The notes under the pieces are model-generated. The model made no database searches and was not told the DNA's origin. It saw nothing but the letters and a program-made list of their open reading frames with translations. Positions 1-62,096 of a stretch of 62,096 nt of DNA are shown piece by piece. The stretch's first letter is position 1. Every line of letters starts with the position of its first letter. The translations under genes and the position numbers were made by a program. This DNA is from Candidatus Nomurabacteria bacterium RIFCSPLOWO2_12_FULL_40_42 (GTDB lineage: Bacteria; Patescibacteriota; Minisyncoccia; Phycocordibacterales; UBA9973). The DNA is taken from assembly GCA_001786195.1 (NCBI GenBank), contig MFVS01000017.1, positions 1-62,096 of the forward strand. The letters run 5' to 3'.

Positions 1-68
1 AGAGGGACTCATCCTCCCGCCCTCCGGGGTGGTAAATCCACGCAAGATGATTGGTAGTTTTATCAAAC

Positions 69-106
69 CAGCAGCGTCCGAAAGGAACAAACGCTGCTGA
101 TTTTTT
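69..106 (+). terminator. intrinsic-terminator-like hairpin
   Basis: Stem CAGCAGCGT (69-77) / ACGCTGCTG (91-99), 13-nt loop, then ATTTTTT. It follows an open frame that runs off the left edge and stops at TAG 55-57. Confidence 0.5.
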
Positions 107-114
107 GTTCGGGC

Positions 115-142
115 TTGCATTTATGGATGAGTATGCTATCTT
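115..142 (+). promoter_or_regulatory. sigma70-type promoter candidate
   Basis: TTGCAT (115-120), 16-nt spacer ending in TGc, TATCTT (137-142). Read by eye. Confidence 0.35.
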
Positions 143-258
143 ATATATGTGAATAAAAACATACAAGCAAATAATTATTTCTTTTTCAGCTTTACGAAAA
201 GTCTTAGAAGGCTGATATTTGCGCTGTAAAAAATCTCTTAAACAAAAATTTACAACTC

Positions 259-294
259 GAACACCAGCCCTCTAAATGGCTGGTGTTCTTGTTT
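259..294 (+). terminator. intrinsic-terminator-like hairpin
   Basis: 11-bp stem GAACACCAGCC (259-269) / GGCTGGTGTTC (278-288), then TTGTTT. Confidence 0.5.
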
Positions 295-339
295 AGAGGG
301 GGTGGATGTGTTCCCAAATCAAAAAAAAGGTCAAACTAT

Positions 340-489
340 ATGTCAAAGAGCAATGGTTTCGTTGATCACAACCACTTGGAAGTGGTTGAATTAGTTAACC
401 AAATGCAAGCCATCTTGGCTCGCCAAAGGGCAAAAATGGCAGTTGCCCCAGTTAGTCCGCGATGGCTAAAAAAGAAAAAGAAGAAGTAA
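340..489 (+). CDS. hypothetical 49-aa protein with Lys-rich tail (RWLKKKKKK)
   Basis: ATG 340 is the first start outside the 259-288 hairpin. The ORF is bracketed by two terminator hairpins. No family recognised. Confidence 0.3.
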   Translation: MSKSNGFVDHNHLEVVELVNQMQAILARQRAKMAVAPVSPRWLKKKKKK

Positions 490-500
490 CAGCATCGAAC

Positions 501-539
501 AGCATGTGTGGAGATTGTTCTCCACACATGCTGTTTTTA
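501..539 (+). terminator. Rho-independent terminator
   Basis: 14-bp perfect stem AGCATGTGTGGAGA / TCTCCACACATGCT, loop TTGT, then GTTTTTAT. Confidence 0.75.
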
Positions 540-551
540 TTTTTAAACTTA

Positions 552-560
552 TGCTAAAAT
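552..560 (+). promoter_or_regulatory. extended -10 box TGcTAAAAT, 9 nt before the aspS ATG
   Basis: Read by eye. No Shine-Dalgarno between the box and ATG 570. Confidence 0.35.
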
Positions 561-569
561 AATTTCACA

Positions 570-2036
570 ATGCGAAACAGAATTTATATCAAAGACCTTA
601 AAGAACATATCGGTAAAGAAGTCATCATCGCCGGATGGGTGGATGTGAGGAGGGATCAGGGGAAAATGATCTTTTTTGATATGCGGGATATGACCGGCAA
701 GGTGCAATGTGTGGCTTTGCCAGGTAAAAACTTTCCGTCAAAGAATTTTCCCGCCTTCGCCCTCGGAGACAAAGGACAGGGAACCCACGGCTTCTTAAAT
801 TCTTCGCCGGAAAGTTTAGTCAAAGAGATCAGGCCGGAGTGGGTTTTAAAAATTACCGGCAAGGTAAACAAGCGTCCGGAGAAAAATATAAAGGCTGAAG
901 TGTTAAATGGCGATCTGGAACTAGAAGTCACTCAGATAGAAGTTTTAAATAAGGCGGAAACGACTCCTTTTCAAATCACTGAAAGCACTATCGGGATCAA
1001 TGAGGATTTGAGAATGAAATACAAATATCTTGATTTGCGCACGGAAAGGATGCAAAAAAATATTCGTATGCGAGACAAAATTATTTCTTTCTTTCGCGAT
1101 TATATGCACAAAAACGGTTTTATTGAAATTGAAACTCCGATTTTAATGAAAGGCACGCCGGAAGGTTCTCGCGAGTATGTAGTTCCATCCAGACTTTTTA
1201 ATGGAAAATTTTATGTGCTACCGCAATCGCCTCAGCAATTTAAACAACTTTGTATGGTAGCTGGTTTTGAGAAATATTTTCAAATTGCGCGTTGCATGCG
1301 AGACGAAGATACAAGAGGAGACAGACAACTTGAATTTACCCAATTAGATTTCGAGATTTCTTTTGTCACCCAAGAAGAGGTGCTCGAATACACAGAAGCC
1401 ATGTTTATTGAACTGGTAAAGAATGTTTACCCTGAGAAAAAGATTTCCAAAATTCCTTTTCCTAGAATCTCTTATGCCGAGTCAATGAAAAAATATGGTT
1501 CCGACAAACCGGATATGCGGGTAAATAAAAATGATCCGAACGAGCTTGCTTTTGTGTGGGTTTTAGATTTCCCGATGTTTGAGAAAACGAAAGAAGGAGA
1601 ACTTCAAGCTGTGCATCATCCATTTTGTTCAATCAAAGAAGAAGATAAAGAAAAATTTATAAAAGGGGAAGATATGTTTTCAATTAGAGCTAACGCTTAT
1701 GATCTAGTTTTAAATAGCTATGAATTATCTTCCGGCTCGATTAGAATTCACGAGAGAGCCATTCAAAAGCAAGTGTTTGATTTACTGAAGATTTCCGAAG
1801 AAGAGCAACAGAAAAGATTTGGACACATGCTCGAAGCGTTTACTTTTGGTGCGCCTCCGCATGGAGGTTTTGCCCCGGGCATTGATCGAATCGTGATGAT
1901 TTTGCAAAATGAACCAAATATTCGCGAAGTTATCGCTTTTCCAAAAACCGGAGAAGGCAGGGATTTAATGATGGGTTCGCCTGCGTCCATTACCGACAAA
2001 CAGTTGAAAGAGCTTGGGATAAAATTGGTGAAATAA
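570..2036 (+). CDS. aspS: aspartyl-tRNA synthetase, bacterial type lacking the GAD insertion domain
   Basis: Class II motifs FIEIETPIL, FQIARCMRDEDTRGDRQLEFTQLD and GGFAPGIDRIVMIL. N-terminal OB fold. YGSDKPDMR runs almost directly into LAFVWVLDFPMFE. Confidence 0.95.
   Translation: MRNRIYIKDLKEHIGKEVIIAGWVDVRRDQGKMIFFDMRDMTGKVQCVALPGKNFPSKNFPAFALGDKGQGTHGFLNSSPESLVKEIRPEWVLKITGKVNKRPEKNIKAEVLNGDLELEVTQIEVLNKAETTPFQITESTIGINEDLRMKYKYLDLRTERMQKNIRMRDKIISFFRDYMHKNGFIEIETPILMKGTPEGSREYVVPSRLFNGKFYVLPQSPQQFKQLCMVAGFEKYFQIARCMRDEDTRGDRQLEFTQLDFEISFVTQEEVLEYTEAMFIELVKNVYPEKKISKIPFPRISYAESMKKYGSDKPDMRVNKNDPNELAFVWVLDFPMFEKTKEGELQAVHHPFCSIKEEDKEKFIKGEDMFSIRANAYDLVLNSYELSSGSIRIHERAIQKQVFDLLKISEEEQQKRFGHMLEAFTFGAPPHGGFAPGIDRIVMILQNEPNIREVIAFPKTGEGRDLMMGSPASITDKQLKELGIKLVK
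728..817. repeat. 90-nt inverted-repeat element inserted in-frame in the aspS OB-fold domain
   Basis: AAACTTTCCG (728-737) pairs with CGGAAAGTTT (808-817). AAGAATTT (741-748) pairs with AAATTCTT (797-804). The interior is GC-rich. 90 nt = 30 codons (NFPSKNFPAFALGDKGQGTHGFLNSSPESL). Confidence 0.7.
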
Positions 2037-2044
2037 TTTTTTTA

Positions 2045-2374
2045 ATGAATTACACAATTTCGGGCATTGTGATAAAAGGCGACGGATATGGCAGAAAACT
2101 TGGGTTTCCGACGGTGAATTTAAAAACACAGACTAAAGAGCTTCCGCCGGAGGGAGTATATGCTGGAGTTGTTGCGCTAGATGGTGTAGAGTACAGAGCT
2201 GGAATTGTAATAGGGCCTCGTGATAGAATAGAGGCACATCTTATAGGTTACGAAGGAGATGCATATGGAAAGACAGTGATACTCCAAACAAAAAAATTTT
2301 TGAGAAAATATCAAAAATTCGACACTGAACAGGAATTGATTATTCAAATAAAAAAAGATATAGAAAAATGTTAA
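2045..2374 (+). CDS. stand-alone riboflavin kinase domain protein
   Basis: 109 aa with GIVIKGDGYGRKLGFPTVNL, typical of the RibF C-terminal kinase domain. No FAD synthetase half. Confidence 0.8.
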   Translation: MNYTISGIVIKGDGYGRKLGFPTVNLKTQTKELPPEGVYAGVVALDGVEYRAGIVIGPRDRIEAHLIGYEGDAYGKTVILQTKKFLRKYQKFDTEQELIIQIKKDIEKC

Positions 2375-3354
2375 AAAATTACACCGGTCCAATTTTTATT
2401 CTTATTGCCGCGACTCTCTGGGCTTTTGATGGGCTGATTCGCCAGCATTTGTATACGCTGCCGCCGATTACCATAATATTCTTCGAGCACTTGATTGGTC
2501 TAGCGCTTTTGTTTCCTTTTGTTCACAAATATATTTTTAGCACAAAATTAACCAAGCGCGAATGGTGGCTGGTAGTTTTGATCGCGATTTTAAGCGGGCT
2601 TTTCGGGACTTTATGGTTTACGACTGCGCTCGGCAAAGTGCATTTTATTACCATATCCGTCGTCTTTTTGTTGCAGAAACTTCAGCCAATCTTTGCCATC
2701 ACTTCGGCCAGAATTTTTTTGAAGGAAAAACTCGATCAGCGATATGTCAAATGGGCCGTGCTCGCCATCATTGCCGCTTATTTCGTAACTTTCAAAAATG
2801 GATATGTTGATTTCTCGGCTGGCGGGGGAGGCAAAGAGACTCTGATTGCGGCGCTCTATGCGCTCGGTGCCGCATTTGCCTGGGGCTCTTCCACCACCTT
2901 TTCCAAAATGCTTTTAGGAAAAGTGGACCCCGTTAGAAGTCGCGCTCGCGACTTTGCCGCGAGTCCTTCGGACCGCGGCGCGGCTACTTCTAACGGGGTG
3001 GATTTTAAAGTTAGTACTTTTTATAGATTTTTAGTCACAATAATAGTCGCTCTGCCTGTCCTCTTTTTGTTTGGCAAGGGATCGAGTTTATCCGCGCCGA
3101 CTACTTCGCAATTTGGATTACTGGCGCTTATTGCTGTCTCGACCGGCATGGTGGCACTTTTGATTTATTACAAAGGGCTGGCTAAAACCCCGGTGCATAT
3201 TTCTACCATTCTGGAACTGACGTTTCCTTTTGTTGCCATTTTATTAGATTTTATCGTCAACCATACTGTTCTAGCTCCGTCTCAATGGCTCGCGGCGATC
3301 GTGTTGGTTTTTAGTATTTACCAGATTGCTAGGTTGCGTGAAAGCATTACGTAA
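2368..3354 (+). CDS. EamA/DMT family transporter
   Basis: 328 aa, about 10 hydrophobic helices in two halves, typical EamA-like composition. ATG overlaps the upstream stop. Confidence 0.8.
   Translation: MLKNYTGPIFILIAATLWAFDGLIRQHLYTLPPITIIFFEHLIGLALLFPFVHKYIFSTKLTKREWWLVVLIAILSGLFGTLWFTTALGKVHFITISVVFLLQKLQPIFAITSARIFLKEKLDQRYVKWAVLAIIAAYFVTFKNGYVDFSAGGGGKETLIAALYALGAAFAWGSSTTFSKMLLGKVDPVRSRARDFAASPSDRGAATSNGVDFKVSTFYRFLVTIIVALPVLFLFGKGSSLSAPTTSQFGLLALIAVSTGMVALLIYYKGLAKTPVHISTILELTFPFVAILLDFIVNHTVLAPSQWLAAIVLVFSIYQIARLRESIT
2928..3002. repeat. MITE-like palindromic element plus target duplication, in-frame in the EamA gene
   Basis: 14-bp perfect terminal IR ACCCCGTTAGAAGT (2927-2940) / ACTTCTAACGGGGT (2986-2999). 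Inner hairpins GTCGCG..CGCGAC and GTCC-TTCG-GGAC. GTGGA at 2923-2927 is repeated at 2998-3002. The inserted block is 75 nt = 25 codons. Confidence 0.75.
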
Positions 3355-3379
3355 TTAATTACGTATTTAATTACGTAAC
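3346..3379. repeat. three 12-nt phased ATTACGTA repeats upstream of the PCD gene
   Basis: TTACGTA at 3347, 3359 and 3371. The first overlaps the EamA stop codon and the last ends 8 nt before ATG 3386. Confidence 0.6.
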
Positions 3380-3385
3380 AAAAAT

Positions 3386-3727
3386 ATGACTGACAAAAAA
3401 AATTTGTTGAAGAAAAAATGTGTACCGTGCGAGGATAAAAATATCAAACCGCTTGGCAGAGCAGATGCACAAGATTATTTGGATGAAATTCCGGGCTGGG
3501 CATTAGACCAAGACGCTAAAAAGATTTCCAAAGAATTTAAATTTCAGGATTTCATCGGAGCGATAAATTTTGTGGAGAGAGTTGCCGACATAGCCGAAGA
3601 AGAAGGCCATCATCCAGACATTCACATTCATTACAACAAAGTCCTCCTAGAACTTACTACGCACGCCATCGGCGGACTGTCCGAAAATGATTTCATCATG
3701 GCCGCCAAAATTGATGCGTATAATTAA
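3386..3727 (+). CDS. phhB: pterin-4-alpha-carbinolamine dehydratase (PCD/DCoH)
   Basis: 113 aa, EEEGHHPDIHIHYNKV signature. Confidence 0.9.
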   Translation: MTDKKNLLKKKCVPCEDKNIKPLGRADAQDYLDEIPGWALDQDAKKISKEFKFQDFIGAINFVERVADIAEEEGHHPDIHIHYNKVLLELTTHAIGGLSENDFIMAAKIDAYN

Positions 3728-3773
3728 AAAAATTTCAGCTTGATTTTTTAAGTAGTTTCACTACACTGCTTGT

Positions 3774-5273
3774 ATGGAAAATTTAGAAACGAGTAAACAA
3801 AAACACATTCCCATTACTATCGATAAAAGTCATTTAGTGACTATTGGCGAAAAACTCTATACAGAAAAAATGAGTTTCTTGCGCGAGTTGGTAAATAACG
3901 CCTACGATGCCGATGCGACAGAAGTAAGAATTGATATTTTACCCGACGCCATAACTGTTGCCGATAATGGCAGCGGCATGGATGAAAAAGGTTTGGGTCA
4001 GTATTTTACCATTGGTTCTTCGTTTAAAAAAGATCACGAAAAAAGCCCGATATTTAGCAGACAAAGAATAGGTGAGTTTGGTATTGGTAAATTCGCGGTG
4101 TTGTCTAGTTGTAAGGAATTTATTGTGGAAACGGAGCGGGGAGATTTTCGAGCGCGATTAGTGTTTGACAAAGAAGTTTGGTCACGGCACCAAGACTGGC
4201 ACGTCAACATAGATATACTGACGAAAAACACAGCCAAGGGCAATGGTACCATTATTATCTTACGGAATGTTGACAGTCAATTTCAATTGCCGAAAGTCCG
4301 TCGTTATTTGGCTGAACGCACACCGATCAACACGCCGAACTTCTCGGTATTTTTGAATGGAGAAAAGGTTACTGACAATATTGTCGTAGGAAGACAATTG
4401 CCTTTCCATCATATTACTCCATACGGCATCGTGAGCGGACAAATTATTGTAAGCCCAGTCAATCACAGAAGCGAGAAAATAGGCATCGCTGTTTTAGTTA
4501 AAGGTGTCTTGGTGAAATACGAAACTTTCGGATTGGAAACTTCTCGCAAATGGGGCGTAACTAGAATTACCGGCAAAATCAACGCCGACTTCTTGCCTAT
4601 TACCAGCAGTCGGGATGACTTTTTGCGAGATACACCAGAGTATGTTATTTTTTCGGATTTAATAAAAAAAGAAATAGCCAAAGTGTTGCACATCCTGCGG
4701 CAAGAAGGAGATGTTAAAGCCAATATTCAGGCCTCCAAAGTGCTCAAAGACGCTCTTTTTAAAATAGGAAAAGCCATGAAAAATTTTAAAAATGCCTTTC
4801 CGGGAGTTCAGGTGCCGATGGGCGAAGCCGCTTTATCTGAATTTTCTAAAACCAGCGATGGTTATGAAATTTCCAAAGCAGAGTTTTTAGATTTCCAAAC
4901 CAATCTTGATCCAGAAATTCAAAAACGGCTTGCAGAGAATAAAGAAAAGAAAAAAGGGAGAGGGAGGCCAAGCGCCATTTTAGGAAACAAATCTGTGGTG
5001 CGGACGCTGAAAGTCGCCAATCTAGACATCGCGGTGCGTCTGGAACATTTGGGCGGAGATGATGAATCCATGATTGCAAGCGGTGTCATTTATATTAATC
5101 TTGATCATCCTCTCTATCGCACCTACCAGAAAAATGACGAACAATTAACTCAACATATTGCTCGCATTTTAACGAAAGAATTAACCCTGCAGACCGGAGT
5201 CAAAGACGCCGAGCAAGCCTTCGCTCTGCAAGCGGGTCTCTTAACCGATGCGCTCAAAGACAAAGGAGCGTAG
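3774..5273 (+). CDS. GHKL-superfamily ATPase (HATPase_c_3 / MORC-Hsp90-like N-domain), orphan
   Basis: LRELVNNAYDADATEVRI (N box), DNGSGMD (G1), IGEFGIGKFA (G2). 499 aa, C-terminal part unassigned. Confidence 0.8.
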   Translation: MENLETSKQKHIPITIDKSHLVTIGEKLYTEKMSFLRELVNNAYDADATEVRIDILPDAITVADNGSGMDEKGLGQYFTIGSSFKKDHEKSPIFSRQRIGEFGIGKFAVLSSCKEFIVETERGDFRARLVFDKEVWSRHQDWHVNIDILTKNTAKGNGTIIILRNVDSQFQLPKVRRYLAERTPINTPNFSVFLNGEKVTDNIVVGRQLPFHHITPYGIVSGQIIVSPVNHRSEKIGIAVLVKGVLVKYETFGLETSRKWGVTRITGKINADFLPITSSRDDFLRDTPEYVIFSDLIKKEIAKVLHILRQEGDVKANIQASKVLKDALFKIGKAMKNFKNAFPGVQVPMGEAALSEFSKTSDGYEISKAEFLDFQTNLDPEIQKRLAENKEKKKGRGRPSAILGNKSVVRTLKVANLDIAVRLEHLGGDDESMIASGVIYINLDHPLYRTYQKNDEQLTQHIARILTKELTLQTGVKDAEQAFALQAGLLTDALKDKGA

Positions 5274-5335
5274 GTTTTCTATGTGATATTTTTAGTTAAT
5301 GAAGCGCATAACTAAAATTAAGTAAAAAAGATTAA

Positions 5336-5371
5336 ATACCATAATAGCAACGGCCGTTGCTATTATGGTAT
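5336..5371. repeat. 36-nt perfect palindrome (family E), bidirectional-terminator-like
   Basis: ATACCATAATAGCAACGG|CCGTTGCTATTATGGTAT. It lies between convergent genes ending at 5273 (+) and 5450 (-), with an A-tract before and a T-tract after. Confidence 0.8.
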
Positions 5372-5449
5372 TTTGTAGTTAGGTGAAATCAAAAAGGGCG
5401 GGTCGTGTTTCAGACGATCTCCGCCCAGATGTTGCGTGGCCAGCGCGAT

Positions 5450-5833
5450 TTAGGCCTTTTTCCTTTCTCCACAATGAGCACAGTATGTGCCAGGGATACA
5501 GCCCCAGTCTGTTCTCCTTGTGCGATCTTCCTCAACTTCTTCCCATTTGTGTCTTCCGTTTGGTGATTTTTCGCAGGGCTTCAATTTTTCTCCGATCCAA
5601 ACGATCATGCCACAGCAAATGGCATAAAAGATGGCAAAGAGAAAAAACAAGATAGCGAGGGAGAACAGAAGAAGAAATGTAGACAGGATTAATGCCACAG
5701 CAAATGCCCACAATGGTGGAACTTTTCCTGCATGATCGTAGAAGATGTACATCATTCCTTCCGCTAAGAAGAAACAAGGCACACCGAGGATGAAGTAAAG
5801 TAAGAGATTGGGGGGAATAGTGTATTTTTTCAT
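5450..5833 (-). CDS. membrane protein with C-terminal Cys/His-rich (zinc-ribbon-like) tail
   Basis: Start moved to ATG 5833 (AAAGGAAAAAATG context). 3-4 hydrophobic helices, then C..H..C..CxxC. Confidence 0.55.
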   Translation of the reverse strand: MKKYTIPPNLLLYFILGVPCFFLAEGMMYIFYDHAGKVPPLWAFAVALILSTFLLLFSLAILFFLFAIFYAICCGMIVWIGEKLKPCEKSPNGRHKWEEVEEDRTRRTDWGCIPGTYCAHCGERKKA

Positions 5834-6021
5834 TTTTTCCTTTCTATTGTTGCTTGTCACCGAAAAAGTGATGCGCACTTTCCTTTCATTTTTTGGTTAA
5901 CTATTCAGTTGTCAATGTGCCACCACACAAAGAACAATTTTTCGTTCATCCGCAATCACGGCAACGAAAAACGGACACTCAACTCGAGAGCCCGTTTGTA
6001 ATTGCATTATTGATAGAAAAA

Positions 6022-6414
6022 TCAAATACGATCACCAACCGACTCTCTAGTTCGGTTGTGAGGATGCTTTGATAGACGAGCTAAAACTAAGCGATACCCG
6101 CCGAGAGATCCGCCGAGCCACTTGGCAATACGGGCAATCGTGGACGAGGACAGGCCGGTTCTTTCGCTTATGGCATTGTATTGCATATCCTCCGAAAGCA
6201 GGCGAGCGGCTTCTAAACGATTGGAAAATTCTTTGATCTCGATCGGAGTCATTAGGTCGCGCAGGAATCTTTTGGCCTCGTTTTCATTTTGGAGCGCCAA
6301 AATACCAGCCACCAGCTGCTTATTTTCTTTGGTGTACCAATCCGTATCCGACCCGATTTCTTTGATCAATCGGACAGTTTTTACCCTTGTATTATCATTT
6401 GTTCCTTTACCCAT
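6022..6414 (-). CDS. TrpR-like YerC/YecD family protein
   Basis: 130 aa. FLRDLMTPIEIKEFSNRLEAARLL ... TGLSSSTIARIAKWL ... GGY matches the YerC/YecD pattern. Confidence 0.75.
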   Translation of the reverse strand: MGKGTNDNTRVKTVRLIKEIGSDTDWYTKENKQLVAGILALQNENEAKRFLRDLMTPIEIKEFSNRLEAARLLSEDMQYNAISERTGLSSSTIARIAKWLGGSLGGYRLVLARLSKHPHNRTRESVGDRI

Positions 6415-6640
6415 GCTTATATTCCTCTACTTTATCAAACTAAAGTACTTTCGTCAAGTAAAGTAAAGAATGAGGTTGAGATAATTATTTTACCCAAAAT
6501 CCATACCTGAATTCGGGGGGATAGGTTGACAAAAGTGTTGCTATATGGCAGACTTATTCTTAAGGTTCCTCTTTCGACTCTGGCTCTCTTTGGGCTAGCA
6601 ACCTGAGGCGTAGAGCAAGATAACTCAAAGTTATTGGAGT

Positions 6641-6787
6641 ATGAAAAAACCTACGTGGGTAAAATCAATCCAGGTGGAATTCAGCGAGAGTCCATTTACA
6701 TGCTGGCTCTATGTTGGATTTCTGTTCCTGGTTTTGGTTTTCCGTCCGCTAGTAGATTGGTGGTTTCGGAATCACCGCAGTTACTAG
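6641..6787 (+). CDS. hypothetical 48-aa membrane peptide (below the ORF-track cutoff)
   Basis: ATG 6641 to TAG 6785-6787: MKKPTWVKSIQVEFSESPFTCWLYVGFLFLVLVFRPLVDWWFRNHRSY. A terminator hairpin follows. Confidence 0.3.
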   Translation: MKKPTWVKSIQVEFSESPFTCWLYVGFLFLVLVFRPLVDWWFRNHRSY

Positions 6788-6801
6788 GGATTTGATGTGA
6801 A

Positions 6802-6840
6802 GGCGCCGGGTGGTTTTACCTCCCCGGCGCCGCGTTATTT
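6802..6840 (+). terminator. GC hairpin at the convergent junction with pepN
   Basis: GGCGCCGGG (6802-6810) / CCCGGCGCC (6823-6831), then GCGTTATTTT. Overlaps the last pepN codons. Confidence 0.45.
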
Positions 6841-9446
6841 TCCAGAAACTCTTTTATCTTTTTTCCATCCCTTTTCAACCACGCAATATTACCCTCGAGG
6901 CGTTCAAGGACTTGCTGAATCGCGCGCTTGGCTCCCGGGGCATCGTGAGTTGCGAAGAATTTTTTAAATGATTTTAAATGTTTCTCTTCGGCGCTGCCGG
7001 AGATGGCTTTGACCAATCTCTGGAGGGTGTGTCCGCCGTCGCCATAGCGGGTGACGAGCGTTTTCCAATTCTTTTTCACAAAATTAAGCCAGATGTCGTG
7101 GCCGAGGGGATTTGTTCCGACTGACGAAATAATGCCGATGGTGTCTTGTTTGCGAACGCTTTCTGAAAAGGCAAATTTGCAGGCGAGTTGTAATATTTTT
7201 GGATCACGGAAATCTCCCAAAGCTCCGCCCATTCTGTTTTTTTCTTCATGCAATGTTTCTTCTCGGTATTTTTTTATGAAAGTTTGATATTCTTTCATAC
7301 CGCCCGAGGATCCCACAGTCGTATATATAGCTCCTCTAATATCTGCATGAATCTTGCCGGTGATAAATTTATTTTTTGCTTGTGTTATGATTTCTTTATG
7401 TCCTGATCTTCCAAGTCTAGAGATGACCAGTGAACGTAGTAATGTATCTGTGTGAAGCTCTTTTTCTTTTTTATTCCAACCAAGTTGCGCGAAAAGGGGT
7501 GAAAATAATTCAAGAATAACTTTATTCAAATTACCTTTATGATTTTCTCGAGCCAAGAGTGTTTCGAGTCGTCCCAAACCAAGCGCAATTTCTAGCCAAA
7601 CAGTATAATTGTCTTCGTTTTTGTAAGCAGATAAAAATTCAAGGGCGTCCGTCGTTGGGATAGTGCCGGCTTCGGCCAGGGCAAAAAGGTCGCGGATGAT
7701 GCCGAGCCGGTCGCGAGCAGATAGTAATTTTTTTTCGACTGGCAGTTTTAATTTTTCCAAAAGTTCGGGAGAATAAGCAGTCCGATAAAATCCCGCTTCG
7801 CCGAAATTTATTTTTAGCCATTCGAAATTCTTTCTCGGTACAAGTTTTTTCCCAACACGCATAAAAATCTGCTGATTTTTTGCTATGCTCGGCTCGTCAG
7901 CCTGCGCAATGTTTCGTAAAAACTGTACCTTCGACGAATTTCGAATAGGTATTTGCCAAACTGTCCTATCTTTAGTTTTTGCTTTTGAAATTGGACTAGC
8001 AAAAAATCTCTCTTGCGATAAATTTAGCTTGTTATTTACCATGCTCGCTTTGACGACCGGATAGCCGCCTTTGCTTATCCAATTATGCATTATTTTGGCA
8101 ACGGGTTTTTTAGAAATTTTTTCAAAAGCCTGCCAGAGATGGACGGTTTCGGTATTTTTATAGCTATGCTTTTTTAGGTAATATCTTAGCCCATCTCGAA
8201 AATCTTTTTCGCCTAAATAGTCTGCCAGCATGCGGATGACGGCGGCGCCTTTGGAATAGGAAACTTCGTCGAATATTTCGCCGATTTCATCCGGATGGTG
8301 CACTGGAATTTCAATCGGATGGGTGTGGAGGAGAGAGTCGAGTCGGAGCGCAGTGCCGAGTTCATTGGTAGAAAATTGCGTCCAAATGTCCCATTTCGGG
8401 AAAAGTTTGTCCACAGCCAGGTATTCAATATATGAAGCAAAACCTTCGTTGAGCCACAGGTGCGTCCACCATTCCATCGTCACCAAGTTGCCGAACCATT
8501 GGTGCGCGATCTCGTGGGCGATGACCAAGACGACCCATTGTTTATTTCCTAGCGACGAGTGATCTTCATCCACCAATAGCGCACTCTCGCGATAAGTAAT
8601 CGCGCCCCAGTTTTCCATCGCACCCGAAGTAAAATCCGGAATGGCGATCATATAGAGAACGGGCAGGGGATAAGCGATGCCGAAATATTTTTCGTAAAAT
8701 TCTAAAGTTTTCACGGCGCAGTCGAGGGCAAACTCCGCTTGGTGTTTTTTTCCGGGAGTAGTGAAGACGCGCACTTGGATATTATTTTTTGTTTTAGATT
8801 CAATATATTCAAAATCACCGATCAGGAAGGCGAGAAGGTAAGTGGACATTTTAGGTGTCGGCGAGAATTTTACAATTTCGTAACCTGCTTCGTGTTCCAA
8901 GACAGAAACCGGCAAAGTGTTGGAAATAGCGGTTTTGCCTTTTGGAATAATTAAAGAAACATTAAAGACGGCTTTGTGCGCTGGTTCGTCAAAGCAGGGG
9001 AAGGCGCGCCTGGCGTCCGTGGCTTCAAACTGGGTCGTAGCCATGTAATACTCTTTTTCTCGGACATTATATTTGCTTCGATAAAATCCGCGCATTTTGT
9101 CGTTTAGGATGCCTTTAAAGACAAGAGTTAATTTTATTTTTCGGTTTTTTTCTGCTGAAATAATTTTCGGAAAAACAAAAGTTGCAGTTTCATTTTTTTT
9201 ATTGTAAGAAATTTTGGCGAAGACTTTACCTTGCCTAAGTCCGACTTCGGCAGTTTCGATTTCCAATTCTTTGGAATGTAGAGTTAATATCTTTGTCGGT
9301 TTCAAAACAGAAAGGTTTATGGTCTCAACGCCTTCAAAAGTAAAATTCTTCAAATCCGGGCGCAATTGAATATCGTACTCGATAGGGATGACATTTTTTA
9401 ACAGCCGGACACTTTGCGGATTTTTTTTGTTATTTTTCTTTTGCAT
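6816..9446 (-). CDS. pepN: aminopeptidase N (M1 family)
   Basis: GAMENWG exopeptidase motif and HEIAHQWFGNLVTMEWWTHLWLNEGFA (HEXXH-18-E). 876 aa. Confidence 0.95.
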   Translation of the reverse strand: MQKKNNKKNPQSVRLLKNVIPIEYDIQLRPDLKNFTFEGVETINLSVLKPTKILTLHSKELEIETAEVGLRQGKVFAKISYNKKNETATFVFPKIISAEKNRKIKLTLVFKGILNDKMRGFYRSKYNVREKEYYMATTQFEATDARRAFPCFDEPAHKAVFNVSLIIPKGKTAISNTLPVSVLEHEAGYEIVKFSPTPKMSTYLLAFLIGDFEYIESKTKNNIQVRVFTTPGKKHQAEFALDCAVKTLEFYEKYFGIAYPLPVLYMIAIPDFTSGAMENWGAITYRESALLVDEDHSSLGNKQWVVLVIAHEIAHQWFGNLVTMEWWTHLWLNEGFASYIEYLAVDKLFPKWDIWTQFSTNELGTALRLDSLLHTHPIEIPVHHPDEIGEIFDEVSYSKGAAVIRMLADYLGEKDFRDGLRYYLKKHSYKNTETVHLWQAFEKISKKPVAKIMHNWISKGGYPVVKASMVNNKLNLSQERFFASPISKAKTKDRTVWQIPIRNSSKVQFLRNIAQADEPSIAKNQQIFMRVGKKLVPRKNFEWLKINFGEAGFYRTAYSPELLEKLKLPVEKKLLSARDRLGIIRDLFALAEAGTIPTTDALEFLSAYKNEDNYTVWLEIALGLGRLETLLARENHKGNLNKVILELFSPLFAQLGWNKKEKELHTDTLLRSLVISRLGRSGHKEIITQAKNKFITGKIHADIRGAIYTTVGSSGGMKEYQTFIKKYREETLHEEKNRMGGALGDFRDPKILQLACKFAFSESVRKQDTIGIISSVGTNPLGHDIWLNFVKKNWKTLVTRYGDGGHTLQRLVKAISGSAEEKHLKSFKKFFATHDAPGAKRAIQQVLERLEGNIAWLKRDGKKIKEFLENNAAPGR

Positions 9447-9468
9447 AAAGAAATGTTAGCATATAAGG

Positions 9469-10206
9469 ATGGAAAGCGAAAATCAGCAGAGTTATACTAT
9501 AAAAACAGTCGGTTTTGAAGGTCCGTTTAGGTTACTTTTAGAATTGATAGAAAAACGCAAACTTTTTATCAATGATGTAACGCTTGCGACCGTGACGGAG
9601 GACTACCTCCAGTATATGAATAAATTGGGCGGCTCTGGTTCGATTGCACCGGCGGAAATTGCTAGTTTCGTGGTAGTGGCTTCAACTCTGATTTTAATCA
9701 AATCGAAATCACTTCTGCCAAATCTGGACCTGACCAGAGAAGAAGAAGGGGATATAAAAAGTCTGGAAGAACGGTTGCGACTTTATGAACTTTTTACAAA
9801 ATTGGGAAGCAATATAAAAAATATGTTCGGGGAAAAAATAGTTTTTGCGCCGCTCGAGCGAAAGAGCAATGTCCTGGTATTTTTGCCAGATGAGCAAATT
9901 ACCAAAAGTAGCATGATGGGTTTCGCTCGCGAAGTGTTGGACGCGATGCCTAAGAAAATATTTCTGCCTGAAGTGGAAGTACAAAAAGTTATCAGCATCG
10001 AAGAAATGATAGACCGACTTACTGAACGAATAAAAAGTTCAATTAAAATGAGCTTCAAAGATTTGCATGGGAAAATAGTTACTCGCGAAGAGAAAGTAAC
10101 CGCGATCGTAGGATTTTTGGCATTACTAGAACTTGTCCGACAGGGGATTGTGGATGCTGCGCAAGAGATTGATAAAGGGGATATTATTATTAGTAAAGAG
10201 ATATGA
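9469..10206 (+). CDS. scpA: segregation and condensation protein A
   Basis: 245 aa. FEGPFRLLLELIEKRKLFINDVTLATVTEDYL is typical of ScpA. Followed by an overlapping scpB. Confidence 0.9.
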   Translation: MESENQQSYTIKTVGFEGPFRLLLELIEKRKLFINDVTLATVTEDYLQYMNKLGGSGSIAPAEIASFVVVASTLILIKSKSLLPNLDLTREEEGDIKSLEERLRLYELFTKLGSNIKNMFGEKIVFAPLERKSNVLVFLPDEQITKSSMMGFAREVLDAMPKKIFLPEVEVQKVISIEEMIDRLTERIKSSIKMSFKDLHGKIVTREEKVTAIVGFLALLELVRQGIVDAAQEIDKGDIIISKEI

Positions 10207-10748
10207 ATTTAGAATCAAAAATCGAAGCTATCTTGTTTTGGAAAGGGGAGCCGATGTCTCGCAAGCGCCTGGCGGAAGTCTTAAAAGTGGGCGAGGCGGA
10301 AATAAACGAAGCCGTAGAAAAATTAAAAGAAAATTTAAAAGAGAGAGGAATTGTATTGCTGGAAAAAGAAAAGGAAGTTATGCTTGGCACAGCACCGGAG
10401 TTGTCTGATCTGATTGAAAATTTACAAAAAGAAGAGTTGAATAAAGATCTTTCCAAGGCGAGTCTGGAGACGCTCTCGATCGTGCTGTATAAAAATGGAG
10501 TGAGCCGGGCGGAGATTGATTATATAAGGGGAGTGAATTCGAGTTTTACTTTGCGAGCGCTGTCTATCCGAGGGCTAGTAGAAAAAATCACCGACCCCAA
10601 AGACGCTCGGCGCTACATTTATCGCCCGAGTTTTGAACTTCTCTCCTATATGGGCATCAAATCTATAGAAGAATTGCCAGACTTTGTCGAAGTTAGTAAC
10701 TCTATTAATATTGCCGCGAAAAGTTTAGAGGAAAAGACCTCTCCCTAG
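10203..10748 (+). CDS. scpB: segregation and condensation protein B
   Basis: 181 aa. IEAILFWKGEPMSRKRLAEVL and a tandem wHTH pattern. The stop codon lies inside repeat element A1. Confidence 0.9.
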   Translation: MNLESKIEAILFWKGEPMSRKRLAEVLKVGEAEINEAVEKLKENLKERGIVLLEKEKEVMLGTAPELSDLIENLQKEELNKDLSKASLETLSIVLYKNGVSRAEIDYIRGVNSSFTLRALSIRGLVEKITDPKDARRYIYRPSFELLSYMGIKSIEELPDFVEVSNSINIAAKSLEEKTSP

Positions 10749-10793
10749 CCCTCTCTTTGCCAAGGAGAGGGGAAAGAAAGGGGTGAGGTGAAT
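10736..10793 (+). repeat. GC-rich palindromic element, family A, copy A1 (short form)
   Basis: GACCTCTCCCTAGCCCTCTC..GAGAGGGG..GGGGTGAGGTGAA. Hairpin CCCTCTC (10749-55) / GAGAGGG (10765-71). The 5' end aligns with A2 and A3. Confidence 0.7.
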
Positions 10794-10824
10794 TTATGAA
10801 TCAAGAAACTAAAAATTGTCAAAA

Positions 10825-10860
10825 CCCCGAACGAAAGCAAAGCTTCGTACGGGGCAGGCT
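10825..10860 (+). repeat. mini-hairpin element, family C, copy C1
   Basis: CCCCGAACGAAAGC-AAA-GCTTCGTACGGGGCAGGC. Near-identical to the reverse complement of 46423-46459. Confidence 0.75.
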
Positions 10861-10870
10861 GTAAAAAGTT

Positions 10871-12013
10871 ATGGAGTATAAATCACAAAATGTGGTGTGT
10901 CAGAACTGTAAAGGCAATTTTATTGTAGAGCCGGAAGATTTTAATTTTTATGAAAAAATCAAAGTGCCGCCGCCGACATGGTGCCCCGCATGTAGAATGG
11001 TACGCAGAATGAATTGGCAGGGATATAGAATTCTTTACAAAAGAAAATGTGATTTTACTGGAGAGATGATATTTAGTGCTTATCATGCTGATTCCCCGTA
11101 TAAAGTTTATCGTCAAGACATCTGGTGGGGAGACAAATGGGATCCAAAAAGTTATGGCAAAGAAATTGATTGGAATAGACCATTTCTTGAACAATTTAAA
11201 GAGCTTATGTTGGAAGTGCCACATGCTTCCTTGGCTACTGAGCATTCAAGAATGGTTCGCAGCGATTATTGCAACGCAGCTTCAGAGTGTAAAGATTGTT
11301 ATCTCTGTTTTCGCATCACCGGTGGTGAAGATTGTGCATATTTGAATACTGTTGTTGATGGCAAACAGTCATTTGATTGTTCTTTTTTAAACCACTCGGA
11401 ACTTTGTTTTGGATCTACTAATATAAATAAATGCTACCAAGTATTTTTTTCACAAAATTGCGCAGAGTGCCATTCTGTTTGGTTTTCACGTGATCTAGTC
11501 GGCTGTTCGGATTGTGTCGGCTGTATCAATCTCCACATGAAGCAATATTGTATATTTAATCAGCAATATAGTAGGGAAGAGTATCAGAAAAAGTTGAAAG
11601 AGTTTGATTTTGGAACAAAAGAAAATATAAGGAATTTCGAAATGCAGACGGAGAAATTCATGAAGACACAGCCGAGAAGGCAATTTCATGGTGTGAAAAA
11701 TACAAATGTTTCTGGAGAATATATTTTCAACTCAAAAAATGTGCATGATTCATATATGCTTAGCAATGGTCTTGATTTGCGATACTGTCAATGTTTGAAA
11801 GTTGGACCAGCTTCTTCATCATACGACTGGTCGTTGTTTGGCGATAATTCGGAGTTGATGTATGAATGTTGTTGGTGTGGTCTTGATTCTAATGATGTGA
11901 AATTTAGCGCGTGGAATTATACAAACCACAATACTGAATATTGTTTTGGTGTTCACCACAGCGAAAATATGTTTGGTTGCGTAAATATTCCAAAAGGGGA
12001 GTATTGCATTTAA
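10871..12013 (+). CDS. Cys-rich zinc-ribbon protein, N-terminal 2/3 of a split paralogue of 47017-48678
   Basis: Collinear with residues 1-~385 of the 553-aa paralogue (CxxC..FYEK..P.P..CPxCR, WW.D.WD, CxxC repeats). Ends at TAA where the paralogue has Leu (CI*NKQY vs CILNKQY). Confidence 0.65.
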   Translation: MEYKSQNVVCQNCKGNFIVEPEDFNFYEKIKVPPPTWCPACRMVRRMNWQGYRILYKRKCDFTGEMIFSAYHADSPYKVYRQDIWWGDKWDPKSYGKEIDWNRPFLEQFKELMLEVPHASLATEHSRMVRSDYCNAASECKDCYLCFRITGGEDCAYLNTVVDGKQSFDCSFLNHSELCFGSTNINKCYQVFFSQNCAECHSVWFSRDLVGCSDCVGCINLHMKQYCIFNQQYSREEYQKKLKEFDFGTKENIRNFEMQTEKFMKTQPRRQFHGVKNTNVSGEYIFNSKNVHDSYMLSNGLDLRYCQCLKVGPASSSYDWSLFGDNSELMYECCWCGLDSNDVKFSAWNYTNHNTEYCFGVHHSENMFGCVNIPKGEYCI

Positions 12014-12071
12014 AATAAACAGTACTCGAAAGAGGAATATAAAAAAATTAATCCCGAAAATCAAAAAACAT

Positions 12072-12569
12072 ATGACAGATGTTCCATATGAAGATAAACT
12101 TGGTAGAGTTTATGAATATGGAGAGATGTTGCCGGCAGAGATGTCTCCATGGGCGTACAATGAATCAACAGCATATGAATGGATTCCGGTAACGAAGGAT
12201 GAAGCAATTAAAAAGGGTTTAAATTGGCGTGATCCGGATTTGCGTAAATACAAAGATGCGACCATGGAAGTTCCAAAACATATCAAAGACGTGAAAGATG
12301 ATATTTTAAAGGCTATTTTGAAATGCATAAATTGCGGAAAAAATTATCAAATTATCCAAAAAGAATTAACTTTTTTACGTCGCTTTAATTTACCAATTCC
12401 AGATCATTGTCCGCTATGCCGAGACAGAGCTCGTATAAAGCAACTGAATCCGATGATGATTTACAATAGATCATGTGTGAAATGTGGTAAAGATATAGAA
12501 ACGTCGTATGCCTCAAATCGCCCGGAGATAGTTTATTGCGAAAAATGTTATCAGCAGGAAGTATATTGA
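12072..12569 (+). CDS. Cys-rich zinc-ribbon protein, C-terminal 1/3 of the split paralogue
   Basis: +1 frame relative to 10871-12013. GEMLPAEMSPWAYNES aligns to GNFFPKELSPFGYNEA. Same terminal CxxC..CPLCR..CxxC..CEKCYQQ pattern. Confidence 0.65.
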   Translation: MTDVPYEDKLGRVYEYGEMLPAEMSPWAYNESTAYEWIPVTKDEAIKKGLNWRDPDLRKYKDATMEVPKHIKDVKDDILKAILKCINCGKNYQIIQKELTFLRRFNLPIPDHCPLCRDRARIKQLNPMMIYNRSCVKCGKDIETSYASNRPEIVYCEKCYQQEVY

Positions 12570-12570
12570 G

Positions 12571-12606
12571 ATAGCGTAATAGAAGCGGCCGCGTCCATTA
12601 TGCTAT
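12571..12606. repeat. palindrome family E, degenerate copy
   Basis: ATAGCGTAATAGAAGCGG|CCGCGTCCATTATGCTAT, between convergent genes ending at 12569 (+) and 12630 (-). Confidence 0.6.
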
Positions 12607-12629
12607 ATTGACGTACACAAGATTCGAGA

Positions 12630-13472
12630 TTAAAGGCAGTCCGGATTAATGCCCAGTACGTAATTATTAATTAAATTTAATTGCGAGGAATATTCATCTC
12701 CCAAAAATCCTTTGATGTCTTCATCTTTGATTAGTCTTTTATATTCCTCCGTGAAATTTTGGGAAAGCGGAAGGTAAGACCAGTGCCATTTTTCTTCGTT
12801 GTAGCCAGTTGGTCTTTCTTGGCCTTTTATGGTGTAAGTTTGACAGAAACCAAAACTTGGCGCATTGGTTACGAGCCATTCATATACTTTTTTTCCGTTC
12901 GTAGTTTCAAAATAAGCAGAATTTGCGTTATTTATATCTATATCAGTGCCCCAGTGATGCCTGGATATGCCAGGGGCAGCGCTATATTCTAATATTTTTT
13001 TAAATCTCTCTTGTCCATCTGGAATGCTTTTCGATAAATCTTTTCCTTCCACAATTGTGAATCCTGTCCATTTTTTCTCCCATAGGTCTTTTTGATAATC
13101 AAAATTTCTGGTCGCGGAAGCTATCTGTAAATCAATTTTATCCCCATTAGCTGCTTCTGCCATTTTTAGAAAAGCACTCAAGGTTTCTTGTCTTAAATAC
13201 ATTTTGTTTTGATTCATTTGTTCGATTAGATATTGAGGTGGTATCAGAACAAAATCTTTTCTTTGCGCCGGATCAAATTTACCAGTTAGATAAATTTTTT
13301 GTTTAGCTTCTGCTTTTAGACGCTGTTCCAGTAAAAATTTCTGATACTTCGCTTCGTTTTCTTTTTCTTGCCGCAAGTCCAAAAAAGATGAAGTGAAATA
13401 GGGCATAAAAACAATAAACACGAGAGAGAATAAGGCAAGGCACAATATAATTGTGGAAATATGTTTATTCAT
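12630..13472 (-). CDS. M15-family (VanY/LdcB-like) D-Ala-D-Ala/LD-carboxypeptidase, membrane anchored
   Basis: N-terminal TM helix. SRHHWGTDIDI and EEKWHWSY are metal-ligand motifs of LAS/M15 peptidases. Confidence 0.75.
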   Translation of the reverse strand: MNKHISTIILCLALFSLVFIVFMPYFTSSFLDLRQEKENEAKYQKFLLEQRLKAEAKQKIYLTGKFDPAQRKDFVLIPPQYLIEQMNQNKMYLRQETLSAFLKMAEAANGDKIDLQIASATRNFDYQKDLWEKKWTGFTIVEGKDLSKSIPDGQERFKKILEYSAAPGISRHHWGTDIDINNANSAYFETTNGKKVYEWLVTNAPSFGFCQTYTIKGQERPTGYNEEKWHWSYLPLSQNFTEEYKRLIKDEDIKGFLGDEYSSQLNLINNYVLGINPDCL

Positions 13473-13549
13473 CCCGTACGAAATTATTTAAAATTAATAA
13501 ATTGATTTATCCATATACGAGACTTTCTTAGAAGGATTTCGTACGGGAT
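13471..13549. repeat. inverted-repeat element, family D, copy D1
   Basis: 14-bp perfect TIR ATCCCGTACGAAAT (13471-84) / ATTTCGTACGGGAT (13536-49). The left end supplies the AT of the M15 peptidase ATG (13472-13470). Confidence 0.75.
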
Positions 13550-13592
13550 TCACTCGAAAACAATAACATATTGGTGTATTTTAATCAAAAAA

Positions 13593-13601
13593 TGATATAA
13601 T
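13593..13601 (+). promoter_or_regulatory. extended -10 box TGaTATAAT, 8 nt before the mraY ATG
   Basis: Read by eye. No SD in the 8-nt gap. Confidence 0.4.
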
Positions 13602-13609
13602 AACGTGTT

Positions 13610-14665
13610 ATGTATTTTAACTTAGTTAAAATTTTTATGCCGACGGCTGTAGCCTTCTTTTTAGGACTTTTTTTTACGCCATTTGCCACTCATTTTTTTT
13701 ATAAATATAAAATGTGGAAAAAATATTCGCGAAGTATCGGGGCTACTAATTCTGACTTTCAAAAAATAAATAATGAAAAAGAAGAATTGAAAACTCCGCG
13801 AGTGGGGGGAATAATCATCTGGATTTCTGTTTTAACAACCGTTCTTATTTTTTATTTAGTGTCTATTTTTTTTCCGGGGGCGAACAGTACTGAATTGAAT
13901 TTCTTGAGCCGCAATCAAACTTTGATACCTCTTTTCACCCTTTTGATCGGGTCGCTCATCGGACTGTGGGATGATTTTATTCAAATTTACGGCACTGGCA
14001 AATTTGCCCGCGATGATAAGTCTTGGCGCAAATGGAAAATTTTCATTATCGCTTTTATGTCTCTTTTTATCGGTCTTTGGTTTTTTTATAAACTAGGTTT
14101 GACCTCGATCCATATTCCTTTTGGAGGAGATATTAATTTAGATATTTTGATCATTCCATTTTTTATTATAGTCGCGCTAGCCACTTTCTCTGGCGGGGTG
14201 ATTGACGGCATCGACGGACTCTCTGGAGGAGTCTTGGCCTCTATTTTTGGCGCGTATTCGGCAATAGCCTATGTCAACCATCAGATGGACATCGCCGCTT
14301 TTGCGGGAGTTATCACTGGAGCAATTTTGGCTTTTTTGTGGTTTAATATTCCGCCAGCTAGATTTTACATGGGGGAGACGGGAATCATGGGGCTTACTCT
14401 CACTTTGGCGACTTTGGCATTTTTAACTGACTCGGTTTTAATCCTACCGGTTGTCGCTCTGCCGCTTGTTCTTACTTCTCTTTCGGTTATTTTGCAAATA
14501 GCTTCCAAAAAGTTAAGAGGCGGCAAAAGATTATTCCGACTGGCTCCACTACATCATCATTTTGAAGCGATCGGCTGGTCTCCCTACAAAGTGACGATGC
14601 GCTTTTGGATTTTTTCTACCCTCTTTGCCATTATCGGTATAATTTTAGCGGTTATCAGCAGATAA
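13610..14665 (+). CDS. mraY: phospho-N-acetylmuramoyl-pentapeptide transferase
   Basis: 351 aa polytopic. GLWDDFIQI, GVIDGIDGLSGG, APLHHHFE motifs. Confidence 0.95.
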   Translation: MYFNLVKIFMPTAVAFFLGLFFTPFATHFFYKYKMWKKYSRSIGATNSDFQKINNEKEELKTPRVGGIIIWISVLTTVLIFYLVSIFFPGANSTELNFLSRNQTLIPLFTLLIGSLIGLWDDFIQIYGTGKFARDDKSWRKWKIFIIAFMSLFIGLWFFYKLGLTSIHIPFGGDINLDILIIPFFIIVALATFSGGVIDGIDGLSGGVLASIFGAYSAIAYVNHQMDIAAFAGVITGAILAFLWFNIPPARFYMGETGIMGLTLTLATLAFLTDSVLILPVVALPLVLTSLSVILQIASKKLRGGKRLFRLAPLHHHFEAIGWSPYKVTMRFWIFSTLFAIIGIILAVISR

Positions 14666-14680
14666 CACCAAAATAATATA

Positions 14681-15787
14681 ATGACAACCAGAGAAAATAA
14701 AATTGACAGATTTTTTTTGATAATCGTTGGCCTATTGCTTTCTCTCGGAGTGTTGATATTTATCTCGGCCTCTTTGGGAGTTTTGGCTAAAAATGAAAAA
14801 CTTTTTTACTCCGTGCTCTTCAGCCAGCTGGTTCTCGGATTAGGTTTAGGATTGGTCGGCATGTATCTTTGTTTAAAAATTCCTTACAAATTCTGGCGCA
14901 AATATTCCTTATTTATTTTTTTAGCTTCCATCCTTATAACCGCTGCGGTTTTTATCCCGCACTTGGGTTTTCGCCATGGAGGAGCGCAGAGATGGATAGA
15001 GATAGGCGGTTTTTCTTTTCAGCCGGTGGAGTTTTTAAAATTTGGATTTGTTATTTATTTTGCATCCTGGTTATCATGGGCAAAAAATAGGGTGCAGGAT
15101 TTTAAATTTGGAATCTTTCCGTTTGGCATAATGCTGGCGATTATCGCTCTTATATTATTTAAACAGCCCGACATTAAAAGCTTTATTTTAATTGCGACAA
15201 CCGGCATCGGTATGTTATTTATTTCTGGAGTTCCTTTTAAATACATTTTGGGTGTTGGGTTGGGGGCGGTATTTCTTTTAGGAGCTCTAATTTTCTTTAC
15301 GCCATATCTGCAAGAGCGGGTAAAAACTTTTATTGACCCGTCGGCTGATCCGCGCGGGTCTTCATATCAAATTCAGCAGTCGCTTATTGCTCTCGGAAGC
15401 GGAAAAATATTCGGGCGCGGATTCGGGCAAAGCATCCAAAAATTCAGTTATCTGCCGGAACCGCAGGGGGATTCCATTTTTGCCGTTTTGGGAGAAGAAT
15501 TTGGTTTTGTCGGAGCGTTTGGAACGATATTTCTTTATTTGCTTTTTGCTTTGCGAGGGTTTCGGATTGCCAATAATTCTCCGGATGCCTTTAGTAGACT
15601 TTTAGTTTCGGGAATTGTTATACTGATTATCGCGCAGTCCTTTATGCACATTGCGTCGATCACCGGAGTTTTCCCTTTGACCGGAGTACCGCTGCCATTT
15701 ATGAGCCTCGGAGGCACTTCACTCATGGTGTATCTTACAGCGATCGGCATGGTGCTCCATATATCGAAATTTTCTATAAGGAAATGA
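14681..15787 (+). CDS. ftsW: SEDS protein FtsW/RodA (position implies FtsW)
   Basis: QPVEFLKF, GSGKIFGRGFGQS, PEPQGDSIFAVLGEEFGF, PLPFMSLGGTS. Lies between mraY and murG. Confidence 0.9.
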   Translation: MTTRENKIDRFFLIIVGLLLSLGVLIFISASLGVLAKNEKLFYSVLFSQLVLGLGLGLVGMYLCLKIPYKFWRKYSLFIFLASILITAAVFIPHLGFRHGGAQRWIEIGGFSFQPVEFLKFGFVIYFASWLSWAKNRVQDFKFGIFPFGIMLAIIALILFKQPDIKSFILIATTGIGMLFISGVPFKYILGVGLGAVFLLGALIFFTPYLQERVKTFIDPSADPRGSSYQIQQSLIALGSGKIFGRGFGQSIQKFSYLPEPQGDSIFAVLGEEFGFVGAFGTIFLYLLFALRGFRIANNSPDAFSRLLVSGIVILIIAQSFMHIASITGVFPLTGVPLPFMSLGGTSLMVYLTAIGMVLHISKFSIRK

Positions 15788-15907
15788 ATCCCGAACGAAA
15801 TCGCGGACGCATAGAAAATAAAAAAAATTATGAAATTGATTAAATATATTATAAATAATAAAAAGGACGAACAAGCGTAAGCGTACGCGTCCTATTTCGT
15901 ACGGGAT
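15788..15907. repeat. inverted-repeat element, family D, copy D3
   Basis: ATCCCGAACGAAAT (15788-801) / ATTTCGTACGGGAT (15894-907), plus inner GGACGC/GCGTCC. Begins right after the ftsW TGA. The right end supplies the AT of the murG ATG (15906). Confidence 0.7.
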
Positions 15908-17048
15908 GAAAATTGTTTTTACAGGCGGAGGAACAGGCGGGCACTTTTACCCGATTATCGCCGTTGCCGAACGGGTCAATCAAATAATCGACCACGAAAA
16001 TATCCTTGGAGGCAAACTCTATTACATTTCCGATAGCCCTTATGACAAGGAAATGCTTTTTGAAAATGCTCTTACCTTTGAAGAAATTAAAACTGGCAAA
16101 ATGCGTACTCATGTAACCCTGAAAAGTTTCTTCTTAAATTTTCTCGACATCTTTAAAATTTTCTTAGGCACTTTAAATGCAATCTACAAAATGTTTTCTA
16201 TTTATCCGGACGTGGTTTTCGGCAAGGGCGGCTATGTGTCACTACCGACAATTATAGCCGCATTTATTTGGCAGATTCCGGTGGTGATCCACGAATCCGA
16301 CTCTGCTCCCGGACGGGTAAACAAGTGGGCTGGGCGTTTTGCCAAAAAAATCGCTGTGTCTTTTATTGAGGCTGCCGATTATTTCCCCAAAAAGCGAGTT
16401 GCTTGGACTGGCCAACCGATTCGAGCGGAAATAGAATATCCAGCTAATCGGCGCGAAGCGCTGGATTATTTTAAATTAGAAGAAAGTCTACCAGTGATTT
16501 TGATCTTGGGCGGATCACAGGGTGCGGAACTTATCAATAATACTGTGTTAGATGCCTTATCTCGGTTTGTTAATAATTATCAGATTATTCACCAAACAGG
16601 AGTCCGGAATTTTAAAACAGTTACGGATATGGCCGAAGTTGTGTTGACGGATAATCAATATAAATCCAGATATACTTCGATGTCTTTTCTCAATTCCATT
16701 TCGCTCAAAATGGCGGCCGGCGCGGCGACTATTATTATATCCCGAGCCGGCTCGATGCTGTTTGAAATAGCGTCATGGGGCGTACCGTCAATTTTGATAC
16801 CGATAACCAATTCCAACTTGGATCATCAAAGAAAAAATGCGTTCAATTATGCACGAGTCGGAGCTTGTACTGTAATCGAGGAGATGAATATGACTGGGAA
16901 TATTTTAAGCGAAGAAGTGGAAAGAATAATTGAAGATAAAAAGGTCTATGCCGCTATGGCGCAGAATGCCAAAGCGTTCAATAAACCCGAGGCGGCCACC
17001 AAAATCGCCCAGGCCTTGGTAGATATCGCTTTGAGCCATGAGGGATAA
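15906..17048 (+). CDS. murG: UDP-GlcNAc:lipid I GlcNAc transferase
   Basis: FTGGGTGGHFYPIIAVA N-terminal motif. 380 aa GT28 architecture. Confidence 0.95.
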   Translation: MKIVFTGGGTGGHFYPIIAVAERVNQIIDHENILGGKLYYISDSPYDKEMLFENALTFEEIKTGKMRTHVTLKSFFLNFLDIFKIFLGTLNAIYKMFSIYPDVVFGKGGYVSLPTIIAAFIWQIPVVIHESDSAPGRVNKWAGRFAKKIAVSFIEAADYFPKKRVAWTGQPIRAEIEYPANRREALDYFKLEESLPVILILGGSQGAELINNTVLDALSRFVNNYQIIHQTGVRNFKTVTDMAEVVLTDNQYKSRYTSMSFLNSISLKMAAGAATIIISRAGSMLFEIASWGVPSILIPITNSNLDHQRKNAFNYARVGACTVIEEMNMTGNILSEEVERIIEDKKVYAAMAQNAKAFNKPEAATKIAQALVDIALSHEG

Positions 17049-17056
17049 ATTTTTTA

Positions 17057-17065
17057 TGCTATTAT
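17057..17065 (+). promoter_or_regulatory. extended -10 box TGcTATTAT, 6 nt before the gltX ATG
   Basis: Read by eye. A 6-nt gap implies a leaderless or near-leaderless mRNA. Confidence 0.4.
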
Positions 17066-17071
17066 ATAAGA

Positions 17072-18505
17072 ATGTCAGATACAAAAATTGTAACCAGATT
17101 TGCGCCTAGCCCGACGGGTTTTATTCATGTGGGAAACATTCGAACGGCTCTTTATGCCTGGCTTTGGGCTCGCAAAAATAACGGAATTTTTATCCTGCGG
17201 ATTGAAGACACGGACAAGGAGAGGGAAGTGGCGGGTTCAATTGACCATATTCAAAAATCTCTCAAGTGGCTGGGTTTAAATTGGGACCAGGGACCGGACG
17301 TAGGCGGGCCTCATGCGCCCTATATTCAGTCAGAAAGATTAGATATTTATAAAAAATATGCAGAGATTTTGATTAAAAAAGGCCATGCTTATCCTGATCC
17401 TTACACCGAAGAAGAAGTTGAAAAATTTAGGCAAGAGGCACAGGCAAATAAAAAACCTTTTTTATACCGAGAGCATCGGCCGGCTGATTTTGGGGTTTGG
17501 GATGGCACCAGACCGCTTCGTTTTAAAGTTCCGGAAATAAAAAGTTTTAAATGGAATGATCTGGTGCAGGGCGATTTGTCTGCCGGAGAAGAAGCGCTAG
17601 ATGATTTTATTTTGATCAAGAGCGACGGATATCCGACTTATAATTTTGCGCATATAGTGGACGATATCGAAATGCAGGTCACGCACGTCGTACGCGGACA
17701 AGAGTTTATTTCTTCGACGCCGAAATTTTTATCTGTGTATCAAGCACTCGAAGTTGCTCCGCCTATTTTCGTGACCACTCCTCCGATATTAGGAGAAGGT
17801 GGAAATAAAAAACTAAGCAAGCGCGACGGCGCCAAAGATATTTTGGATTATGAAAAAGAAGGATACTTGGCCGGCGCCATGATCAACTACCTGGCCTTCT
17901 TGGGTTTTAATCCCGGAGGAGAAAAAGAAGTGTACAGCCGGGCAGAATTAATCCAAGTCTTTGATTTGAGTAAGATTCAGCGTTCTGGAGCCATGTGGAA
18001 TGATGTAAAGCTGGATTGGTTCAATAAAGAGCATATGAAAAGGCTGCCGCAAGAAGAAATAAAAAAAAATATTTTAGAATTGTTGCCCGAGAAAATTAAA
18101 AATCCGAAATTAATTCCGGTTATTTTTGAGCGAATTTCCAAATGGGGCGATGTCAAAGCAATGGTTACGAGAGGGGAGTTAGATTTATTTTCTAAGACGC
18201 TCGAGATAGATAAAAATAAATTCAAAGAAAAAATTTTGTACAAAAAAACCGCTCCGGAAAAAATTTCGGAAAATTTAAAATTAGCGATCACAGTTCTGAA
18301 AAGTTTAAATAAAAATAATTTTACCGCCGAAAATGTAAAAACTGCTTTAATGGAAATTGCAAATAATTTAGAGAGTAGGGGAGAGCTATTGCACCCGGTG
18401 CGCTATGCTCTCTCCGGAGCCGACAAATCCCCCGACCCATTTTTAATAGCTTCTATTTTAGGAAAAAATGAAACTTTATCCCGCCTACAAAAAGCTATTG
18501 AATAG
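17072..18505 (+). CDS. gltX: glutamyl-tRNA synthetase
   Basis: PSPTGFIHVGNIRTALYAW (HIGH-type) and KLSKRDG (KMSKS-type). 477 aa. Confidence 0.95.
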   Translation: MSDTKIVTRFAPSPTGFIHVGNIRTALYAWLWARKNNGIFILRIEDTDKEREVAGSIDHIQKSLKWLGLNWDQGPDVGGPHAPYIQSERLDIYKKYAEILIKKGHAYPDPYTEEEVEKFRQEAQANKKPFLYREHRPADFGVWDGTRPLRFKVPEIKSFKWNDLVQGDLSAGEEALDDFILIKSDGYPTYNFAHIVDDIEMQVTHVVRGQEFISSTPKFLSVYQALEVAPPIFVTTPPILGEGGNKKLSKRDGAKDILDYEKEGYLAGAMINYLAFLGFNPGGEKEVYSRAELIQVFDLSKIQRSGAMWNDVKLDWFNKEHMKRLPQEEIKKNILELLPEKIKNPKLIPVIFERISKWGDVKAMVTRGELDLFSKTLEIDKNKFKEKILYKKTAPEKISENLKLAITVLKSLNKNNFTAENVKTALMEIANNLESRGELLHPVRYALSGADKSPDPFLIASILGKNETLSRLQKAIE

Positions 18506-19808
18506 AGCCAGAGCTTTAGACTCTTACCAGAGTCTAAAGCTCTGGCTAGTGGTGATATTTTTGGGAATTTTATTATTTATTCCCGCGTTTTTTTCTTATG
18601 CGCAAACGGCGCAGGAACTGCAAAATAAAATAAGCCAAAAGGACTCTGATATTACCAAACTGGAAGAAGAAATAAAAATTTATCAAGCGGAGCTCACTAA
18701 TATCGGACAGCAAAAAAATTCTTTAAGCAAATCAATCCAAGAACTGGATCTGACCAGGAAAAAACTAGTAGCGGATATAAGTATAACTCAAAAGAAAATT
18801 GATAAAACAAATTTTAAAATACAAGATTTAAGTTCTGATATAGGCAATAAACAAAATTCTATTGCCAATGGCGTAGATTCTATTTCAGCGGGTATTAGAA
18901 ACACTAATGAATTTGAACAAGGTAGCCTGCTTGAAACTTTGCTCTCCGAAAATGATTTTTCGGTTATTTGGAATGATATAGACAACATTGCCACTGTTCG
19001 GGAAAAAATCATTGAAGATGTAAATAAATTAAAACTAATCAAAGGCGAGCTAGAGGATACTCGAGCAGAAACTATAGATGCAAAAAATGAACTTGTTCTA
19101 CTTAAATCTAAACTTTCGGACCAACAGAAAATAGTTATCCAAAATACCAATGAAAAAAATAAACTTCTAAAAGAAACCAAAAACAACGAAGCTAATTATC
19201 AAAAATTATTAAAGGAACAAATAGCTAAGAAGTTAGCCTTTGAAAAAGAATTGCGAGATTATGAAGCCCAGTTGCAATTCATCCTTGATCCTTCAAAACT
19301 TCCTTCGGCCGGAGTGCTTTCCTGGCCGCTCGATAAAGTTTTTGTGACTCAAGAATTTGGAGCCAAAACCGGACCTCACCGCACTTATACGAGCGGACAT
19401 TCTGGCACGGATTTTCGAGCTCGCACCCCATTGCCGATTTATTCTATGGCCGAAGGAATAGTGAAAGGAGTTGGCGATACGGATACGAGCTGCTCCGGAG
19501 TCTCTTTCGGTAAATGGATTTTTATTGAATACAATAATGGCCTCTCAAGCACCTTTGGGCATCTTTCTCTGATCCGCGTCAGAGAAGGACAAAAAGTGTC
19601 AAGAGGGGAAGTGGTCGGCTATACCGGAGGTACTGGCCGAGTCACCGGGCCACATTTGCATGTTTCCTTATACGCTTCTGGCGCAGTGCAGATATCCACA
19701 GTGCCGAGTATATCTTGTCCCGGAAAGATCCTAAAGCAGCCGATTGCCGCCATCAATGCCTATCTCGACCCGATGTATTATTTGCCTCCATACATACCAT
19801 CTCCTTAA
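18468..19808 (+). CDS. M23 (LytM) peptidase with N-terminal coiled coil (EnvC-like)
   Basis: HSGTDFRA and GYTGGTGRVTGPHLHVSLY. The start is uncertain. ATG 18468 overlaps gltX and reads through the hairpin. In-frame GTG 18549/18552 right after the hairpin would give a signal-peptide-like N-terminus. Confidence 0.85.
   Translation: MKLYPAYKKLLNRARALDSYQSLKLWLVVIFLGILLFIPAFFSYAQTAQELQNKISQKDSDITKLEEEIKIYQAELTNIGQQKNSLSKSIQELDLTRKKLVADISITQKKIDKTNFKIQDLSSDIGNKQNSIANGVDSISAGIRNTNEFEQGSLLETLLSENDFSVIWNDIDNIATVREKIIEDVNKLKLIKGELEDTRAETIDAKNELVLLKSKLSDQQKIVIQNTNEKNKLLKETKNNEANYQKLLKEQIAKKLAFEKELRDYEAQLQFILDPSKLPSAGVLSWPLDKVFVTQEFGAKTGPHRTYTSGHSGTDFRARTPLPIYSMAEGIVKGVGDTDTSCSGVSFGKWIFIEYNNGLSSTFGHLSLIRVREGQKVSRGEVVGYTGGTGRVTGPHLHVSLYASGAVQISTVPSISCPGKILKQPIAAINAYLDPMYYLPPYIPSP
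18506..18547 (+). other. 19-bp perfect hairpin immediately after the gltX stop
   Basis: AGCCAGAGCTTTAGACTCT - TACC - AGAGTCTAAAGCTCTGGCT. No adjacent T-run. Confidence 0.7.
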
Positions 19809-19872
19809 AAATATGATAAAATCCGGTAGTAGAACTTTGCAAAAAGTCTCACTACCGGATAAAATAAAAACT

Positions 19873-20073
19873 ATGCTAAATAAAATAAAAAATAAACAAA
19901 GCGGATTTTTAAAAATTATAATTATAATTGTCGTTGCGCTTCTTTTGATGCGATATTTTGGTATCACTTTCTCCGGCATTTTAGATTACTTCCACTTAAC
20001 CTGGATTGATGTCATCGGCTGGCTCAAAAAGGCCTTGGATTGGTTCAAGGATCTATTTAATAGTGTGAAGTAG
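19873..20073 (+). CDS. small membrane protein (66 aa)
   Basis: ATG 19873 lies downstream of a 10-bp hairpin (19821-19860). One hydrophobic helix (FLKIIIIIVVALLLM). No family recognised. Confidence 0.35.
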   Translation: MLNKIKNKQSGFLKIIIIIVVALLLMRYFGITFSGILDYFHLTWIDVIGWLKKALDWFKDLFNSVK

Positions 20074-20079
20074 TATAAA

Positions 20080-20149
20080 GCAGATTGTGCGACATTTTAA
20101 TGATCGTACAATCTGCGCTATGTTTGCGATATAGGATGTCGCAAACATA
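20080..20149. terminator. two tandem hairpins at a convergent gene junction
   Basis: GCAGATTGT (20080-88) / ACAATCTGC (20108-16) and TATGTTTGCGA (20119-29) / TCGCAAACATA (20139-49). Confidence 0.4.
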
Positions 20150-20171
20150 TATTGTGGGACACGCCTATATT

Positions 20172-20573
20172 TTATCTGCACGAGCTTGAAAGCGTATACC
20201 CTGCCCGCTCGGCCTCTTCTTTGGTGGTGAAGTAGACTCTATTTTCTTGTTTGATAGTTTTGCCGCCCGAACATCCTATTGAATAATATTTTGTCCCGCG
20301 ATTAGAAGCGAAAAAAGTTTTTATGGTGTTTGCAGTAGAAGTTGTTTTGGGAATATTATTTACAACCGAGACTGCATTTGCCGTTTGGGTCTCCGTCTGG
20401 CCAGGGTCTTTATTAGGATATTCGATCTTTATACCGGAAGAGCTATTTTGCTTTGATAGTCTTCCCAATTCAAATGATCCCAAACCGACCAAAATAACGA
20501 CCAAAACTATCAAAATATCTTTCCCCTTTTCGCTCCCAATCCAGTTAGTTATTTTTGGCTTGATTTTTTCCAT
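20172..20573 (-). CDS. membrane-anchored protein with a small C-terminal Cys-pair domain
   Basis: N-terminal TM, low-complexity linker, then YYSIGCSGG..VYFTTKEEAERAGYTLSSSC. I cannot name the family with confidence. Confidence 0.55.
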   Translation of the reverse strand: MEKIKPKITNWIGSEKGKDILIVLVVILVGLGSFELGRLSKQNSSSGIKIEYPNKDPGQTETQTANAVSVVNNIPKTTSTANTIKTFFASNRGTKYYSIGCSGGKTIKQENRVYFTTKEEAERAGYTLSSSCR

Positions 20574-20640
20574 GATTTCAGCTATACTCTCAATGTTGTT
20601 TTTATTATAACCTATAAACTAAAACCTACAACCTAATTTC

Positions 20641-20913
20641 ATGGCCCATAGAAAAGCCGGCGGTACCGCCAAAAATTTAAGAGATTCAAACCCAAAATAC
20701 CTAGGTATTAAGCTGACTCATGGCCAAATGGCCCAATCTGGCTCTATTATCGTCCGCCAGAGAGGCACAGACGTCATGCCAGGCGTAAACGTCGGTCTAG
20801 GCAAGGATCACACCCTTTTCGCTCTTAAAGGTGGTATAGTCAAATTTGGCTCTCGTCGCAAAACCTCCTTCAACGGTAAGACAGTAGTCAAAAAATTAGT
20901 GAGCGTAATTTAG
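20641..20913 (+). CDS. rpmA: 50S ribosomal protein L27
   Basis: [32 protein letters not shown], canonical bL27. No rplU upstream. Confidence 0.95.
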
Positions 20914-20936
20914 AAGCATTCTCTGTAATTTTTTTT

Positions 20937-20974
20937 ATTACCATAATAGACACGGCCGTTGCTATTATGGTAAT
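20937..20974. repeat. palindrome family E copy
   Basis: ATTACCATAATAGACACGG|CCGTTGCTATTATGGTAAT, between convergent genes ending at 20913 (+) and 21003 (-). Confidence 0.75.
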
Positions 20975-21002
20975 AGACATCTACTTTAGTTGAGTAAAGT
21001 AA

Positions 21003-21278
21003 TTAGCTGTGCATTGCAACATTCTTTGGCGTACTGGTTTTTTCAGTGTCGGCTATGGAATTATAAAATTCCTGCTCCGCTTCTTCTAGATTATAATCGT
21101 TTTCTACTGGAATAACCTCGGGGGCATATTTTATTTTTTTAATTTCCTCTGTTATTTTCGACACATCCTCTTTGGTCGCCCAAGTCGTCTTACCTCTCTT
21201 CTCAAAAAATCTGCTCAAAAATAAATTCAACAGTAATCCGACAATCGTGCCAATAAGAAATGTGTTTAAGAAATCCAT
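21003..21278 (-). CDS. small membrane-anchored protein (91 aa)
   Basis: N-terminal TM (FLIGTIVGLLLNLFL). The ATG abuts repeat D2. Confidence 0.5.
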   Translation of the reverse strand: MDFLNTFLIGTIVGLLLNLFLSRFFEKRGKTTWATKEDVSKITEEIKKIKYAPEVIPVENDYNLEEAEQEFYNSIADTEKTSTPKNVAMHS

Positions 21279-21357
21279 CCCGTACGAAATAATATTAAAC
21301 TAATAAATTTGACCATACTCATATATTAAACTATTTTAGCAAAATTTCGTACGGGAT
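21277..21357. repeat. inverted-repeat element, family D, copy D2
   Basis: ATCCCGTACGAAAT (21277-90) / ATTTCGTACGGGAT (21344-57). The interior aligns with D1 (..TAATAAATT..). The left end supplies the AT of ATG 21278. Confidence 0.75.
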
Positions 21358-21361
21358 CCAT

Positions 21362-21805
21362 TTAAATTTTTTCTATAATGAGTTTAAACGAGGACTTTTT
21401 GCCCTTAATGGAAATAGGGATTTCAAACCCCCCTACTTGCTTGATTGGTTTCTCGAGGATAATAAATTCCTCGCCAATATCGGCATGATTTTGCGCCTTC
21501 ATGGCCTCGATAATTTCTTTTTTGTGGACTTGGGCGAAGAGATGCCCTTTTTCGTCAGCTTTTTCCTTGATGGTGATGACTTTGCCTTTGATGGCCTCCA
21601 AATTTTTAAGTAGCAAGCTCTCTTGCACCTCCCTTTCGATGGCAATTTCTTTTTGGCGCAGTTCGAGTTCGGTTATCGCTTTCGGCGTGGCTACTACTGC
21701 TAGTTTTCTCGGCAGCAAAAAATTTACCGCATAGCCGTCATTAACCTCCTTGGTGTCATTTTTTCTGCCCACTCTTGGCACATCTCGTAAAAAAATTACT
21801 TTCAT
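21362..21805 (-). CDS. rplI: 50S ribosomal protein L9
   Basis: MKVIFLRDVPRVGRKNDTKEVNDGYAVNFLLPRKLA, canonical bL9 N-domain. 147 aa. Confidence 0.9.
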   Translation of the reverse strand: MKVIFLRDVPRVGRKNDTKEVNDGYAVNFLLPRKLAVVATPKAITELELRQKEIAIEREVQESLLLKNLEAIKGKVITIKEKADEKGHLFAQVHKKEIIEAMKAQNHADIGEEFIILEKPIKQVGGFEIPISIKGKKSSFKLIIEKI

Positions 21806-21814
21806 GAAGGGGGT

Positions 21815-23032
21815 CTAATTAGCTAATAACAATTCAACTGCCTTTTCTAACTGTGGATCTTTTTTTTCAACCGCGTCTCCTTGGGCAAAATCCACAATAT
21901 AATCCGGCATCAATCCTTTTTCCGATATCGAAGTTCCATTCGGTGTAAGCCATTTAGCCACGGTGATCTTTAAAAGAGTATCCGAAGTTACCTTGATAGC
22001 TTCCTGCACCGAACCTTTACCAAAGCTTTGGTTGCCTACAAGTTTCGCCCGCCCATGGTCCTGCATGGCGCCGGCTACAATTTCCGAAGCTGAAGCGGAT
22101 CCGCCATCAATTAGGATCACAAACTTCAACTTGTCATTGAATATGTTATAACCTCGGCTTCTAAATATCTCGGGCTTAGTATCATCGCCATAGTCTTCGG
22201 TTACAACCGTTTTGCCTTTTGGCAAGAACCAACTCGATATATCTACTGCCGCGTCCAAATATCCCCCGGGGTTGCCGCGCAAGTCGAGCAGCAATTTATC
22301 TGTTCTCGATTCTACAAAACTTTTTATGGCATTGCGGAAAAGGTTTGCAGAGTTAGCCGAAAAACTGTAAAGTTTAATGACAAAAATTTCATCTTTTCGC
22401 AGTTCAGTATCAAGAGTCGGGATATTGATGACATCTCGCGCTATTTTTATTTCTTTCGGTTCTTTCTCCCCTTCCCGAAAAATAGTGAGGATGACGGTAG
22501 TCCCTTTTTCTCCGCGGATTAGCTTGATAGCTTTTTCAATACCTAAATTTGAAGTAACCGTGTCGTCGATCTGTAAAATTTTATCGCCTGGCTTGATGTT
22601 GGCCCGGTAAGCCGGGGTGTCTTTGAGTGGAGCGATAACGGTGAGAATTTTATCTTTTATACCAACTTCCATGCCGATACCGGTGAAATTCCCCGCGATT
22701 TCCTCTTCAAAAGCCTTTGCGTCATCTGGGCTGAAAAATACGCTGTAAGGGTCTCCTAGTGATCCTACTAGTCCAGTGATTGCTCCATAAACTCTGTTTT
22801 GATTAGTTATTTTGTCTGCTGACGGATATTTTTCATTTATTGTGTTCCAGACCTTCCAAAAGGAAGAAAAATCTGCCTCTGCGGCAACCATGTTTTCTTT
22901 ATTAGAAATACCCACAACTTTGTCTATTTCGGGACGATTGTGATAGTCAACGTAAATACCCAAAAGGAAGGCGCCCAAAACCGCCAAAGTAATTATTGTG
23001 TTTTTTGCACCCCGGTTGTAGAATTTTTGCAT
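21815..23032 (-). CDS. S41 C-terminal processing (tail-specific) protease
   Basis: PDZ region, LLLDLRGNPGGYL and GGSASASEIVAGAMQD. Start set to ATG 23032 (the track start 23035 is TTG). Confidence 0.9.
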   Translation of the reverse strand: MQKFYNRGAKNTIITLAVLGAFLLGIYVDYHNRPEIDKVVGISNKENMVAAEADFSSFWKVWNTINEKYPSADKITNQNRVYGAITGLVGSLGDPYSVFFSPDDAKAFEEEIAGNFTGIGMEVGIKDKILTVIAPLKDTPAYRANIKPGDKILQIDDTVTSNLGIEKAIKLIRGEKGTTVILTIFREGEKEPKEIKIARDVINIPTLDTELRKDEIFVIKLYSFSANSANLFRNAIKSFVESRTDKLLLDLRGNPGGYLDAAVDISSWFLPKGKTVVTEDYGDDTKPEIFRSRGYNIFNDKLKFVILIDGGSASASEIVAGAMQDHGRAKLVGNQSFGKGSVQEAIKVTSDTLLKITVAKWLTPNGTSISEKGLMPDYIVDFAQGDAVEKKDPQLEKAVELLLAN

Positions 23033-23074
23033 CAAATTAGATTTTATATTTCTTTCTTTATTTATTTTTCACTA

Positions 23075-23296
23075 TCAATCAACTTTATTCTCGAACTTAC
23101 TTTCCAAAAAATTATCAAAAGTTTTATTTTCTGGAGTTTTTTTTATTTGGGATTCTTTATAAATCACAAAACTCGCATAAATAATCCCCAATCCGGAAAG
23201 AGTCGTTAAAATATTTTTCCAAAAATAAGGAAAACCAAGATGGGGTAAAATTGCTACCCAAACGCCTAAAATCAAAAGTATATATACTTTACGCAT
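23075..23296 (-). CDS. small two-helix membrane protein (73 aa)
   Basis: Start set to ATG 23296, preceded by TATAAT (23308-23303 on the minus strand) with a 6-nt gap. The track start 23320 is TTG. Confidence 0.45.
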   Translation of the reverse strand: MRKVYILLILGVWVAILPHLGFPYFWKNILTTLSGLGIIYASFVIYKESQIKKTPENKTFDNFLESKFENKVD

Positions 23297-23302
23297 GAGT
23301 AT

Positions 23303-23308
23303 ATTATA
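23303..23308 (-). promoter_or_regulatory. -10 box TATAAT, 6 nt before ATG 23296
   Basis: Reverse complement of ATTATA 23303-23308. Confidence 0.35.
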
Positions 23309-23356
23309 GGGCAGAAACAAATAAAATGCAATCCATGAGGCTACTTTAGGTAGTGA

Positions 23357-24055
23357 CTAAATACAACTAGTTTGAGAAAAATTCGAGTGCCCCCTTCCTG
23401 GCTGACAATTCCATGTACTTGGGAATATATAAGAAACAACGCATGATGCTCCACTACAATCAACTAAAGCGGATTTAAGGGTACTGGCACTGGAATCATC
23501 AAATATATTATCAATAGACCAAATATAATATTGACTACCAGTAACTTTTGTATAGCCTGTAGTATGAGAGGCGCAATGACCGGCTTCGCACCACTGAGGA
23601 AAAGTAACATTAATTGTTGTTTGCAAGGAAGATGGGAAATTTGTTTGAGTATTATTCATAGAATTACCCTGCAAAGAATTCAGAACCGTTCTGGTTCTTA
23701 GTCCAACCACACCGTCGGCAGTGAGACTATGAGCAGCTTGAAATCTTTTGATTGCATCTTGGGTTGTCTGATAAAGCATACCATTTGGCGTACCCTGTAA
23801 ATAACCTTTCGCAATCAAAAATCTCTGCAATTCTGTCACTTCAGCATTGTTGGTCATGCCATAGCGTAGAGTTTGAGTAAAGGTGGAAGTTGGTGTGGGG
23901 CAAGGCAAACCTGTGCTCATACTATAAGCTGAAGTCGGGGTACAACCAGGAGCAATATTAAAGTCATAATCATAATCCGAAGGAGTTGCACTAGCAGAGT
24001 TAATACCTAACGAAATAAAGGCTAAAACAAACAAAATCAATGTATATTTTTTCAT
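23357..24055 (-). CDS. secreted protein with peptidoglycan-binding (PG_binding_1-like) domain and Cys-rich C-domain
   Basis: Signal peptide MKKYTLILFVLAFISLGINSASA. VTELQRFLIAKGYL..DAIKRFQAAHSLTADGVVG is the PGB repeat. Confidence 0.75.
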   Translation of the reverse strand: MKKYTLILFVLAFISLGINSASATPSDYDYDFNIAPGCTPTSAYSMSTGLPCPTPTSTFTQTLRYGMTNNAEVTELQRFLIAKGYLQGTPNGMLYQTTQDAIKRFQAAHSLTADGVVGLRTRTVLNSLQGNSMNNTQTNFPSSLQTTINVTFPQWCEAGHCASHTTGYTKVTGSQYYIWSIDNIFDDSSASTLKSALVDCSGASCVVSYIFPSTWNCQPGRGHSNFSQTSCI

Positions 24056-24064
24056 AATTTTATT

Positions 24065-24196
24065 TTATATTAGCTTATTAATAACAGAATTATAACCTAT
24101 CCATAACGGAATGCAAGAAAAAGCATATTTTATCTCTGATAAATCAGAAAATGGAAAAGGCACTACTATGATATCCCCTTTTATAAATTCTGCCAT
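24065..24196 (-). pseudogene. MazF/PemK-like toxin remnant
   Basis: MAEFIKGDIIVVPFPFSDLSEIK matches the PemK N-terminus. Homology is then lost and the frame stops after 43 aa. Confidence 0.5.
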
Positions 24197-24285
24197 GCTA
24201 TTTCCTCCTCCTCTCTCAGCCAGTCTTTGGATAAACTTGATTCACTGAGAATAGCGCAATTTGATTTTAATATCATATTGTTCAT
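24181..24285 (-). pseudogene. antitoxin remnant (C-terminal ..SLSKDWLREEEEIAWQNL tail)
   Basis: 34-aa frame whose tail matches the common antitoxin ending. Overlaps the MazF-like ATG by 16 nt (24181-24196), a typical TA coupling. Confidence 0.4.
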
Positions 24286-24373
24286 AGTTATATTGTATTT
24301 CAAAGAGAAACAAAATGCAAATGTGTGTGCCATGTGTCCTGTTTATAAATTCTTTCAGGTTCTTTTTTGGCAA

Positions 24374-24649
24374 TTATATTCTCCCACTCATAATTTCATA
24401 TACTACCCTGCGATGAGCAATAGCAAAAATTTTAACTTTTTGATTTTCGATGCGAAAAACTATTCTATAATCGCCAACTCTTAATTTTAAATAACCCTTG
24501 AGTGACCTTCGTAAAGGTTTTCCATATAGGTCTGGTTTGGTTAATAATCTTGTTTCAATAGCTAGCTTAATGCGATCTCTGTAAGAACCTGATATTTTCG
24601 AAATGTCATCTTTAACAACTTTATCTATATATAATATTTCATAGCTCAT
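24374..24649 (-). CDS. RelE/ParE family type II toxin
   Basis: 91 aa. GKPLRRSLKGYLKLRVGDYRIVFRIENQKVKIFAIAHRR is the RelE/ParE core. Confidence 0.85.
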   Translation of the reverse strand: MSYEILYIDKVVKDDISKISGSYRDRIKLAIETRLLTKPDLYGKPLRRSLKGYLKLRVGDYRIVFRIENQKVKIFAIAHRRVVYEIMSGRI

Positions 24650-24657
24650 GAGATGAT

Positions 24658-24879
24658 CTATGCCCAGGCCTGTTTATGACTCAAAAATCGTGCATTTTTT
24701 GTATCACGCCCACTGGCGATTTTATCCAGAACCATGTCTTCTTCTATCTCGAGAGCAATACCTAAAAGATACACAGCTTTGGTCGCTTGTGGCATATTGT
24801 CGCGTTTAGCGATGCGAGAAAGCATTATATTTAAACTTGGTGATAATGAAATATTTACCCTTTTTTTAATTGTTGCCAT
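24658..24879 (-). CDS. ribbon-helix-helix antitoxin
   Basis: 73 aa. KKRVNISLSPSLNIMLSRIAKRDN is an RHH N-terminus. Lies immediately upstream of the toxin. Confidence 0.75.
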   Translation of the reverse strand: MATIKKRVNISLSPSLNIMLSRIAKRDNMPQATKAVYLLGIALEIEEDMVLDKIASGRDTKNARFLSHKQAWA

Positions 24880-24887
24880 ATAAAGTA

Positions 24888-24915
24888 GTGTATCAAAAGT
24901 GTATCACTTGTGTCA
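24888..24915 (-). promoter_or_regulatory. operator-like direct repeats upstream of the RHH antitoxin
   Basis: GTGTATC at 24888 and 24899 and GTGTCA at 24910 (11-nt phasing). TTGACA on the minus strand (24916-24911) overlaps the third repeat. Confidence 0.5.
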
Positions 24916-24931
24916 AGGGGATAATCCAGTA

Positions 24932-24959
24932 TTGCTTGCGCTAATTTTTATTATATAAT
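24932..24959 (+). promoter_or_regulatory. sigma70-type promoter of the pilus operon
   Basis: TTGCTT (24932-37), 16-nt spacer, TATAAT (24954-59), 16 nt before ATG 24976. Confidence 0.5.
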
Positions 24960-24975
24960 TTCATTATTCAATCCC

Positions 24976-26160
24976 ATGAACGATCTGACTATCAAACAAG
25001 AGTTCGACAATGTGAAAAAAGAACTCGGTCATGGAGTAAATATTTCTATTATCAATCTGGTCGATCAGCTTATTGAAAAAGCTCACGAACTCCGGGCATC
25101 AGACATCCACATTGATCCCCTGGAGGGGCGGGTGCGGATTCGATTTCGGATCGACGGTGTTCTGCACGACATTTATTCTTTTCCCAAAGAAATAAATCAC
25201 GAAGTTATTTCTCGCATAAAAATTTTAACTAAATTGCGCACCGACGAACATCAAGCGACTCAAGACGGACGATTCCGTTATATTTTCTCTAGCGACAAGA
25301 AATTTATCGATTTCCGAGTCTCAATCATCCCGACTTACCACGGAGAAAATGCCGTTTTGCGATTGCTGACCGACAAAAACGGCGAACATTCTTTAGAGAC
25401 TTTGGGCTTTAGCGAGAGTGACAGAAAAAAAATAGAAAATGCGATCAAGAAAACAAATGGAATGATACTCTCGACTGGCCCGACTGGGAGCGGCAAGACG
25501 ACCACAATGTACACTTTGATTAAAATGCTTAATTCTCCCGGAGTTTCCATCATCACTATCGAGGACCCGATCGAATATGCAGTCAATGAAATCAAGCAGA
25601 TACAAGTCAATCCCCGCCTCGGGCTTACATTCGCCAACGGCCTTCGTTCGATCCTGCGCCAAGATCCGAATATCATTATGGTGGGCGAAATTCGGGACAC
25701 TGAAACCGCGCACATTGCCGTGAACACCGCTTTGACCGGGCATATTCTTCTCTCTACGTTGCACACGAGCGATGCCGCGACTACCCTGCCGCGATTGCTC
25801 GATATGGGTATCCCGGAATATTTGGTAGCGTCCACGGTCTCTATCGCGATCGGGCAGCGGTTGGTGCGAAAAATTTGCAAAGACTGCAAGGAAAAAATAA
25901 AGGTCAAAAATAATTTTACATACAAAGGAAAAGGCTGCGAAGCATGCCATGGAAGCGGTTACTTCGGCCGAATATGCATCAACGAAGTTCTAGTGGCGGA
26001 TAATAAAATCCGTGAAGCTATTTTGCGCCGAGCTTCGGTCGATGAAATAAAAAAAATTGCTATCGGAAATGGCATGACTACAATGATGGAAGATGGTTTA
26101 GGAAAAGTGAGAGATGGAGTCACTACTATTGAAGAAGTTTTAAGGGTCATTCACGAATGA
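24976..26160 (+). CDS. pilB: type IV pilus / T2SS assembly ATPase (GspE/PilB family, short form)
   Basis: Walker A GPTGSGKTTT, Walker B IMVGEIRD, His box GHILLSTLHT, tetra-Cys CKDCKE..CEACHGSG. Confidence 0.9.
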   Translation: MNDLTIKQEFDNVKKELGHGVNISIINLVDQLIEKAHELRASDIHIDPLEGRVRIRFRIDGVLHDIYSFPKEINHEVISRIKILTKLRTDEHQATQDGRFRYIFSSDKKFIDFRVSIIPTYHGENAVLRLLTDKNGEHSLETLGFSESDRKKIENAIKKTNGMILSTGPTGSGKTTTMYTLIKMLNSPGVSIITIEDPIEYAVNEIKQIQVNPRLGLTFANGLRSILRQDPNIIMVGEIRDTETAHIAVNTALTGHILLSTLHTSDAATTLPRLLDMGIPEYLVASTVSIAIGQRLVRKICKDCKEKIKVKNNFTYKGKGCEACHGSGYFGRICINEVLVADNKIREAILRRASVDEIKKIAIGNGMTTMMEDGLGKVRDGVTTIEEVLRVIHE

Positions 26161-27227
26161 AACCAAGAATGAAAATAAGAAAAATAAACAACAAAGATCA
26201 GATGTTTTTTGTAAAAAGATTGTCATTTTTAATTAAAGCCGGCATTCCGATGCGCGAATCTCTTCTGATGATCCGAGAGCAAACCATGAAAGGCGCATAC
26301 GCTTCGATTCTCGATACCGTGATTGATAATGTTTCCAACGGTCAAAATTTGTCGACCAGTCTGGCTCGATTCAAAAATGCTTTTGGAGATTTTGCTATAA
26401 ATATCATTGGTTTTGGGGAGGAGTCGGGAATGTTGTCAGAAAATTTAGAATATATTTCAGATGAACTCGCGAAAAAACAAGCTTTACGGCAAAAAATAAT
26501 CAGCGCCTCCATCTACCCTATTCTAGTCACGATCGCCACCATAACAATCGTGACTTTTTTGATGGTCTATCTATTTCCGAAAATTTTGCCAATATTTAGC
26601 AGTCTCAAATACAGCTTGCCTTTTTCTACCCGAGTGGTTATAGGGATCAGCAATTTTATAAGCAACTTTGGCCTCATCACGTTGGGAGCACTGGTTGTCA
26701 TGGTCATAGCTTTCTTGATTGCTCTCAAAAAGAGCCAGATGTTTCATTTTTATTTTGATCAATTTATTTTAAAGATACCCATCATCGGAAAAATAATTCA
26801 AGATTACAATATCGCCAATTTCACGCGCACTTTTGGGTTGCTGCTAAGAAGCGGCATCACTATCGGCGAGGCTTTGCTTATCTCCGCGAAGACGACCTCA
26901 AACCTGGTTTATAAAAAAGAGTTCAAACTGCTTTCTCATGTGGCGAATCGAGGAGAAAAAATATCTGCCCATTTGGTCAAACGAAGCAAACTTTTTCCGG
27001 ATATCGTAACGCAAATAATTTCGGTCGGAGAGCACAGCGGAAATTTATCGGATTCGCTTATTTATCTTTCCGAAATGTACGAAGCCGAAATATATGATTT
27101 CACCAAAAATCTTTCGAGCATGGTAGAACCAATCCTTATGATTATTATGGGAGTCTTGGTCGGATTTATCGCAATTTCCATTATTACGCCGATCTATGGC
27201 ATCACCCAACATTTGAATGCGAAATAA
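26157..27227 (+). CDS. pilC: type IV pilus platform protein (GspF/PilC family)
   Basis: 356 aa, two GspF-like repeats with 3 TM segments. ATGA overlap with pilB. Confidence 0.9.
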   Translation: MKPRMKIRKINNKDQMFFVKRLSFLIKAGIPMRESLLMIREQTMKGAYASILDTVIDNVSNGQNLSTSLARFKNAFGDFAINIIGFGEESGMLSENLEYISDELAKKQALRQKIISASIYPILVTIATITIVTFLMVYLFPKILPIFSSLKYSLPFSTRVVIGISNFISNFGLITLGALVVMVIAFLIALKKSQMFHFYFDQFILKIPIIGKIIQDYNIANFTRTFGLLLRSGITIGEALLISAKTTSNLVYKKEFKLLSHVANRGEKISAHLVKRSKLFPDIVTQIISVGEHSGNLSDSLIYLSEMYEAEIYDFTKNLSSMVEPILMIIMGVLVGFIAISIITPIYGITQHLNAK

Positions 27228-27669
27228 AGGTTTTACATTAATTGAAATACTGGTGGTCATCGGTATTTTTGCAATCATTGCAGCTTTTGGAATGACTACA
27301 AATTTAAGCGCTTTCACAACTGCCACGATTCAAAGCGAAGAATCCAAAATAGTAAGCGCTCTCGAGCGAGCTCGCAGCCGCGCGATGGCGAATATGTTTA
27401 ATACAGCTCATGGGGTGTGCTACATCGCACCGAATTATGTCATTTTTCGCGAAAAAGATGCCCATTGTGTATTTGGTACGTCAACTAATGAGCTAATTCC
27501 AGCAAACACAAACATAGCTACAGCCTCCAGTTTTCCTTTTACTCCGGTCGTCTTCAATCAACTTTCAGGAAATGTGACTGATGCCGTTATTACTATAAAC
27601 ATGACAGATGGTGTTAAAACATTAGTACCACCTATAAAAATAAACAATGCAGGCGCAATTAATTGGTAA
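27217..27669 (+). CDS. prepilin-type N-terminal cleavage/methylation domain protein (minor pilin)
   Basis: MRNKG|FTLIEILVVIGIFAIIAA class III signal. Confidence 0.85.
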   Translation: MRNKGFTLIEILVVIGIFAIIAAFGMTTNLSAFTTATIQSEESKIVSALERARSRAMANMFNTAHGVCYIAPNYVIFREKDAHCVFGTSTNELIPANTNIATASSFPFTPVVFNQLSGNVTDAVITINMTDGVKTLVPPIKINNAGAINW

Positions 27670-29149
27670 AAATAAAAAAGGCCTGTCCCGAGAGCAGTCG
27701 AGGGGCTTTGCAACTCTGGAAATACTCATCGCTTTTATGATACTGATTTTATGTATCAGCGCTGTGATTATGGTCTCCTTCGGGAATCAATCTGTGGTCG
27801 TAGATTCTCAAATTAGCAATGAGGCGATATCTAAAGCGCAATCTTTGCTTGAAAAAGCCCGCGCGGATTCGCGTTTTGATTTTAATTTAGTTAATCCATT
27901 TACTGACACGGAAACAAGTGGCCCACTGACGTTCAACAAAAAACTTGATGTCAAACAGATTGATTTATTCACCAAAGAATTGACTGCAACCATTTCTTGG
28001 CAGATAGGTGGAAGAAATCTTTCGACAGCCCTGGCTACTTTGTTGACAAACCCAACTGTAGTAAATGGTGGAGATACTTGTAGTTCAGTCTTAGTTGGAG
28101 ATTGGAAGAATCCAAAAATTGAAAATATAATCAGTTTTTCTGGCTTTTCAGGTATTCCAGTAGGAACTTATGCCTTGACCGACATTGATGTTTTTAAAGA
28201 TAAATTATATGTGACTGTAGGCAAAACTAGCGACAAAACCGATCCTACATTTTTCGTATTTGATATACTTGATCCAAGTAATCCTACTCTTTTGGGAAAA
28301 TTAGATAACGATATAGATGTCATAGCTGGGCTTAATTCAGCGGTTGTTTTTGGTAAATACGCTTTTGTAGCAAGCGCAAGTAGTTATTCCAGAGGTCAAA
28401 TGCAAGTTATCGACTTAGACTCGATGTCAGTCAAAACTTTTAAAGTACCAGTACTCGATCCTTTTGGATCTTCAGAAGGATTAGGAAATAGTATTTTTTA
28501 TGATAATAAAACTATCTATCTAGGGTTAACTAAATCAAATAGTGAAAACGAATTCAATATTATTGATGTTTCAGATCCTCTTAATCCTGATTATAAAGCG
28601 GGATATCCAGTTGGTAACGCAATTAACGCCATAGTGGTTCGCGATAAATATGCTTATATTGCTTCACCGAATTCGGAAGAACTCCAAATTTTAAATATAA
28701 ATAATCCCAATGTTCCTACACCCGCTGGTAGATTTGGTGTTGGATCAGGTAATGGTAAGAGTATCTGGCTCATAGGAGATAAAATTTATTTTGGTAGAAC
28801 AACAGATGGTGGCGGAGGTGAAGATTTTCAAATTCTTAATAATGCCAATTCAAATATCACCCTTCCAAAACTGGGTGGCGCTAATATTTCAAGCAGTGTG
28901 AATGGCGTTATAGTCCGAGATTATTTATCTTTTCTTCTTACTGGCACTAAGGGTACGGGATCAAAGCTTCAAATATTCAAAACAGATGATCTGTCAAATA
29001 TAACCTCATGGAATCCAACACCCCTTACCCTTTCTTCAACTGGAAATGTCATTGAACCTTCAATTGATTGTGAAGGTAATCGTCTTTATGTTTCCTCAAA
29101 TGATGCATCAGGTCAAGGATCTATTTATATAATTAAACCTGGTCCATAA
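27647..29149 (+). CDS. pilin-like N-terminus fused to an LVIVD-repeat beta-propeller
   Basis: SRG|FATLEILIAFMIL prepilin-like signal. Repeated (K/D)YAY(I/V)A...L(Q/N)I(I/L)D(V/I)S(D/N)P blocks are typical of LVIVD repeats. Confidence 0.75.
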   Translation: MQAQLIGKNKKGLSREQSRGFATLEILIAFMILILCISAVIMVSFGNQSVVVDSQISNEAISKAQSLLEKARADSRFDFNLVNPFTDTETSGPLTFNKKLDVKQIDLFTKELTATISWQIGGRNLSTALATLLTNPTVVNGGDTCSSVLVGDWKNPKIENIISFSGFSGIPVGTYALTDIDVFKDKLYVTVGKTSDKTDPTFFVFDILDPSNPTLLGKLDNDIDVIAGLNSAVVFGKYAFVASASSYSRGQMQVIDLDSMSVKTFKVPVLDPFGSSEGLGNSIFYDNKTIYLGLTKSNSENEFNIIDVSDPLNPDYKAGYPVGNAINAIVVRDKYAYIASPNSEELQILNINNPNVPTPAGRFGVGSGNGKSIWLIGDKIYFGRTTDGGGGEDFQILNNANSNITLPKLGGANISSSVNGVIVRDYLSFLLTGTKGTGSKLQIFKTDDLSNITSWNPTPLTLSSTGNVIEPSIDCEGNRLYVSSNDASGQGSIYIIKPGP

Positions 29150-29151
29150 TT

Positions 29152-29628
29152 ATGAAAAAAGGTTTCACTCTCATAGAAGTCATAATCTACATCGCCCTTT
29201 TTTCTCTTTTAATGGGAAGCGCTTTTGTGGTGGTCTATCAGTTGATCGAGGGCTCGGATAAATTGAGTGTAAAAAATACCACTCAAGAAGAAGGAAACTT
29301 TGTAATGCGAAAATTCAATTGGGCGCTGACAGGGATTTCAAGCATTGATTCACCTTCTTCAGGAACTTCTAACATTCTTAAAGTAACAAAGTATGGAGGA
29401 AATAAAATTAATATTTGTTTAGATTCTAATAAAATAAAAATTCGGGAAGGTGGTACAACATGTTCGGGAAATAGTACAGAATTATTACCACTTACAACTG
29501 ATAATGTTGTTGTTTCTGATTTAAGTTTTGAATTTATTCCGGCGGTTGGTTCTGGCCCATCAGGCATTAAAGCAACTGTAAAAATCGATGAAATTGATTT
29601 TACTATCACTAAATATCTGCGCAAATGA
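29152..29628 (+). CDS. prepilin-type minor pilin
   Basis: MKKG|FTLIEVIIYIALFSLLMG. Confidence 0.85.
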   Translation: MKKGFTLIEVIIYIALFSLLMGSAFVVVYQLIEGSDKLSVKNTTQEEGNFVMRKFNWALTGISSIDSPSSGTSNILKVTKYGGNKINICLDSNKIKIREGGTTCSGNSTELLPLTTDNVVVSDLSFEFIPAVGSGPSGIKATVKIDEIDFTITKYLRK

Positions 29629-30053
29629 TTTCACTAGAACCTAGAACCTATAAACTAGAAACTAATCGGGGCTTCATGGCCTTGATTTCCGCCATTATTA
29701 TTTCGGCTATTTTATTATTGATAGTGACCAATCAAAGTCTGACCGGTTTTTACGGTCGATCGAATATTTTAGATTCGGAGATGAAAGAAAGAAGTTCTGC
29801 CCTGGCGGAAGCTTGCGCGGATACTGCCCTTCTCAGGCTCGCTGCCAATCCAGCCTACGCAGGCGGGGAAAAAATAATTATTGATTCTGGAGAATGCACC
29901 ATAATATCTATTGATACCAACGGAAGCCATATAAAAACTCAAGGAAAATTTAATAATGCTTATACTAATTTGCGAATTACAATAGATACGGCTGATTTTA
30001 CCGTTCAATCTTGGGAAGAATGTTCCAACTTGACTGCTTCGACCGCTTGCTAA
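29625..30053 (+). CDS. pilin-like protein without Glu+5 (PilX-like)
   Basis: NRG|FMALISAIIISAILLLIV hydrophobic N-terminus. 142 aa. Confidence 0.6.
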   Translation: MISLEPRTYKLETNRGFMALISAIIISAILLLIVTNQSLTGFYGRSNILDSEMKERSSALAEACADTALLRLAANPAYAGGEKIIIDSGECTIISIDTNGSHIKTQGKFNNAYTNLRITIDTADFTVQSWEECSNLTASTAC

Positions 30054-30091
30054 GTCAGGTAGAAAAGAAATTTGTATTTTTAATAAAAAAA

Positions 30092-30100
30092 TGCTATAAT
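30092..30100 (+). promoter_or_regulatory. extended -10 box TGcTATAAT, 6 nt before ATG 30107
   Basis: Consensus TGnTATAAT, with no room for a leader. Confidence 0.5.
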
Positions 30101-30106
30101 TCCTGT

Positions 30107-30340
30107 ATGCTACCTGAAATATTTCGTTCCATATTGTGGTCATATAATTTTGAAAAATGCGACCCGAAGAAAATGAAAAATACGATAATTACAAATGCTG
30201 TGAACTATGGCACATTTTCTCATTGGCGGTGGATACGATCTTTTTATGGCAGTTCTGTGATAGAAGAGCGTCTTCATAAAATGCCATCATCTTTTCGGGA
30301 TTCTGTGTTTCAATTGGCAGAAATATTTTTTTCTAAGTAA
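30107..30340 (+). CDS. small protein usually found upstream of AbiEii-type nucleotidyltransferases (putative antitoxin partner)
   Basis: 77 aa. ILWSYNFEKCDPKKMKNTIITNAVNYGTFSHWRWIRSFYG resembles a motif I recall next to such NTases, but I do not recall a family name. Start moved from 30011. Confidence 0.5.
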   Translation: MLPEIFRSILWSYNFEKCDPKKMKNTIITNAVNYGTFSHWRWIRSFYGSSVIEERLHKMPSSFRDSVFQLAEIFFSK

Positions 30341-30361
30341 ATTTCAAGTAAAATAAATTTT

Positions 30362-31018
30362 ATGCATTACGAAGTACTTGAGGAAAAAACCAGAAAGATT
30401 TTTGAGAAATTTTCTTTTCTGAAAGAAAATTTTTATCTTGCCGGAGGCACAGCTCTTGCTTTGCAGATCGGACATCGCAAATCTATTGACCTGGACTTCT
30501 TTTCCGATGAACCTATCAAGAAAACATTATTAAAAACAATTGAGTCAAAGATAAAAACTGCCGATTCTGTGGTTGTAAATAATAAAAAGGAACTTACTTT
30601 TTATATAGAATCTATAAAAGTTACCTTTTTACACTATCCTTTTAGTCATAAACACTTTTCTGTAAAAAATAATATATTTCCCCTAGCTTCAATTTCTGAA
30701 ATAGCTTCAATGAAGGCATACGCGCTCGGCCGAAGAGCGGCTTTAAAAGATTATGTTGATTTATATTTTATTCTTTCTTTGGGTATGACTACCCTAATGT
30801 CTATTATTGCCGATGCAACTGAAATATATCAAGATGCTTTTAATGACAGATTATTTTGTGAGCAGTTGTTATCCACCGAAGATTCCGACGATGAATCCAT
30901 TATTTGGATTGCCAAAGAAGTGTCCAAAGCCGAAATGAAAATATTCTTCTCTAATCTTATTGCCAAGGAAAAAAATCAAATTCTGGAAATGGAGGACTCG
31001 CGCTTGCATCCAAAATAA
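30362..31018 (+). CDS. AbiEii/AbiGii-like nucleotidyltransferase (type IV TA toxin family)
   Basis: FYLAGGTALALQIGHRKSIDLDFFS matches the GGTAL...R.S.DLDF NTase signature. Confidence 0.7.
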   Translation: MHYEVLEEKTRKIFEKFSFLKENFYLAGGTALALQIGHRKSIDLDFFSDEPIKKTLLKTIESKIKTADSVVVNNKKELTFYIESIKVTFLHYPFSHKHFSVKNNIFPLASISEIASMKAYALGRRAALKDYVDLYFILSLGMTTLMSIIADATEIYQDAFNDRLFCEQLLSTEDSDDESIIWIAKEVSKAEMKIFFSNLIAKEKNQILEMEDSRLHPK

Positions 31019-31062
31019 GTTTGGATTAATATATTAGTATTATTAACTTATAAATTATTTTT

Positions 31063-31635
31063 ATGAGAAAATTAAATTCGTTTTTTAATGGTTTCAGTTC
31101 TAAAAAGAAGGGGTTTACGCTAATTGAAATTCTGGTGGTAATTGGAATCATGGCTGTTTTGGCCACGATTGTCATCATCGCTATCAATCCCGCTAAACAA
31201 TTTGCTCAAGCTCGCAATGCCGACAGAACCGCCGGAGTGGAAGCGATTTTAAATGCGGTTGGCCAAAGATTGGCAGACAATAAAGGAGTTTTTGAAGGTA
31301 AATTTAATGTTGGAGATGATCCCACTACAACTACTACTGTTGAAGGCACAGACTATTTTTGTGGCAAGATTCCTAGTAATACTGCTACCCCTGTTGTATT
31401 TACAAGTATTGATACAAGTAACGAAGTCGTTGGCAATATAGATAAAGAATCAGGGAAATTAGGTTGTTTGGTGCCTACTTATATTTCAGCTTTACCAAAA
31501 GATCCAACATGGGCAATAGGAACTAATACTTTATATACAATAAATAAAAACTCTACGGGTAGGATTTCTGTCTGTGCTCCTTTAGGAGCAGAAGCGGCTG
31601 TTCCAAATTCTGCTGAAATCTGCATCACTCGCTAA
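31063..31635 (+). CDS. type IV pilin (likely major subunit)
   Basis: KKKG|FTLIEILVVIGIMAVLATIVIIAINPAKQFAQARNADR. C-terminal Cys pair. Confidence 0.85.
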   Translation: MRKLNSFFNGFSSKKKGFTLIEILVVIGIMAVLATIVIIAINPAKQFAQARNADRTAGVEAILNAVGQRLADNKGVFEGKFNVGDDPTTTTTVEGTDYFCGKIPSNTATPVVFTSIDTSNEVVGNIDKESGKLGCLVPTYISALPKDPTWAIGTNTLYTINKNSTGRISVCAPLGAEAAVPNSAEICITR

Positions 31636-33334
31636 AATACTCTGGCCTGTTGAGAGACATCCAGTCTAGAAGTCCCCTCACGACGGTCGAGGCGCTCACG
31701 CTGTTGTTCGTTGGGCCCGCTTCCATCATAATCGCAAAAGCGTATTTTGGATTTTCGTACGGGAAGAAACCAATGACCCAGGAATTCACTTTGTTTTTGG
31801 CAATGCCGAGCTGGGCCGTGCCTGTTTTGGCGGCGACTTGTACATACGGCACGTTGAGCGCCACCGCTGTGCCGTAGGTTACGGCTTTCCTCATTCCATC
31901 ATGCACCACATCCAAATATTCTTTTTTTACGGTATTGGGATCCAGCACAGAAAATAGATTTTCCTTTTCCGTATCGTCCAATATAAAATGCGGAGTTAAA
32001 AGTTTGCCGCCGTTTGCGATCGCGGCCACGGCTCGGGCCATCTCGATCGGCGTAACTTGAAACCCGTACTGCCCGATGGCAGTATGATAAGTGTCTCCGA
32101 TGCGCCAAGGGTCTCCCTTGAAATTCAAAGCTTTCCATTCCGGGCTCGGAATTGTTCCTTTGGTTTCATCCGGCAGGTCCACCATGGTTTTATCTCCAAA
32201 ACCGAAAAGCGTTGCATATTTTTCAATATTTGCGATCCCGAGTCCTTTTTGTTCCTCAAATCCCCCGCCGATTTCGTAAAAATAAATGTCCGAAGATACA
32301 GCCAAAGCCTCGGCCATATCTGTCCAGCCATTTACTCTCCAATCTCTGAAAACTGTCTTTTGATCCGGGAAATAAGGGTTCGGAATTGAAATCGAGCCGG
32401 TCGAAAGAATTTTTTTAGTGGGATTGATTACATTTTCCGCCAGAGCGCCTAAAGCAAAAAATGGTTTGACGATTGACCCCGGGGTGTAAAGTCCAGAGAC
32501 AGTTCTATCTAAGAAAAATTTTCTTTTGTCGGTTAAATAACTGTTAATTAAATTTATATCTTTGCCGAGCGATAAAATTTCCGAATCGTATTCCGGAAAA
32601 CTGGTCGAAGCTAGGATCTCTCCATTTCGCGCATCTATGATTATCGCACTCCCGCCGGTAAATCCGTTATTTTCTGATAAATTTTTTATTAAATTAAACA
32701 ATTTAGTTTGGATGCTGGAATCAATACTCGTTAGCAGATCATCTCCTGCTTTTGGAATATTTATAATATTAAATGAATGGATAACTCCCCTAGCGTCCGT
32801 TTCTATTATTTTTGCCCCATTCACTCCCTTGATTTTTTCTTGATATTGTTTTTCTAATCCATCTTTGCCGATAAATTCCGTCTGCCAATAAATTCCTTGC
32901 GTGTCTTTCGCTGGATAGCTTACATAGCCTAGCATATGCGAGAAACCAGGCGAAAGGTAGGCGCGCGTATATGGCACAGGTGTATTCTCCGCTTCTCCTT
33001 TTTTGTTCCAAGCCAGTTCTACTTTATTCCGGTCGTAAATTATGCCTCTTTCTGTAAAGATGTTTATTTTTTGCAAAGTATTATTTTCACTCCTCTCCCG
33101 ATAAGCCTCTCCATTTTGCACCTGGAGGTACGAGAGGCGCGCTCCGAATATCAGAACCACTACCAGGAAAAATGAACCGAGGAAATTAATGGTAGTTCTC
33201 GGGATCGGGGTTTCGATCCGGCCTTCAAACTGCTGGCGGTCGAAGTTCTGCAGGTTTTTGGAATCCAGAAAAATTTCGTCGGTCTCGACGAAAGTACTTC
33301 TTTTTTTATTTCTTTTGAATTTTTTAAAAGTCAT
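31625..33334 (-). CDS. class B penicillin-binding protein (PBP2/FtsI-type transpeptidase)
   Basis: SxxK (GSIVKPF), SxD (SSDIYF), KTG (KTGTAQ). N-terminal TM. Confidence 0.9.
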   Translation of the reverse strand: MTFKKFKRNKKRSTFVETDEIFLDSKNLQNFDRQQFEGRIETPIPRTTINFLGSFFLVVVLIFGARLSYLQVQNGEAYRERSENNTLQKINIFTERGIIYDRNKVELAWNKKGEAENTPVPYTRAYLSPGFSHMLGYVSYPAKDTQGIYWQTEFIGKDGLEKQYQEKIKGVNGAKIIETDARGVIHSFNIINIPKAGDDLLTSIDSSIQTKLFNLIKNLSENNGFTGGSAIIIDARNGEILASTSFPEYDSEILSLGKDINLINSYLTDKRKFFLDRTVSGLYTPGSIVKPFFALGALAENVINPTKKILSTGSISIPNPYFPDQKTVFRDWRVNGWTDMAEALAVSSDIYFYEIGGGFEEQKGLGIANIEKYATLFGFGDKTMVDLPDETKGTIPSPEWKALNFKGDPWRIGDTYHTAIGQYGFQVTPIEMARAVAAIANGGKLLTPHFILDDTEKENLFSVLDPNTVKKEYLDVVHDGMRKAVTYGTAVALNVPYVQVAAKTGTAQLGIAKNKVNSWVIGFFPYENPKYAFAIMMEAGPTNNSVSASTVVRGLLDWMSLNRPEYFSE

Positions 33335-33341
33335 CAGTTTT

Positions 33342-33629
33342 TTATTTGGAATTAAATCTTAATTTCTTTTTGAATAATTCTAAAATTATAAAACAAACAA
33401 GCGCCAAAATAAACGAAACGAAGGTTATATTAAAAAATTTGGCTTCGCTCGCGCCATAAAGCAAGTCTGAAAGCAAAAATAAAATAACCGCTTCCAGAAA
33501 AAAAGGAAAATAAGCCATACCCGCCAAGGCTAAAATGACCGATACCCAAAAAGGCAGAAAAAGGACAGACAAGAGAAGGATAATGGCAGCCAGAATTCGA
33601 TAAAGCAAACCAAGTGAACTTAGGGGCAT
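33342..33629 (-). CDS. small polytopic membrane protein
   Basis: 95 aa, 3 hydrophobic helices. It sits where mreD often lies (upstream of PBP2), but there is no motif support. Confidence 0.5.
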   Translation of the reverse strand: MPLSSLGLLYRILAAIILLLSVLFLPFWVSVILALAGMAYFPFFLEAVILFLLSDLLYGASEAKFFNITFVSFILALVCFIILELFKKKLRFNSK

Positions 33630-33638
33630 CTTTCTATC

Positions 33639-35036
33639 TTACCTCGAAGCGAGTTTTGACGCCAGACCAGTATAATTTTCTGGAGTGATTTTTAATAGTT
33701 CTTTTTTTATTTTTTCGCTTACTTCTAGGGTCTGAATAAACTTATGAATATCAGTAAGCGTGATGTCTTTGCCACGAGAGAGATCTTTTAATTTTTCATA
33801 CGGCATCGTTACTCCCTCGCGACGCAAAATGGTTTGGATCGCTTCAGTGATGACTTCCGGATGATTGTTTAGATCCTTTAGCGCTTTTTCTTTATTTACG
33901 ACAATTCTACCTAATTGATTATTCAAATATTTAAAACCTATTAAACTGTGTCCAAAAGCAACGCCTATATTTCGCAAAACTGTCGAATCGGACAAATCTC
34001 TTTGTAATCTGGAAATCGGCAATTTCCTTGCAAAAAATTCAAACATGGCATTGGCCATTCCCAAGTTTCCTTCGCTGTTTTCTAAAAACCAAGGATTTAT
34101 TTTGTGCGGCATGGTCGAAGAACCCACTTCCCCTTCCACTGGTTTCTGCCCTATCCAGCCATCGGAAATGTAACGCCACATGTCTTGGTTAAATCCTATT
34201 AAAATATTATTTACAAGATTTAAGCTATCAAAAAGCTCTACAAAACTATCATATGGTTCAATTTGGGTCGTATATAGATTTACTTCCAGTTTAACTCCCC
34301 TTAATTTGCTTATTTTAGGAATAAATGTTTTAGAAAAATTAATCCAATCAATTTGAGGATAAGCCGCCGACAGAGCATTGTAATTTCCAGTGGCGCCATT
34401 TAACTTTACGGACAGGACATGACTTTGGATTTTTTTCACTTGCCGTTTTAATCTTTCCTCAAAAATTCTGAATTCCTTGCCGAAAGTTGTGGGCGAGGCG
34501 CTCTGGCCATGAGTGCGAGAAAGCATGGGAATATTTTTATTTTCGTTCGCCAGCTTACTTATTTTATCCTCTAGTTCCTCTAAAGCCGGCAAATAAACAT
34601 CTCGAATGCTCTCCCCCAGCATTAGAGCATAAGCAATATTCGTAGCGTCCCAGGTAGTTAAGCCGAAATGCACGAATTCTAAAACATCTTTCAGTTTCGT
34701 CTCCCCGATTTTTTCTTTGATATAGTATTCAATTGCCTTGAAATCGTGGTTGGTTGCCTTGATATTTTTGTATCCATGAAGCTCGATTTTATTGACCATA
34801 TCAGCTCCGGCTTCATCCAAGTCATACAGACTTCGCAAAATTTTCTTTTCGCTTTCTGTGATTTTTCTTATACTGATTCCTTTAACTTCGGTTAAATTAA
34901 TTAGGTATTCAATTTCAGCAATAATTTTGTATTTAATCGAAGCCGCTTCGCTAAAATATTGCACGAGATCTTTGGTGTATTTTTGGTAGCGCCCGTCTAT
35001 TGGCGAAATTAAATTTAAGCTTGAATTTGATGGCAT
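33639..35036 (-). CDS. purB: adenylosuccinate lyase
   Basis: SPIDGRYQ N-terminus and GSSTMPHKINP signature. Start set to ATG 35036 (the track start 35105 is GTG inside palindrome F1). Confidence 0.95.
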   Translation of the reverse strand: MPSNSSLNLISPIDGRYQKYTKDLVQYFSEAASIKYKIIAEIEYLINLTEVKGISIRKITESEKKILRSLYDLDEAGADMVNKIELHGYKNIKATNHDFKAIEYYIKEKIGETKLKDVLEFVHFGLTTWDATNIAYALMLGESIRDVYLPALEELEDKISKLANENKNIPMLSRTHGQSASPTTFGKEFRIFEERLKRQVKKIQSHVLSVKLNGATGNYNALSAAYPQIDWINFSKTFIPKISKLRGVKLEVNLYTTQIEPYDSFVELFDSLNLVNNILIGFNQDMWRYISDGWIGQKPVEGEVGSSTMPHKINPWFLENSEGNLGMANAMFEFFARKLPISRLQRDLSDSTVLRNIGVAFGHSLIGFKYLNNQLGRIVVNKEKALKDLNNHPEVITEAIQTILRREGVTMPYEKLKDLSRGKDITLTDIHKFIQTLEVSEKIKKELLKITPENYTGLASKLASR

Positions 35037-35042
35037 ATAACA

Positions 35043-35070
35043 ATTATATGATTTTTCACCAAAAATGCAA
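35043..35070 (-). promoter_or_regulatory. purB promoter TTGCAT-16-TATAAT, 6 nt before the ATG
   Basis: Minus strand: TTGCAT (35070-35065), TATAAT (35048-35043), ATG at 35036. Confidence 0.55.
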
Positions 35071-35072
35071 AT

Positions 35073-35106
35073 AGTGACAACTTCTGCGGCCGCATAAGTT
35101 GTCACT
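35073..35106. repeat. palindrome family F, copy F1 (NotI-centred)
   Basis: AGTGACAACTT-cTGCGGCCGCAt-AAGTTGTCACT, with 11-bp perfect arms. Lies between the divergent purB and wHTH-Cas2-fold promoters. Confidence 0.8.
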
Positions 35107-35127
35107 CAGATATAGTTAGTGTATAAT
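35099..35127 (+). promoter_or_regulatory. promoter TTGTCA-17-TATAAT of the wHTH-Cas2-fold gene
   Basis: The -35 box (35099-35104) is the right arm of palindrome F1. The -10 box is at 35122-35127. ATG 35134 follows after 6 nt. Confidence 0.55.
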
Positions 35128-35133
35128 GGAAAC

Positions 35134-35631
35134 ATGAGTATTCCAGATTACATGTTTCGTCGGCTTACATATAAAGGTATGAGTGTTGATATGTTCGGTC
35201 TGCCGGAATTTCGTAATTATAAGATAAATTCTTTAAATGTTGCTTTCTCTAGATTAAAAAAGAAACATTACGTAACCTTCACTGGTTCAAGTTGGAAATT
35301 AACTAAAAATGGAGAAAAGTATTTTAAAAAAAGAAGTGCTCGCTTGCCTATCTTTAACTCAACCTTGGAAAAAGGATCTTCAAAAAATCTACTTTTAATA
35401 TTTGATATTCCTGAAGCCCGTAAAGCAGAAAGAGAATGGCTTCGTTTCCATTTAAAAAAATTCAATTATACTATGATTCAACAAAGCGCCTGGGTAGGTC
35501 CTTCTCCCCTGCCTCAAGAATTTTTAGATTATCTTAAAAACATAAAACTGAGAGATTGCATTAAGACATTCAAACTAGCAAGATCTTATCCTTGGAGCAG
35601 TAATGAACAGCGTAAGAAGGGACAAGGGTGA
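35134..35631 (+). CDS. PaaX-like protein: winged-helix N-domain plus Cas2-fold domain
   Basis: LLLIFDIPEARKAEREWLRFHLKKFNYTMIQQSAWVGP matches the Cas2/PaaX-middle-domain pattern (xxFDIP..kR..lr..L...gf..lq.SvW). Start moved from GTG 35119. Confidence 0.65.
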   Translation: MSIPDYMFRRLTYKGMSVDMFGLPEFRNYKINSLNVAFSRLKKKHYVTFTGSSWKLTKNGEKYFKKRSARLPIFNSTLEKGSSKNLLLIFDIPEARKAEREWLRFHLKKFNYTMIQQSAWVGPSPLPQEFLDYLKNIKLRDCIKTFKLARSYPWSSNEQRKKGQG

Positions 35632-35660
35632 CAAACTCTGCGGCCGCAGAATGTGTCACT
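35627..35660. repeat. palindrome family F, copy F2
   Basis: GGTGACAAACTCTGCGGCCGCAGAATGTGTCACT. Contains the TGA stop of the Cas2-fold gene and abuts the purC stop. Confidence 0.75.
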
Positions 35661-36602
35661 TTATTTTATTGTGTATTTCTTCAAATTATTTTCGATCCGC
35701 TTCTCGATATCCCCAGTTTCAATTTTAAAAGTATCTCCGGTAATCTGCTCATAAATTTGGATATAACGGCGGGACAGTTCTTCGACCATCTCGGCGGGCG
35801 CCTCCGGCAAGACTTCATCTTTGTACGGATCACAATTTTCTTTGAACCACAGGCGCAAAAATTCTTTATCGAAATTTTCCGGCTCGAGGCCGCCCGCGAT
35901 GCGCTTTTCATAGGTAGCCGCCTGCCAGTAGCGACTCGAGTCTGGGGTGTGGATTTCGTCGATTAGTATCATTTCTCCTTTTTCTGTAATTCCAAATTCA
36001 TATTTACAATCCACCAGAATCAATCCTTTTGATAGCGCAACTTCTTGTCCGCGCTTGAATAATTTCAAAGAAATGTCGGCCACTTTTTCCCACTGATCCT
36101 TGGTCATATATCCGCCATAAATTATGTCTTTGCTGGAGAGCGGACGATCATGCGTTTCGTGTTTTGTGGTTGGAGTCAAAACAACTTTTTCCAATTTTTG
36201 ATTTTTATGCATTCCATCCGGTAAAGTAAAATCTCCAAAATCCCTCATCCCCTTTTGGTATAAAGTCCACAGAGAAGTTCCGGTAACGCCAGTCATATAA
36301 GCCCGAGGCACTACTTCAACGGGTAAAACTTTGCACTTTTTGCCGACGACTACATTCGGATCGGGAAAGTCTAGGACATGATTCGGCACGATATCCTTGG
36401 TTTGTTCGAACCAGAATTTGCTGACTCCTGTTAAGACTTGACCCTTCGAGGGTATCAGTGCCAGATTGCGGTCAAAAGCTGAATACCGGTCGGTCGAAAT
36501 CATTATTACCTTGTCGGCTTGTTTGTAAACATCCCGCACTTTGCCGGTATATTTTTCGCCTAAATTTTTAAAATCTGTTTTTTCTAAGATATTCATATTC
36601 AT
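35661..36602 (-). CDS. purC: SAICAR synthetase (long form)
   Basis: 313 aa. GKVRDVY..ISTDRYSAFD and LILVDCKYEFG motifs. Confidence 0.9.
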   Translation of the reverse strand: MNMNILEKTDFKNLGEKYTGKVRDVYKQADKVIMISTDRYSAFDRNLALIPSKGQVLTGVSKFWFEQTKDIVPNHVLDFPDPNVVVGKKCKVLPVEVVPRAYMTGVTGTSLWTLYQKGMRDFGDFTLPDGMHKNQKLEKVVLTPTTKHETHDRPLSSKDIIYGGYMTKDQWEKVADISLKLFKRGQEVALSKGLILVDCKYEFGITEKGEMILIDEIHTPDSSRYWQAATYEKRIAGGLEPENFDKEFLRLWFKENCDPYKDEVLPEAPAEMVEELSRRYIQIYEQITGDTFKIETGDIEKRIENNLKKYTIK

Positions 36603-36612
36603 ATGTTTTACT

Positions 36613-37770
36613 TTACTTATAAATAATTTTATAACCTTTAGTTAATTTAGAAATTATAGAAACTTGAGGCTTGCGTTCTTTGGTAATCTTACCAACAATT
36701 TTTGCCTTAATTCCAAAATCCTTCCCTCTCTTGATGCAATATTCAGCATCTTTTTCATCTATAATTAATAACATACCTTGGCCTCCATGCCAAACTTCAT
36801 AAAATTCTTCATCATCAATATTGCGCCACTTAGCGCATTTTATCATAATCTGTGGCGGTTCCCATAAATCAAAAAGTTCTGCTGAAAGTTTTTTTGGGAA
36901 AAGAGCATCTTTGGCTAATTTTTCTTTAAAAGCTCCTCCGGATAGATGAAGGATGGAATGCAGGACAATCTCCGTTTTAAAATCCTTATTAAACCATCCA
37001 TGAAGGGTGTTAACATAATTGTCATAAAGAACCGAAGGGGTCGCCGCTTCCCTAATACTCTCTTTAGCTCTCGGATTTGTCCACCACTCTCTGCCAAATT
37101 TTTCTTTCAGCGCCTTCCTCACAGAACTTATTCCATTGCAGCGGAAACCATTTTCTTTTAATCCAAGAATCACCTGTCCTTCGGCCAAACTTTCTCCCGT
37201 AACCATTTTATTTTTATGATAAGCGCCAATCATTGTACCGGACCAATTCAATTTAGTTTTTGATCCAACTATTTCGGAACCTAGAGCATCTCCCATTTGA
37301 GCTGTTTCCCCTTTTAGAACTACTACCTTGACTTGTTTAGTCACCTTACCTAAACCCGAAATTGCGCTTTTATAAATTTTACTAACTTTGTCACCGACAT
37401 TGCCGATAGAAGTAGCATCAAAAACGTTTAGCAAAATTAAAGGAATGCCGCCATAACGAGTGATATCACTTGCAGTCATCGCGATAAGGTCATAAGCCGC
37501 CAGATGGTGAGTTTTTGCCGCATCAATCAAGATTCCCTTTGTTCCAATCCCATCCGTAGATGCTTCTATCAAATATCCCTTTGGAAGATTTTTGAAGGTG
37601 AAAGGACGAGGACCGCGAAAACCGTCTCCGGATAAATCATGAATTTCCACAAAAGGTGAATTTTTATAACTTGCTTTACAAATAGATCCAGCAAAACTAC
37701 TAAACAAAGATTCTTCTTCTACGTCAACCCCATCTTTTGAATAAATCTTTTTTTTACTTAGGATACTCAT
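36613..37770 (-). CDS. purM: AIR synthetase-like (PurM family, divergent)
   Basis: STDGIGTKGIL and PurM N/C domain order. 385 aa, in pur operon context. Confidence 0.8.
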   Translation of the reverse strand: MSILSKKKIYSKDGVDVEEESLFSSFAGSICKASYKNSPFVEIHDLSGDGFRGPRPFTFKNLPKGYLIEASTDGIGTKGILIDAAKTHHLAAYDLIAMTASDITRYGGIPLILLNVFDATSIGNVGDKVSKIYKSAISGLGKVTKQVKVVVLKGETAQMGDALGSEIVGSKTKLNWSGTMIGAYHKNKMVTGESLAEGQVILGLKENGFRCNGISSVRKALKEKFGREWWTNPRAKESIREAATPSVLYDNYVNTLHGWFNKDFKTEIVLHSILHLSGGAFKEKLAKDALFPKKLSAELFDLWEPPQIMIKCAKWRNIDDEEFYEVWHGGQGMLLIIDEKDAEYCIKRGKDFGIKAKIVGKITKERKPQVSIISKLTKGYKIIYK

Positions 37771-37788
37771 AATTTACTTTTACTTGTT

Positions 37789-38310
37789 TTATTTTTCCGC
37801 TAAGTATTTCTTATATCCGATTTTCAAAAGTTTATCGCCCTTCGTTTTATTATCTGCTTCCAGTTTTTCTTTGTAGGCAATTAATTTGTTTTCCAAATCT
37901 TGGTCGCTTCCGGCAAGTATTTGCACTGCCAAGATTCCGGCATTTTTACCGGCGTTAATGCTGACAGTGGCAACCGGTACTCCAGGAGGCATTTGAACGG
38001 TTGCAAGCAGGGAGTCCAGTCCGTCTAAAGTTTTTGCTTTAATTGGAACGCCAATAACCGGCAAGGCTGTGAGTGACGCCATTACCCCTGCCAAATGCGC
38101 CGCTCCGCCCGCTCCCGCGATAATTATCCTGATTCCCCTTTCTTTGGCGCTAGTGGCATATTCGTGCGCGATATTCGGCGCTCGATGCGCGGAAGCCACT
38201 GTCATTTCATATGATACCCCGAATTCTTCAAGCACTTTCGCCGCTTCAGCCATAATTTCCAAATCCGAATCTGAGCCCATAAGTATCATTACTTTAATGT
38301 TTTCTTTCAT
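37789..38310 (-). CDS. purE: PurE (class I-like, N5-CAIR mutase signature)
   Basis: MGSDSD and AGGAAHLAGV motifs. 173 aa. Confidence 0.9.
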   Translation of the reverse strand: MKENIKVMILMGSDSDLEIMAEAAKVLEEFGVSYEMTVASAHRAPNIAHEYATSAKERGIRIIIAGAGGAAHLAGVMASLTALPVIGVPIKAKTLDGLDSLLATVQMPPGVPVATVSINAGKNAGILAVQILAGSDQDLENKLIAYKEKLEADNKTKGDKLLKIGYKKYLAEK

Positions 38311-38385
38311 GGTTTTATCATAGCATTTTTAAAATAGAAAACAAATTAAAAAGCCAGGGCTTTTTCCTCATCACAAATCTATTTT

Positions 38386-39915
38386 TTACTCAAATTCCGT
38401 GGTGGCGGGAGGCTTGGGGGTCATGTCGAAGAAGACGCGAACGATATTTTTGTGTTTAGTGAGAGCACTGGTGATTTCTTCCATCATTTCTTCCGTAAAA
38501 TAATAACCTTTAGCAGTCATAAAGTCGGAGGTCTGCACGGCGCGGACGGCTAGCGAATGGCCATACACTCTTTCGTCGCCTTTGACGCCGACGGAATTTA
38601 CTCCGAGGAGGGCGACGATGAGCTGGGAAATATCTTTTCCGAGATTATGTTTTTTAATAATATCACTCACTGTTTTATCGGCTTCCCTAACTAGTTGAAT
38701 GATTTCCTTCGAAACTGGCACTCCCACGACTCGCAGATACAGCCCCGGACCAGGAAAAGGATTGCGCTCGTAGATAGCAGGCGGCAGTTTGAGTGCTCGA
38801 GCGAGTTCGCGGACTTCATATTTGAACAAATTTCGGAAAGGATGGAGATCTTGCACTTTCCATTTTAGCCCAACATTGTGATGCGTCTTGATCATGGCCG
38901 ACTTCCCTGCTTGGCCGCTTTCGATAAGGTCGGTGGCGAGTGTTCCTTGTACGATGAAGCCGGCTTTGTATTTGGCGATTTGCTCTTCAAATATTCGCTG
39001 ATACACTTCTCGAAACTTAGTCCGTTTTTCTTCCCCGTCAATTGTTTTGGAAATATTTTTGATAAATTCCGTACCGGCCGGGATGACGATAAGATTTTTG
39101 ACCTTAGCACTCTTGGCATTTATTTTTATTTCCTCTAATTCTTTGGCTCGCACTCCGCCAGTATCTATCGCGATGCAAATAAGTCGCTTGCGTAAGACCG
39201 GTGTCAAAATAGCCGCCAAAGTGGTGGAATCTACTCCTCCCGAAAAACCGAGAATAATATTTCCTTTATTTTTATTCACATTGTCTAAAACTTCTTTCTG
39301 AATTTCGTGAATTAAATTCTGCGGGTTCCAGTTTTTTCGACAGCCGGCCATATCCAAAAAATTTTGTAATATCTTTTTTCCTTCCGTAGTGTGAGCGACT
39401 TCCGGATGAAATTGAATTCCCAAGACTCGATTATTTTTATTGGTCATGGCCGCGATGCCGCCGGAAGTGGCAATGGAAGTAAAACCTTTCGGCAGTTTAG
39501 TCACGGTATCTCCATGACTAGCCCAGACTATCGTCTTTTGGGGAACTCCAGAAAAGAGCGAGTGGGTTGTGTCCAAAGTAACTTCGGCTGGTCCGTATTC
39601 CCGGTGCTCGTGCGGCTTGGCCACCGCACCACCCTGATCGTGCGCCAGAAGCTGCATGCCATAACAAATCCCCAACACCAAATACTTTTTGCCCGTATCA
39701 TCCAGAGACTTTGGCAGCCCAGGCGCTCCGTCATTATGCACACTCCAATTACTGCCCGAAAGGACAACAGCTTTTGGGGTATTATTTTTCAGCCACATAT
39801 CAGCTTTTTTCGGTAGCAAAATGACACTTCGTACTCCAAGCTCTCGCAAGGTGCGCCCAATGACCAAGGTATATTGGGAGCCGTAATCCACGATGAGGAT
39901 TTGAATGTCTGTCAT
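38386..39915 (-). CDS. guaA: GMP synthase (glutamine-hydrolysing)
   Basis: GATase GICYGMQLL/HPE, PP-loop SGGVDSTT. C-terminal dimerisation domain ends ..TTEFE. Confidence 0.95.
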   Translation of the reverse strand: MTDIQILIVDYGSQYTLVIGRTLRELGVRSVILLPKKADMWLKNNTPKAVVLSGSNWSVHNDGAPGLPKSLDDTGKKYLVLGICYGMQLLAHDQGGAVAKPHEHREYGPAEVTLDTTHSLFSGVPQKTIVWASHGDTVTKLPKGFTSIATSGGIAAMTNKNNRVLGIQFHPEVAHTTEGKKILQNFLDMAGCRKNWNPQNLIHEIQKEVLDNVNKNKGNIILGFSGGVDSTTLAAILTPVLRKRLICIAIDTGGVRAKELEEIKINAKSAKVKNLIVIPAGTEFIKNISKTIDGEEKRTKFREVYQRIFEEQIAKYKAGFIVQGTLATDLIESGQAGKSAMIKTHHNVGLKWKVQDLHPFRNLFKYEVRELARALKLPPAIYERNPFPGPGLYLRVVGVPVSKEIIQLVREADKTVSDIIKKHNLGKDISQLIVALLGVNSVGVKGDERVYGHSLAVRAVQTSDFMTAKGYYFTEEMMEEITSALTKHKNIVRVFFDMTPKPPATTEFE

Positions 39916-39919
39916 AATA

Positions 39920-41419
<1,500 letters not shown>

Positions 41420-42802
41420 ATGGCAAATAAAATTTTAAAAAATAAAAAAGTTTACCTGCCGAAGGGGCAGGGATTTATCGATGCAGTGGTGGGTCTCCAA
41501 TGGGGCGACGAAGGCAAAGGCAAAAATATAGATCAACTTCTCTCCAAGGGAACTTATTCGGCCGTGGCGCGTTTTCAAGGCGGGGCGAATGCGGGGCACA
41601 CGCTCAAACTAGGCGGGGTAACTTTTGTAGGGCACATTGTTCCCTCTGGCTGCCTGCACAAGAATATAGAATTGTATATCGGCAACGGAGTCGTAGTCGA
41701 TGTGGTCTCTTTAATTAACGAAATAAAACAACTGCAAGATTTAGGTTTTGATGTGACCAAGCGGCTTTATATTTCTAATCGCGCCAAACTCGTTTCTTTT
41801 TTGCATCCCTTTTTAGATCAGGCCGATGAGTTTATGCGAAATAAATTAGGAGGGAAAATCGGCACAACTTCGCGGGGCATCGGTCCGGCGTATAGCGATG
41901 TGCGGGCGAGGAGGGGGCTTTTAATTGGCGATGTTTTATTGCCAGACTTTGAACAGAAAATTGCGACTCTCAGTGAATTTCATCTGAATGTTTTAAATAT
42001 GTATAAAGAGAAATATGGTTTTGAAATACCACAGGAAAAAACAAAGGGAATAAGAGAAGCTAAAGAAAAATGGGATAATGCTGTAAGAGAACTCAAGAGA
42101 CTGCAAATTTGCGATTTATCATTTTTAATTCAAAAAAGATTATCCGAGGGCAAAAATATTTTAGCCGAAGGGGCGCAGGCAGTGATGCTGGATGTGGATT
42201 TTGGGGATTTTCCTTTTGTCACCAGCAGCAATACTCTGCCGGCCAACGTCTGCCTGGGGCTCGGCGTGCCGCATACTTATTTGCGAGACATTTATGGAGT
42301 CATTAAAGCATACACGACCAAAGTAGGCGGTGGCAATTTCCCTTCTAGAATTGCTAACCAAGCCTTGGAAAAAGCTTTTCAAGACGCTGGGCATGAATTT
42401 GGCGCCACCACCGGCCGGCCCAGGATGTGCGGCTGGCTGGACCTATTTGCTCTCCGCCATGCTATCGAACTCTCTGGTGCGAATAAAATTTTTATCAATA
42501 AAGCCGATATTTGCTTGAGTGATAAAATCAAAGTAGTGACTGGATATAAAAACAAAGAAAAAAATAAGGAGAAAGTTCTCAAAGAGTTTCCACTTTATTT
42601 AAATGAAGTCACTGGAGTCATTACCGAACAAATTCCCGGCTGGGGAAATAAAAATTATGGAGTTAACAGCAAGAAAAAAGTTTCCAAAGAGCTCGCGTCA
42701 TATTTAAATTATATAAAAAATAAACTTGCTGACCTTAATGTCAAAATCATCTCCGTCGGCACCGGGCCTGACCGGGAACACTTTTTTGAGTGGGAGAAGT
42801 AA
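41420..42802 (+). CDS. purA: adenylosuccinate synthetase
   Basis: QWGDEGKGK P-loop, GTTSRGIGPAY, GATTGRPR. Confidence 0.95.
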   Translation: MANKILKNKKVYLPKGQGFIDAVVGLQWGDEGKGKNIDQLLSKGTYSAVARFQGGANAGHTLKLGGVTFVGHIVPSGCLHKNIELYIGNGVVVDVVSLINEIKQLQDLGFDVTKRLYISNRAKLVSFLHPFLDQADEFMRNKLGGKIGTTSRGIGPAYSDVRARRGLLIGDVLLPDFEQKIATLSEFHLNVLNMYKEKYGFEIPQEKTKGIREAKEKWDNAVRELKRLQICDLSFLIQKRLSEGKNILAEGAQAVMLDVDFGDFPFVTSSNTLPANVCLGLGVPHTYLRDIYGVIKAYTTKVGGGNFPSRIANQALEKAFQDAGHEFGATTGRPRMCGWLDLFALRHAIELSGANKIFINKADICLSDKIKVVTGYKNKEKNKEKVLKEFPLYLNEVTGVITEQIPGWGNKNYGVNSKKKVSKELASYLNYIKNKLADLNVKIISVGTGPDREHFFEWEK

Positions 42803-42821
42803 GAAAGTTAATTTTTCCCTT

Positions 42822-42857
42822 ATACCACAATAACCACGGCCGCTGCTATTATGATAC
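42822..42857. repeat. palindrome family E, degenerate copy
   Basis: ATACCACAATAACCACGG|CCGCTGCTATTATGATAC, between convergent purA (ends 42802) and purN-purD (ends 42860). Confidence 0.65.
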
Positions 42858-42859
42858 CT

Positions 42860-44761
42860 TCATAATTCAAATGCTTTTTTACCTATATCCCTCCTGTACT
42901 GCATTTCCTCAAACGAAATCCTTTCTATGGCCTTGTAGGCCTTTTGGAGGGCCACTTCCAGGGTTTTACCTATAGCAGAGACTCCCAACACCCGCCCGCC
43001 ATTGGTGACTAATTTATCATCTTTTATAGTGGTTCCGGCGTGAAAGATGACGATGTCACCACCCCCTCCCCCCTCCTCAAGGAGGATGGGGTTCCCCTTC
43101 TCATAATTCCCCGGATACCCGCCAGAAGAGAGTACAATGTTACAGGCGAAAATATGTTCCTTCCATTTAATTTCCTGGTCCTCAAGTTTCTTATCAATAC
43201 AAGCATCAACAATATCCAACAAATCGCTTTCCATTAGTCGCATATAGACTTGTGCCTCCGGATCGCCAAAGCGCGCGTTGTATTCCAAAATTTTTGGTCC
43301 TTCCTTCGTTAGGATTAAACCAGGATAGAGTATTCCTTCAAATGGTGTTCCATCTTTTCGAATGCCTTCCAAAGTCGGCGCCACGATTTCTTTTTCTATT
43401 CTCTGCATGAGCTTTTCATCTACAAAAGGGAGTGGCGATATGGTGCCCACACCTCCGGTATTCGCCCCCGTGTCCCCTTCGCCGATTTTTTTATGGTCTT
43501 GCGATGGCGGGAAAATTTTATAACTTTTGCCGTCGGAAAAAGCATGAATCGAAATTTCAGGACCGGTCAAAAATTCTTCAATAACTATCTCGTTACCCGA
43601 ATTTCCGAATGTCTTTTTGACCAACATATTCTCTAGCGCTTCATTTGCTTCTTCTAGGGTTTGGACAATTATTACCCCTTTGCCCAAGGCCAAGCCGCTA
43701 GCTTTGATCACAATCGGGAGAGATTTACTGGCTACATATTTTTTTGCTTTTTCAAATTCAGTAAATATCTCAAACTTGGCCGTCGGCAAGTTGTGTCGGC
43801 GCATGAAATCTTTTGAAAATGCCTTGGACCATTCCAGCTGTGCTGCCGCCTTGGTCGGCCCCCAGATCCGCAAACCAGCTTTCTTGAATTCGTCAACTAT
43901 ACCAAGCGCCAGCGGATCGTCCGAAAGTGCCAAAGTTAAATCAATTTTCTCTTTTTGCGCAAACTCTAAAAGTTTAGAAATTTCTGTTTCTTTAATATCT
44001 AAATTAGTTCCAAGCTGTGCCGTGCCGGCATTTCCTCGAGCAAAAAAAAGTTCTCCCACTCGAGGCGACTGCGCAATTTTCCAACTGATAGCATGTTCCC
44101 GTCCCCCACCCGCGCCAACTATTAAAATTTTTAAGACCTCATCCCCCGCCTTCCCCTGGAGGGGGAAGGAGCTCCCTCGCCTTTCAGGAGAGGGTTGGGG
44201 TGAGGTTAACTTTTCCAAAACTTCTACATACAACTCATTTTCTTTTTTCTTTAATCTCGCATACAAAGATTCAACTATGTCATTTGCTTCAATCTTTTCA
44301 AAAGTTCTTCCTAAAACCGATCCAAAGTCGAAATCTAAAGTTAAAAAATGAATACTAGAACTAGCATAAGTAGCTTTTTGGTCTAGAAAATTTTGGATGG
44401 CTTTACTGCCATACATTCCTTTATTCCAAAGCGCTATTGTGCCGTCTGGATTCTTTATGTTTCCATCAATTGTGTCTGGAATTAAGCCAGGATGTAAATT
44501 CAAGATTTTATTTGAATATTTTCTAATCAAATCATCCGGAATAATTTTATTCCAACCGCAAAGGCACAAATAATCTGGATTTATTTTTTCTATTATCGGC
44601 ATCGCGTTTTCTTTATCAGAAATCACTGTCGAAATTTCCGCATTTATCTTACCCATCTCGATTGCCTCCCTGATCGCCTTCAAATTGGTTTGAGTGCCTC
44701 CCTCATGCACCATGATCACTAATTTTATTTTTTCTGATTTTTTATTTGTTGGGGACATCAT
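42860..44761 (-). CDS. fusion protein: GAR formyltransferase-like (PurN) N-domain plus GAR synthetase (PurD)
   Basis: N-part: ILNLHPGLIP and formyltransferase fold order. C-part: KILIVGAGGREHAISWKI and ATP-grasp GARS. The domains are joined by repeat A2. Confidence 0.85.
   Translation of the reverse strand: MMSPTNKKSEKIKLVIMVHEGGTQTNLKAIREAIEMGKINAEISTVISDKENAMPIIEKINPDYLCLCGWNKIIPDDLIRKYSNKILNLHPGLIPDTIDGNIKNPDGTIALWNKGMYGSKAIQNFLDQKATYASSSIHFLTLDFDFGSVLGRTFEKIEANDIVESLYARLKKKENELYVEVLEKLTSPQPSPERRGSSFPLQGKAGDEVLKILIVGAGGGREHAISWKIAQSPRVGELFFARGNAGTAQLGTNLDIKETEISKLLEFAQKEKIDLTLALSDDPLALGIVDEFKKAGLRIWGPTKAAAQLEWSKAFSKDFMRRHNLPTAKFEIFTEFEKAKKYVASKSLPIVIKASGLALGKGVIIVQTLEEANEALENMLVKKTFGNSGNEIVIEEFLTGPEISIHAFSDGKSYKIFPPSQDHKKIGEGDTGANTGGVGTISPLPFVDEKLMQRIEKEIVAPTLEGIRKDGTPFEGILYPGLILTKEGPKILEYNARFGDPEAQVYMRLMESDLLDIVDACIDKKLEDQEIKWKEHIFACNIVLSSGGYPGNYEKGNPILLEEGGGGGDIVIFHAGTTIKDDKLVTNGGRVLGVSAIGKTLEVALQKAYKAIERISFEEMQYRRDIGKKAFEL
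44136..44206 (-). repeat. GC-rich palindromic element, family A, copy A2 (71 nt), forming the PurN-PurD linker
   Basis: Outer stem ACCTCATCCCC/GGGGTGAGGT. Inner hairpins CCTTCCCC..GGGGAAGG and CCCTC..GAGGG. Translated as LTSPQPSPERRGSSFPLQGKAGDEV. Confidence 0.75.
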
Positions 44762-46142
44762 AATTTATTTCACTCTGGCGTTCTTTGAGGTCAATTGGAT
44801 AAACGCCGGTGAAGCAAGAAGTGGACAGATGTTCTTTCGGCAAGCCGATGGATTTGATTACTCCAGCGAGTGAAAGATAATGCAGGGATGTCGCTCCGAG
44901 GAATTTGCGAGTTTCTTCCACAGTTTTGTGGGCGGCAATGAGTTCATTTTGGTTCGGAGTATCCATGCCGTAAAAATCCGGGAAACGAATCGGCGGCGAA
45001 GAGATGAGGAGATGCACTTCTTTGGCGCCAGCTTTGAAAAAAGTTTCGACGAGCCGCTTGCAGGTATTCCCTCGCACAATCGAATCATCGATGACGGCTA
45101 TTCTTTTTCCCTTTAAAACTTGGGGCAAGGGAATGAGTTTGAGAGCGACGCTATGTCGGCGAGATTTTTGATCCGGCTCGATGAAAGTCCGATGCACATA
45201 GCGATTTTTGACCAAAGCCATTTCCATCGGAATTCCCGAGGCGGCGCTGTAACCAAGGGCCACCGGCATAGCTGTGTCCGGCACCGGCACAACGATATCA
45301 ATATTTTTCAACTTGCATTCTTGCGCCAATTGTTTGCCGAAATTTTTTCTAATTTCATAAATTAATTTACCGTTTAACACACTATCCGGACGAGCAAAAT
45401 ACACATATTCAAATATGTCATGATTCGGAGTCGGCTTCCCGAGTTGAATACTTTTAATGCCTTTTGAGTTTATGACAATCATTTCCCCAGGTTTGATATC
45501 TCTCACAAATGTCGCCCCGATGGTAAGGAGTGCGCAAGTTTCCGAAGCGACGACATAGCCTTTATCGATCATCCCCAAAACGAGCGGACGCATCCCATAA
45601 GCGTCTCGCACCGCCACCAGACTTTTCTGATCCATCATCATCAAAGAAAATGATCCAGTGATCAAGGGGAAAGTGTTCTTGACCGATTCCTGAATCGAAT
45701 TCCCTTCTTTGATAAAAAAATCAATGGTGTCGGTAATAAGCTCGGAGTCCATGCGATTTTTTTGCAACGCTTTTTTAGAGGCTAAAAATTTTTCTAGTTC
45801 TTTAACGCTTGGCAGATTGCCGTTGTGCGCCAGAGCAAAATTATTATCTTTGTTTACCACTGGTTGCGCATGATCCAGCGCTCCGCCACCGGAGGTCGAA
45901 TATCGATTGTGGCCGATGGCGATATGACCTTTTAAATTTTTTATATCTTCTTCTTTATAAACCTGCCCCACTAACCCGGCGCCTTTGTGAGTGTGAAGTT
46001 TTTTGCCGTCACTCGTCGTGATACCTGAAGCCTCTTGGCCGCGGTGTTGCAAGGCAAACAAAGAGAAAAATGCTAATTTAGAAACGGGCAAATTCTTGCC
46101 GTATACTCCCACAATTCCGCATTTTTCTTTTAATTCACTCAT
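44742..46142 (-). CDS. purF: amidophosphoribosyltransferase
   Basis: N-terminal ..KCGIVGVYG (Ntn Cys) and PRTase VIDDSIVRGNT. 20-nt overlap with purN-purD. Confidence 0.95.
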   Translation of the reverse strand: MSELKEKCGIVGVYGKNLPVSKLAFFSLFALQHRGQEASGITTSDGKKLHTHKGAGLVGQVYKEEDIKNLKGHIAIGHNRYSTSGGGALDHAQPVVNKDNNFALAHNGNLPSVKELEKFLASKKALQKNRMDSELITDTIDFFIKEGNSIQESVKNTFPLITGSFSLMMMDQKSLVAVRDAYGMRPLVLGMIDKGYVVASETCALLTIGATFVRDIKPGEMIVINSKGIKSIQLGKPTPNHDIFEYVYFARPDSVLNGKLIYEIRKNFGKQLAQECKLKNIDIVVPVPDTAMPVALGYSAASGIPMEMALVKNRYVHRTFIEPDQKSRRHSVALKLIPLPQVLKGKRIAVIDDSIVRGNTCKRLVETFFKAGAKEVHLLISSPPIRFPDFYGMDTPNQNELIAAHKTVEETRKFLGATSLHYLSLAGVIKSIGLPKEHLSTSCFTGVYPIDLKERQSEINYDVPNK

Positions 46143-46158
46143 ACATTAATTTCTTTTT

Positions 46159-46968
46159 TCATTTCTTGAAATAATTAATCGCGTTTTTAAAAACTTGAAA
46201 CCCTGCCCCCTGTTTGGGAACTTTTTTATTCTGATACCACGTGGGGTTTTGAAAGGAAAACATACCCCGTTCTGGATGCGGCATCAGGCCTAGGACTCGC
46301 CCATTATACGCTAAAACCCCGGCAATTCCAAAATCCGAGCCATTTGGATTTTCTTCCAGATTTTGAAACTTACAAATTTTCCCCTTTACATATTTAAAAG
46401 CTATGACCGATGTTTCTTTTTTGCCTGCCCCGTACGAAGCCGAAGGCTTTCGTTTGGGGTCAATAACATACCGCCCTTCCCCATGAGCAATAGGGAGAGA
46501 AATTTTCTTTATTCCTCTTAGCCACGCCGAAGCCTGGGCGGAGGCGGGTATTTCCAAATCCACCCACCGATCAATATACTGTCCATTTTTATTCTGCGCC
46601 AAAGCGCCGGGCAAGATTCCGAGATTAGTCATAATTTGAAATCCGTTACAAATGCCGATTGCCAGAGTGTCGCGAGACAAAAATTCTGCCAGTTCTTTAG
46701 CCAAATGATTTTTAAATTTATTGGCGTAAGCTTTACCGCTTCCCGTGTCATCGCCATAAGAAAACCCGCCGGGGAAAACTAGAATTTGATATTGTGAAAG
46801 CATCTTGGGCTTGGCGATCAAATCATTAATATGCACAATGTCCGCGACTATGTTCTCTTTTGCTCCCGCAGAATCAAAAGCAAACTTCGTTTCTTCTTCG
46901 CAATTGAGCCCGTAACCTGACATTATTATAATTTTTGGATTGGTTATTTTTAATTTATTATTTTTCAT
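46159..46968 (-). CDS. purQ: FGAM synthase glutaminase subunit
   Basis: GICNGFQ (Cys) and MPHPER (His). Start set to ATG 46968. The alternative ATG 47004 lies inside palindrome F3. Confidence 0.9.
   Translation of the reverse strand: MKNNKLKITNPKIIIMSGYGLNCEEETKFAFDSAGAKENIVADIVHINDLIAKPKMLSQYQILVFPGGFSYGDDTGSGKAYANKFKNHLAKELAEFLSRDTLAIGICNGFQIMTNLGILPGALAQNKNGQYIDRWVDLEIPASAQASAWLRGIKKISLPIAHGEGRYVIDPKRKPSASYGAGKKETSVIAFKYVKGKICKFQNLEENPNGSDFGIAGVLAYNGRVLGLMPHPERGMFSFQNPTWYQNKKVPKQGAGFQVFKNAINYFKK
46423..46459 (-). repeat. mini-hairpin element, family C, copy C2, in-frame inside purQ
   Basis: Minus strand CCCCAAACGAAAGCC-TTCG-GGCTTCGTACGGGGCAGGC, encoding PKRKPSASYGAG. Near-identical to C1 at 10825-10860. 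Confidence 0.75.
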
Positions 46969-46981
46969 GTTTCTTTTCTTT

Positions 46982-47015
46982 AGTGACAAATCTAGCGGCC
47001 GCATAATCTGTCACT
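46982..47015. repeat. palindrome family F, copy F3
   Basis: AGTGACAAATCTAGCGGCCGCATAATCTGTCACT, between the stop of the Cys-rich gene (47017) and the purQ ATG. Confidence 0.75.
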
Positions 47016-47016
47016 T

Positions 47017-48678
47017 TTAATAAATTTTTTGCTGGTAACATTTTTCACAGTAAATTTTATAATTTTTTTGGTCTTCTGGGGTGTAGGATGTAAGTATTTC
47101 TTTATCGCACTTAGCACAAATTCCCTTCCATAAATTACGAGGATTTCTTTTACTCATGCGTGCCTCGTGCCGGCAGTTGAAACACATGACAGGAATCGAC
47201 AATTTGTTTTTCCTATAAAAATTTATTTCTCTGTTTATGAGTTTATAATTTTTCTCGCACTTGGAGCAAGTCAAAATCTCCTCCAATAATTTATCGCTAT
47301 AATCTTCTGGATTTTTCAGCAAATCCTCGTATTTGATAGTCCCCTGCCCCTTAGTGCTCGGGATGTTGTCTTTCTTTTTGAAACCTTGCGCTAAAGCTTG
47401 TTCTTTGGAGAGCGGCATGTATTCATCTACTATCGCCTCGTTGTATCCAAATGGGCTTAATTCTTTTGGAAAAAAATTCCCCCATTCCCCGCTTTTTTTT
47501 AAATTTTCTATAATCTTCGGCACGATTTTCTGATATTTTTCTTTCAAATACTGCTTGTTGAGAATGCAGTAATTTTTCTTGCGCAGGCCATAGCAGCCGA
47601 AAATGTTATTGCAATTGTAACAATTATCTGAGTAATAGACATCATGCGAATCGACTATTTGATTGGACCCAATCACTTTATTACTATCAAGTACCGTCAA
47701 AACTTGATAACACTCGGACAAGTTTCCGGTAAAAGACACATCATACGAATCTATAGCTTCTCGGACGGTAAAACAAAATTTAGAATTCTCCCCGCTTTTA
47801 ACATCAAAAGAATGATGAATGTTATGGGAATTATAGATGTGGTTTCCCGACACATTATTATTATGCGAACCAAAAAAAGAACGCTGGGGAATCTTTTTGC
47901 GCAAAGATTCTCTTTCTTTTAAAATAAAATCAATATAACTTTTTTCATTCAAGGGGTGTTCTAATAAAAATTTCCTATATTCTTCTCTGGTCACGGGTTT
48001 ATTGAAGATGTAATAAGATTTACTTACCAGTCCCACACAGCCGATGCAATTCAAGCAATTTCGGCAGTCGAAAAGTCCGATAGAGTTCACACAGGCCTCG
48101 CATTCTTGTGAATAAAAAAGTTTACCGGAGTTCAGACAATCTATGCACTCATAACAAGATTCGCATTTGAATAAATACAAGTTGTCTATTGAGTCTCTGG
48201 AGTTCCAGACAATATGACCATAATCGCAATCTTCGTCGTTCAAGCCGCCGAAAATAAGATAACAATTTTTACTTTGATTGATTTGGTTCGAGTACTTGCA
48301 GTTCTCGGTTTGAGAATTCATTATGGAGACATGAGGGACGGTATTGAATAGCTCAATCAGCTGCGAAAAAAAAGGTTCATCCAAATCCACGTCTACTCCA
48401 TACGAAATAGCATCCCATTCATCACCCCACCATTCTGAAATGTCATAAACTGGGAAAGGCGCATCTGCATCATAAACTGATATAATCATTTTTCCCGATT
48501 TGCTCGATGGCCTTTTGTAAAGAGTCTTAAAATTTCTAAAAAGCGTGCGCAGTTGTTGCCGACACTCTGGACACTTGGATGGCGCTGGCACCCCCATCTT
48601 TTCATAAAACCCAAAGTCATTCGACTCGACAGAGAAATCTTTTCCACAGTTTTGACAAATTTTATTTTCTGTTTCCAT
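47017..48678 (-). CDS. Cys-rich multi-zinc-ribbon protein of unknown function (intact paralogue)
   Basis: 553 aa. N- and C-terminal CxxC-x3-F-x..FY.K...P.P..C..CR modules flank a core of CxxCxxC repeats. No family name recalled. Confidence 0.8.
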   Translation of the reverse strand: METENKICQNCGKDFSVESNDFGFYEKMGVPAPSKCPECRQQLRTLFRNFKTLYKRPSSKSGKMIISVYDADAPFPVYDISEWWGDEWDAISYGVDVDLDEPFFSQLIELFNTVPHVSIMNSQTENCKYSNQINQSKNCYLIFGGLNDEDCDYGHIVWNSRDSIDNLYLFKCESCYECIDCLNSGKLFYSQECEACVNSIGLFDCRNCLNCIGCVGLVSKSYYIFNKPVTREEYRKFLLEHPLNEKSYIDFILKERESLRKKIPQRSFFGSHNNNVSGNHIYNSHNIHHSFDVKSGENSKFCFTVREAIDSYDVSFTGNLSECYQVLTVLDSNKVIGSNQIVDSHDVYYSDNCYNCNNIFGCYGLRKKNYCILNKQYLKEKYQKIVPKIIENLKKSGEWGNFFPKELSPFGYNEAIVDEYMPLSKEQALAQGFKKKDNIPSTKGQGTIKYEDLLKNPEDYSDKLLEEILTCSKCEKNYKLINREINFYRKNKLSIPVMCFNCRHEARMSKRNPRNLWKGICAKCDKEILTSYTPEDQKNYKIYCEKCYQQKIY

Positions 48679-48710
48679 AATTTTCTTAATTTACACATTT
48701 ACGCCATGGC

Positions 48711-51632
48711 TTAAATGTGTTTTCTCATTTTTTCTGAAAAACTATGATAAATTTTGTGTAATTTTTTAACATTGGTGTCTATTAATTTTAGACTACCGTC
48801 TGTAATGATAATTTTACCACTTTTCTCTACTTTTCCGAGTTTAGTAAAAGAGATTCCTTTCATTATTTTTTCAAATTGTTTGATGTTTTTTGGAGCTACA
48901 GATACTAAAATCCGACCCTGGCTTTCAGAGAAAAGTTTGGCGTCTACAGATAGCGCTTTAGGCGCTATCTGGGTGGAAATATTACATCCGAGCATACCGC
49001 CTACGCAGGCTTTAGCCACTGCAATTGCGAGCCCGCCACTTGTTACTGAAATTGACGAGGCCACTAATTCTTTTTGGATTGTTTTTTCCAAAGCCAAGTA
49101 AGTTTTCAGATTTTTTTCTAAATTCACTTTTGGCACACCCTGCTCATCATTTGTTTCGCCTAATAAATAAATTATATCGCCATCTTTTTTAAACTCTGGA
49201 GAAACGGTTTTATACAAGTTTGGCATGACGCCAATCGCGGAGATAAGCAAGGTCGGCGGGATGGAAATAGAGACTGGATTTCCTTTTTCGTCATAGCCTT
49301 TGAAGTCGTTGAACATACTGTCCTTGCCGGAGATGAAGGGTGTGCCATACGCCACTGCGCTGTCGTAACAGGCTTTTACGGTCTCTACAAGCTGTCCTAA
49401 CCGCCTTGGGTCATCGGATGAGCACCAGCAGAAGTTGTCCAAAATAGCCAGGTGAGAGAGCGTGCCGCCTGCGGCCACGATATTGCGGATAGCGGTGTCG
49501 AGCGCACAAGCGGCCATGTGATAAGTGCTAATGTCGCCATAGAAAGGATAGGTAGCCGAGGACAGTACCACTCCTTTATTAGAATTTAAAACTGGGCGGA
49601 AAACTTGCGCATCGGTATTGATGCGGCCAGGGCCGGAGAGAGGTTTCAAAACCGAAGAAGCTTGGACTTCGTGATCATACTGCTCCGAGATAAAAGAAAA
49701 TCCAGAAATATTTTTATCGGCAAGGAGATTTTCTAGAATTCCATTCAACCCACCCCTTCCCCCTCCCGAAGGGAGGGGATTCTCCCTCCCCTTTGGGGAG
49801 GGCTGGGGAGAGGTGAACAGCTGCTGCTTCGGCAGTCCATCATGCAAGAATTCCATATCTAAATCCATAACTTTTTTATTCCCATACTCAACCACTATTT
49901 TTCCGGAATTTGTGAATTCCCCTATCACCGTCGCTTCTACTCCCCGGCTCTCCATCAATTTTTGAAATGTTTTCCATTTCTGCTTTGGCACGGCGAGGGT
50001 CATGCGTTCCTGTGATTCAGAAATCCAAATCTCCCAAGGCTGCAGGCCGGGATATTTGAGTGGAACTTTTTCTAAAGAAATTTTTGCGCCACCCTGCCTA
50101 CCGGCAGGCAGGCACACTTCTTTAGCCATCTCTGCCACCGAGCAAGAAATTCCGCCGGCGCCATTGTCGGTGATGCTGTTATATAAATTTTTGTCGCGCG
50201 CTTCTTTGACTATTGCGTCGCTTAATTTTTTCTGGGTGATCGGGTCGCCTATTTGCACTGCCGCCGCCGGAGAATTTGAATCAAGGGTTACGGAAGAAAA
50301 AGTCGCGCCATGAATGCCGTCAAGGCCCACTCGGCCACCTACTATGACTATATAGTCGCCCGCCCGTGCTTTTTTTTCGTACGAACGTCTAATTCCGCCT
50401 GAGGCGGGCAAGTTTCTCGGAATTAAGCCGACGGTGCCGGCAAAAACCAACGGCTTGCCGCGATAGCGATCGTCAAATTTTATAAATCCGGAAAGCGTCG
50501 GGATTCCGGAGCAATTGCCGCCCACATTGATACCTTTGATTACTCCTTGCATTATTCGCACAGGTAATAACATTTCATTTTTTAAATCTTTGTTCCGGAA
50601 AAGCGGTTTGGTTTCATTTGGATTGCCGAAACAAAAGCCATAAGTGTTGGCGACTGGCTTGGCGCCGAGTCCAAAGCCAATCGTGTCGCGATTGACGCCG
50701 ACTATACCGGTGATCGCTCCGCCGAAAGGATCTAAGGCCGAAGGGCTGTTGTGCGTCTCGACTTTATGGATTATTAAATAGTTTTCATCAAAAATTATTC
50801 CGCCGGCGTTGTCTGAAAAAACCGAAACGCAGAAATCCCCGCCTTTGGATGGGGCAAGCCTTCCCTTTTTCTGTTTTTTTGCTCTTATTAAATTCGTGGC
50901 TCCTTTGATGTAAGTTTTATATAGACCATCCTTAATATCATCTATCGGATTGGCAAAAATAGTGTGCTTGCAATGCTCCGACCAGGTCTGGGCCAGAGAT
51001 TCCAATTCGATATCAGTCGGATCTCTTTTTAATTTTCTAAAATGCTCCGCAATAGTTTGCATCGAAGGCAAATCTAACGCCAGCGGCCCTCTGCGCTTCT
51101 GCTCTTTGCCATTATCTAATATTCCCTCTTTGCCTATCTTAATTAATTCTTCTTCACTTACTTCCAGATCTACGTTGATAACCGGTTTTCTTTTTTTAAG
51201 TACTACTTTTGGAATTTCAGCTTTCAAATGTATTTTTTTATTCTTTACTGGCACAATTTTAGCTCTTTCAATCAACGGATTATACAAAGTCAAGGCGATT
51301 TTTTGAGCGTGTTCTTTCGTGCCGGAAACAAAAAAAATCTTCGAGGTATAGACCGCGAAGTTGTCAGACTTTTTCAGATGTAATAAATCAGATGCAATTT
51401 CTTTGACCGTGTGACCAACATTGTCTGTCACGCCGGGTAGAAATCCTATTTCAATAGCGTAACTAAAATCTTTTATATTGCTTAACTTATCAATACAGAA
51501 GCTTTCCAGAATAGGATTAGTCAGTGCTTGAGCTAGTTGTTCAATCTTATGTCTCGACAATTTAGAGTCAATAAGATAAGAATCTGCCCTCGAACTTACT
51601 TTCTTAGGGCTCACATATATTCGCGAAATCAT
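48711..51632 (-). CDS. purL: FGAM synthase II (PurL) with ~160-aa PurS-like N-terminal extension
   Basis: WSEHCKHTIF, DNAGG, ETHNSPSA, GATFSS motifs. The N-terminus (..FLPGVTDNVGHTVKEI..) resembles the N-domain of large PurL. No separate purS seen. Confidence 0.9.
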   Translation of the reverse strand: MISRIYVSPKKVSSRADSYLIDSKLSRHKIEQLAQALTNPILESFCIDKLSNIKDFSYAIEIGFLPGVTDNVGHTVKEIASDLLHLKKSDNFAVYTSKIFFVSGTKEHAQKIALTLYNPLIERAKIVPVKNKKIHLKAEIPKVVLKKRKPVINVDLEVSEEELIKIGKEGILDNGKEQKRRGPLALDLPSMQTIAEHFRKLKRDPTDIELESLAQTWSEHCKHTIFANPIDDIKDGLYKTYIKGATNLIRAKKQKKGRLAPSKGGDFCVSVFSDNAGGIIFDENYLIIHKVETHNSPSALDPFGGAITGIVGVNRDTIGFGLGAKPVANTYGFCFGNPNETKPLFRNKDLKNEMLLPVRIMQGVIKGINVGGNCSGIPTLSGFIKFDDRYRGKPLVFAGTVGLIPRNLPASGGIRRSYEKKARAGDYIVIVGGRVGLDGIHGATFSSVTLDSNSPAAAVQIGDPITQKKLSDAIVKEARDKNLYNSITDNGAGGISCSVAEMAKEVCLPAGRQGGAKISLEKVPLKYPGLQPWEIWISESQERMTLAVPKQKWKTFQKLMESRGVEATVIGEFTNSGKIVVEYGNKKVMDLDMEFLHDGLPKQQLFTSPQPSPKGRENPLPSGGGRGGLNGILENLLADKNISGFSFISEQYDHEVQASSVLKPLSGPGRINTDAQVFRPVLNSNKGVVLSSATYPFYGDISTYHMAACALDTAIRNIVAAGGTLSHLAILDNFCWCSSDDPRRLGQLVETVKACYDSAVAYGTPFISGKDSMFNDFKGYDEKGNPVSISIPPTLLISAIGVMPNLYKTVSPEFKKDGDIIYLLGETNDEQGVPKVNLEKNLKTYLALEKTIQKELVASSISVTSGGLAIAVAKACVGGMLGCNISTQIAPKALSVDAKLFSESQGRILVSVAPKNIKQFEKIMKGISFTKLGKVEKSGKIIITDGSLKLIDTNVKKLHKIYHSFSEKMRKHI
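49751..49815 (-). repeat. GC-rich palindromic element, family A, copy A3, in-frame inside purL
   Basis: Hairpins CCCTCCC-GAA-GGGAGGG and CCCTCCCC-TTT-GGGGAGGG. Translated as FTSPQPSPKGRENPLPSGGGRGG. Confidence 0.75.
50093..50112. repeat. mini-palindrome family B (CCTGCCT..AGGCAGG) inside purL
   Basis: CCTGCCTACCGGCAGGCAGG. Translated on the minus strand as LPAGRQG. Confidence 0.65.
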
Positions 51633-51638
51633 GCCTTC

Positions 51639-51644
51639 ATATTA
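51639..51644 (-). promoter_or_regulatory. -10 box TAATAT, 6 nt before the purL ATG
   Basis: The minus strand reads TAATAT-GAAGGC-ATG. Confidence 0.35.
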
Positions 51645-51668
51645 TATTATATAAGAGTCAAAGACAAA

Positions 51669-52292
51669 TTATAGTAGTTTAGAATCTTGAATGGGCTTGT
51701 TGAGAAATCTTTCGACTCTTTTCAGAGAATCATTAACTACATACACATATGGAAGTTTGGTGCTTTTATGTAGATCTTTGATTTCTTCTTCAAATCGATC
51801 AAATATTTCTTTTTTTGTAAGATGCTTCTCACTCTTTTTTCCTAAAGCCTCTCTTTTTAATATTCTTATATAGAGTTCCTTAAATGTTGGAGTAAGAACA
51901 TAAATAAAAGTAAAATTAACTTTCTCAGGTAGATTTCTTTTTAATTTTATAGAAGAAGAAACACTTTTATCTAGAAAAATAAGCGAATTCCTATCTGTCA
52001 GCTTTCTGATATCTTTTTTAAGAATGGCATGCCAGACACCATTTCGTTTATGTGGATTAAATAAAAGGTTCTGACGTTTCCACAACAAAAATTTCAAATC
52101 ATCAACAAAGATGTATTCACTGTCTTTTTCTTCTAAACGCTTAGGTCGAGTTGTTAAATTTGGTAATTTACTAAACCCTTTAGAAATTAATTGTTTTGAA
52201 ATAGTTGTCTTACCTGATCCAGATATACCAGAAATTATCCAATTATTATTTGATTTTAGCCTAGATAAAGTAACACCGCCAACTAAGAAAAG
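51669..52292 (-). CDS. gmk: guanylate kinase-like protein, 5' end unresolved (stop-to-stop frame)
   Basis: ISGISGSGKTT (P-loop, ~52203-52229) and TTRPKRLEEKDSEYIFV lie upstream of the first canonical start (TTG 52097). There is no ATG/GTG/TTG between that start and the in-frame TAA at 52293-52295. Confidence 0.5.
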   Translation of the reverse strand, partial: LFLVGGVTLSRLKSNNNWIISGISGSGKTTISKQLISKGFSKLPNLTTRPKRLEEKDSEYIFVDDLKFLLWKRQNLLFNPHKRNGVWHAILKKDIRKLTDRNSLIFLDKSVSSSIKLKRNLPEKVNFTFIYVLTPTFKELYIRILKREALGKKSEKHLTKKEIFDRFEEEIKDLHKSTKLPYVYVVNDSLKRVERFLNKPIQDSKLL

Positions 52293-52626
52293 TTATCCAA
52301 ATCAAATTACATCTTCAGCGGGAGGACATGTAGAGCAAGGAGAAAATTATAAAAATGCAGCAGAAAGAGAGTTAAGAGAAGAACTCGGCGTTAAAACATC
52401 TATTAAAGATTTGGGGAGATTTGACGTAATAACTTCAAAAGAACGAGCTATTCATCATTTATTTATAGGAAAAACCAACAATAAAATTTCAACAGATATT
52501 AATGAAATTGCGAGCTACCATTTTTTATCTCCTAAAATTATAAAAAGTGATATAGTTTTACATCCTCGTAAATATGCAAAACCTTTTCACGAAGCATTAG
52601 CCTTTTATCTTAAATATATTAATTAG
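52111..52626 (+). CDS. Nudix hydrolase; the N-terminal ~50 codons are antisense to the gmk-like P-loop region
   Basis: Perfect Nudix box GGHVEQGENYKNAAERELREELGV. Only ATG 52111 is available as a start. Confidence 0.6.
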   Translation: MYSLSFSSKRLGRVVKFGNLLNPLEINCFEIVVLPDPDIPEIIQLLFDFSLDKVTPPTKKSYPNQITSSAGGHVEQGENYKNAAERELREELGVKTSIKDLGRFDVITSKERAIHHLFIGKTNNKISTDINEIASYHFLSPKIIKSDIVLHPRKYAKPFHEALAFYLKYIN

Positions 52627-52633
52627 CTTTTTA

Positions 52634-54484
52634 TTACTCCACTGTCACACTCTTGGCTAAATTACGCGGCTTGTCAACATCGTTGCCTCGTTCGACTGCT
52701 ATGTAGTATGCCAAAAGTTGCATCGGAATGAAAGCCAAGATGGGGGTAAGCATTTCCAAAGTTTTCGGAATATAAATGACATCATCGGTGATGTTTTCTA
52801 GTTCTTTATTACCAAGACTTGTAATTGCAATGACCGGACCGCCGCGAGCCTTGATCTCTTGTATCGAACTTTTATTTTTTTCATACATACTATCGATCGG
52901 TGCGATGATAAGCGTTGGAAAATTTTTATCAATAAGGGAAATGGGCCCGTGTTTGAGCTCGGTCGAGTTCATGCCTTCCACATGAATATAAGAACATTCT
53001 TTTAGCTTGAGCGCTCCTTCCATAGCCGCCGCCACGTTATATTTGCGCCCCAAAAAAAAGAAATTGTTGTAATTTTTATATTTTTTGGCCAATTTTTTTA
53101 TATTGTTCGCACTTTTGAGAATCATTTCAGCCAGTGCTGGCAACTTTTGCATTTCTTTTAAAATCCCCTTCGCTTTAGATTTGGAAAGTCCGCGCGCGAA
53201 GCGCATTCTGCCCAGGTAAATTGCGAGCATGATTTGCAAGAGAGCTTGTGAAGTGGAGGCCTTGGTAGAAGCCACAGCCGTCTCCGGCCCGACGTGATTG
53301 TAAATTCCGGCATCCACTTCCCGAGCGATGCTGGAGCCGATGACGTTCACGATGCCGAGCGTCAGCATCCCCTTCTTTTTGGCCTCCTTGATTGCGTTTA
53401 GGGTGTCTTTAGTTTCTCCAGATTGAGAAATAGCGAGCAAGCCGGTGTTTTCATCCACTGCCGCCTCTCGATAAGCAAATTCCGAACCGTATTCTACTTT
53501 AGTTGGAATTCCAGCCAGCTCTTCAAAAGCGTATTCGCCGATGAGGCCGGTAAAACGCGCTGTGCCCATGGCTGTGATCGTTAGACGATTTATAGAACGA
53601 AGTTGTTTTTCAAATTTTTCCAGCCCGCCGAATTTTACATTGCCTTTGTCTAAGACAATCCGGCCTCGCATCGTATCCGCAAGAGACTTTGGCTGTTCAA
53701 AAATTTCTTTCAACATAAAAAGCGGGAAGCCACCTTTTTCTAACTCTTCTATTTTTGTTTTGAGAGTATGAACGTAAGGATTTTTTATAGTTTTATTTTT
53801 TATGGTTTTTATAAGTAGTTTGCTATTTTTGATTGTCGCCATTTGTCCGTCTTCTAAATAAATTACTTTTTTGGTGTGTTCAATGATTGGTGTCGCATCC
53901 GAAGCTACGAAGAACTCTTTTTTACCGATGCCGATAACCACCGGAGAGCCGACTTTGGCAACTACCATTGTCCCCGGCTCATCTTTGGATAAAACTAAAA
54001 TAGCATAAGCTCCAGAGACTTGGGCGAGCGCCAAGCGTACGACTTCATCAATTTCCACCTTTGTATGTTTTTTAATATCCTCAATTAAATTCGCCAGGAC
54101 TTCGGTATCAGTATCACTTTTAAATCTGTATCCCTTACCAACTAGTATTTTCTTTATCGAAAGATAATTTTCAATAATTCCATTGTGAACGATTACGATA
54201 TCCCCCCCACTGGATAAGTGCGGGTGGGCGTTTCTATCAGACGGCACGCCGTGAGTAGCCCAACGGGTATGAGCGATACCAACTCCGCCGGAAAGTTGGT
54301 TCTGGTTTTTGGTAAATTTAGATAATTCCACAACGCGACCCTTTTTTTTATAGACAGAAAATGCCCCATTTTGTAGGAGCGCGATCCCCGCCGAGTCATA
54401 GCCGCGGTATTCCAGTCGCTCTAGCCCTTTAAACAAAACTGGCCAAGCTTTTCTTTTTCCAATATATCCGACAATGCCGCACAT
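52634..54484 (-). CDS. glmS: glutamine--fructose-6-phosphate aminotransferase
   Basis: MCGIVGYIG Ntn start, two SIS domains, C-terminal ..KSVTVE. Confidence 0.95.
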   Translation of the reverse strand: MCGIVGYIGKRKAWPVLFKGLERLEYRGYDSAGIALLQNGAFSVYKKKGRVVELSKFTKNQNQLSGGVGIAHTRWATHGVPSDRNAHPHLSSGGDIVIVHNGIIENYLSIKKILVGKGYRFKSDTDTEVLANLIEDIKKHTKVEIDEVVRLALAQVSGAYAILVLSKDEPGTMVVAKVGSPVVIGIGKKEFFVASDATPIIEHTKKVIYLEDGQMATIKNSKLLIKTIKNKTIKNPYVHTLKTKIEELEKGGFPLFMLKEIFEQPKSLADTMRGRIVLDKGNVKFGGLEKFEKQLRSINRLTITAMGTARFTGLIGEYAFEELAGIPTKVEYGSEFAYREAAVDENTGLLAISQSGETKDTLNAIKEAKKKGMLTLGIVNVIGSSIAREVDAGIYNHVGPETAVASTKASTSQALLQIMLAIYLGRMRFARGLSKSKAKGILKEMQKLPALAEMILKSANNIKKLAKKYKNYNNFFFLGRKYNVAAAMEGALKLKECSYIHVEGMNSTELKHGPISLIDKNFPTLIIAPIDSMYEKNKSSIQEIKARGGPVIAITSLGNKELENITDDVIYIPKTLEMLTPILAFIPMQLLAYYIAVERGNDVDKPRNLAKSVTVE

Positions 54485-54517
54485 GTGAAAATGATAGCAA
54501 AATTTTATAATTTAGAC

Positions 54518-54523
54518 TAATAT
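54518..54523 (+). promoter_or_regulatory. -10 box TAATAT, 6 nt before ATG 54530
   Basis: TAATAT-TTAGAT-ATG. Confidence 0.35.
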
Positions 54524-54529
54524 TTAGAT

Positions 54530-55513
54530 ATGGTAATCAAGAATGTTATGACAGTTGGCGGTGGCACCGGAAGCTATACTGTCTTATCGGGGCTGAAAGA
54601 CTTGAAAAATGTTTCGCTCACCGCCTTGGTTTCCATGGCGGACGATGGCGGATCGACCGGAGTACTCCGGGACGAGCTTGGAGTTCTGCCACCGGGAGAT
54701 GTGCGGCAATGTCTAGTAGCTCTTTCGGAACATAGCGAAATAGTACGGAAGCTAATGAATTATAGATTCGAAAATGGAGGTCTCTCGGGTCATAGTTTTG
54801 GGAATATTTTTCTGGCGGCACTGGAGAAAGTGGCTGGCAACTTTAGAGAGGGTGTGGAAATCGCCTCCGAGATTTTGAAAGTGAATGGCAAAGTTATACC
54901 CACGACTAACAATAAAGCCGATTTGTCTTTAGAGCTTGTAAATGGAAAAATTTTTGAAGGTGAAGATAAAATACAAAATGCGAATCTTCAAGATGTCGGT
55001 ATTAAAAATATTTATTATAAAAATAAAGTTTTATTGAACGAGCATGCAAAAGAAGCTATCCAGAAGGCGGATTATATAATTTTAGGGCCTGGAAATTTTT
55101 ACTGTTCTCTCCTGCCAAACCTAATAGTGAATGGTTTTAAACAAACGATTTCTAAAAGCAAAGCCAAGATTATTTTTCCGGTAAATCTAACCAATAAATT
55201 AGGCCATACCACCAATTGGGCAGTAAGCCATTATGTCAAAGATGTGGAGAAACATTTAGGAAAACCTGTGGACTTTATTTTAGTGAATAATGAAAAATTA
55301 TCCAAGGTTCAGATTGAACGCTATAAAGTGGAAGGAGGAGAAGGAGTGCTGATTGAAGATGATTTTAAAGATGACCGCATAGTGCGAGCTCCATTATTAT
55401 CAAAATTTGTATTTGATAAGACCAAAGAAGATGTGATACCCCGCACCGTCGGTTTTATCCGTCATGATTCAAAAAAATTAGCCGAGTGCATTAAAAAAAT
55501 AATAAGCACGTAA
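54530..55513 (+). CDS. YvcK/CofD-like (gluconeogenesis factor, UPF0052) protein
   Basis: VGGGTGSYTVLSGLK and MADDGGSTG..LPPGDVRQCL motifs. Confidence 0.9.
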   Translation: MVIKNVMTVGGGTGSYTVLSGLKDLKNVSLTALVSMADDGGSTGVLRDELGVLPPGDVRQCLVALSEHSEIVRKLMNYRFENGGLSGHSFGNIFLAALEKVAGNFREGVEIASEILKVNGKVIPTTNNKADLSLELVNGKIFEGEDKIQNANLQDVGIKNIYYKNKVLLNEHAKEAIQKADYIILGPGNFYCSLLPNLIVNGFKQTISKSKAKIIFPVNLTNKLGHTTNWAVSHYVKDVEKHLGKPVDFILVNNEKLSKVQIERYKVEGGEGVLIEDDFKDDRIVRAPLLSKFVFDKTKEDVIPRTVGFIRHDSKKLAECIKKIIST

Positions 55514-55528
55514 TGTATTACGTAATAC
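55508..55528. repeat. 12-nt phased ACGTAAT repeats upstream of the HAD gene
   Basis: ACGTAAT at 55508 and 55520. Same core and same 12-nt period as 3346-3379. Confidence 0.5.
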
Positions 55529-55531
55529 GAT

Positions 55532-56071
55532 ATGAAATTTATTTTCGATTTCGATAGTGTTTTGTTCAACACCAAAGAATTTTTAAAGCATTTATACGCC
55601 TGTGTAGAAAGGGCTGGTGTACCTAAAGAGATAGCTCAGGAATATTATAAAAAAGTCGGAGGAACGCAGTTTAGTTTGAAAAAATTGCTGATCTATCTTT
55701 CAATCAGAGAAAATTTGCATGAAGAAATACTGAGTAAAAGTAAAAGTTTTATAAATCAAGAGTTACTAAAAACAGTACAGAAATTAGGAAAAGAAAATTG
55801 CTACATCGTTACTCATGCGAATGAAGAATGGCAGATAAATAAAATCAAAAGTACGGGCCTTGAATCTTTTTTTTCTGATATTATCATAGTAGCTGGAAGT
55901 AAAAAAGAAGCGGTAGAAAAAATATGCGCGAAGTACAAAGATGAGAAAGTAATATTTATTGATGAAAAAGCAAAGTATTTTGAAGATTTGGATTTTGTAA
56001 AATATCCAAACTTAAAGACTGTTTTGTATGATGAAAAAGGGCTAGAAAAACTAATATCTATTTTATCTTAG
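55532..56071 (+). CDS. HAD-superfamily hydrolase
   Basis: FIFDFDSVLFNT (DxD motif I). 179 aa. Confidence 0.7.
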   Translation: MKFIFDFDSVLFNTKEFLKHLYACVERAGVPKEIAQEYYKKVGGTQFSLKKLLIYLSIRENLHEEILSKSKSFINQELLKTVQKLGKENCYIVTHANEEWQINKIKSTGLESFFSDIIIVAGSKKEAVEKICAKYKDEKVIFIDEKAKYFEDLDFVKYPNLKTVLYDEKGLEKLISILS

Positions 56072-57155
56072 TTTTAAGTTCCGGTTCTACCTCGGCCGGC
56101 ACGATGTTGAACCGTAATCGCCCGATGATTTGCCCTTGTTCGGTTTTGACATTGACTCGCCATTTGCCGGAAGCCAAATTTGTTCGCGCGGAAAATGTCC
56201 GAAAGCCACCATCTCTGCCGCCTATCACCGGCAGTTTAATCAATCTTTCTGTCGTCCATTCACCTTCTACCAAATCCCAGTGTTGCCATTCGTGGAGAAT
56301 ATTGATATTTAGATTTTTTGGCGAGAAAATAGCACTGAAAGCGTATACGGCTGACCCGGGTGTCGCTTGGAAATCTGGATACAATATAAAATATTCTTTC
56401 CAATCCCTGTCTTCGTAGCTGACTTCATAATTCCTCTCGTTCGCGTTGCTATTTTTTTCTATAGAATGATATATGCCGGCATCTTTGAGCGAAAGCGGAA
56501 TCGGTGGGATTAGATTGGTAAAATATAGAAAATTAACTAAAATAAAAATTCCGGAGATCAACAATAGAATTAATTTTTTACTTTGGGCAAATTTGTCTTT
56601 AATAAAATTAAATAAAATTTTATTAAAAAGCGCGATAACCAGCAAGCTGACTAGCCCTGAAAATAAAAATACCCAAGTTCCAATTCGATGCATTACCACC
56701 GGCACCAAAAAAATTGCAAACCAATAGATTGAAAGAAAAAATAAACTGATTTGAAAACTAAGCCGGACGTAATGCTTTTTAAGAAATTCGTTGGCGATAA
56801 AAATGGCAACCAAAAGCAAGATAAATGGCCAGGCCACAAAAAAGTCCGCGCTCCTAAAATACAATACCAAATAAGCCGAAAAAACTCCTCCGAAGGCGAA
56901 CTGCAATATATTGACATACCAAAAATGAGCTGTACCTGGGTTTCTTTCGCCGCCGGCCTCGGTTTCTTTGAGATGGGTCAGAGTAATGAAAACCCCGATT
57001 ATAAGAAGATAGCCCAAGATCGAGAGATTTTCGAAAAGCGCATCTACTCGTTTCAAGGTAAGCGTATCAAAAAGAAAACCTGCAAACAGGAAAAAAGATG
57101 AAATATGATGCTCAAACCGGTCATAGAAGTTGCGAATGTGATTCAGTAAAAACAT
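56058..57155 (-). CDS. polytopic membrane protein with C-terminal DUF2914-like domain
   Basis: Start moved to ATG 57155, because the upstream part of the track ORF is the antisense of a tRNA. The tail ..GKWRVNVKTEQGQIIGRLRFNIV resembles DUF2914. Confidence 0.7.
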   Translation of the reverse strand: MFLLNHIRNFYDRFEHHISSFFLFAGFLFDTLTLKRVDALFENLSILGYLLIIGVFITLTHLKETEAGGERNPGTAHFWYVNILQFAFGGVFSAYLVLYFRSADFFVAWPFILLLVAIFIANEFLKKHYVRLSFQISLFFLSIYWFAIFLVPVVMHRIGTWVFLFSGLVSLLVIALFNKILFNFIKDKFAQSKKLILLLISGIFILVNFLYFTNLIPPIPLSLKDAGIYHSIEKNSNANERNYEVSYEDRDWKEYFILYPDFQATPGSAVYAFSAIFSPKNLNINILHEWQHWDLVEGEWTTERLIKLPVIGGRDGGFRTFSARTNLASGKWRVNVKTEQGQIIGRLRFNIVPAEVEPELKTKIK

Positions 57156-57185
57156 AATTATTTGGGCAACTCGACGAAAAAGGTG

Positions 57186-57256
57186 CTGGGGGACTTGGAA
57201 TCGAACCAAAATTAATGGCTTCAAAGGCCACTGTCCTACCGTTAGACGATCCCCCA
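57186..57256 (-). tRNA. tRNA-Gln (anticodon UUG)
   Basis: 71-nt cloverleaf folded by hand: acceptor UGGGGGA/UCCCCCA with U1-A72, D-loop AACGGUA, anticodon loop CUUUGAA, T-loop UUCGAUU, discriminator G. No encoded CCA. Confidence 0.9.
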
Positions 57257-57354
57257 AATGTAATACTTTTATGATTAAAACAATATCATAAAATCATATA
57301 TAATACAAAATAAGACGACCGCATTGTTTTATAGCATTAAGAGAGAATAATTTT

Positions 57355-57810
57355 TTAAGCAGATTTCTGATTTTTCACAAATTCCAGTATATTCTTAAAA
57401 TTAGTAAATGAATAGTCAGCTTCTGGAAGCTTCTCAAACACCACGGCAGTTTTAATTCCGACGGTTTTGGCTGGAATAACATCTTTACCGACGTCATCCC
57501 CAATATAAAGAATTTCTTCCGGCTGAAGTGCCGAAAGTTCGATCATTTTATAAAAGCCTTTTAGTGCGGGTTTTGACGCACCGACCGTGCTGGCACTTAG
57601 AATATAAGAGAACAATTTAGGATCCACATTTAGGGCAGGAATAATCTTGTCGAGCTTGATATTCGAAAAAATAGAAATGGGAATAAGTTTACTCATTTCC
57701 TCCAAAATTTTCGGAATATTTGGATCGGTTAAAACGTAAATTCTTCGAGGAATTCTTGTGCTTATCGAAGCCAGTGTATCGCTAAAATCAAACCAGATGT
57801 GTTTAATCAT
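57355..57810 (-). CDS. HAD-like hydrolase (short, atypical motif I DFSDT)
   Basis: WFDFSDTL, ..SASTVGASKP.., YIGDDVGKDV motifs. Confidence 0.65.
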   Translation of the reverse strand: MIKHIWFDFSDTLASISTRIPRRIYVLTDPNIPKILEEMSKLIPISIFSNIKLDKIIPALNVDPKLFSYILSASTVGASKPALKGFYKMIELSALQPEEILYIGDDVGKDVIPAKTVGIKTAVVFEKLPEADYSFTNFKNILEFVKNQKSA

Positions 57811-57815
57811 AAAAA

Positions 57816-58046
57816 TTATTCTCCCAAATACTTAAACCGCGGCACTTTCTGGCCATTCACTTCTACATTTTCTAAAAACATTTCCTTGGGCCGAATCCAG
57901 AGTTGCATTTTACCGTCTTCGTAAGCATGTTCATAAACCACAAATTCCTTTTCTGGGTCTTCGGAATGCCTGGCTACTCCTATAACTTTACACAAGTGTC
58001 CCTTGAAGTGCTTATATTTGCCTAATTTAATCTCCAACTTTTTCAT
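57816..58046 (-). CDS. DUF1653 family protein
   Basis: 76 aa. YKHFKG..Y.VIGVARHSEDPEKEFVVY...LWIRPKEMF matches the DUF1653 pattern. Confidence 0.75.
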   Translation of the reverse strand: MKKLEIKLGKYKHFKGHLCKVIGVARHSEDPEKEFVVYEHAYEDGKMQLWIRPKEMFLENVEVNGQKVPRFKYLGE

Positions 58047-58582
58047 TTTATTTTAATCTGAGGTTTTAATTCACTATTTTTTTCTTGAATTAATTCAGTG
58101 ACATTCTCTAAATTACTTTCAATTATTTTGCCTACATTTTCTTTAGTAGATGGATGATCGAAAACAATTTTTCCCATAATTTTTTTTCCTTCTAAAACTT
58201 TTGGTAACCATAATTCATCGTCAGCCCACATATCTTGAAAAGGTAATTTATCTACATCGAACCATTTCCATTCTTCCATTTGATCAGTCTCTACAACTTC
58301 TCCAGCAAAATCATCAACTAAAAAGATGTGCAACAAAACACTCTGAGATTTATCTTTAAATTCAAAAGTGATCACACCTACTGTAATTAAATTTTTTATT
58401 TCTAACCCCGACTCTTCCTGAGTCTCTCTAATCGCACATGCTTCGAGAGATTCTCCAACTTCAACTTTTCCTCCTGGTCCATTCCAAAATCCTTTCCCTA
58501 ATTTGCGTGTCTTTTTTGCAAGTAATATTTGATTATCTTTGCGAATTACACAAACAGTTTGTCTAGAAACACTCTTTTTCAT
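58043..58582 (-). CDS. Nudix hydrolase (MutT-like)
   Basis: Nudix box GGKVEVGESLEACAIRETQEESGL. 179 aa. Confidence 0.85.
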   Translation of the reverse strand: MKKSVSRQTVCVIRKDNQILLAKKTRKLGKGFWNGPGGKVEVGESLEACAIRETQEESGLEIKNLITVGVITFEFKDKSQSVLLHIFLVDDFAGEVVETDQMEEWKWFDVDKLPFQDMWADDELWLPKVLEGKKIMGKIVFDHPSTKENVGKIIESNLENVTELIQEKNSELKPQIKIK

Positions 58583-58588
58583 ATATTT

Positions 58589-61126
58589 CTAATTCACCAA
58601 CGACTTCCGATGCTGCGGCGCGTTGATCAGACCGCATTTTTTGTATTTGTAGACTTCGCCAGTCGCCGGGTTTATCGCTCCGCACGGACACGAATCGTTG
58701 CGCCCAATATTTTTTGCCGAATCAGTTTGGACGCCTTGGATATTCTTGCTTGGCTCGGCGTGGTTAACTACCAATGTTTGTTTTGTTGGAATATCTTTTC
58801 CCTGTGCAGGTTCTTGAATGGTAATAATCAAAGAAAAAACTTGCTCTTTAAATATTTCTTCCATTTCTTTAAACATTTTTAATCCATCCTTTTTATATTC
58901 CACAATCGGCTCTCTCTGTCCATAGGCTCTTAGATTTACCGAGCTGCGCAAGTAATCCATCGCTTCCAAATGTTCCATCCAAAGACTATCAGTAGTGTAC
59001 AGGGCAATCCTTCTCACTGTCTCTAAAAACGCTTCTTCGCTTATTTTTTTTATTTTCTCTTCCAGAATTTTATCAAAGCCATCTTTTTCTTCTGAAATAT
59101 TTTTAAGCAATTGTTCAATTCCCTTTTTATCGGCTTTGAGCATTTTTTGCCTTCGCTCATAAATAATCTTGCGTTGATGATTCATCACATCGTCGTATTC
59201 CAGAGTATTTTTACGAGCATCAAAATGAAAGCCTTCAATTTTGGCCTGGGCTCCTTCTAAGGTTCTGCCGATGAAGCGATTTTCGATCGGCTGGTCCTCT
59301 AGAATGCCGAAACGCCCCATCATTGTCTTTATTTTCTCCGAACCGAAGACCCGCATCAGGTCGTCTTCCAGCGAAACATAAAACTGCGTCTCGCCCGGGT
59401 CGCCTTGGCGTCCGGAACGCCCTCGCAGCTGATTGTCGATTCTCCTAGCTTCATGCCGCTCGGTGCCCAAAACAAAAAGTCCACCGACGCTTTTTACGAA
59501 TTCATATTCTTCTCTCACGATAGGATTACCTCCAAGCTTAATGTCTATTCCGCGTCCGGCCATGTTGGTGGCGATAGTCACTGCGCCCCTTTTGCCAGCT
59601 TGAGCGATGATTTCGCCTTCTTTTTCATGATTCTTGGCATTTAAAATAACATGCGGCACTCCTTCTTGGCGGAGATAGGCGGAGAGGAGCTCGTTTTTTT
59701 CGATCGAAATAGTGCCAATCAATACCGGCTCGCCCTTCCTGTTCAATTCTTTTACTTTTTTGGCAATCGCTTGGAACTTTCCTTTTTCCGTTTGAAAAAT
59801 GAGGTCATTATGGTCCTTGCGCACTACCGGACGATTGGTCGGAATTACGATAACATCCAAACCGTAAACCTTCAAAAATTCCTCAGCCGAAGTTTTAGCC
59901 GTACCAGTCATGCCGGAGAGCTTTTTATAAAAGCGAAAATAATTTTGGAAAGTAATTGAGCCACTGGAGCGGGTTTCTTTTTCGATTTTCACCCCTTCCT
60001 TGGCTTCGATCGCCTGATGAATCCCCTCGCTCCATCGCCGACCCGGCTGGAGACGACCGGTAAAAGGATCAACAATAATCACCTCTCCTTCCTTTACCAC
60101 ATAATCTTTATCTTTCTCAAAAATCGCCTGCGCCTTGACGGCCGTTTCCAAATGATGGACGTACTTAATGCCTTTTTCCGTATAGATATTATCTACACCT
60201 AAAAGTTGCTCCGCTTTGGTAATTCCGGCGTCCGTCAGAGTGATCGCTTTCAGTTTTTCATCCACTTCGTAATCAGTATCTCGCTTTAATTGCTTGGCAA
60301 TTTGATAAAATTTTATATAAAAATCTTCCGAATCTCCGGCGGCGCTCGAAATTATCAGCGGCGTGCGGGCTTCATCTATTAAAATAGAGTCCACCTCGTC
60401 CACGATGCCATAGCTATGTCCACGTTGTACCAAATCTTCCACTCTTGTAGCCAAATTGTCCCGCAGATAATCAAATCCGTATTCATGATTGGTGCCATAA
60501 GTCACATCTGCTTGATATGCTTCTTTACGTCCTGATGGTTTCAAAAAATCATAGACAACTTTAAATTCTCCGATTTGATCTCGTTCAGAATCTTTTTCTT
60601 TGCCTGCCTGTCCGGTAGGCAGGTGCGTAGCATCATATAAATATGAAACATTATTGGAATTAATTACCCCTACAGAAAGTCCTAGAAAATTATAAACCTG
60701 GCCCATGAGTACTGCTCCGATGCGGGAAAGATAATCATTGACTGTCACAATATGCACACCCTCGCCAGTCAAAGCATTTAAGTATGCGGGTAGCACGGCA
60801 ACTAAAGTTTTTCCTTCACCAGTTCTCATCTCGGCAATTTTGCCGCCGTGAAGGGCTAGACCCCCAATCAACTGCACATCATAATGTCTTTCACCTAAAT
60901 TTCTTTTAGCTGCCTCTCGTACCAAGGCAAAAGCTTCTGGTAATATGTCATCTAGACTTTCTCCATTCCTCAATCTATCCTTAAATTCCAAAGTTTTTTT
61001 GGGAAAGTCGGCATCTGCCAACTTCAAAACATCCGCTTCCAAAGCGTTGATGGTATCTACTATTTTTGCGACGCTTCTAATGAATTTAGAGCTTTCATCG
61101 CCAAATATTTTACCGAATAAGGACAT
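58589..61126 (-). CDS. secA: preprotein translocase ATPase SecA
   Basis: MRTGEGKT, DEVDSILIDEARTPLIIS, TNMAGRGIDI. C-terminal zinc finger CPCG..KKCG. Confidence 0.95.
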   Translation of the reverse strand: MSLFGKIFGDESSKFIRSVAKIVDTINALEADVLKLADADFPKKTLEFKDRLRNGESLDDILPEAFALVREAAKRNLGERHYDVQLIGGLALHGGKIAEMRTGEGKTLVAVLPAYLNALTGEGVHIVTVNDYLSRIGAVLMGQVYNFLGLSVGVINSNNVSYLYDATHLPTGQAGKEKDSERDQIGEFKVVYDFLKPSGRKEAYQADVTYGTNHEYGFDYLRDNLATRVEDLVQRGHSYGIVDEVDSILIDEARTPLIISSAAGDSEDFYIKFYQIAKQLKRDTDYEVDEKLKAITLTDAGITKAEQLLGVDNIYTEKGIKYVHHLETAVKAQAIFEKDKDYVVKEGEVIIVDPFTGRLQPGRRWSEGIHQAIEAKEGVKIEKETRSSGSITFQNYFRFYKKLSGMTGTAKTSAEEFLKVYGLDVIVIPTNRPVVRKDHNDLIFQTEKGKFQAIAKKVKELNRKGEPVLIGTISIEKNELLSAYLRQEGVPHVILNAKNHEKEGEIIAQAGKRGAVTIATNMAGRGIDIKLGGNPIVREEYEFVKSVGGLFVLGTERHEARRIDNQLRGRSGRQGDPGETQFYVSLEDDLMRVFGSEKIKTMMGRFGILEDQPIENRFIGRTLEGAQAKIEGFHFDARKNTLEYDDVMNHQRKIIYERRQKMLKADKKGIEQLLKNISEEKDGFDKILEEKIKKISEEAFLETVRRIALYTTDSLWMEHLEAMDYLRSSVNLRAYGQREPIVEYKKDGLKMFKEMEEIFKEQVFSLIITIQEPAQGKDIPTKQTLVVNHAEPSKNIQGVQTDSAKNIGRNDSCPCGAINPATGEVYKYKKCGLINAPQHRKSLVN
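60603..60623. repeat. mini-palindrome family B inside secA
   Basis: CCTGCCTGTCCGGTAGGCAGG. Translated on the minus strand as LPTGQAG. Equals the reverse complement of the purL copy plus one T. Confidence 0.65.
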
Positions 61127-61132
61127 TTTTAT

Positions 61133-61138
61133 ATATTA
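61133..61138 (-). promoter_or_regulatory. -10 box TAATAT, 6 nt before the secA ATG
   Basis: The minus strand reads TAATAT-ATAAAA-ATG. Confidence 0.35.
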
Positions 61139-61147
61139 ACACAAAAC

Positions 61148-61175
61148 AAAAAATCCTCCGAATGGAGGATTTTTT
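61148..61175. terminator. bidirectional intrinsic terminator
   Basis: AAAAAATCCTCC-GAAT-GGAGGATTTTTT. Confidence 0.7.
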
Positions 61176-61186
61176 GTTAGTGGGAA

Positions 61187-61276
61187 CTATCTGCGTCTCT
61201 TTGCGACCTTTCTCTTTCCTTTTTTTACGGTCTTCCTCTTACCCTTCTTGGCTACTCGCTTTTTTTTCTTTGCCAT
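61187..61276 (-). CDS. 29-aa Lys/Arg-rich micro-ORF
   Basis: MAKKKKRVAKKGKRKTVKKGKRKVAKRRR, followed by the 61148-61175 terminator. Below the ORF-track cutoff, with no SD. Confidence 0.25.
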   Translation of the reverse strand: MAKKKKRVAKKGKRKTVKKGKRKVAKRRR

Positions 61277-61522
61277 AGTTATTTTTATTTAACTTACTAA
61301 ACTAGTTTACAATAAAAAACGACCAGAAATTTTTATTGCGGACACATCTTAATTATCTCGCATCTCTAAACATAACACAATGATTTTTTGCCAAAACTGT
61401 GGATAACTTTTTATTTTGTAAACAAAAAAATTGTTTCCATTTGAAGCGGGTGATGGCGAAACTCCAACATATGTGCCTATGTGAGTGCGACCACCCGCTA
61501 CAGATAAAAACAATTTAAGTAT

Positions 61523-61819
61523 TTATATTTTTGCTTCAATTTTCTGAACTCGATTTTCAAGTTCTTTATATATAATTTTAGAAACTTTATTTTCTGCAAA
61601 ATCATCTATTCTTTTTTCTAGTCTTTCAGCATCAGTCTTTGTTGCTATATCTTTAATATTTTCCTTGGTTGCCATTTTTGCTTCCAAATTTTTTAAATCT
61701 TCTTTGGTTGCCGCATTCTCAAAACCTTTAGCTACCATCATCGCCAATTTATCTATTGTTATCTTACTACTCCTATCATTTTTTTTATTTCCCTTAACCA
61801 TTTTATTTTTTTTCTTCAT
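61523..61819 (-). CDS. hypothetical coiled-coil protein
   Basis: 98 aa, Lys/Glu-rich heptad-like sequence. No family recognised. Confidence 0.4.
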   Translation of the reverse strand: MKKKNKMVKGNKKNDRSSKITIDKLAMMVAKGFENAATKEDLKNLEAKMATKENIKDIATKTDAERLEKRIDDFAENKVSKIIYKELENRVQKIEAKI

Positions 61820-61964
61820 CTAATAATTTATACTTCTTTAGGAAATCCAGTACTGGTTTTCCACATTTAAAACAAAAATCTTCCCTTCCAAAATAACCCA
61901 CACCAGCCTTCACTGGGTCACCTTGTAATTTCTTTTTACAAATATCACACTTTTTGATATTCAT
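61803..61964 (-). CDS. 53-aa zinc-ribbon peptide
   Basis: MNIKKCDICKKK...FCFKCGKP (CxxC..CxxC). Overlaps the next gene by 17 nt. Below the ORF-track cutoff. Confidence 0.3.
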   Translation of the reverse strand: MNIKKCDICKKKLQGDPVKAGVGYFGREDFCFKCGKPVLDFLKKYKLLDEEKK

Positions 61965-62096
61965 ACCCCCCATTATAAACCGCTGAAAATTTTAAAGCAA
62001 TGTCGCCTAATAGCTCACAAATAAAGTCAGTGAAAACCTCTGTATAGCTCATAATTCCTGTTAGTGTAGTCGGTATTATGACTATGAATACAAAGA

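Follow-up and report, generated by a model that had tools for sequence, protein, structure and literature searches.

A probable MITE-like foldback element lying in frame in an EamA transporter gene of a Nomurabacteria genome

Introduction

Classical bacterial MITEs (Correia, ERIC/IRU, RUP, Nezha, and QMITE) are each restricted to one genus or species, usually exceed 100 bp in length, and are mostly intergenic; their parent insertion sequence (IS) is often known. Among transposons, piggyBac duplicates the 4-bp target TTAA, carries the 13-bp terminal repeat CCCTAGAAAGATA, and excises precisely; IS1380 elements duplicate 4-5 bp, and piggyBac/IS1380 termini have the form CC/CCC...GG/GGG. IS200/IS605 hairpin transposons use a fixed target tetranucleotide and produce no target duplication. 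REPs are extragenic, species-specific or lineage-specific, and likewise free of target duplication.

We know of no clear inverted repeat combined with a target duplication in the Rickettsia palindromic elements (RPEs). These elements of ~150 bp, present in Rickettsia species, lie in frame in unrelated genes, where they are tolerated as peptide segments (PMC10969869). The family reported here is also palindromic and inserted in frame in unrelated genes, a resemblance of behaviour only: RPEs differ, by description, from a family with copies of 23-160 bp, a 13-bp repeat, a 4-bp duplication, a 3n+2 length rule, and a distribution over many phyla. With classical MITEs it shares small size, absence of coding capacity, inverted repeats, a duplication, many copies, and an occasional intragenic position; it differs from them in a 10-bp terminus invariant across phyla (an invariance that the search pattern demanded of the sampled copies, positions 11-13 being unconstrained), in copies of ~30 nt, and in having no known parent IS.

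The window, i.e., the whole 62,096-nucleotide stretch of Nomurabacteria DNA analysed, had been described in an earlier note as holding a MITE-like element with a target duplication, in frame in an EamA transporter gene. Our results support this reading, with some refinements: very probably, 2928-2998 is one copy of a non-autonomous foldback MITE-like element, a reading that includes the frame rule and the recurrent insertion in EamA described below. The family to which it belongs is very large, spread over many bacterial phyla, and apparently undescribed.

Results

Boundaries, repeats, and fold of the element

The features of the locus, in window coordinates, are the following.

2368..3354, + strand: EamA/DMT-family transporter gene, 328 aa (ORF list; Pfam EamA 1.6e-30), ORF intact through the element
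2924..2927, unstranded: left target-site duplication TGGA, of which empty orthologous sites hold one copy
2928-2998: element core CCCC...GGGG, 71 nt, from the family-wide comparison
2928..2940, unstranded: left terminal inverted repeat, CCCCGTTAGA (2928-2937) plus the variable triplet AGT (2938-2940)
2939-2952: inner hairpin candidate GTCGCG/CGCGAC, two bases borrowed from the left repeat
2941..2985, unstranded: G+C-rich interior of subfamily "71a", which folds and whose translation is found in other proteins
2957-2978: inner hairpin candidate CCGCG-GTCC/GGAC-CGCGG
2986..2998, unstranded: right terminal inverted repeat, ACT plus TCTAACGGGG
2999..3002, unstranded: right target-site duplication TGGA

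The sequence ACCCCGTTAGAAGT occupies 2927-2940, and 2986-2999 is its exact reverse complement; these are the sole two matches in the window, even when two mismatches are allowed (0.21 expected). The perfect 14-bp inverted repeat of the earlier note is therefore present as a match, but the repeat conserved in the family has 13 bp. The 14th pair, A2927-T2999, arises because the duplication has the form TNNA and does not belong to the conserved repeat: in the family, arm positions 11-12 are paired in 124/132 copies and position 13 in 101/132, while position 14 is paired in 44/132, about the chance level.

The block folds strongly, both as RNA (-48.8 kcal/mol, z -4.4) and as DNA (-28.9 kcal/mol, z -5.9). 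The two inner hairpins proposed previously form an architecture seen again in some of the copies, but they are dispensable, given that copies of 23-35 nt exist. In other copies of the element from the community, the bases vary at 2953-2957 and 2967-2968. As proposed, the sequence is distinct from "family A" (44140-44205 and 49750-49822), which is a different family. The small size (23-161 nt across the family, 71 nt for the EamA core), the absence of transposase coding capacity, and the 13-bp terminal inverted repeats are all features of MITEs.

The insert in the EamA gene

Together with one copy of the duplication, the element measures 75 nt, or 25 codons, in frame with the EamA ORF (2368..3354), and its predicted translation is DPVRSRARDFAASPSDRGAATSNGV. 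Both the preserved frame and the effect of deleting the insert, which leaves K-V-D-F-K, were confirmed; the orthologue consensus at this point is GKVDFKVS. EamA orthologues are mostly 299-306 aa long, against 328 aa here, and 103/120 have a short 7-residue spacing at the insert site. Overall, ~110/120 lack the block. Three empty sites were available as DNA (GTGGAT, ATAGAT, and ATGGAT), each with a single TGGA or TAGA, and no footprint was seen at empty sites. The element probably entered the TGGA of the codons Val-Asp (GTG GAT).

The suggestion that the insert lies in a loop between helices agrees with prediction, which puts helices 6 and 7 of a 10-helix transporter on either side of it. The flanking helices, 155-182 and 213-235, come from a low-confidence AlphaFold2 model (pLDDT 42), from which helix boundaries alone were taken. 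Judging from the sequence, 25 residues would be added to the helix 6-7 loop while the transporter ORF stays intact, and we infer that the protein tolerates the insert as a passenger with no functional role. Should the family be as described, in-frame peptide insertions would be widespread in the housekeeping proteins of uncultured CPR/Patescibacteria, Planctomycetota, and Omnitrophota, with a bearing on alignments, structure prediction, and claims of lineage-specific insertions.

Copies elsewhere and spread of the family

The window holds one copy only. The contigs of species-representative genomes were scanned with the arm-pair pattern CCCCGTTAGA-N25-55-TCTAACGGGG, which yielded at least 120 loci against ~17 by chance (596e9 positions x 31 gap lengths / 4^20; our own estimate); metagenomes likewise yielded many. 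The reference-genome and metagenome samples used below were taken among the matches listed and are not random. The matches fall in Patescibacteria, Planctomycetota, Omnitrophota, and other phyla (phyla as the depositors labelled their genome bins), in one archaeal bin, and in five viral contigs, and the matching contigs include ones of 0.5-1.7 Mb. Besides unrelated proteins, copies occupy intergenic DNA, and both orientations occur.

Near-identical copies at unrelated loci, as expected of MITEs, emerged from three observations. On a relative's contig (L001), two neighbouring genes each hold a copy; the 69-nt interiors are identical, one copy having a perfect TAGA duplication and the other TGGA/TAGA, one mismatch. 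In the source groundwater metagenomes, depth rises over the element from ~81 to 578 (about sevenfold), and extra contigs with unrelated flanks are present. Lastly, Fpg, YidD, and three further proteins contain the same 71-nt subfamily, the translated 71a interior reading PVRSRARDKVASPxDRGAATSNGV there. A search with the concatenated peptide gave one weak match (P0121). Arm pairs spaced 0.4-4 kb apart proved to be small copies independent of each other, as at locus L091, where a GTTAAA variant subfamily was also found.

The single copy in 62 kb could by itself suggest a chance palindrome in a lineage-specific loop extension; with copies elsewhere, target duplications, and empty orthologous sites, this explanation is refuted for practical purposes and we give it almost no weight. 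A short, G+C-rich, multi-copy palindrome whose two inverted arms recall a REPIN doublet could instead be a REP/REPIN spread by a RAYT, a TnpA-like Y1 enzyme. This too is very improbable: the element has a 4-bp duplication, lies inside ORFs, and shows the same 10-mer (the one searched for) across phyla. It also has no GTAG or CGTC tag, given as a REP feature in PMC3733652. Copies inside ORFs and the 4-bp duplication led us to reject REP/REPIN membership.

Regarding previous descriptions, the matches listed for the arm sequences in the literature were just primers and one engineered oligonucleotide, and the MITE reviews and surveys consulted make no mention of such a family.

Target-site duplication

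A 5-bp duplication, GTGGA, had been proposed for this locus. GTGGA does stand at 2923-2927 and 2998-3002, but G2923 is a flanking target base, as favoured by the target consensus of the family, and G2998 is the last base of the element, so that the duplication is the 4-bp TGGA. The same holds for the family: the direct repeats that flank the copies are exactly 4 bp long in both samples. In the reference genomes, the 4-bp direct repeat is perfect in 61/125 copies (49%) and has one mismatch in another 18, and inverted repeats flank just 6; these 125 copies show practically no flanking repeats of 3, 5, or 6 bp. In the independent metagenome sample, for which the left side alone was fixed in the search, the perfect 4-bp repeat occurs in 75/90 copies (83%). 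A fixed-length duplication with single-copy empty sites is again what MITEs show.

The target consensus is the palindrome G|TNNA|C, with G at -1 in 32/61 copies and C at +1 in 26/61. A boundary model with a 2-bp duplication and the A/T pair inside the repeat was ruled out, because TTTG, TGAG, and CTTA keep the direct repeat but break the palindrome.

Core length and reading frame

The favoured core lengths are of the form 3n+2. Length modulo 3 equals 2 in 73/124 copies from the reference genomes (p = 8e-9) and in 54/90 metagenome copies (p = 2.5e-7), i.e., ~60% in both samples. Among the 124 copies, 29 sit in ORFs that stay open for 50 codons or more to either side, and every one of these (29/29) is 3n+2. 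Since the core has 3n+2 nucleotides, core plus duplication makes whole codons. The same length places the only stop codons of the arms, TAG on the left and TAA on the right, in one shared frame, therefore two of the three frames per strand are open. These open frames read x-PVR...SNG-x or PLE...LTG, and the 29 long-ORF copies divide into 23 of the former and 6 of the latter. Copies of 3n+2 length could thereby survive within the genes of gene-dense genomes. If this is true, the family would be a transposon that cuts its cost in such genomes through a length and stop-codon rule.

Repeated occupation of the EamA site

Members of the family occupy the same EamA site in 8/120 orthologues, which are scattered across the tree and have empty nearest neighbours. 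By comparison, the insertion site of the L001 copy in flavokinase is filled in 0/120 orthologues. The filled EamA alleles carry three subtypes (71a, 71b, and 50-nt), and we interpret this diversity as repeated insertion at a hot spot. Transfer of alleles through homologous recombination was considered and discarded, as flanks of filled-filled pairs are no more alike than those of filled-empty pairs.

A different history is one ancient insertion in the EamA gene of ancestral Nomurabacteria/Paceibacterota, followed by many independent precise excisions, with no hot spot; excision would be mediated by a transposase, or replication would slip across the hairpin from one 4-bp repeat to the other. 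We consider this history rather unlikely, even though several observations are coherent with it. Within a subtype, all filled alleles are oriented alike, which independent insertions would not predict. The element of the window and that of a distant orthologue (L002) have nearly identical right halves. Moreover, slippage is classically known to delete, with precision, hairpins that lie between short direct repeats, and the empty sites are free of footprints.

Other evidence weighs against a single ancient insertion. Three different interiors are found at the site, and ~110/120 orthologues would each require a loss. The synonymous third base of the Val codon is equal in both copies of the duplication in 5/6 filled alleles, and it is G or T depending on the lineage. 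The host EamA genes are 70-75% identical at the DNA level, versus 92% for the one pair of 50-nt elements compared position by position (L003 and L133). Finally, on L001 the adjacent gene holds an identical copy of the element. Recurrent insertion thus remains our preferred history, and the repeated occupation of one EamA site offers a concrete case for studying target choice versus precise excision.

Putative mobilising enzyme and mechanism

Since insertion duplicates 4 bp, a 4-nt staggered cut is implied, which a transposase supplied in trans would make. Our leading guess for this enzyme is a double-stranded cut-and-paste DDE transposase. The 4-bp duplication and the CC...GG termini found here are shared with piggyBac/IS1380, the terminal repeat has the same 13-bp length as in piggyBac, and the precise excision of piggyBac would fit the footprint-free empty sites. 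On the other hand, the target here is TNNA, with TTAA in 0/61, and the termini of the family show no evident homology with that of ISEcp1, CCTAGATTCTACGT. A piggyBac/IS1380-like enzyme is only a lead, and we treat the likeness as such, claiming no membership.

In the ~0.9 Mb of loci searched for an autonomous partner, arm pairs 0.4-4 kb apart enclose no transposase, and tblastn with the ISEcp1 transposase found no IS1380-type transposase. All-against-all blastp of 863 ORFs from 125 loci showed that only housekeeping families recur beside the elements, and the two annotated phage contigs (L128 and L130) carry terminase and capsid genes and no transposase. If the family is as described, the 10-bp terminus, invariant as the search required, and the G|TNNA|C target would imply a conserved and broadly distributed enzyme.

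An alternative that we regard as possible, though doubtful, is that the element is not a double-stranded DDE transposon but moves as a folded single-stranded hairpin through a structure-specific enzyme. Candidates would be an HUH/Y1-type nuclease or a folded-DNA recombinase, by comparison with IS200/IS605 ends and integron attC sites. Arm positions 11-13 vary and yet are complementary in 101-124/132 copies, and pairing ends abruptly at position 14. Such a three-base covariation is not typical of DDE elements and, together with functional-looking copies of 23-35 nt, barely two arms plus a small loop, fits folded-hairpin recognition better. Coherently, a 62-65-nt class (e.g., L086, L015, L058, L035, L074, and L032) has two inner hairpins whose shape is kept while the sequences differ.

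Nevertheless, most interiors are unstructured (median z -0.12, with 18% below -2), and a true, variable 4-bp duplication is present, unlike in IS200/IS605. An IS200/IS605-type reading was indeed rejected because the flanking repeat is both variable and truly duplicated. Integron attC sites are imperfect palindromes of 50-140 nt that act folded, and the hexamers GTTAGA and TCTAAC resemble typical R' and R'' boxes; but the stem polarity is the reverse of attC (GTT... in the 5' arm and ...AAC in the 3' arm, versus RYYYAAC...GTTRRRY on both strands in attC), there are no cassette arrays, and a 4-bp duplication is present. The neighbours of the element copies are housekeeping genes, and the attC reading was discarded.

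We can also tentatively envisage, without favouring it, that the family is a mobile element of a new kind. Its minimal unit would be a bare hairpin of two 13-nt arms and a few bases, recognised by structure plus sequence, adapted to ORFs by the 3n+2 length, reinserted in EamA in the same orientation in a homing-like manner, and distributed across bacterial phyla, at least one archaeal bin, and some phages. Under this reading, target choice would use more than the 4-6 bp consensus.

Possible function for the host

As an alternative to the passenger reading, the block could be kept because it benefits the host, either as an mRNA structure (stability, pausing, or processing) or as an Arg-rich cytoplasmic loop. 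The allele is at full word share in ~20 public runs, the fold is strong, and the site has been occupied repeatedly in orthologues. We nevertheless judge this improbable: ~110/120 orthologues manage without the block, the peptides that the differing interiors encode at this site are unrelated, and the element is also found in unrelated proteins and intergenic DNA, in both orientations. Nor does it match an Rfam family. At the gathering score, Rfam finds one tRNA in the window and nothing on the element, and at E up to 10 only chance-level miRNA matches overlap it (E >= 1). An intragenic terminator was considered as well and dismissed, as the terminator scan called none on the coding strand.

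The element in the EamA gene

The element lies in an EamA/DMT transporter gene (Pfam 1.6e-30), to which it adds 25 in-frame codons, as the earlier note had it in describing a 75-nt in-frame block. Its parts are the following:

2368..3354, ORF of the EamA/DMT transporter
2927-2940, 14-mer ACCCCGTTAGAAGT
2928-2998, element core (71 nt)
2986-2999, reverse complement of the 14-mer

The region reads, in order, AAAG, TGGA, CCCCGTTAGAAGT, CGCGCTCGCGACTTTGCCGCGAGTCCTTCGGACCGCGGCGCGGCT, ACTTCTAACGGGG, TGGA, and TTTTAAAG. The 14-mer is found once, as is its reverse complement, and no further match was found across the 62-kb window with two mismatches allowed. The stretch folds much more strongly than its shuffles (z of −4.4 as RNA and −5.9 as DNA), in a host genome of low G+C (~40%). 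The insert covers residues ~188-212 and falls between helices predicted at 155-182 and 213-235, in a protein with 10 helices; the model is of low confidence, and the hydrophobic pattern is consistent with it, which agrees with the proposed loop between helices. The inserted peptide is Arg-rich and would fit a cytoplasmic loop. The filled allele (with the element) is found at full word share in ~20 public runs and is thus stable in this population.

Filled and empty EamA sites

The best 120 EamA homologues, labeled by depositors as Nomurabacteria/Paceibacterota (Patescibacteria/CPR), are mostly 299-306 aa long and read ...SKMLLGKVD/FKVSTFYRF.... Spacing is short in 103 of them, and eight carry an insert at the exact site of the element. 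These inserts have common ends (PVR...SNGV) and different interiors, and are of three kinds, two of 25 residues and one of 18.

Target repeats and interiors at filled EamA sites (locus: left repeat, interior subtype, right repeat)
Window: TGGA, 71a, TGGA
L001: TGGA, 71b, TAGA
L002: TTGG, decayed 71a, TTGA
L003: TTGA, 50-nt, TTGA
L133: TTGA, 50-nt, TTGA
L134: TGGA, 50-nt, TGGA
L135: TGGA, 50-nt, TGGA

Since empty sites have a single target copy (GTGGAT in locus L124, ATAGAT in L125, and ATGGAT in L126) and filled sites have two, 4 bp were duplicated on insertion. The duplication claimed from the sequence is therefore real, and its length is 4 bp and not 5 (GTGGA).

The eight filled orthologues are dispersed over the tree, and the nearest neighbors of each are empty, a pattern that reads as recurrent insertion at a preferred site. 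Such recurrence is not general, as all 120 flavokinase orthologues lack an insert where the flavokinase gene of L001 has one. Alternatively, a single ancient insertion could have been followed by many precise losses, a history that we consider unlikely, although it would fit the finding that copies of a given subtype all point the same way at the EamA site. At the DNA level, the host genes share 70-75% identity, and the 50-nt copies of L003 and L133, the sole pair compared position by position, are 92% identical; flank similarity is no higher in filled-filled than in filled-empty pairs. Only one position of the duplication is free to vary, base 3 of the Val codon; it differs between lineages of filled alleles and is equal in both copies in 5/6 alleles, with a probability of ~0.01 under saturation by our own estimate. 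Beyond the alleles listed here, a scan of metagenome contigs gave one more EamA allele, L212, filled by an element of the 50-nt type.

Size and spread of the family

In a database with one genome per species, the pattern CCCCGTTAGA-N(25-55)-TCTAACGGGG matched at least 120 loci, against ~17 estimated by chance, so the copies elsewhere that the earlier note proposed to count do exist. Among the matches listed, which are a non-random sample in both collections, and by depositors' labels, ~45 loci belong to Patescibacteria of many classes, ~40 to Planctomycetota, and ~13 to Omnitrophota. The matches listed also include Cloacimonadota, Bacteroidota, Ignavibacteria-like, Nitrospirota, Nitrospinota, Desulfobacterota, Clostridia, Stahlbacteria, Edwardsbacteria, and one Methanosarcinales archaeon. 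Certain loci sit on contigs of 0.5-1.7 Mb, and thus mis-binning is insufficient to account for this spread. Five viral contigs match the pattern; the one encoding a terminase (L128, from IMG/VR) has two copies (2297-2354 and 5697-5725), one of only 29 nt with the duplication CTCA. Phages are a possible vehicle between hosts.

Termini, target, and signs of movement

While the invariance of the 10-mer arms was imposed by the search pattern, arm positions 11 and 12 are paired in 124/132 copies and position 13 in 101/132, through several base-pair types (AAT, AGT, GAT, GGC, TAA, and others); at position 14 pairing falls to about chance level (44/132). The inverted repeat is therefore of 13 bp with three covarying positions, and the 14 bp described earlier hold for the window copy and not for the family. 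Nor is the 10-mer strictly invariant, since a variant subfamily in locus L091 (2547-2590 and 4092-4135) has arms CCCCGTTAAAT...ATTTAACGGGG; these copies keep the frame of their host genes, which encode a glycosyltransferase and an O-antigen-ligase-like protein (PVKSG...FNGV). Interiors span from A+T-rich unstructured to G+C-rich, and only ~18% fold significantly above shuffles, among them those of a class of 62-65 nt that recurs and has two inner hairpins (mostly 6-8 bp) whose sequences vary by copy. The proposed outer stem with two hairpins is thus genuine in some subfamilies but not required, given that copies of only 23-35 nt also have duplications.

Just outside CCCC...GGGG, a 4-bp direct repeat is perfect in 61/125 copies and has a single mismatch in 18 more; repeats of other lengths were essentially absent among the 125, and inverted flanks were rare (six in all). 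A second, independent scan, on metagenome contigs with only the left flank and left arm fixed (AARGTNGACCCCGTTAGA), listed 90 non-redundant elements of 23-161 nt; on the right side, which the pattern left free, the 4-bp repeat is perfect in 75 of them. Of the 4-5-bp repeats suggested for all copies, it is thus 4 bp that recur. The reconstructed target is G/TNNA/C, with TTTA/TAAA and TTGA/TCAA as the commonest duplications and TTAA never found. A 2-bp duplication beside a longer inverted repeat is excluded by TTTG, TGAG, and CTTA, which keep the direct repeat and break the palindrome.

There are direct signs of movement. Adjacent genes of L001 each have a copy, with identical interiors, and the second site (flavokinase) is empty in the window. 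In four groundwater metagenomes bearing the window, read depth climbs over 2934-2995, in the deepest run (X5) from ~81 to 578, and many contigs match from 2923/2928 to 2997/3003 only, with unrelated flanks beyond. Translated 71a (consensus PVRSRARDKVASPxDRGAATSNGV) also turns up in five further proteins, among them an Fpg glycosylase and a YidD protein.

In-frame length rule

Core lengths of 3n+2 were found in 73/124 genome copies (p = 8e-9) and 54/90 metagenome copies (p = 2.5e-7), p-values inflated by the non-independence of subfamilies, and a three-base periodicity is seen over 47-74 nt. With the 4-bp duplication, a 3n+2 core adds whole codons. By the sequence alone, the stops TAG (left arm, core 7-9) and TAA (right arm, from L-7, where L is core length) share one frame if and only if L = 3n+2, which leaves two open frames per strand. 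Among the 124 copies, 29 lie inside ORFs that run without a stop for 50 codons or more on each side; all 29 are 3n+2, against 0/51 copies of other lengths in such ORFs, and they read PVR...SNG (23) or PLE...LTG (6). Interiors of 3n+2 copies are mildly stop-depleted (2.85 of 4 frames open vs 2.42 shuffled). The rule may be an adaptation or the mere outcome of survival.

Mechanism and relatives

The family is inserted by a 4-nt staggered cut at a palindromic target, and its elements have conserved termini and do not code for protein. We propose that the element transposes by mobilization in trans by a putative enzyme, integrating with a 4-nt stagger. In the examined loci, we found no transposase between distant arm pairs, none recurring near elements, and none of IS1380 type. 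PiggyBac and IS1380, linked with each other in the literature, have a duplication of 4 bp (4-5 bp for IS1380) and termini that begin CC/CCC and end GG/GGG. The 4-bp duplication and CCCC/GGGG termini of the family are reminiscent of them, and homology with the ISEcp1 terminus is not evident. A double-stranded DDE enzyme appears plausible, at somewhat less than an even chance. The covarying arms and the very short copies point instead to a hairpin recognized in its folded form; a hairpin-specific enzyme is the less probable candidate, and the remaining odds fall on neither kind. In behavior, the closest systems include classical bacterial MITEs and Rickettsia palindromic elements, which sit in frame within genes (PMC10969869). 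No description of the family was found in Rfam or the searchable literature. We file it as MITE-like; it exceeds described families in its rule on length, its minimal size, the covariation of its arms, and its reach across phyla.

Other palindromes and indels

Six metagenome contigs (L154, L181, L206, L224, L232, and L245) share one 38-nt copy (PVREPTEKASNGV), located at an identical point of a D-x-N-x-D-x-KVD repeat of calcium-binding or dockerin-like type. These contigs may represent a further site of repeated occupation, or paralogues of one family. In EamA orthologues P0076, P0112, and P0118 (alignment columns 255-262), the protein alignment has a second indel of ~8 residues in the next loop (..NPGFEMG..), which could be another small insertion.

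Further features of the window are the following:

728-817, in the aspartyl-tRNA synthetase ORF 570..2036: 21-nt imperfect inverted repeat (AAACTTTCCGTCAAAGAATTT / AAATTCTTCGCCGGAAAGTTT) around a G+C-rich segment
44140-44205, in ORF 42860..44761, minus strand, and 49750-49822, in ORF 48711..51632, minus strand: related G+C-rich elements
43055-43100: third G/C-run segment
12571-12606, 35073-35106, 35628-35659, and 46982-47015: intergenic palindromes with a GCGGCCGC core
5334-5373 (perfect) and 20936-20975 (90% complementary): two copies of a 40-bp palindrome, AAATACCATAATAGCAACGG/CCGTTGCTATTATGGTATTT
21271-21363 and 61419-61525: long imperfect inverted repeats in A+T-rich intergenic DNA, arms of 32 and 39 nt, 29 nt apart

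Compared with the synthetase of the relative L003, 728-817 corresponds to 24 extra in-frame residues within the OB-fold domain and looks like a second, unrelated palindromic insertion. The elements at 44140-44205 and 49750-49822 have a CCTCACCCC/GGGGTGAGG-like outer stem with two inner hairpins and read in frame ...TSPQPSPERRGSSFPLQGKAGDE... and ...TSPQPSPKGRENPLPSGGGRGG...; they are presumably the "family A" of the earlier note and, as stated there, differ in sequence from the EamA element. The four GCGGCCGC palindromes all lie between genes or at gene ends and may be a motif akin to an operator or a terminator; three read (A)GTGACAA-N5-GCGGCCGC-N5-TTGTCAC(T), and the copy at 12571 has other arms.

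Follow-up and report, generated by a model that had tools for sequence, protein, structure and literature searches.

MITE-like inverted-repeat elements at start codons in Patescibacteria

Three inverted-repeat elements (D1, D2, and D3) were analyzed in a 62,096-nt stretch of Candidatus Nomurabacteria DNA, hereafter called the window. We consider it highly probable that they are copies of a non-autonomous MITE-like mobile element, which takes ATG-N-A as its target and duplicates 5 bp of it. By structure the element is a MITE, with an unusual target and an unusual orientation behavior. The terminal repeats, the duplication, the mobility, the association with start codons, the strict orientation, and the taxonomic range of the family are documented below. 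Target duplication explains a striking start-codon pattern in a simple way. That the start codon is part of a duplicated target matters for the calling of gene starts, and for not taking the repeat as a regulatory signal.

Three elements and their flanking duplications in the window

The 14-mer ATTTCGTACGGGAT occurred six times in the window with 0-1 mismatch, and these occurrences formed three inverted pairs, which located all three copies and their shared 14-bp termini where the original prediction had placed them. All further matches in the window had 2-3 mismatches, and the total of 16 matches was reached in 0 of 100 shuffles. The arms of the elements were CCCG(T/A)ACGAAAT...ATTTCGTACGGG, and the interior that D1 and D2 had been said to share was found to belong to one subfamily (Table 1). 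As originally noted, one terminus of each copy was followed by a G, creating the ATG that opens the VanY/M15 peptidase gene (D1), a 91-aa ORF (D2), or murG (D3). The genes around the three copies included mraY, ftsW, gltX, L27, and L9. The window, a JGI contig from a groundwater metagenome, was also found as sequence in other assemblies.

The element had been thought to supply the first two bases of the start codon. This proved to be a misreading, as the ATG is part of the duplicated target. Read in the direction of the gene, the flanks were GTGAA-T / ATGAA for D1, ATGGA-T / ATGGA for D2, and ATGAA-T / ATGAA for D3. The terminal AT...AT counted in the 14-bp repeat was present in the sequence, but most of it is duplicated target and does not belong to the element. 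The 5-bp direct repeats that flank each copy were absent from the earlier description. D1 was the only element whose upstream copy (GTG) differed from the functional one (ATG).

Removal of each element together with one repeat would plausibly restore the junction that preceded insertion. At D2, the rplI stop codon TAA then directly abuts the ATG, and at D3 the stop of ftsW and the start of murG overlap as ATGA, with AAGGA just upstream. At D1, a promoter-like TTGATT-17-TATTGT is left 6 nt before GTGAA, and this leaderless-type arrangement is what VanY would have had before D1 was inserted. The motif TANNAT-N6-ATG, which the original prediction had described from elsewhere in the window, was indeed about twice as frequent there as in shuffles (23 versus 11.6).

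The minimum-free-energy RNA folds of D1, D2, and D3 all contained the predicted 14-bp terminal stem beside the AUG, with z-scores of -2.8 to -3.4, and the stem of D3 was lengthened by GGACGC/GCGTCC. The core CCCG(A/T)ACGAA was also recovered, as claimed, in two mini-hairpins (10826-10853 and 46429-46458). No flanking duplications were found at either mini-hairpin, and the second one sits in a loop of variable length among the homologues of its ORF.

Table 1. Coordinates of the elements and associated features in the window
Feature	Position	Strand	Description
D1 core	13473..13547	minus	75 nt, interior subfamily 'group 11'
D1 5' arm (gene orientation)	13536-13547	minus	
D1 3' arm	13473-13484	minus	
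D1 T before 5' arm	13548	minus	
D1 upstream duplication copy	13549..13553	minus	GTGAA
D1 downstream duplication copy	13468..13472	minus	ATGAA, start codon + 2 nt of VanY/M15
D1 internal third copy of arm motif	13509..13522	minus	TCTCGTATATGGAT, complementary to 5' arm
Promoter-like site apparently displaced by D1	13560..13588	minus	TTGATT 13588-13583, 17 nt, TATTGT 13565-13560, 6 nt, upstream GTGAA
VanY/M15 peptidase gene	12630-13472	minus	opened by D1-adjoining ATG
D2 core	21279..21355	minus	77 nt, subfamily 'group 11'
D2 arms	21344-21355, 21279-21290	minus	
D2 T (plus-strand A)	21356	minus	
D2 upstream duplication copy	21357..21361	minus	ATGGA, directly after rplI (L9) stop
rplI (L9) stop codon	21362-21364	minus	TAA
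D2 downstream duplication copy	21274..21278	minus	ATGGA, start of 91-aa ORF
91-aa ORF	21003-21278	minus	opened by D2-adjoining ATG
D3 core	15790..15905	plus	116 nt, long subfamily
D3 arms	15790-15801 (CCCGAACGAAAT), 15894-15905	plus	
D3 T before 5' arm	15789	plus	
D3 upstream duplication copy	15784..15788	plus	ATGAA, holds ftsW stop TGA (15785-15787)
D3 downstream duplication copy	15906..15910	plus	ATGAA, start of murG
murG	15906-17048	plus	opened by D3-adjoining ATG
Sibling element	2923..3002	plus	arms CCCGTTAGAAGT...ACTTCTAACGGG; direct repeat GTGGA 2923-2927, 2998-3002
Mini-hairpin, same core	10825..10854		CCCCGAACGAAAGC AAAGC TTCGTACGGGG; 17 nt upstream of ORF at 10871
Mini-hairpin, same core	46428..46459		inside GATase-like (PurQ-type) ORF 46159-47004

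Family range, target duplication, and mobility

The family unit was defined as a T followed by CCCGTACGAAAT, a variable interior of 40-90 nt, and ATTTCGTACGGG. Public metagenome contigs were scanned for the two arms at a spacing of 40-70 nt, which gave at least 117 loci, and the same scan over 185,579 species representatives (one genome per species) gave 60 loci, all of them in MAGs of Patescibacteria. By our own calculation, fewer than one match was expected by chance. The hosts in the genome scan were Nomurabacteria, Paceibacterota, Wildermuthbacteria, Niyogibacteria, Spechtbacterales, and bins labelled Saccharibacteria. Altogether, at least 158 unique copies were gathered, their sources being metagenomes of groundwater and sediment together with about 40 MAGs of Patescibacteria. 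No copies in other phyla were present among the matches listed, and searches of viral contigs and of PLSDB plasmids gave no arm matches. About 30 further copies in the same loci belonged to a sibling family, which has arms CCCGTTAGARRY...ACGGG and flanks of this kind as well. Neither the D family nor the sibling family (arms CCCGTTAGA...) extends beyond Patescibacteria, where the lineages concerned are of the Parcubacteria/Paceibacteria type. As the arms do not vary over whole classes of Patescibacteria and do not occur in other organisms, they provide a lineage marker and a handle for tracking populations.

The cores of the copies listed were 62-116 nt long, with a sharp peak at 75-77 nt and minor classes at 62-69 and 114-116 nt. 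Their interiors fell into three large subfamilies, of which the largest included D1 and D2, the long D3 type, and about 25 singletons, with the arms common to all. Four DNA runs of the source population yielded contigs with extra D3-type copies elsewhere, and read depth over D3 was about 4x; a clean empty D3 site was not found in these contigs.

A T stood directly before CCCG in 94 of 94 unique oriented copies, and the 5-nt flanks were identical on both sides in 76 of these 94 among the matches listed. The commonest repeats were ATGGA, ATGAA, ATGTA, ATGAG, and ATGCA, and a few were 6 bp long (ATGCAA). Elements with interiors 92-97% identical were found at unrelated genes with different flanks (ATGAA, ATGGA, ATGAG, ATGTT, and ATGCAA); D3, for example, flanked by ATGAA, was 97% identical to a copy flanked by ATGGA (L083:8844). 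The direct repeat was therefore generated anew at each insertion. At one locus, two tandem elements had one repeat in common, as is expected if an insertion regenerates its own target.

The comparison of orthologous loci proposed by the original prediction revealed filled and empty sites for at least six genes. One gene was filled at locus L046 and empty at L085 at 94% amino acid identity, the empty site reading TTGACA-17-TGATATAAT-CATAGG-ATGGATATC, in which CATAGG is a 6-nt spacer. murG was filled in the window and empty in L078 and L060 (76% and 73% identity), and mraY was empty in the window (ATGTATTTT at 13610) and filled in L060. One and the same gene start carried different subfamilies in different genomes, indicating independent insertions. 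With respect to vertical inheritance of the insertion at the DUF4446 gene, the identities of protein and interior did not correlate (rho of 0.13), with a high alignment baseline for these identities.

Start codons, orientation, and alternative explanations

An ATG was present at the junction in 141 of the 158 unique copies listed, so that the census confirmed for further copies the association with start codons seen in the window. In 87 of 94 copies the downstream ATG opened an ORF that was 60 aa or longer, and five further ORFs were cut by contig ends. In-frame read-through from upstream across the element was seen in only 2 of 124 cases. Among the 118 sites with enough flank, TAnnnT was located 5-8 nt before the upstream duplication copy in 73 (leaderless-type promoters) and the stop codon of the preceding gene was abutted in 45; both features were present at 17 sites and neither at another 17. 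A MITE targeting start codons, one of three roles originally suggested, is thus strongly supported by the more than 150 dispersed copies with their target duplications, by orthologous sites with and without an element, and by the frequency of ATG at the junctions.

We propose that the element inserts at ATG-N-A and duplicates 5 bp, or occasionally 6, which would leave one copy of the start codon on either side. The downstream ATG would then serve as the working start of the gene, and the upstream copy would remain with the sequence before it, which at D1 is a leaderless-type promoter and at D2 and D3 the stop codon of the gene that precedes. Because the duplication leaves both neighboring genes intact, insertions at start codons would survive, and the start-codon bias would result from two factors, a target preference for ATGNA and survivorship in genomes where genes are very densely packed. 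The coding density was at least 83% in a crude call that ignored ORFs under 80 aa. Gene starts, again by a crude gene call, made up 15-24% of the ATG(nA) sites that do not disrupt an ORF, versus about 90% observed, and were thus 4-6 times over-represented among non-disruptive sites. Target motif and survivorship may therefore be too little to account for the bias, and the insertion machinery or selection for expression probably contributes as well.

The sibling element in the window was located in frame within a 328-aa transporter-like ORF (2368-3354), to which it adds exactly 25 aa that the homologues lack. Element and repeat together (2928-3002) make up 75 nt, in frame and free of stops, which accounts for the survival of this copy. 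Such an in-frame survivor inside an ORF indicates that the target is defined by sequence and not by 'start-codon function'.

The orientation of the element relative to the gene was fixed in 93 of 93 copies despite the perfect inverted arms, which is unlike the prediction of a symmetric DDE-type mechanism. The 12-nt arms had 0-1 mismatch in every copy, and counting the closing T/A pair and the A-T from the duplication extended the inverted repeat to 13-14 bp. Copies within one genome had interiors 70-87% identical and arms that were exact, and a search of 1.31 Mb with an interior-only HMM recovered 103 copies, all of them with at most one arm mismatch. This invariance suggests that the arms are constrained by more than the simple decay that follows insertion.

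If the hairpin works as a cis-acting leader, whether from the outset or by later change, selection for this function would explain both the strict orientation and the invariant arms. It could switch translation, be a site of processing, or act as a portable leader. This explanation is compatible with a mobile origin, and we regard it as a real but tentative possibility. The predicted folds of all three copies place the A and U of the AUG within the 14-bp stem. The base before CCCG covaried with the first base after CGGG (T/A 174, C/G 11 representing about seven independent cases, and mismatched 4), a pattern that a plain 5-bp duplication would not produce. The fifth base of the repeat was A in 85 copies, G in 9, and never C or T, so that pairing with the U of AUG is always possible; the stem is effectively 14 bp with the host bases included. 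The proposed translational control hairpin may or may not be at work. The stem does cover the A and U of the AUG and its closing pair covaries, but the start codon is unchanged in close orthologues that lack the element, and the element is therefore dispensable by a standard that the original prediction had set for itself, namely absence from orthologous loci with no change in gene start.

Further structure was found in the interiors. The 3' arm recurred inside every subfamily as (T)ACGGG(A), giving the 5' arm two possible partners, and in subfamily 11 the 5' arm and the internal copy paired in 86.9% of cells, versus 19-52% in slid controls. The inner hairpin of subfamily 8 showed compensatory changes, with 12 G.U versus 0 A.C pairs, indicating that the sense strand is the one on which this structure is important, in the form of either RNA or single-stranded DNA. 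Covariation outside one hairpin was however statistically weak, and Rfam returned no match at gathering score in the window or at E<=5 in 13400-21400. Elements precede essential genes (dnaA, dnaN, and murG), so that expression must pass through them, but the genes served have no function in common. A conserved upstream ORF or coupling distance was rejected, as upstream ORFs were 7-47 aa long, varied in frame, and had scattered stop positions. An internal promoter was likewise rejected as a general feature, since a consensus scan gave one weak site only, inside D3, and the -10-like TAGAAT hexamer of subfamily 8 forms half of a covarying stem and varies at the critical T and A.

With regard to expression from inserted copies, the retained promoter would produce transcripts that start with the upstream AUG and include the hairpin. 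Ribosomes could load at this 5'-terminal AUG, melt the stem, and re-initiate at the main AUG, or RNase III-type cleavage of the 14-bp stem could produce a near-leaderless mRNA. No match was obtained in the public RNA runs searched for the locus. As most target sites are leaderless-type promoters, the element would give leaderless genes an 80-nt structured leader that still begins with AUG, and this conversion would be a natural experiment on translation start in these uncultivated bacteria. A more elaborate proposal, which we consider rather doubtful, is a start-codon-homing mobile leader adapted to leaderless expression, with ribosomes passed from the first to the second AUG. The duplicated ATG would in this case keep a 5'-terminal AUG at the old transcription start, allowing ribosomes still to load, and the real AUG would lie beside the first at the foot of the 14-bp stem, to be reached by re-initiation, shunting, or RNase III trimming. 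Essential genes would need the fixed orientation, the invariant arms, and the pairing with the start codon for their expression, and these features would be kept for that reason. A stronger form of this proposal would have the insertion machinery read a feature of gene starts and not only ATGNA.

The enzyme that mobilizes the element would be an ATG-directed integrase. Neither a transposase domain nor a long, autonomous partner bounded by the arms was found in 1.3 Mb of flanking loci. All long-range arm pairs were combinations of neighboring small elements, and Pfam searches on the ORFs of the two most element-dense loci returned housekeeping genes only. Movement as single-stranded DNA by an HUH/Y1-type enzyme, which would make the family an IS200/IS605-derived palindrome-associated element, is improbable: the 5 nt flanking the element on both sides covary from site to site, and the surroundings of the copies showed neither a TnpA nor a TnpB gene. 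Such movement would nevertheless explain strand and orientation specificity, insertion at a fixed pentanucleotide, and one-strand structure, and it agrees with an orientation that is strict relative to the asymmetric target, a left end always 3' of ATGNA, and a hairpin that tolerates G.T on one strand only.

Enzyme-free spread by template switching of the replication fork on ATGNA microhomology, beside a stalling hairpin, has very little probability in our view. Direct repeats do bracket a strong hairpin and the 1.3 Mb of loci yielded no transposase, but the different flanks of near-identical elements rule out that the flank was copied along with the unit by microhomology, and the invariance of the arms across whole bacterial classes argues for recognition by a protein. 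Finally, the arms can hardly be the operators of an envelope or peptidoglycan regulator that the original prediction had envisaged for wall genes: all three window copies adjoin envelope-related genes, two of them in the mraY-ftsW-murG neighborhood, but the downstream proteins of 115 copies matched 118 Pfam families, most unrelated to the envelope, and half-sites 50-90 nt apart, flanking duplications, and sites absent from close orthologues do not fit an operator. The families included DUF4446 (11), RRF (6), MurJ, MurG, GreA, L9, DnaA, DnaN, Pol III alpha, UvrD, and tRNA synthetases, among others, and one genome had an element at both dnaA and dnaN in its origin region. The functional diversity of these genes speaks against an envelope regulon.

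Comparison with known systems

The D elements are shorter than about 800 bp without coding for a transposase, have terminal inverted repeats of at least 10 bp and a flanking duplication that varies among copies, and occur in many dispersed copies with presence/absence polymorphism at orthologous sites, all of which are characteristics of MITEs. Neither a start-codon-targeting MITE nor a Patescibacteria MITE was found in the searchable literature, including a MITE survey of 183,232 genomes (PMC11602168) and a 2024 review (PMC10969869), and the arm sequence had no relevant occurrence there. No description of the element was found in the searchable literature or in Rfam. The lack of an Rfam match, together with downstream genes that are not of one function, also excluded a known structured RNA family.

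Correia elements (CREE/NEMIS) of Neisseria are bacterial MITEs with 26-bp inverted repeats, unrelated in sequence to the D arms, and a TA duplication, and are found in either orientation. Promoters within them and cleavage by RNase III have been reported, and their hairpin is co-transcribed with the downstream gene; we know of no relation of Correia elements to start codons. The D elements resemble them in being short and non-coding, with terminal inverted repeats and a short flanking duplication, and in being dispersed beside genes. They differ in the ATGNA target, the start codon within the duplication, the fixed orientation, and the Patescibacteria hosts, and the arms CCCGTACGAAAT and the duplication ATGNA exclude that they are Correia elements.

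IS200/IS605 elements are not known to produce a target duplication and have subterminal hairpins instead of a terminal inverted repeat. The D family shares with their derivatives a hairpin-rich, strand-specific structure and insertion beside a fixed sequence of 4-5 nt, but its site-specific 5-bp duplication and true terminal inverted repeat rule out a palindrome-associated element of the IS200/IS605 type. Duplications of 4-5 bp are made by Tn3, Tn7, Mu, and the IS1380 family, and the ends of IS1380 begin with CC. Compared by description only, the D family is similar to all four in duplication length and to IS1380 also in its CC-starting ends; to our knowledge, none of them targets start codons. 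REP/BIME sequences are extragenic palindromes of 20-40 nt located downstream of genes without target duplication. The D elements, at gene starts and with duplications, are not of this type, and the two mini-hairpins without duplications could be.

Hairpins bracketed by identical short sequences are also known from translational bypass (phage T4 gene 60 and mitochondrial 'byp' inserts) and from ribosome shunting in viral leaders. The likeness is one of functional analogy only, in that two repeats come to lie side by side at the base of a stem, and unlike in bypass inserts the repeats of the D family are start codons and not sense-codon take-off and landing sites. No other bacterial mobile element is known to us that targets start codons in a single orientation and is also tolerated before dnaA, dnaN, murG, and similar genes, and the literature searched contained none.

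Rickettsia palindromic elements (RPE) are MITE-like, mostly intragenic elements of about 100-150 bp that insert in frame into ORFs (PMC10969869). Like RPE, the elements described here are palindromic mobile repeats tolerated in essential genes of reduced genomes, and the sibling copy at 2923-3002 is likewise an exact in-frame insertion of 25 aa. Unlike RPE, the D family is found overwhelmingly at the first codon and is not translated within the protein.

Unoccupied targets and start sites

The mraY start in the window (13596-13612), which reads TATAAT, 8 nt, and then ATGTATTTT, was a target site without an element, and the orthologous start in locus L060 was occupied. The arrangement TANNAT-N6-ATG was found at 23 sites in the window versus 11.6 expected (for example at 17060-17074, before gltX), an excess that agrees with this organism having many leaderless genes. 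At one orthologous site, present in five loci (L048, L050, L057, L119, and L130), the element was flanked by ATCTA-C ... G-TCTAT and adjoined an ORF of 368 aa encoded on the opposite strand. The open frame of this ORF begins GTAGAT, and the junction had no standard start codon.

Additional and clustered copies

Contig depth over D3, the D-element copy upstream of murG, was about 4x that of its flanks (window 15740-16053; four DNA runs that sample the same environment), and the D3 contigs in these runs carried several different flanking sequences. Other copies of the long D3 type were therefore present in the community. In L049 (13238-13354), two elements were arranged in tandem with one shared ATTCAT repeat as their sole separation; this pair is the product of a later insertion into the target regenerated by an earlier one. 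In one Paceibacterota genome, the segment around the replication origin (L129, 3178-7028; dnaA, dnaN, yidC) had five elements within 3 kb, with both the D and the sibling families counted.

An in-frame element, palindromes, and mini-hairpins

Repeat features in the window outside the D elements
Feature	Window position	Sequence	Location
Sibling-family element	2923-3002	arms CCCGTTAGAAGT/ACTTCTAACGGG; direct repeat GTGGA	328-aa transporter-like ORF
40-nt palindrome, perfect or near-perfect	5334-5373		
40-nt palindrome, perfect or near-perfect	20936-20975		
Mini-hairpin	10825-10854	D-element core; no flanking duplication	17 nt upstream of ORF at 10871
Mini-hairpin	46428-46459	D-element core	GATase-like (PurQ-type) ORF

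The sibling-family element, which has arms different from those of the D elements, lies in frame in its host ORF and encodes VDPVRSRARDFAASPSDRGAATSNG; exactly these 25 residues were missing from the homologues in L074, L029, and L008. The mini-hairpin in the GATase-like ORF encodes ...DPKRKPSASYGAG..., and at this position the L170 homologue had a different sequence that was 6 aa shorter. This hairpin may be another in-frame insertion, though the loop there is variable.

The two palindromes appear to constitute another repeat family in the window. Their common sequence was ATACCATAATAG(C/A)(A/C)ACGG/CCGTTGCTATTATGGTA.

The remaining mini-hairpin is contained in a possible 22-aa ORF starting at 10797. 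In relation to the D elements, it may be either a deletion derivative or a separate repeat.

What the first reader, a model, noticed from the sequence alone, without database searches (positions are those of the whole stretch)
44136..44206. A 71-nt GC-rich palindromic repeat is the interdomain linker of the PurN-PurD fusion
The element has an outer stem ACCTCATCCCC/GGGGTGAGGT and inner hairpins CCTTCCCC..GGGGAAGG and CCCTC..GAGGG. It lies exactly between the end of the formyltransferase domain (..LYVEVLEKL) and the canonical GARS start (KILIVGAGGREHA). It is read through as LTSPQPSPERRGSSFPLQGKAGDEV. Related copies occur in purL (49751-49815) and at the scpB stop (10736-10793), all in the same reading frame. 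The simplest scenario is that a repeat landed in, or replaced, the purN-purD intergenic spacer. Being stop-free in this frame, it converted two adjacent genes into one fusion. This would be an unusual route to gene fusion and an RPE-like phenomenon outside Rickettsia.
Basis: partly seen in the sequence, partly recalled or inferred. Interest (0 to 1): 0.7.

Follow-up and report, generated by a model that had tools for sequence, protein, structure and literature searches.

The report
BoxC-type repeat as PurN–PurD linker
A 71-base palindromic repeat, a known type found in many bacteria (BoxC/"triplex motif" repeats), is translated as the floppy linker joining two purine-synthesis enzymes in a tiny candidate-phylum bacterium; it may have fused the two genes, and the repeat family turns out to cluster around one small nuclease gene.

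Summary
Window 44136-44206 is a 71-nt imperfect palindrome lying in frame in a 633-aa PurN–PurD ORF. It is translated as a 24-residue linker that is predicted to be disordered.

The element is not a lineage-specific novelty. It is a head-to-head pair of BoxC/PIT/"TM" units, the G/C-rich intrastrand-triplex repeats of Holder et al. 2015. These repeats occur in many phyla and were described in E. coli as strictly intergenic.

In Nomurabacteria relatives, purN and purD are usually separate, overlapping genes. Three repeat variants occur at this junction, always in fused genes and never in 30 separate-gene loci. However, fusions also exist with short linkers that carry no repeat. Trees are unresolved and the alleles are mosaic. 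"The repeat made the fusion" is therefore plausible (about 0.5) but unproven.

The same repeats sit in frame in the interdomain linkers of guaA and purL and in a purD loop. They replace short native segments and leave no target-site duplication.

New lead: across phyla, repeat units tightly flank DUF559 nuclease genes, including E. coli ycjD. This resembles the REP–RAYT arrangement, and I found no paper describing it.

The parts
44136..44206 (-). 71-nt head-to-head pair of BoxC/TM units. It is translated on the - strand as residues 186-209 (TSPQPSPERRGSSFPLQGKAGDEV) of the PurN–PurD protein.
   Evidence: The model has pLDDT below 50 for residues 188-208. The element is identical in six independent assemblies.
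44136..44169 (-). Left unit. On the + strand: pyrimidine third strand ACCTCATCCCCC (44136-44147), then hairpin arms CCTTCCCC (44149-44156) and GGGGAAGG (44162-44169).
   Evidence: Motif positions. Best fit to the triplex rule uses 10-nt arms: 8/10 Watson-Crick pairs and 8/10 purine-motif triads; 0 of 300 shuffles reach this.
44174..44206 (+). Right unit: hairpin arms CCCTCGCC (44174-44181) and GGAGAGGG (44187-44194), then G-rich third strand GGGGTGAGGT (44197-44206).
   Evidence: Best fit uses 10-nt arms: 8/10 pairs and 9/10 triads; 0 of 300 shuffles reach this. It is 92% identical over 36-38 nt to E. coli repeat copies at the 3' end of ycjD.
42860..44761 (-). Fused purN–purD ORF, 633 aa. The PurN part is 44207-44761 and the PurD part is 42860-44135.
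   Evidence: Two folded domains, mean pLDDT 84.7. There is no in-frame ATG/GTG/TTG between the element and the conserved GAGGGREHA motif, read directly from the sequence.
49749..49815 (-). Second repeat pair, in frame in purL (ORF 48711..51632), read as TSPQPSPKGRENPLPSGGGRGG. It replaces most of a variable loop of about 20 residues.
10737..10789 (+). Third repeat pair, straddling the end of scpB (ORF 10203..10748). It supplies the last three codons (TSP) and the TAG stop. The rest is intergenic.
43058..43091 (-). Single repeat-type unit in frame in the PurD C-domain (..NPILLEEGGGGGD..). Relatives carry other repeat variants at the same site.
   Evidence: 9/10 pairs and 10/10 triads. pLDDT dips in that stretch.

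Best explanation
**What it is (shown).** The element is a pair of two inverted BoxC/PIT/TM units. Each unit is a C-rich/G-rich hairpin plus a mirror-repeat third strand. The third strands lie on the outside and act like terminal inverted repeats (ACCTCAYCCC...GGGGTGAGGT). The pair lies in frame and is translated into a Pro/Ser/Gly/charged linker that is predicted to be disordered. It joins a folded PurN domain to a folded PurD domain. PurD has no start codon of its own.

**How it got there (inferred).** I propose the same process that put family members into the interdomain linkers of guaA and purL and into a purD loop in related genomes. That process acquires a repeat copy and at the same time replaces a short native segment, without a target-site duplication. 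At purN/purD, the replaced segment of about 20 nt held the overlapping purN stop and purD start. The acquisition itself would therefore have joined the two reading frames. Only in-frame, stop-free outcomes can survive, because any other outcome loses PurD.

**Source of copies (inferred).** The likely source is a nuclease-linked repeat system, in which repeat units flank DUF559 genes. The pair in the window looks like a nuclease-less derivative of such a cassette.
For: **Family identity.**
- The unit architecture and triplex rule are met.
- One unit is 92% identical to E. coli repeat copies.
- The published pattern is CCCTCNCCC N3-6 GGGNGAGGG N3 GGGNGAGGG (PMC4666352).

**Linker.** pLDDT is below 50 for residues 188-208, between well-modelled domains.

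**Usual state in relatives.** Separate, overlapping genes, for example L001..LTKNV* / MSEEKLKILIIG with an 8-nt overlap. One search lists 31 such loci.

**Association with fusion.**
- 14 repeat-bearing junction alleles are all fused. None of 30 separate-gene junctions has a repeat.
- There are three structural variants (71, 47 and 58 nt). The number of bases between the element's end and the ATT codon of the conserved ILI motif is 7 or 8, and this compensates the frame. That suggests more than one event under selection for reading frame.

**Footprint elsewhere.**
- In guaA, filled and empty sites differ by the repeat plus replacement of about 12 nt, with no duplication.
- In purL, the repeat replaces the native loop.

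**Mobility.**
- The 71-nt variant is 69/71 identical to the purL copy of L004, whose genes are only about 75% identical in protein to those of the window.
- The two 47-nt copies in L004 are nearly the same as each other.

**Background of the window's lineage.** L001, L134, L139 and L164 share the window's 553-aa ORF and all have separate genes. L004 and L128, which carry the repeat at the junction, have an unrelated ORF there.

**Cassettes.** L069, L022 and L039 show repeat – DUF559 – repeat with the same outer termini.
Against: - Fusions without any repeat exist in the same family. One of them (P0020) is sister to a repeat-bearing allele (P0016) at 92% bootstrap.
- In guaA and purL the repeat landed in linkers that already existed. 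By analogy, it could have landed in an existing PurN–PurD linker.
- Trees of the PurD part, and of the 230 residues around the junction, do not resolve the order of events.
- Alleles are mosaic. P0002 equals P0005 over residues 1-300 and the window protein over residues 301-633. The apparent recurrence may therefore reflect recombination.
- No close relative showing the immediate pre-insertion state was found. The nearest are about 75-82% identical in flanking genes.
- No DUF559 gene is in the window.
Confidence: 0.5

Rival explanations
1. Fusion first, repeat second. purN and purD had already fused through a small deletion or frameshift in their overlap. The repeat pair later landed in the tolerant linker, as it did in guaA and purL.
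For: - Repeat-free fusions with 3-7-residue linkers occur in several clades. L132 is a read-through of the old spacer that still contains the old ATG.
- P0016 (with repeat) and P0020 (fused, no repeat) are sisters at 92% bootstrap.
- Repeat insertions in guaA and purL lie in pre-existing interdomain linkers.
Against: - Relatives sharing the window's 553-aa ORF all have separate genes.
- On the PurD tree, several repeat-bearing alleles group with separate-gene relatives. P0005 with P0048 and P0059 has 100% support. P0004, P0013 and P0024 with P0075 and P0076 have 84%. Mosaicism weakens this argument.
- No separate-gene locus has a repeat in the junction, although other hairpins do sit there.
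Confidence: 0.35
2. Imported allele. The window's lineage received an already fused, repeat-bearing junction by homologous recombination from another Nomurabacteria lineage. This is compatible with either origin of the fusion.
For: - Mosaic alleles exist: P0002, and the pair P0007/P0013.
- The identical 20-residue repeat peptide TSPPAPLLVKERVAEGRVRY occurs in P0005 and P0017, which lie in different PurD clades. It also occurs in the mosaic P0002.
Against: - There is no clear patch of raised identity around the junction between the window and L004/P0003.
- The window's 71-nt variant was not seen at this junction in any other lineage sampled.
- Some mosaics may be chimeric assemblies.
Confidence: 0.2
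3. Not a mobile repeat but a locally evolved hairpin or linker. Selection would act on an RNA- or translation-level role, for example pausing between domains or stabilising the mRNA.
For: - The RNA fold is stable.
- The peptide has a composition suited to a linker.
Against: - Near-identical copies occur at unrelated loci and in other genomes.
- The same 20-mer is found across many phyla.
- Presence or absence varies at otherwise conserved sites.
- No Rfam family matches.
Confidence: 0.03
4. Assembly or gene-calling artefact that joins two genes.
For: The element is repetitive and G+C-rich, the kind of sequence that can mis-assemble.
Against: The identical 1902-nt gene with the exact element occurs in six contigs from independent JGI, ENA and Logan samples. 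The reading frame is continuous, with conserved domains on both sides.
Confidence: 0.01

Closest known systems
[quoted passage not shown] 2015, PMC4666352; the earlier BoxC and PIT work is cited there)
   Same: - Same unit architecture: C-rich arm, loop, G-rich arm, short loop, mirror G-rich third strand.
- One unit is 92% identical to E. coli copies.
- Palindromic pairs occur.
- Copies are dispersed and variable between relatives.
- No transposase is known.
   Different: - In E. coli the motif is reported as always intergenic. Here the copies are mostly in frame inside conserved genes and are translated.
- The host is a Patescibacteria genome with 40% G+C.
- Here the element is associated with a gene fusion.
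Rickettsia palindromic elements (RPE). The comparison rests on my own knowledge; the MITE review PMC10969869 was listed by the searches but not read.
   Same: Palindromic repeats inserted in frame into protein-coding genes and translated as extra peptide segments that the host protein tolerates.
   Different: - RPEs are longer (about 100-150 bp) and form Rickettsia-specific sequence families. No sequence relationship was tested here.
- The repeats here are 31-71 nt and belong to a cross-phylum family.
REP/REPIN repeats with their RAYT transposase
   Same: Short palindromic repeats, often as inverted pairs, many copies per genome, with a small nuclease-type gene flanked by the repeats.
   Different: - The flanked gene here is DUF559 (called 'very-short-patch-repair endonuclease' or 'endonuclease domain' by the sources), not a RAYT.
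- REPs are extragenic.
- No activity of DUF559 on these repeats has been shown.
[quoted passage not shown]
   Same: Short, no coding capacity of its own, inverted termini, several internal variants that share the same ends, occasional in-frame insertion.
   Different: - No target-site duplication.
- Insertion is accompanied by replacement of native sequence.
- No transposase partner is known.
Other multi-enzyme purine-pathway fusions, such as the eukaryotic GARS-AIRS-GART protein (my own knowledge)
   Same: PurN and PurD activities on one polypeptide.
   Different: - The domain order here is PurN then PurD, without PurM.
- The fusion is sporadic among close relatives.
- The linker is repeat-derived.

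Membership tests
BoxC/PIT/TM (TMECO) repeats | C-rich arm, 3-6-nt loop and complementary G-rich arm forming a hairpin | tested here: met
   Both units of the 71-nt element have 8/10 Watson-Crick pairs. Six of the seven window units tested have 8-9 of 9-10 pairs; for the right-hand scpB unit the scoring script chose a shifted solution with 4/9 pairs. 0 of 300 shuffles reach the combined score for any unit.
BoxC/PIT/TM (TMECO) repeats | A second G-rich tract that mirrors the first, able to form G*G:C, A*A:T and T*A:T triads | tested here: met
   9/10 and 8/10 triads in the two units. The published TMECO no. 2, scored the same way, gives 9/9.
BoxC/PIT/TM (TMECO) repeats | Sequence pattern CCCTCNCCC N3-6 GGGNGAGGG N3 GGGNGAGGG | tested here: inconclusive
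   The right unit, CCCTCGCCT TTCA (A)GGAGAGGG TTG GGGTGAGGT, fits with about one mismatch per block, by my reading. blastn gives 92% identity over 36-38 nt to E. coli copies at ycjD. That position corresponds, by my inference from coordinates and gene order, to TMECO no. 9 of the paper's Table 1. It is a close relative rather than an exact pattern match.
BoxC/PIT/TM (TMECO) repeats | Intergenic location (reported as 'always' in E. coli K-12) | tested here: not met
   Three of the four window sites are inside ORFs and one straddles a stop codon. This is a descriptive property of the E. coli copies, not a structural criterion. Even the E. coli ycjD copy overlaps the annotated CDS end.
BoxC/PIT/TM (TMECO) repeats | Forms an intrastrand triplex as single-stranded DNA in vitro | not testable with these tools
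   Needs CD, NMR or melting experiments, as in PMC4666352.
Rickettsia palindromic elements | Palindromic repeat inserted in frame in ORFs and translated | tested here: met
Rickettsia palindromic elements | Sequence membership in an RPE family | not tested
   No RPE sequences were compared. Length and host differ, so I treat this as an analogy only.
MITE | Terminal inverted repeats | tested here: met
   ACCTCAYCCC...GGGGTGAGGT ends are shared by the 47-, 58- and 71-nt variants.
MITE | Target-site duplication | tested here: not met
   The guaA filled and empty sites show no duplication and about 12 nt of native sequence replaced. The same holds at purL.
MITE | A longer, protein-coding relative with the same ends | tested here: inconclusive
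   Repeat – DUF559 – repeat cassettes have the same outer termini in L069 (perfect 33-nt repeats), L022 and L039. DUF559 is not a known transposase, and unit orientation varies at other loci.
REP/REPIN–RAYT | Repeats flank a RAYT gene | tested here: not met
   The flanked gene is DUF559.
PurN–PurD fusion protein | Formyl_trans_N plus GARS_N/A/C domains on one uninterrupted ORF, with catalytic residues conserved | tested here: met
   Pfam hits. N88 and H90 are invariant and D145 nearly invariant in the 25-sequence alignment. Both domains are confidently modelled.

The most novel reading that the evidence does not exclude
BoxC/PIT/TM repeats would be the cis elements of a selfish system built around the small DUF559 endonuclease (E. 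coli YcjD and its homologues in many phyla). This would be analogous to REP/REPIN with RAYT. Nuclease-less repeat pairs would spread or be copied into new sites. In the compact genomes of Patescibacteria they would persist mainly as in-frame, translated inserts in interdomain linkers, where they can also weld adjacent overlapping genes into fusions such as PurN–PurD.
Probability: 0.35. Interest if true: 0.85.

Novelty: new variant of a known kind. Interest (0 to 1): 0.6.

Why it matters
BoxC/PIT/TM repeats have been known since the 1990s, but their function and means of spread are unknown. Holder et al. 2015 report no promoter, terminator or mobility gene near them.

This locus shows three things:
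- These repeats can live inside essential genes as translated linkers.
- They recur at the same permissive sites in different variants.
- They are perfectly associated with one route to a gene fusion.

The tight flanking of DUF559 genes by repeat units, from E. coli to Patescibacteria, turns the question of origin into experiments. One test is whether YcjD/DUF559 binds or cuts repeat DNA. Another is whether repeat copy number tracks DUF559 presence across genomes.

There is also a practical point for annotation. Repeat-encoded peptides (TSPQPSP...GEV) in conserved enzymes are real and should not be treated as errors.

Tried and rejected
- **Rfam.** Nothing at gathering threshold in the whole window except one tRNA. 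With the permissive threshold on 44000-44350, only sub-threshold generic hairpin hits appeared.
- **First repeat-unit finder.** My first regular expression was too strict and missed known copies. It was replaced.
- **Dating the fusion with trees.** Neighbour-joining trees with bootstrap were built on the PurD part and on the 230 junction-proximal residues. Most deep nodes are unsupported, and mosaic alleles make the PurD tree unreliable for the junction. I do not claim a number of independent events.
- **P0002.** At first it looked like the window's closest relative with a different repeat variant. It is a mosaic or chimera and was discounted.
- **Target-site duplication or fixed target sequence.** None was found. 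A possible microhomology between native ACYTCN (Thr-Ser) codons and the ACCTCA end of the element is anecdotal.
- **Error.** The purD query coordinates were out of frame, so that column is empty. The other columns stand.
- **Internal start for PurD.** There is none in frame before the conserved glycine-rich motif. The ATG inside GGGGATGAGG is out of frame and stops after four codons (read).
- **Literature.** Searches for palindromic elements in Patescibacteria, for DUF559/ycjD and for BoxC found only Holder 2015 as relevant.
Full report
**1. The observation**

As RNA it folds into an outer stem enclosing two hairpins (-42.4 kcal/mol, z = -2.7). It is a G+C island in a window with 40% G+C.

It lies inside a single 633-aa ORF on the - strand (42860..44761). 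Pfam places Formyl_trans_N at residues 57-182 and GARS_N/A/C at 211-629. The element starts at the first base of codon 186 and is read as TSPQPSPERRGSSFPLQGKAGDEV.

An AlphaFold model built on 25 homologues has mean pLDDT 84.7. It shows two well-modelled domains, with residues 188-208 below pLDDT 50 and without secondary structure.

After the element there is no in-frame start codon before the conserved GAGGGREHA motif (read). PurD can therefore be made only as part of the fusion.

The exact gene, including the exact element, is present in six contigs from independent samples. It is not an assembly artefact.

**2. Related copies in the window**

- **purL copy.** A second pair of units at about 49749-49815 lies in purL on the same strand and in the same frame (FTSPQPSPKGRENPLPSGGGRGG).
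- **scpB copy.** A third pair at 10737-10789 straddles the end of scpB, which is a + strand gene. It supplies the last three codons (TSP) and a TAG stop in the position where other copies have CAG or CAA.
- **purD copy.** A fourth, single unit lies in frame in the PurD C-domain at 43058-43091.
- **Chance.** GGGG[AT]GAGGT occurs three times in the window, each time at an element end.

**3. What the element is**

Matches came from Bacteroidota, Alphaproteobacteria, Nostoc, Melainabacteria, Saccharibacteria, Gracilibacteria, Armatimonadota, Chloroflexota, Pseudomonas and others. Nearly all show the same module: ACCTCACCCC-AR-CCCTCTCC-loop-GGAGAGGG.

A full-text search for these strings led to Holder et al. 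2015 (PMC4666352). This is the BoxC / PIT / "TM" (TMECO) repeat, with the pattern CCCTCNCCC N3-6 GGGNGAGGG N3 GGGNGAGGG. The paper reports the following:
- It forms an intrastrand triplex in vitro.
- In E. coli K-12 it is "always located intergenically".
- It has no promoter or terminator activity and no associated mobility genes.
- It is linked to local sequence instability.

The window's right unit (CCCTCGCC TTTCA GGAGAGGG TT GGGGTGAGGT) fits this architecture. Scored for Watson-Crick pairs and purine-motif triads, every window unit exceeds all 300 shuffles, as does a published TMECO copy. blastn finds 92% identity over 36-38 nt to E. coli copies.

The 71-nt element is therefore two inverted units with their third strands outermost.

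**4. The junction in relatives**

The organism groups with Candidatus Nomurabacteria (source names). Among homologues, most PurD proteins are separate, at about 428 aa.

In the relative L001, purN and purD overlap by 8 nt (..ELTKNV* / MSEEKLKILIIG) and there is no repeat.

A survey of 80 metagenome loci plus protein hits gave the following:
- **Separate genes.** 31 loci are listed as separate; 30 of them could be scored. They overlap or have a very short spacer. None has a repeat at the junction.
- **Repeat-bearing alleles.** 14 were found, and all are fused. They come in three variants that share the left boundary (..AAATTR|ACCTCACCCC):
  - 71 nt, in the window only;
  - 47 nt, with one hairpin (L004/L126, L128 and others);
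  - 58 nt (L127, L141; peptide TSPPAPLLVKERVAEGRVRY).
- **Frame compensation.** The right flank is 7 or 8 nt long, which compensates for element length and keeps the reading frame.
- **Fusions without the repeat.** 14 fused alleles lack it. Some have short linkers (for example EKLTGNKQKILIIG). One is a read-through of the former spacer that still shows the old ATG (L132). Two read through a different, AT-rich palindrome that is intergenic in L133 and L137.

Fusion has therefore arisen by several routes, and the repeat is one of them.

**5. Order of events**

Bootstrapped neighbour-joining on the PurD part places repeat-bearing alleles in several supported clades together with separate-gene relatives. 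P0005 with P0048 and P0059 has 100% support; a 12-member clade with six repeat-bearing alleles has 100%. P0016 (repeat) is sister to P0020 (fused, no repeat) at 92%.

However, the alleles are mosaic. P0002 is identical to P0005 over residues 1-300 and to the window protein over residues 301-633. P0007 and P0013 are similar only in the C-terminal half. A tree of the 230 junction-proximal residues is unresolved.

By flanking genes, the window is 75-82% identical to its nearest sampled relatives. Those that share its 553-aa ORF next to purL (L001, L134, L139, L164) all have separate genes. The junction-repeat genomes L004 and L128 have an unrelated ORF there.

I conclude that separate genes are the ancestral state. 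The window's fusion is derived within a background of separate genes. Whether the repeat arrived with the fusion or after it cannot be settled with the genomes available.

**6. How these repeats enter genes**

In about 1 Mb of related loci, all but 4 of 39 detected elements (some in redundant loci) lie inside long ORFs.

- **guaA.** L004/L126 and L134 carry a 47-nt copy in the linker between the glutamine amidotransferase domain and the ATP-pyrophosphatase domain. The window and eight other loci have the empty site. Filled and empty sites differ by the repeat plus replacement of about 12 nt of Lys-rich sequence, with no duplication.
- **purL.** Different variants occupy the same variable loop in five lineages and replace most of the native loop.
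- **PurD C-domain loop.** It shows several variants.
- **Same variant, different site.** The window's 71-nt junction element is 69/71 identical to the purL copy of L004, although the host proteins are only about 75% identical. L004's junction and guaA copies are nearly the same as each other.

Copies are therefore exchanged or newly copied faster than the genes diverge.

At the purN/purD overlap, the same footprint (insertion plus loss of about 10-20 adjacent bases) would remove the stop and the start. This is why I rank fusion by insertion first, at about 0.5.

In other phyla, 19 of 75 hits in low-G+C loci also lie well inside open spans of at least 200 aa. Ten of these spans were scanned against Pfam and all proved to be real proteins: LeuRS (two), IF-2, TGT, phosphoglucomutase, a DNA methylase, a radical SAM enzyme, an M24 peptidase, a FemAB-family protein and an alpha/beta hydrolase. 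In-frame copies are not confined to Nomurabacteria.

**7. A nuclease partner?**

The best E. coli matches lie at the 3' end of ycjD, a DUF559 gene. YcjD ends in the repeat-encoded tail ..LSPSPQPSP.

Two Bacteroidota LeuRS genes carry an in-frame DUF559 domain flanked by inverted repeat units.

An offline DUF559 profile found the domain in the following loci:
- 10 of the 120 loci that had been selected by the repeat 20-mer;
- L180, a locus from the metagenome scan;
- L206, the E. coli ycjD locus fetched through the blastn hit;
- none in the window.

In 9 of these 12 loci a repeat unit lies within 25 nt of the domain. In L069 (Methylobacterium) the gene sits between perfect 33-nt inverted units with ACCTCACCCC outermost. 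These are the same termini as the window's pair.

Sampling in the reverse direction gave the same picture:
- Of 12 DUF559 genes picked by tblastn from the plasmid collection without regard to repeats, 10 have repeat-type units within 700 nt. That is 31 units, against 0.075 expected from block shuffles.
- In 30-kb regions around three of these genes, 12 of 18 units lie within 120 nt of the gene.
- In three Patescibacteria DUF559 loci a unit abuts the start codon (..GGGCTAGGGTGGGGTGATG).

I found no paper linking DUF559 or ycjD to these repeats. Holder et al. state that they found no mobility functions near the motifs.

The association is shown. That DUF559 mobilises or generates the repeats is inference. 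Orientation rules are not uniform, and the reverse relation is also possible: repeats could be landing pads or expression signals for the gene.

**8. Verdict**

The element belongs to a known, widespread family, so it is not a new kind of element. What is new is its translated, in-frame life in the linkers of core enzymes in a candidate-phylum bacterium, its perfect association with one route to the PurN–PurD fusion, and the DUF559 link.

Noticed in passing
window 43058-43091: A single BoxC/TM-type unit in frame in the PurD C-domain (..NPILLEEGGGGGD..). Relatives carry other variants at the same site, and model confidence dips there.
   Followed up: partly
window 5337-5370, 12567-12605, 20939-20972, 42822-42856: A different palindromic repeat family (TACCATAATAGCAACGGCCGTTGCTATTATGGTA). 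The last copy lies in the 57-nt gap between the convergent purA and purN–purD stop codons, where a two-way terminator would sit.
   Followed up: no
window 35072-35106, 35626-35660, 46981-47015: Another palindromic family with a GCGGCCGC centre (AGTGACAAC..GCGGCCGC..GTTGTCACT), found at gene ends.
   Followed up: no
window 13457-13552 and 21271-21371: Inverted repeats built on CCCGTACGAAAT, present at two loci about 7.8 kb apart.
   Followed up: no
L022 1736-5173 (+), L039 984-4496 (-): Bacteroidota leucyl-tRNA synthetase genes with a DUF559 nuclease domain inserted in frame before the editing domain, flanked by inverted repeat units.
   Followed up: partly
L206 1504-1880 (E. coli 042, ycjD): The E. 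coli repeat copy overlaps the 3' end of the annotated ycjD CDS. YcjD ends in the repeat-encoded peptide SPSPQPSP, although these repeats are described as strictly intergenic.
   Followed up: partly
P0002, P0005, P0007, P0013 (proteins): Mosaic PurN–PurD proteins. P0002 equals P0005 over residues 1-300 and the window protein over residues 301-633. This is either recombination between lineages or chimeric assembly.
   Followed up: partly
L133 and L137 junctions; proteins P0012, P0018: An AT-rich palindrome (TGTCAAACACCGAGTGTTTGACA) occupies the purN–purD spacer where the genes are separate, and is read through where they are fused. This is a second repeat type at the same hot spot.
   Followed up: no
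window 47017-48678 (-): A 553-aa ORF between purQ and purL with no Pfam hit on record. L004 and L128 have an unrelated 582-aa ORF in the same place.
   Followed up: no
window 44590-44761 (PurN N-terminal part): The window's PurN domain lacks about 20 residues that relatives have (consensus ..GLERAxKHNLKIEICPxKExLLPLLQK..). The catalytic Asn, His and Asp are kept.
   Followed up: no
DUF559 homologues P0121-P0240: Many DUF559 proteins sit on contigs of only 0.5-1 kb, as expected if their flanks are repeats that break assemblies.
   Followed up: no
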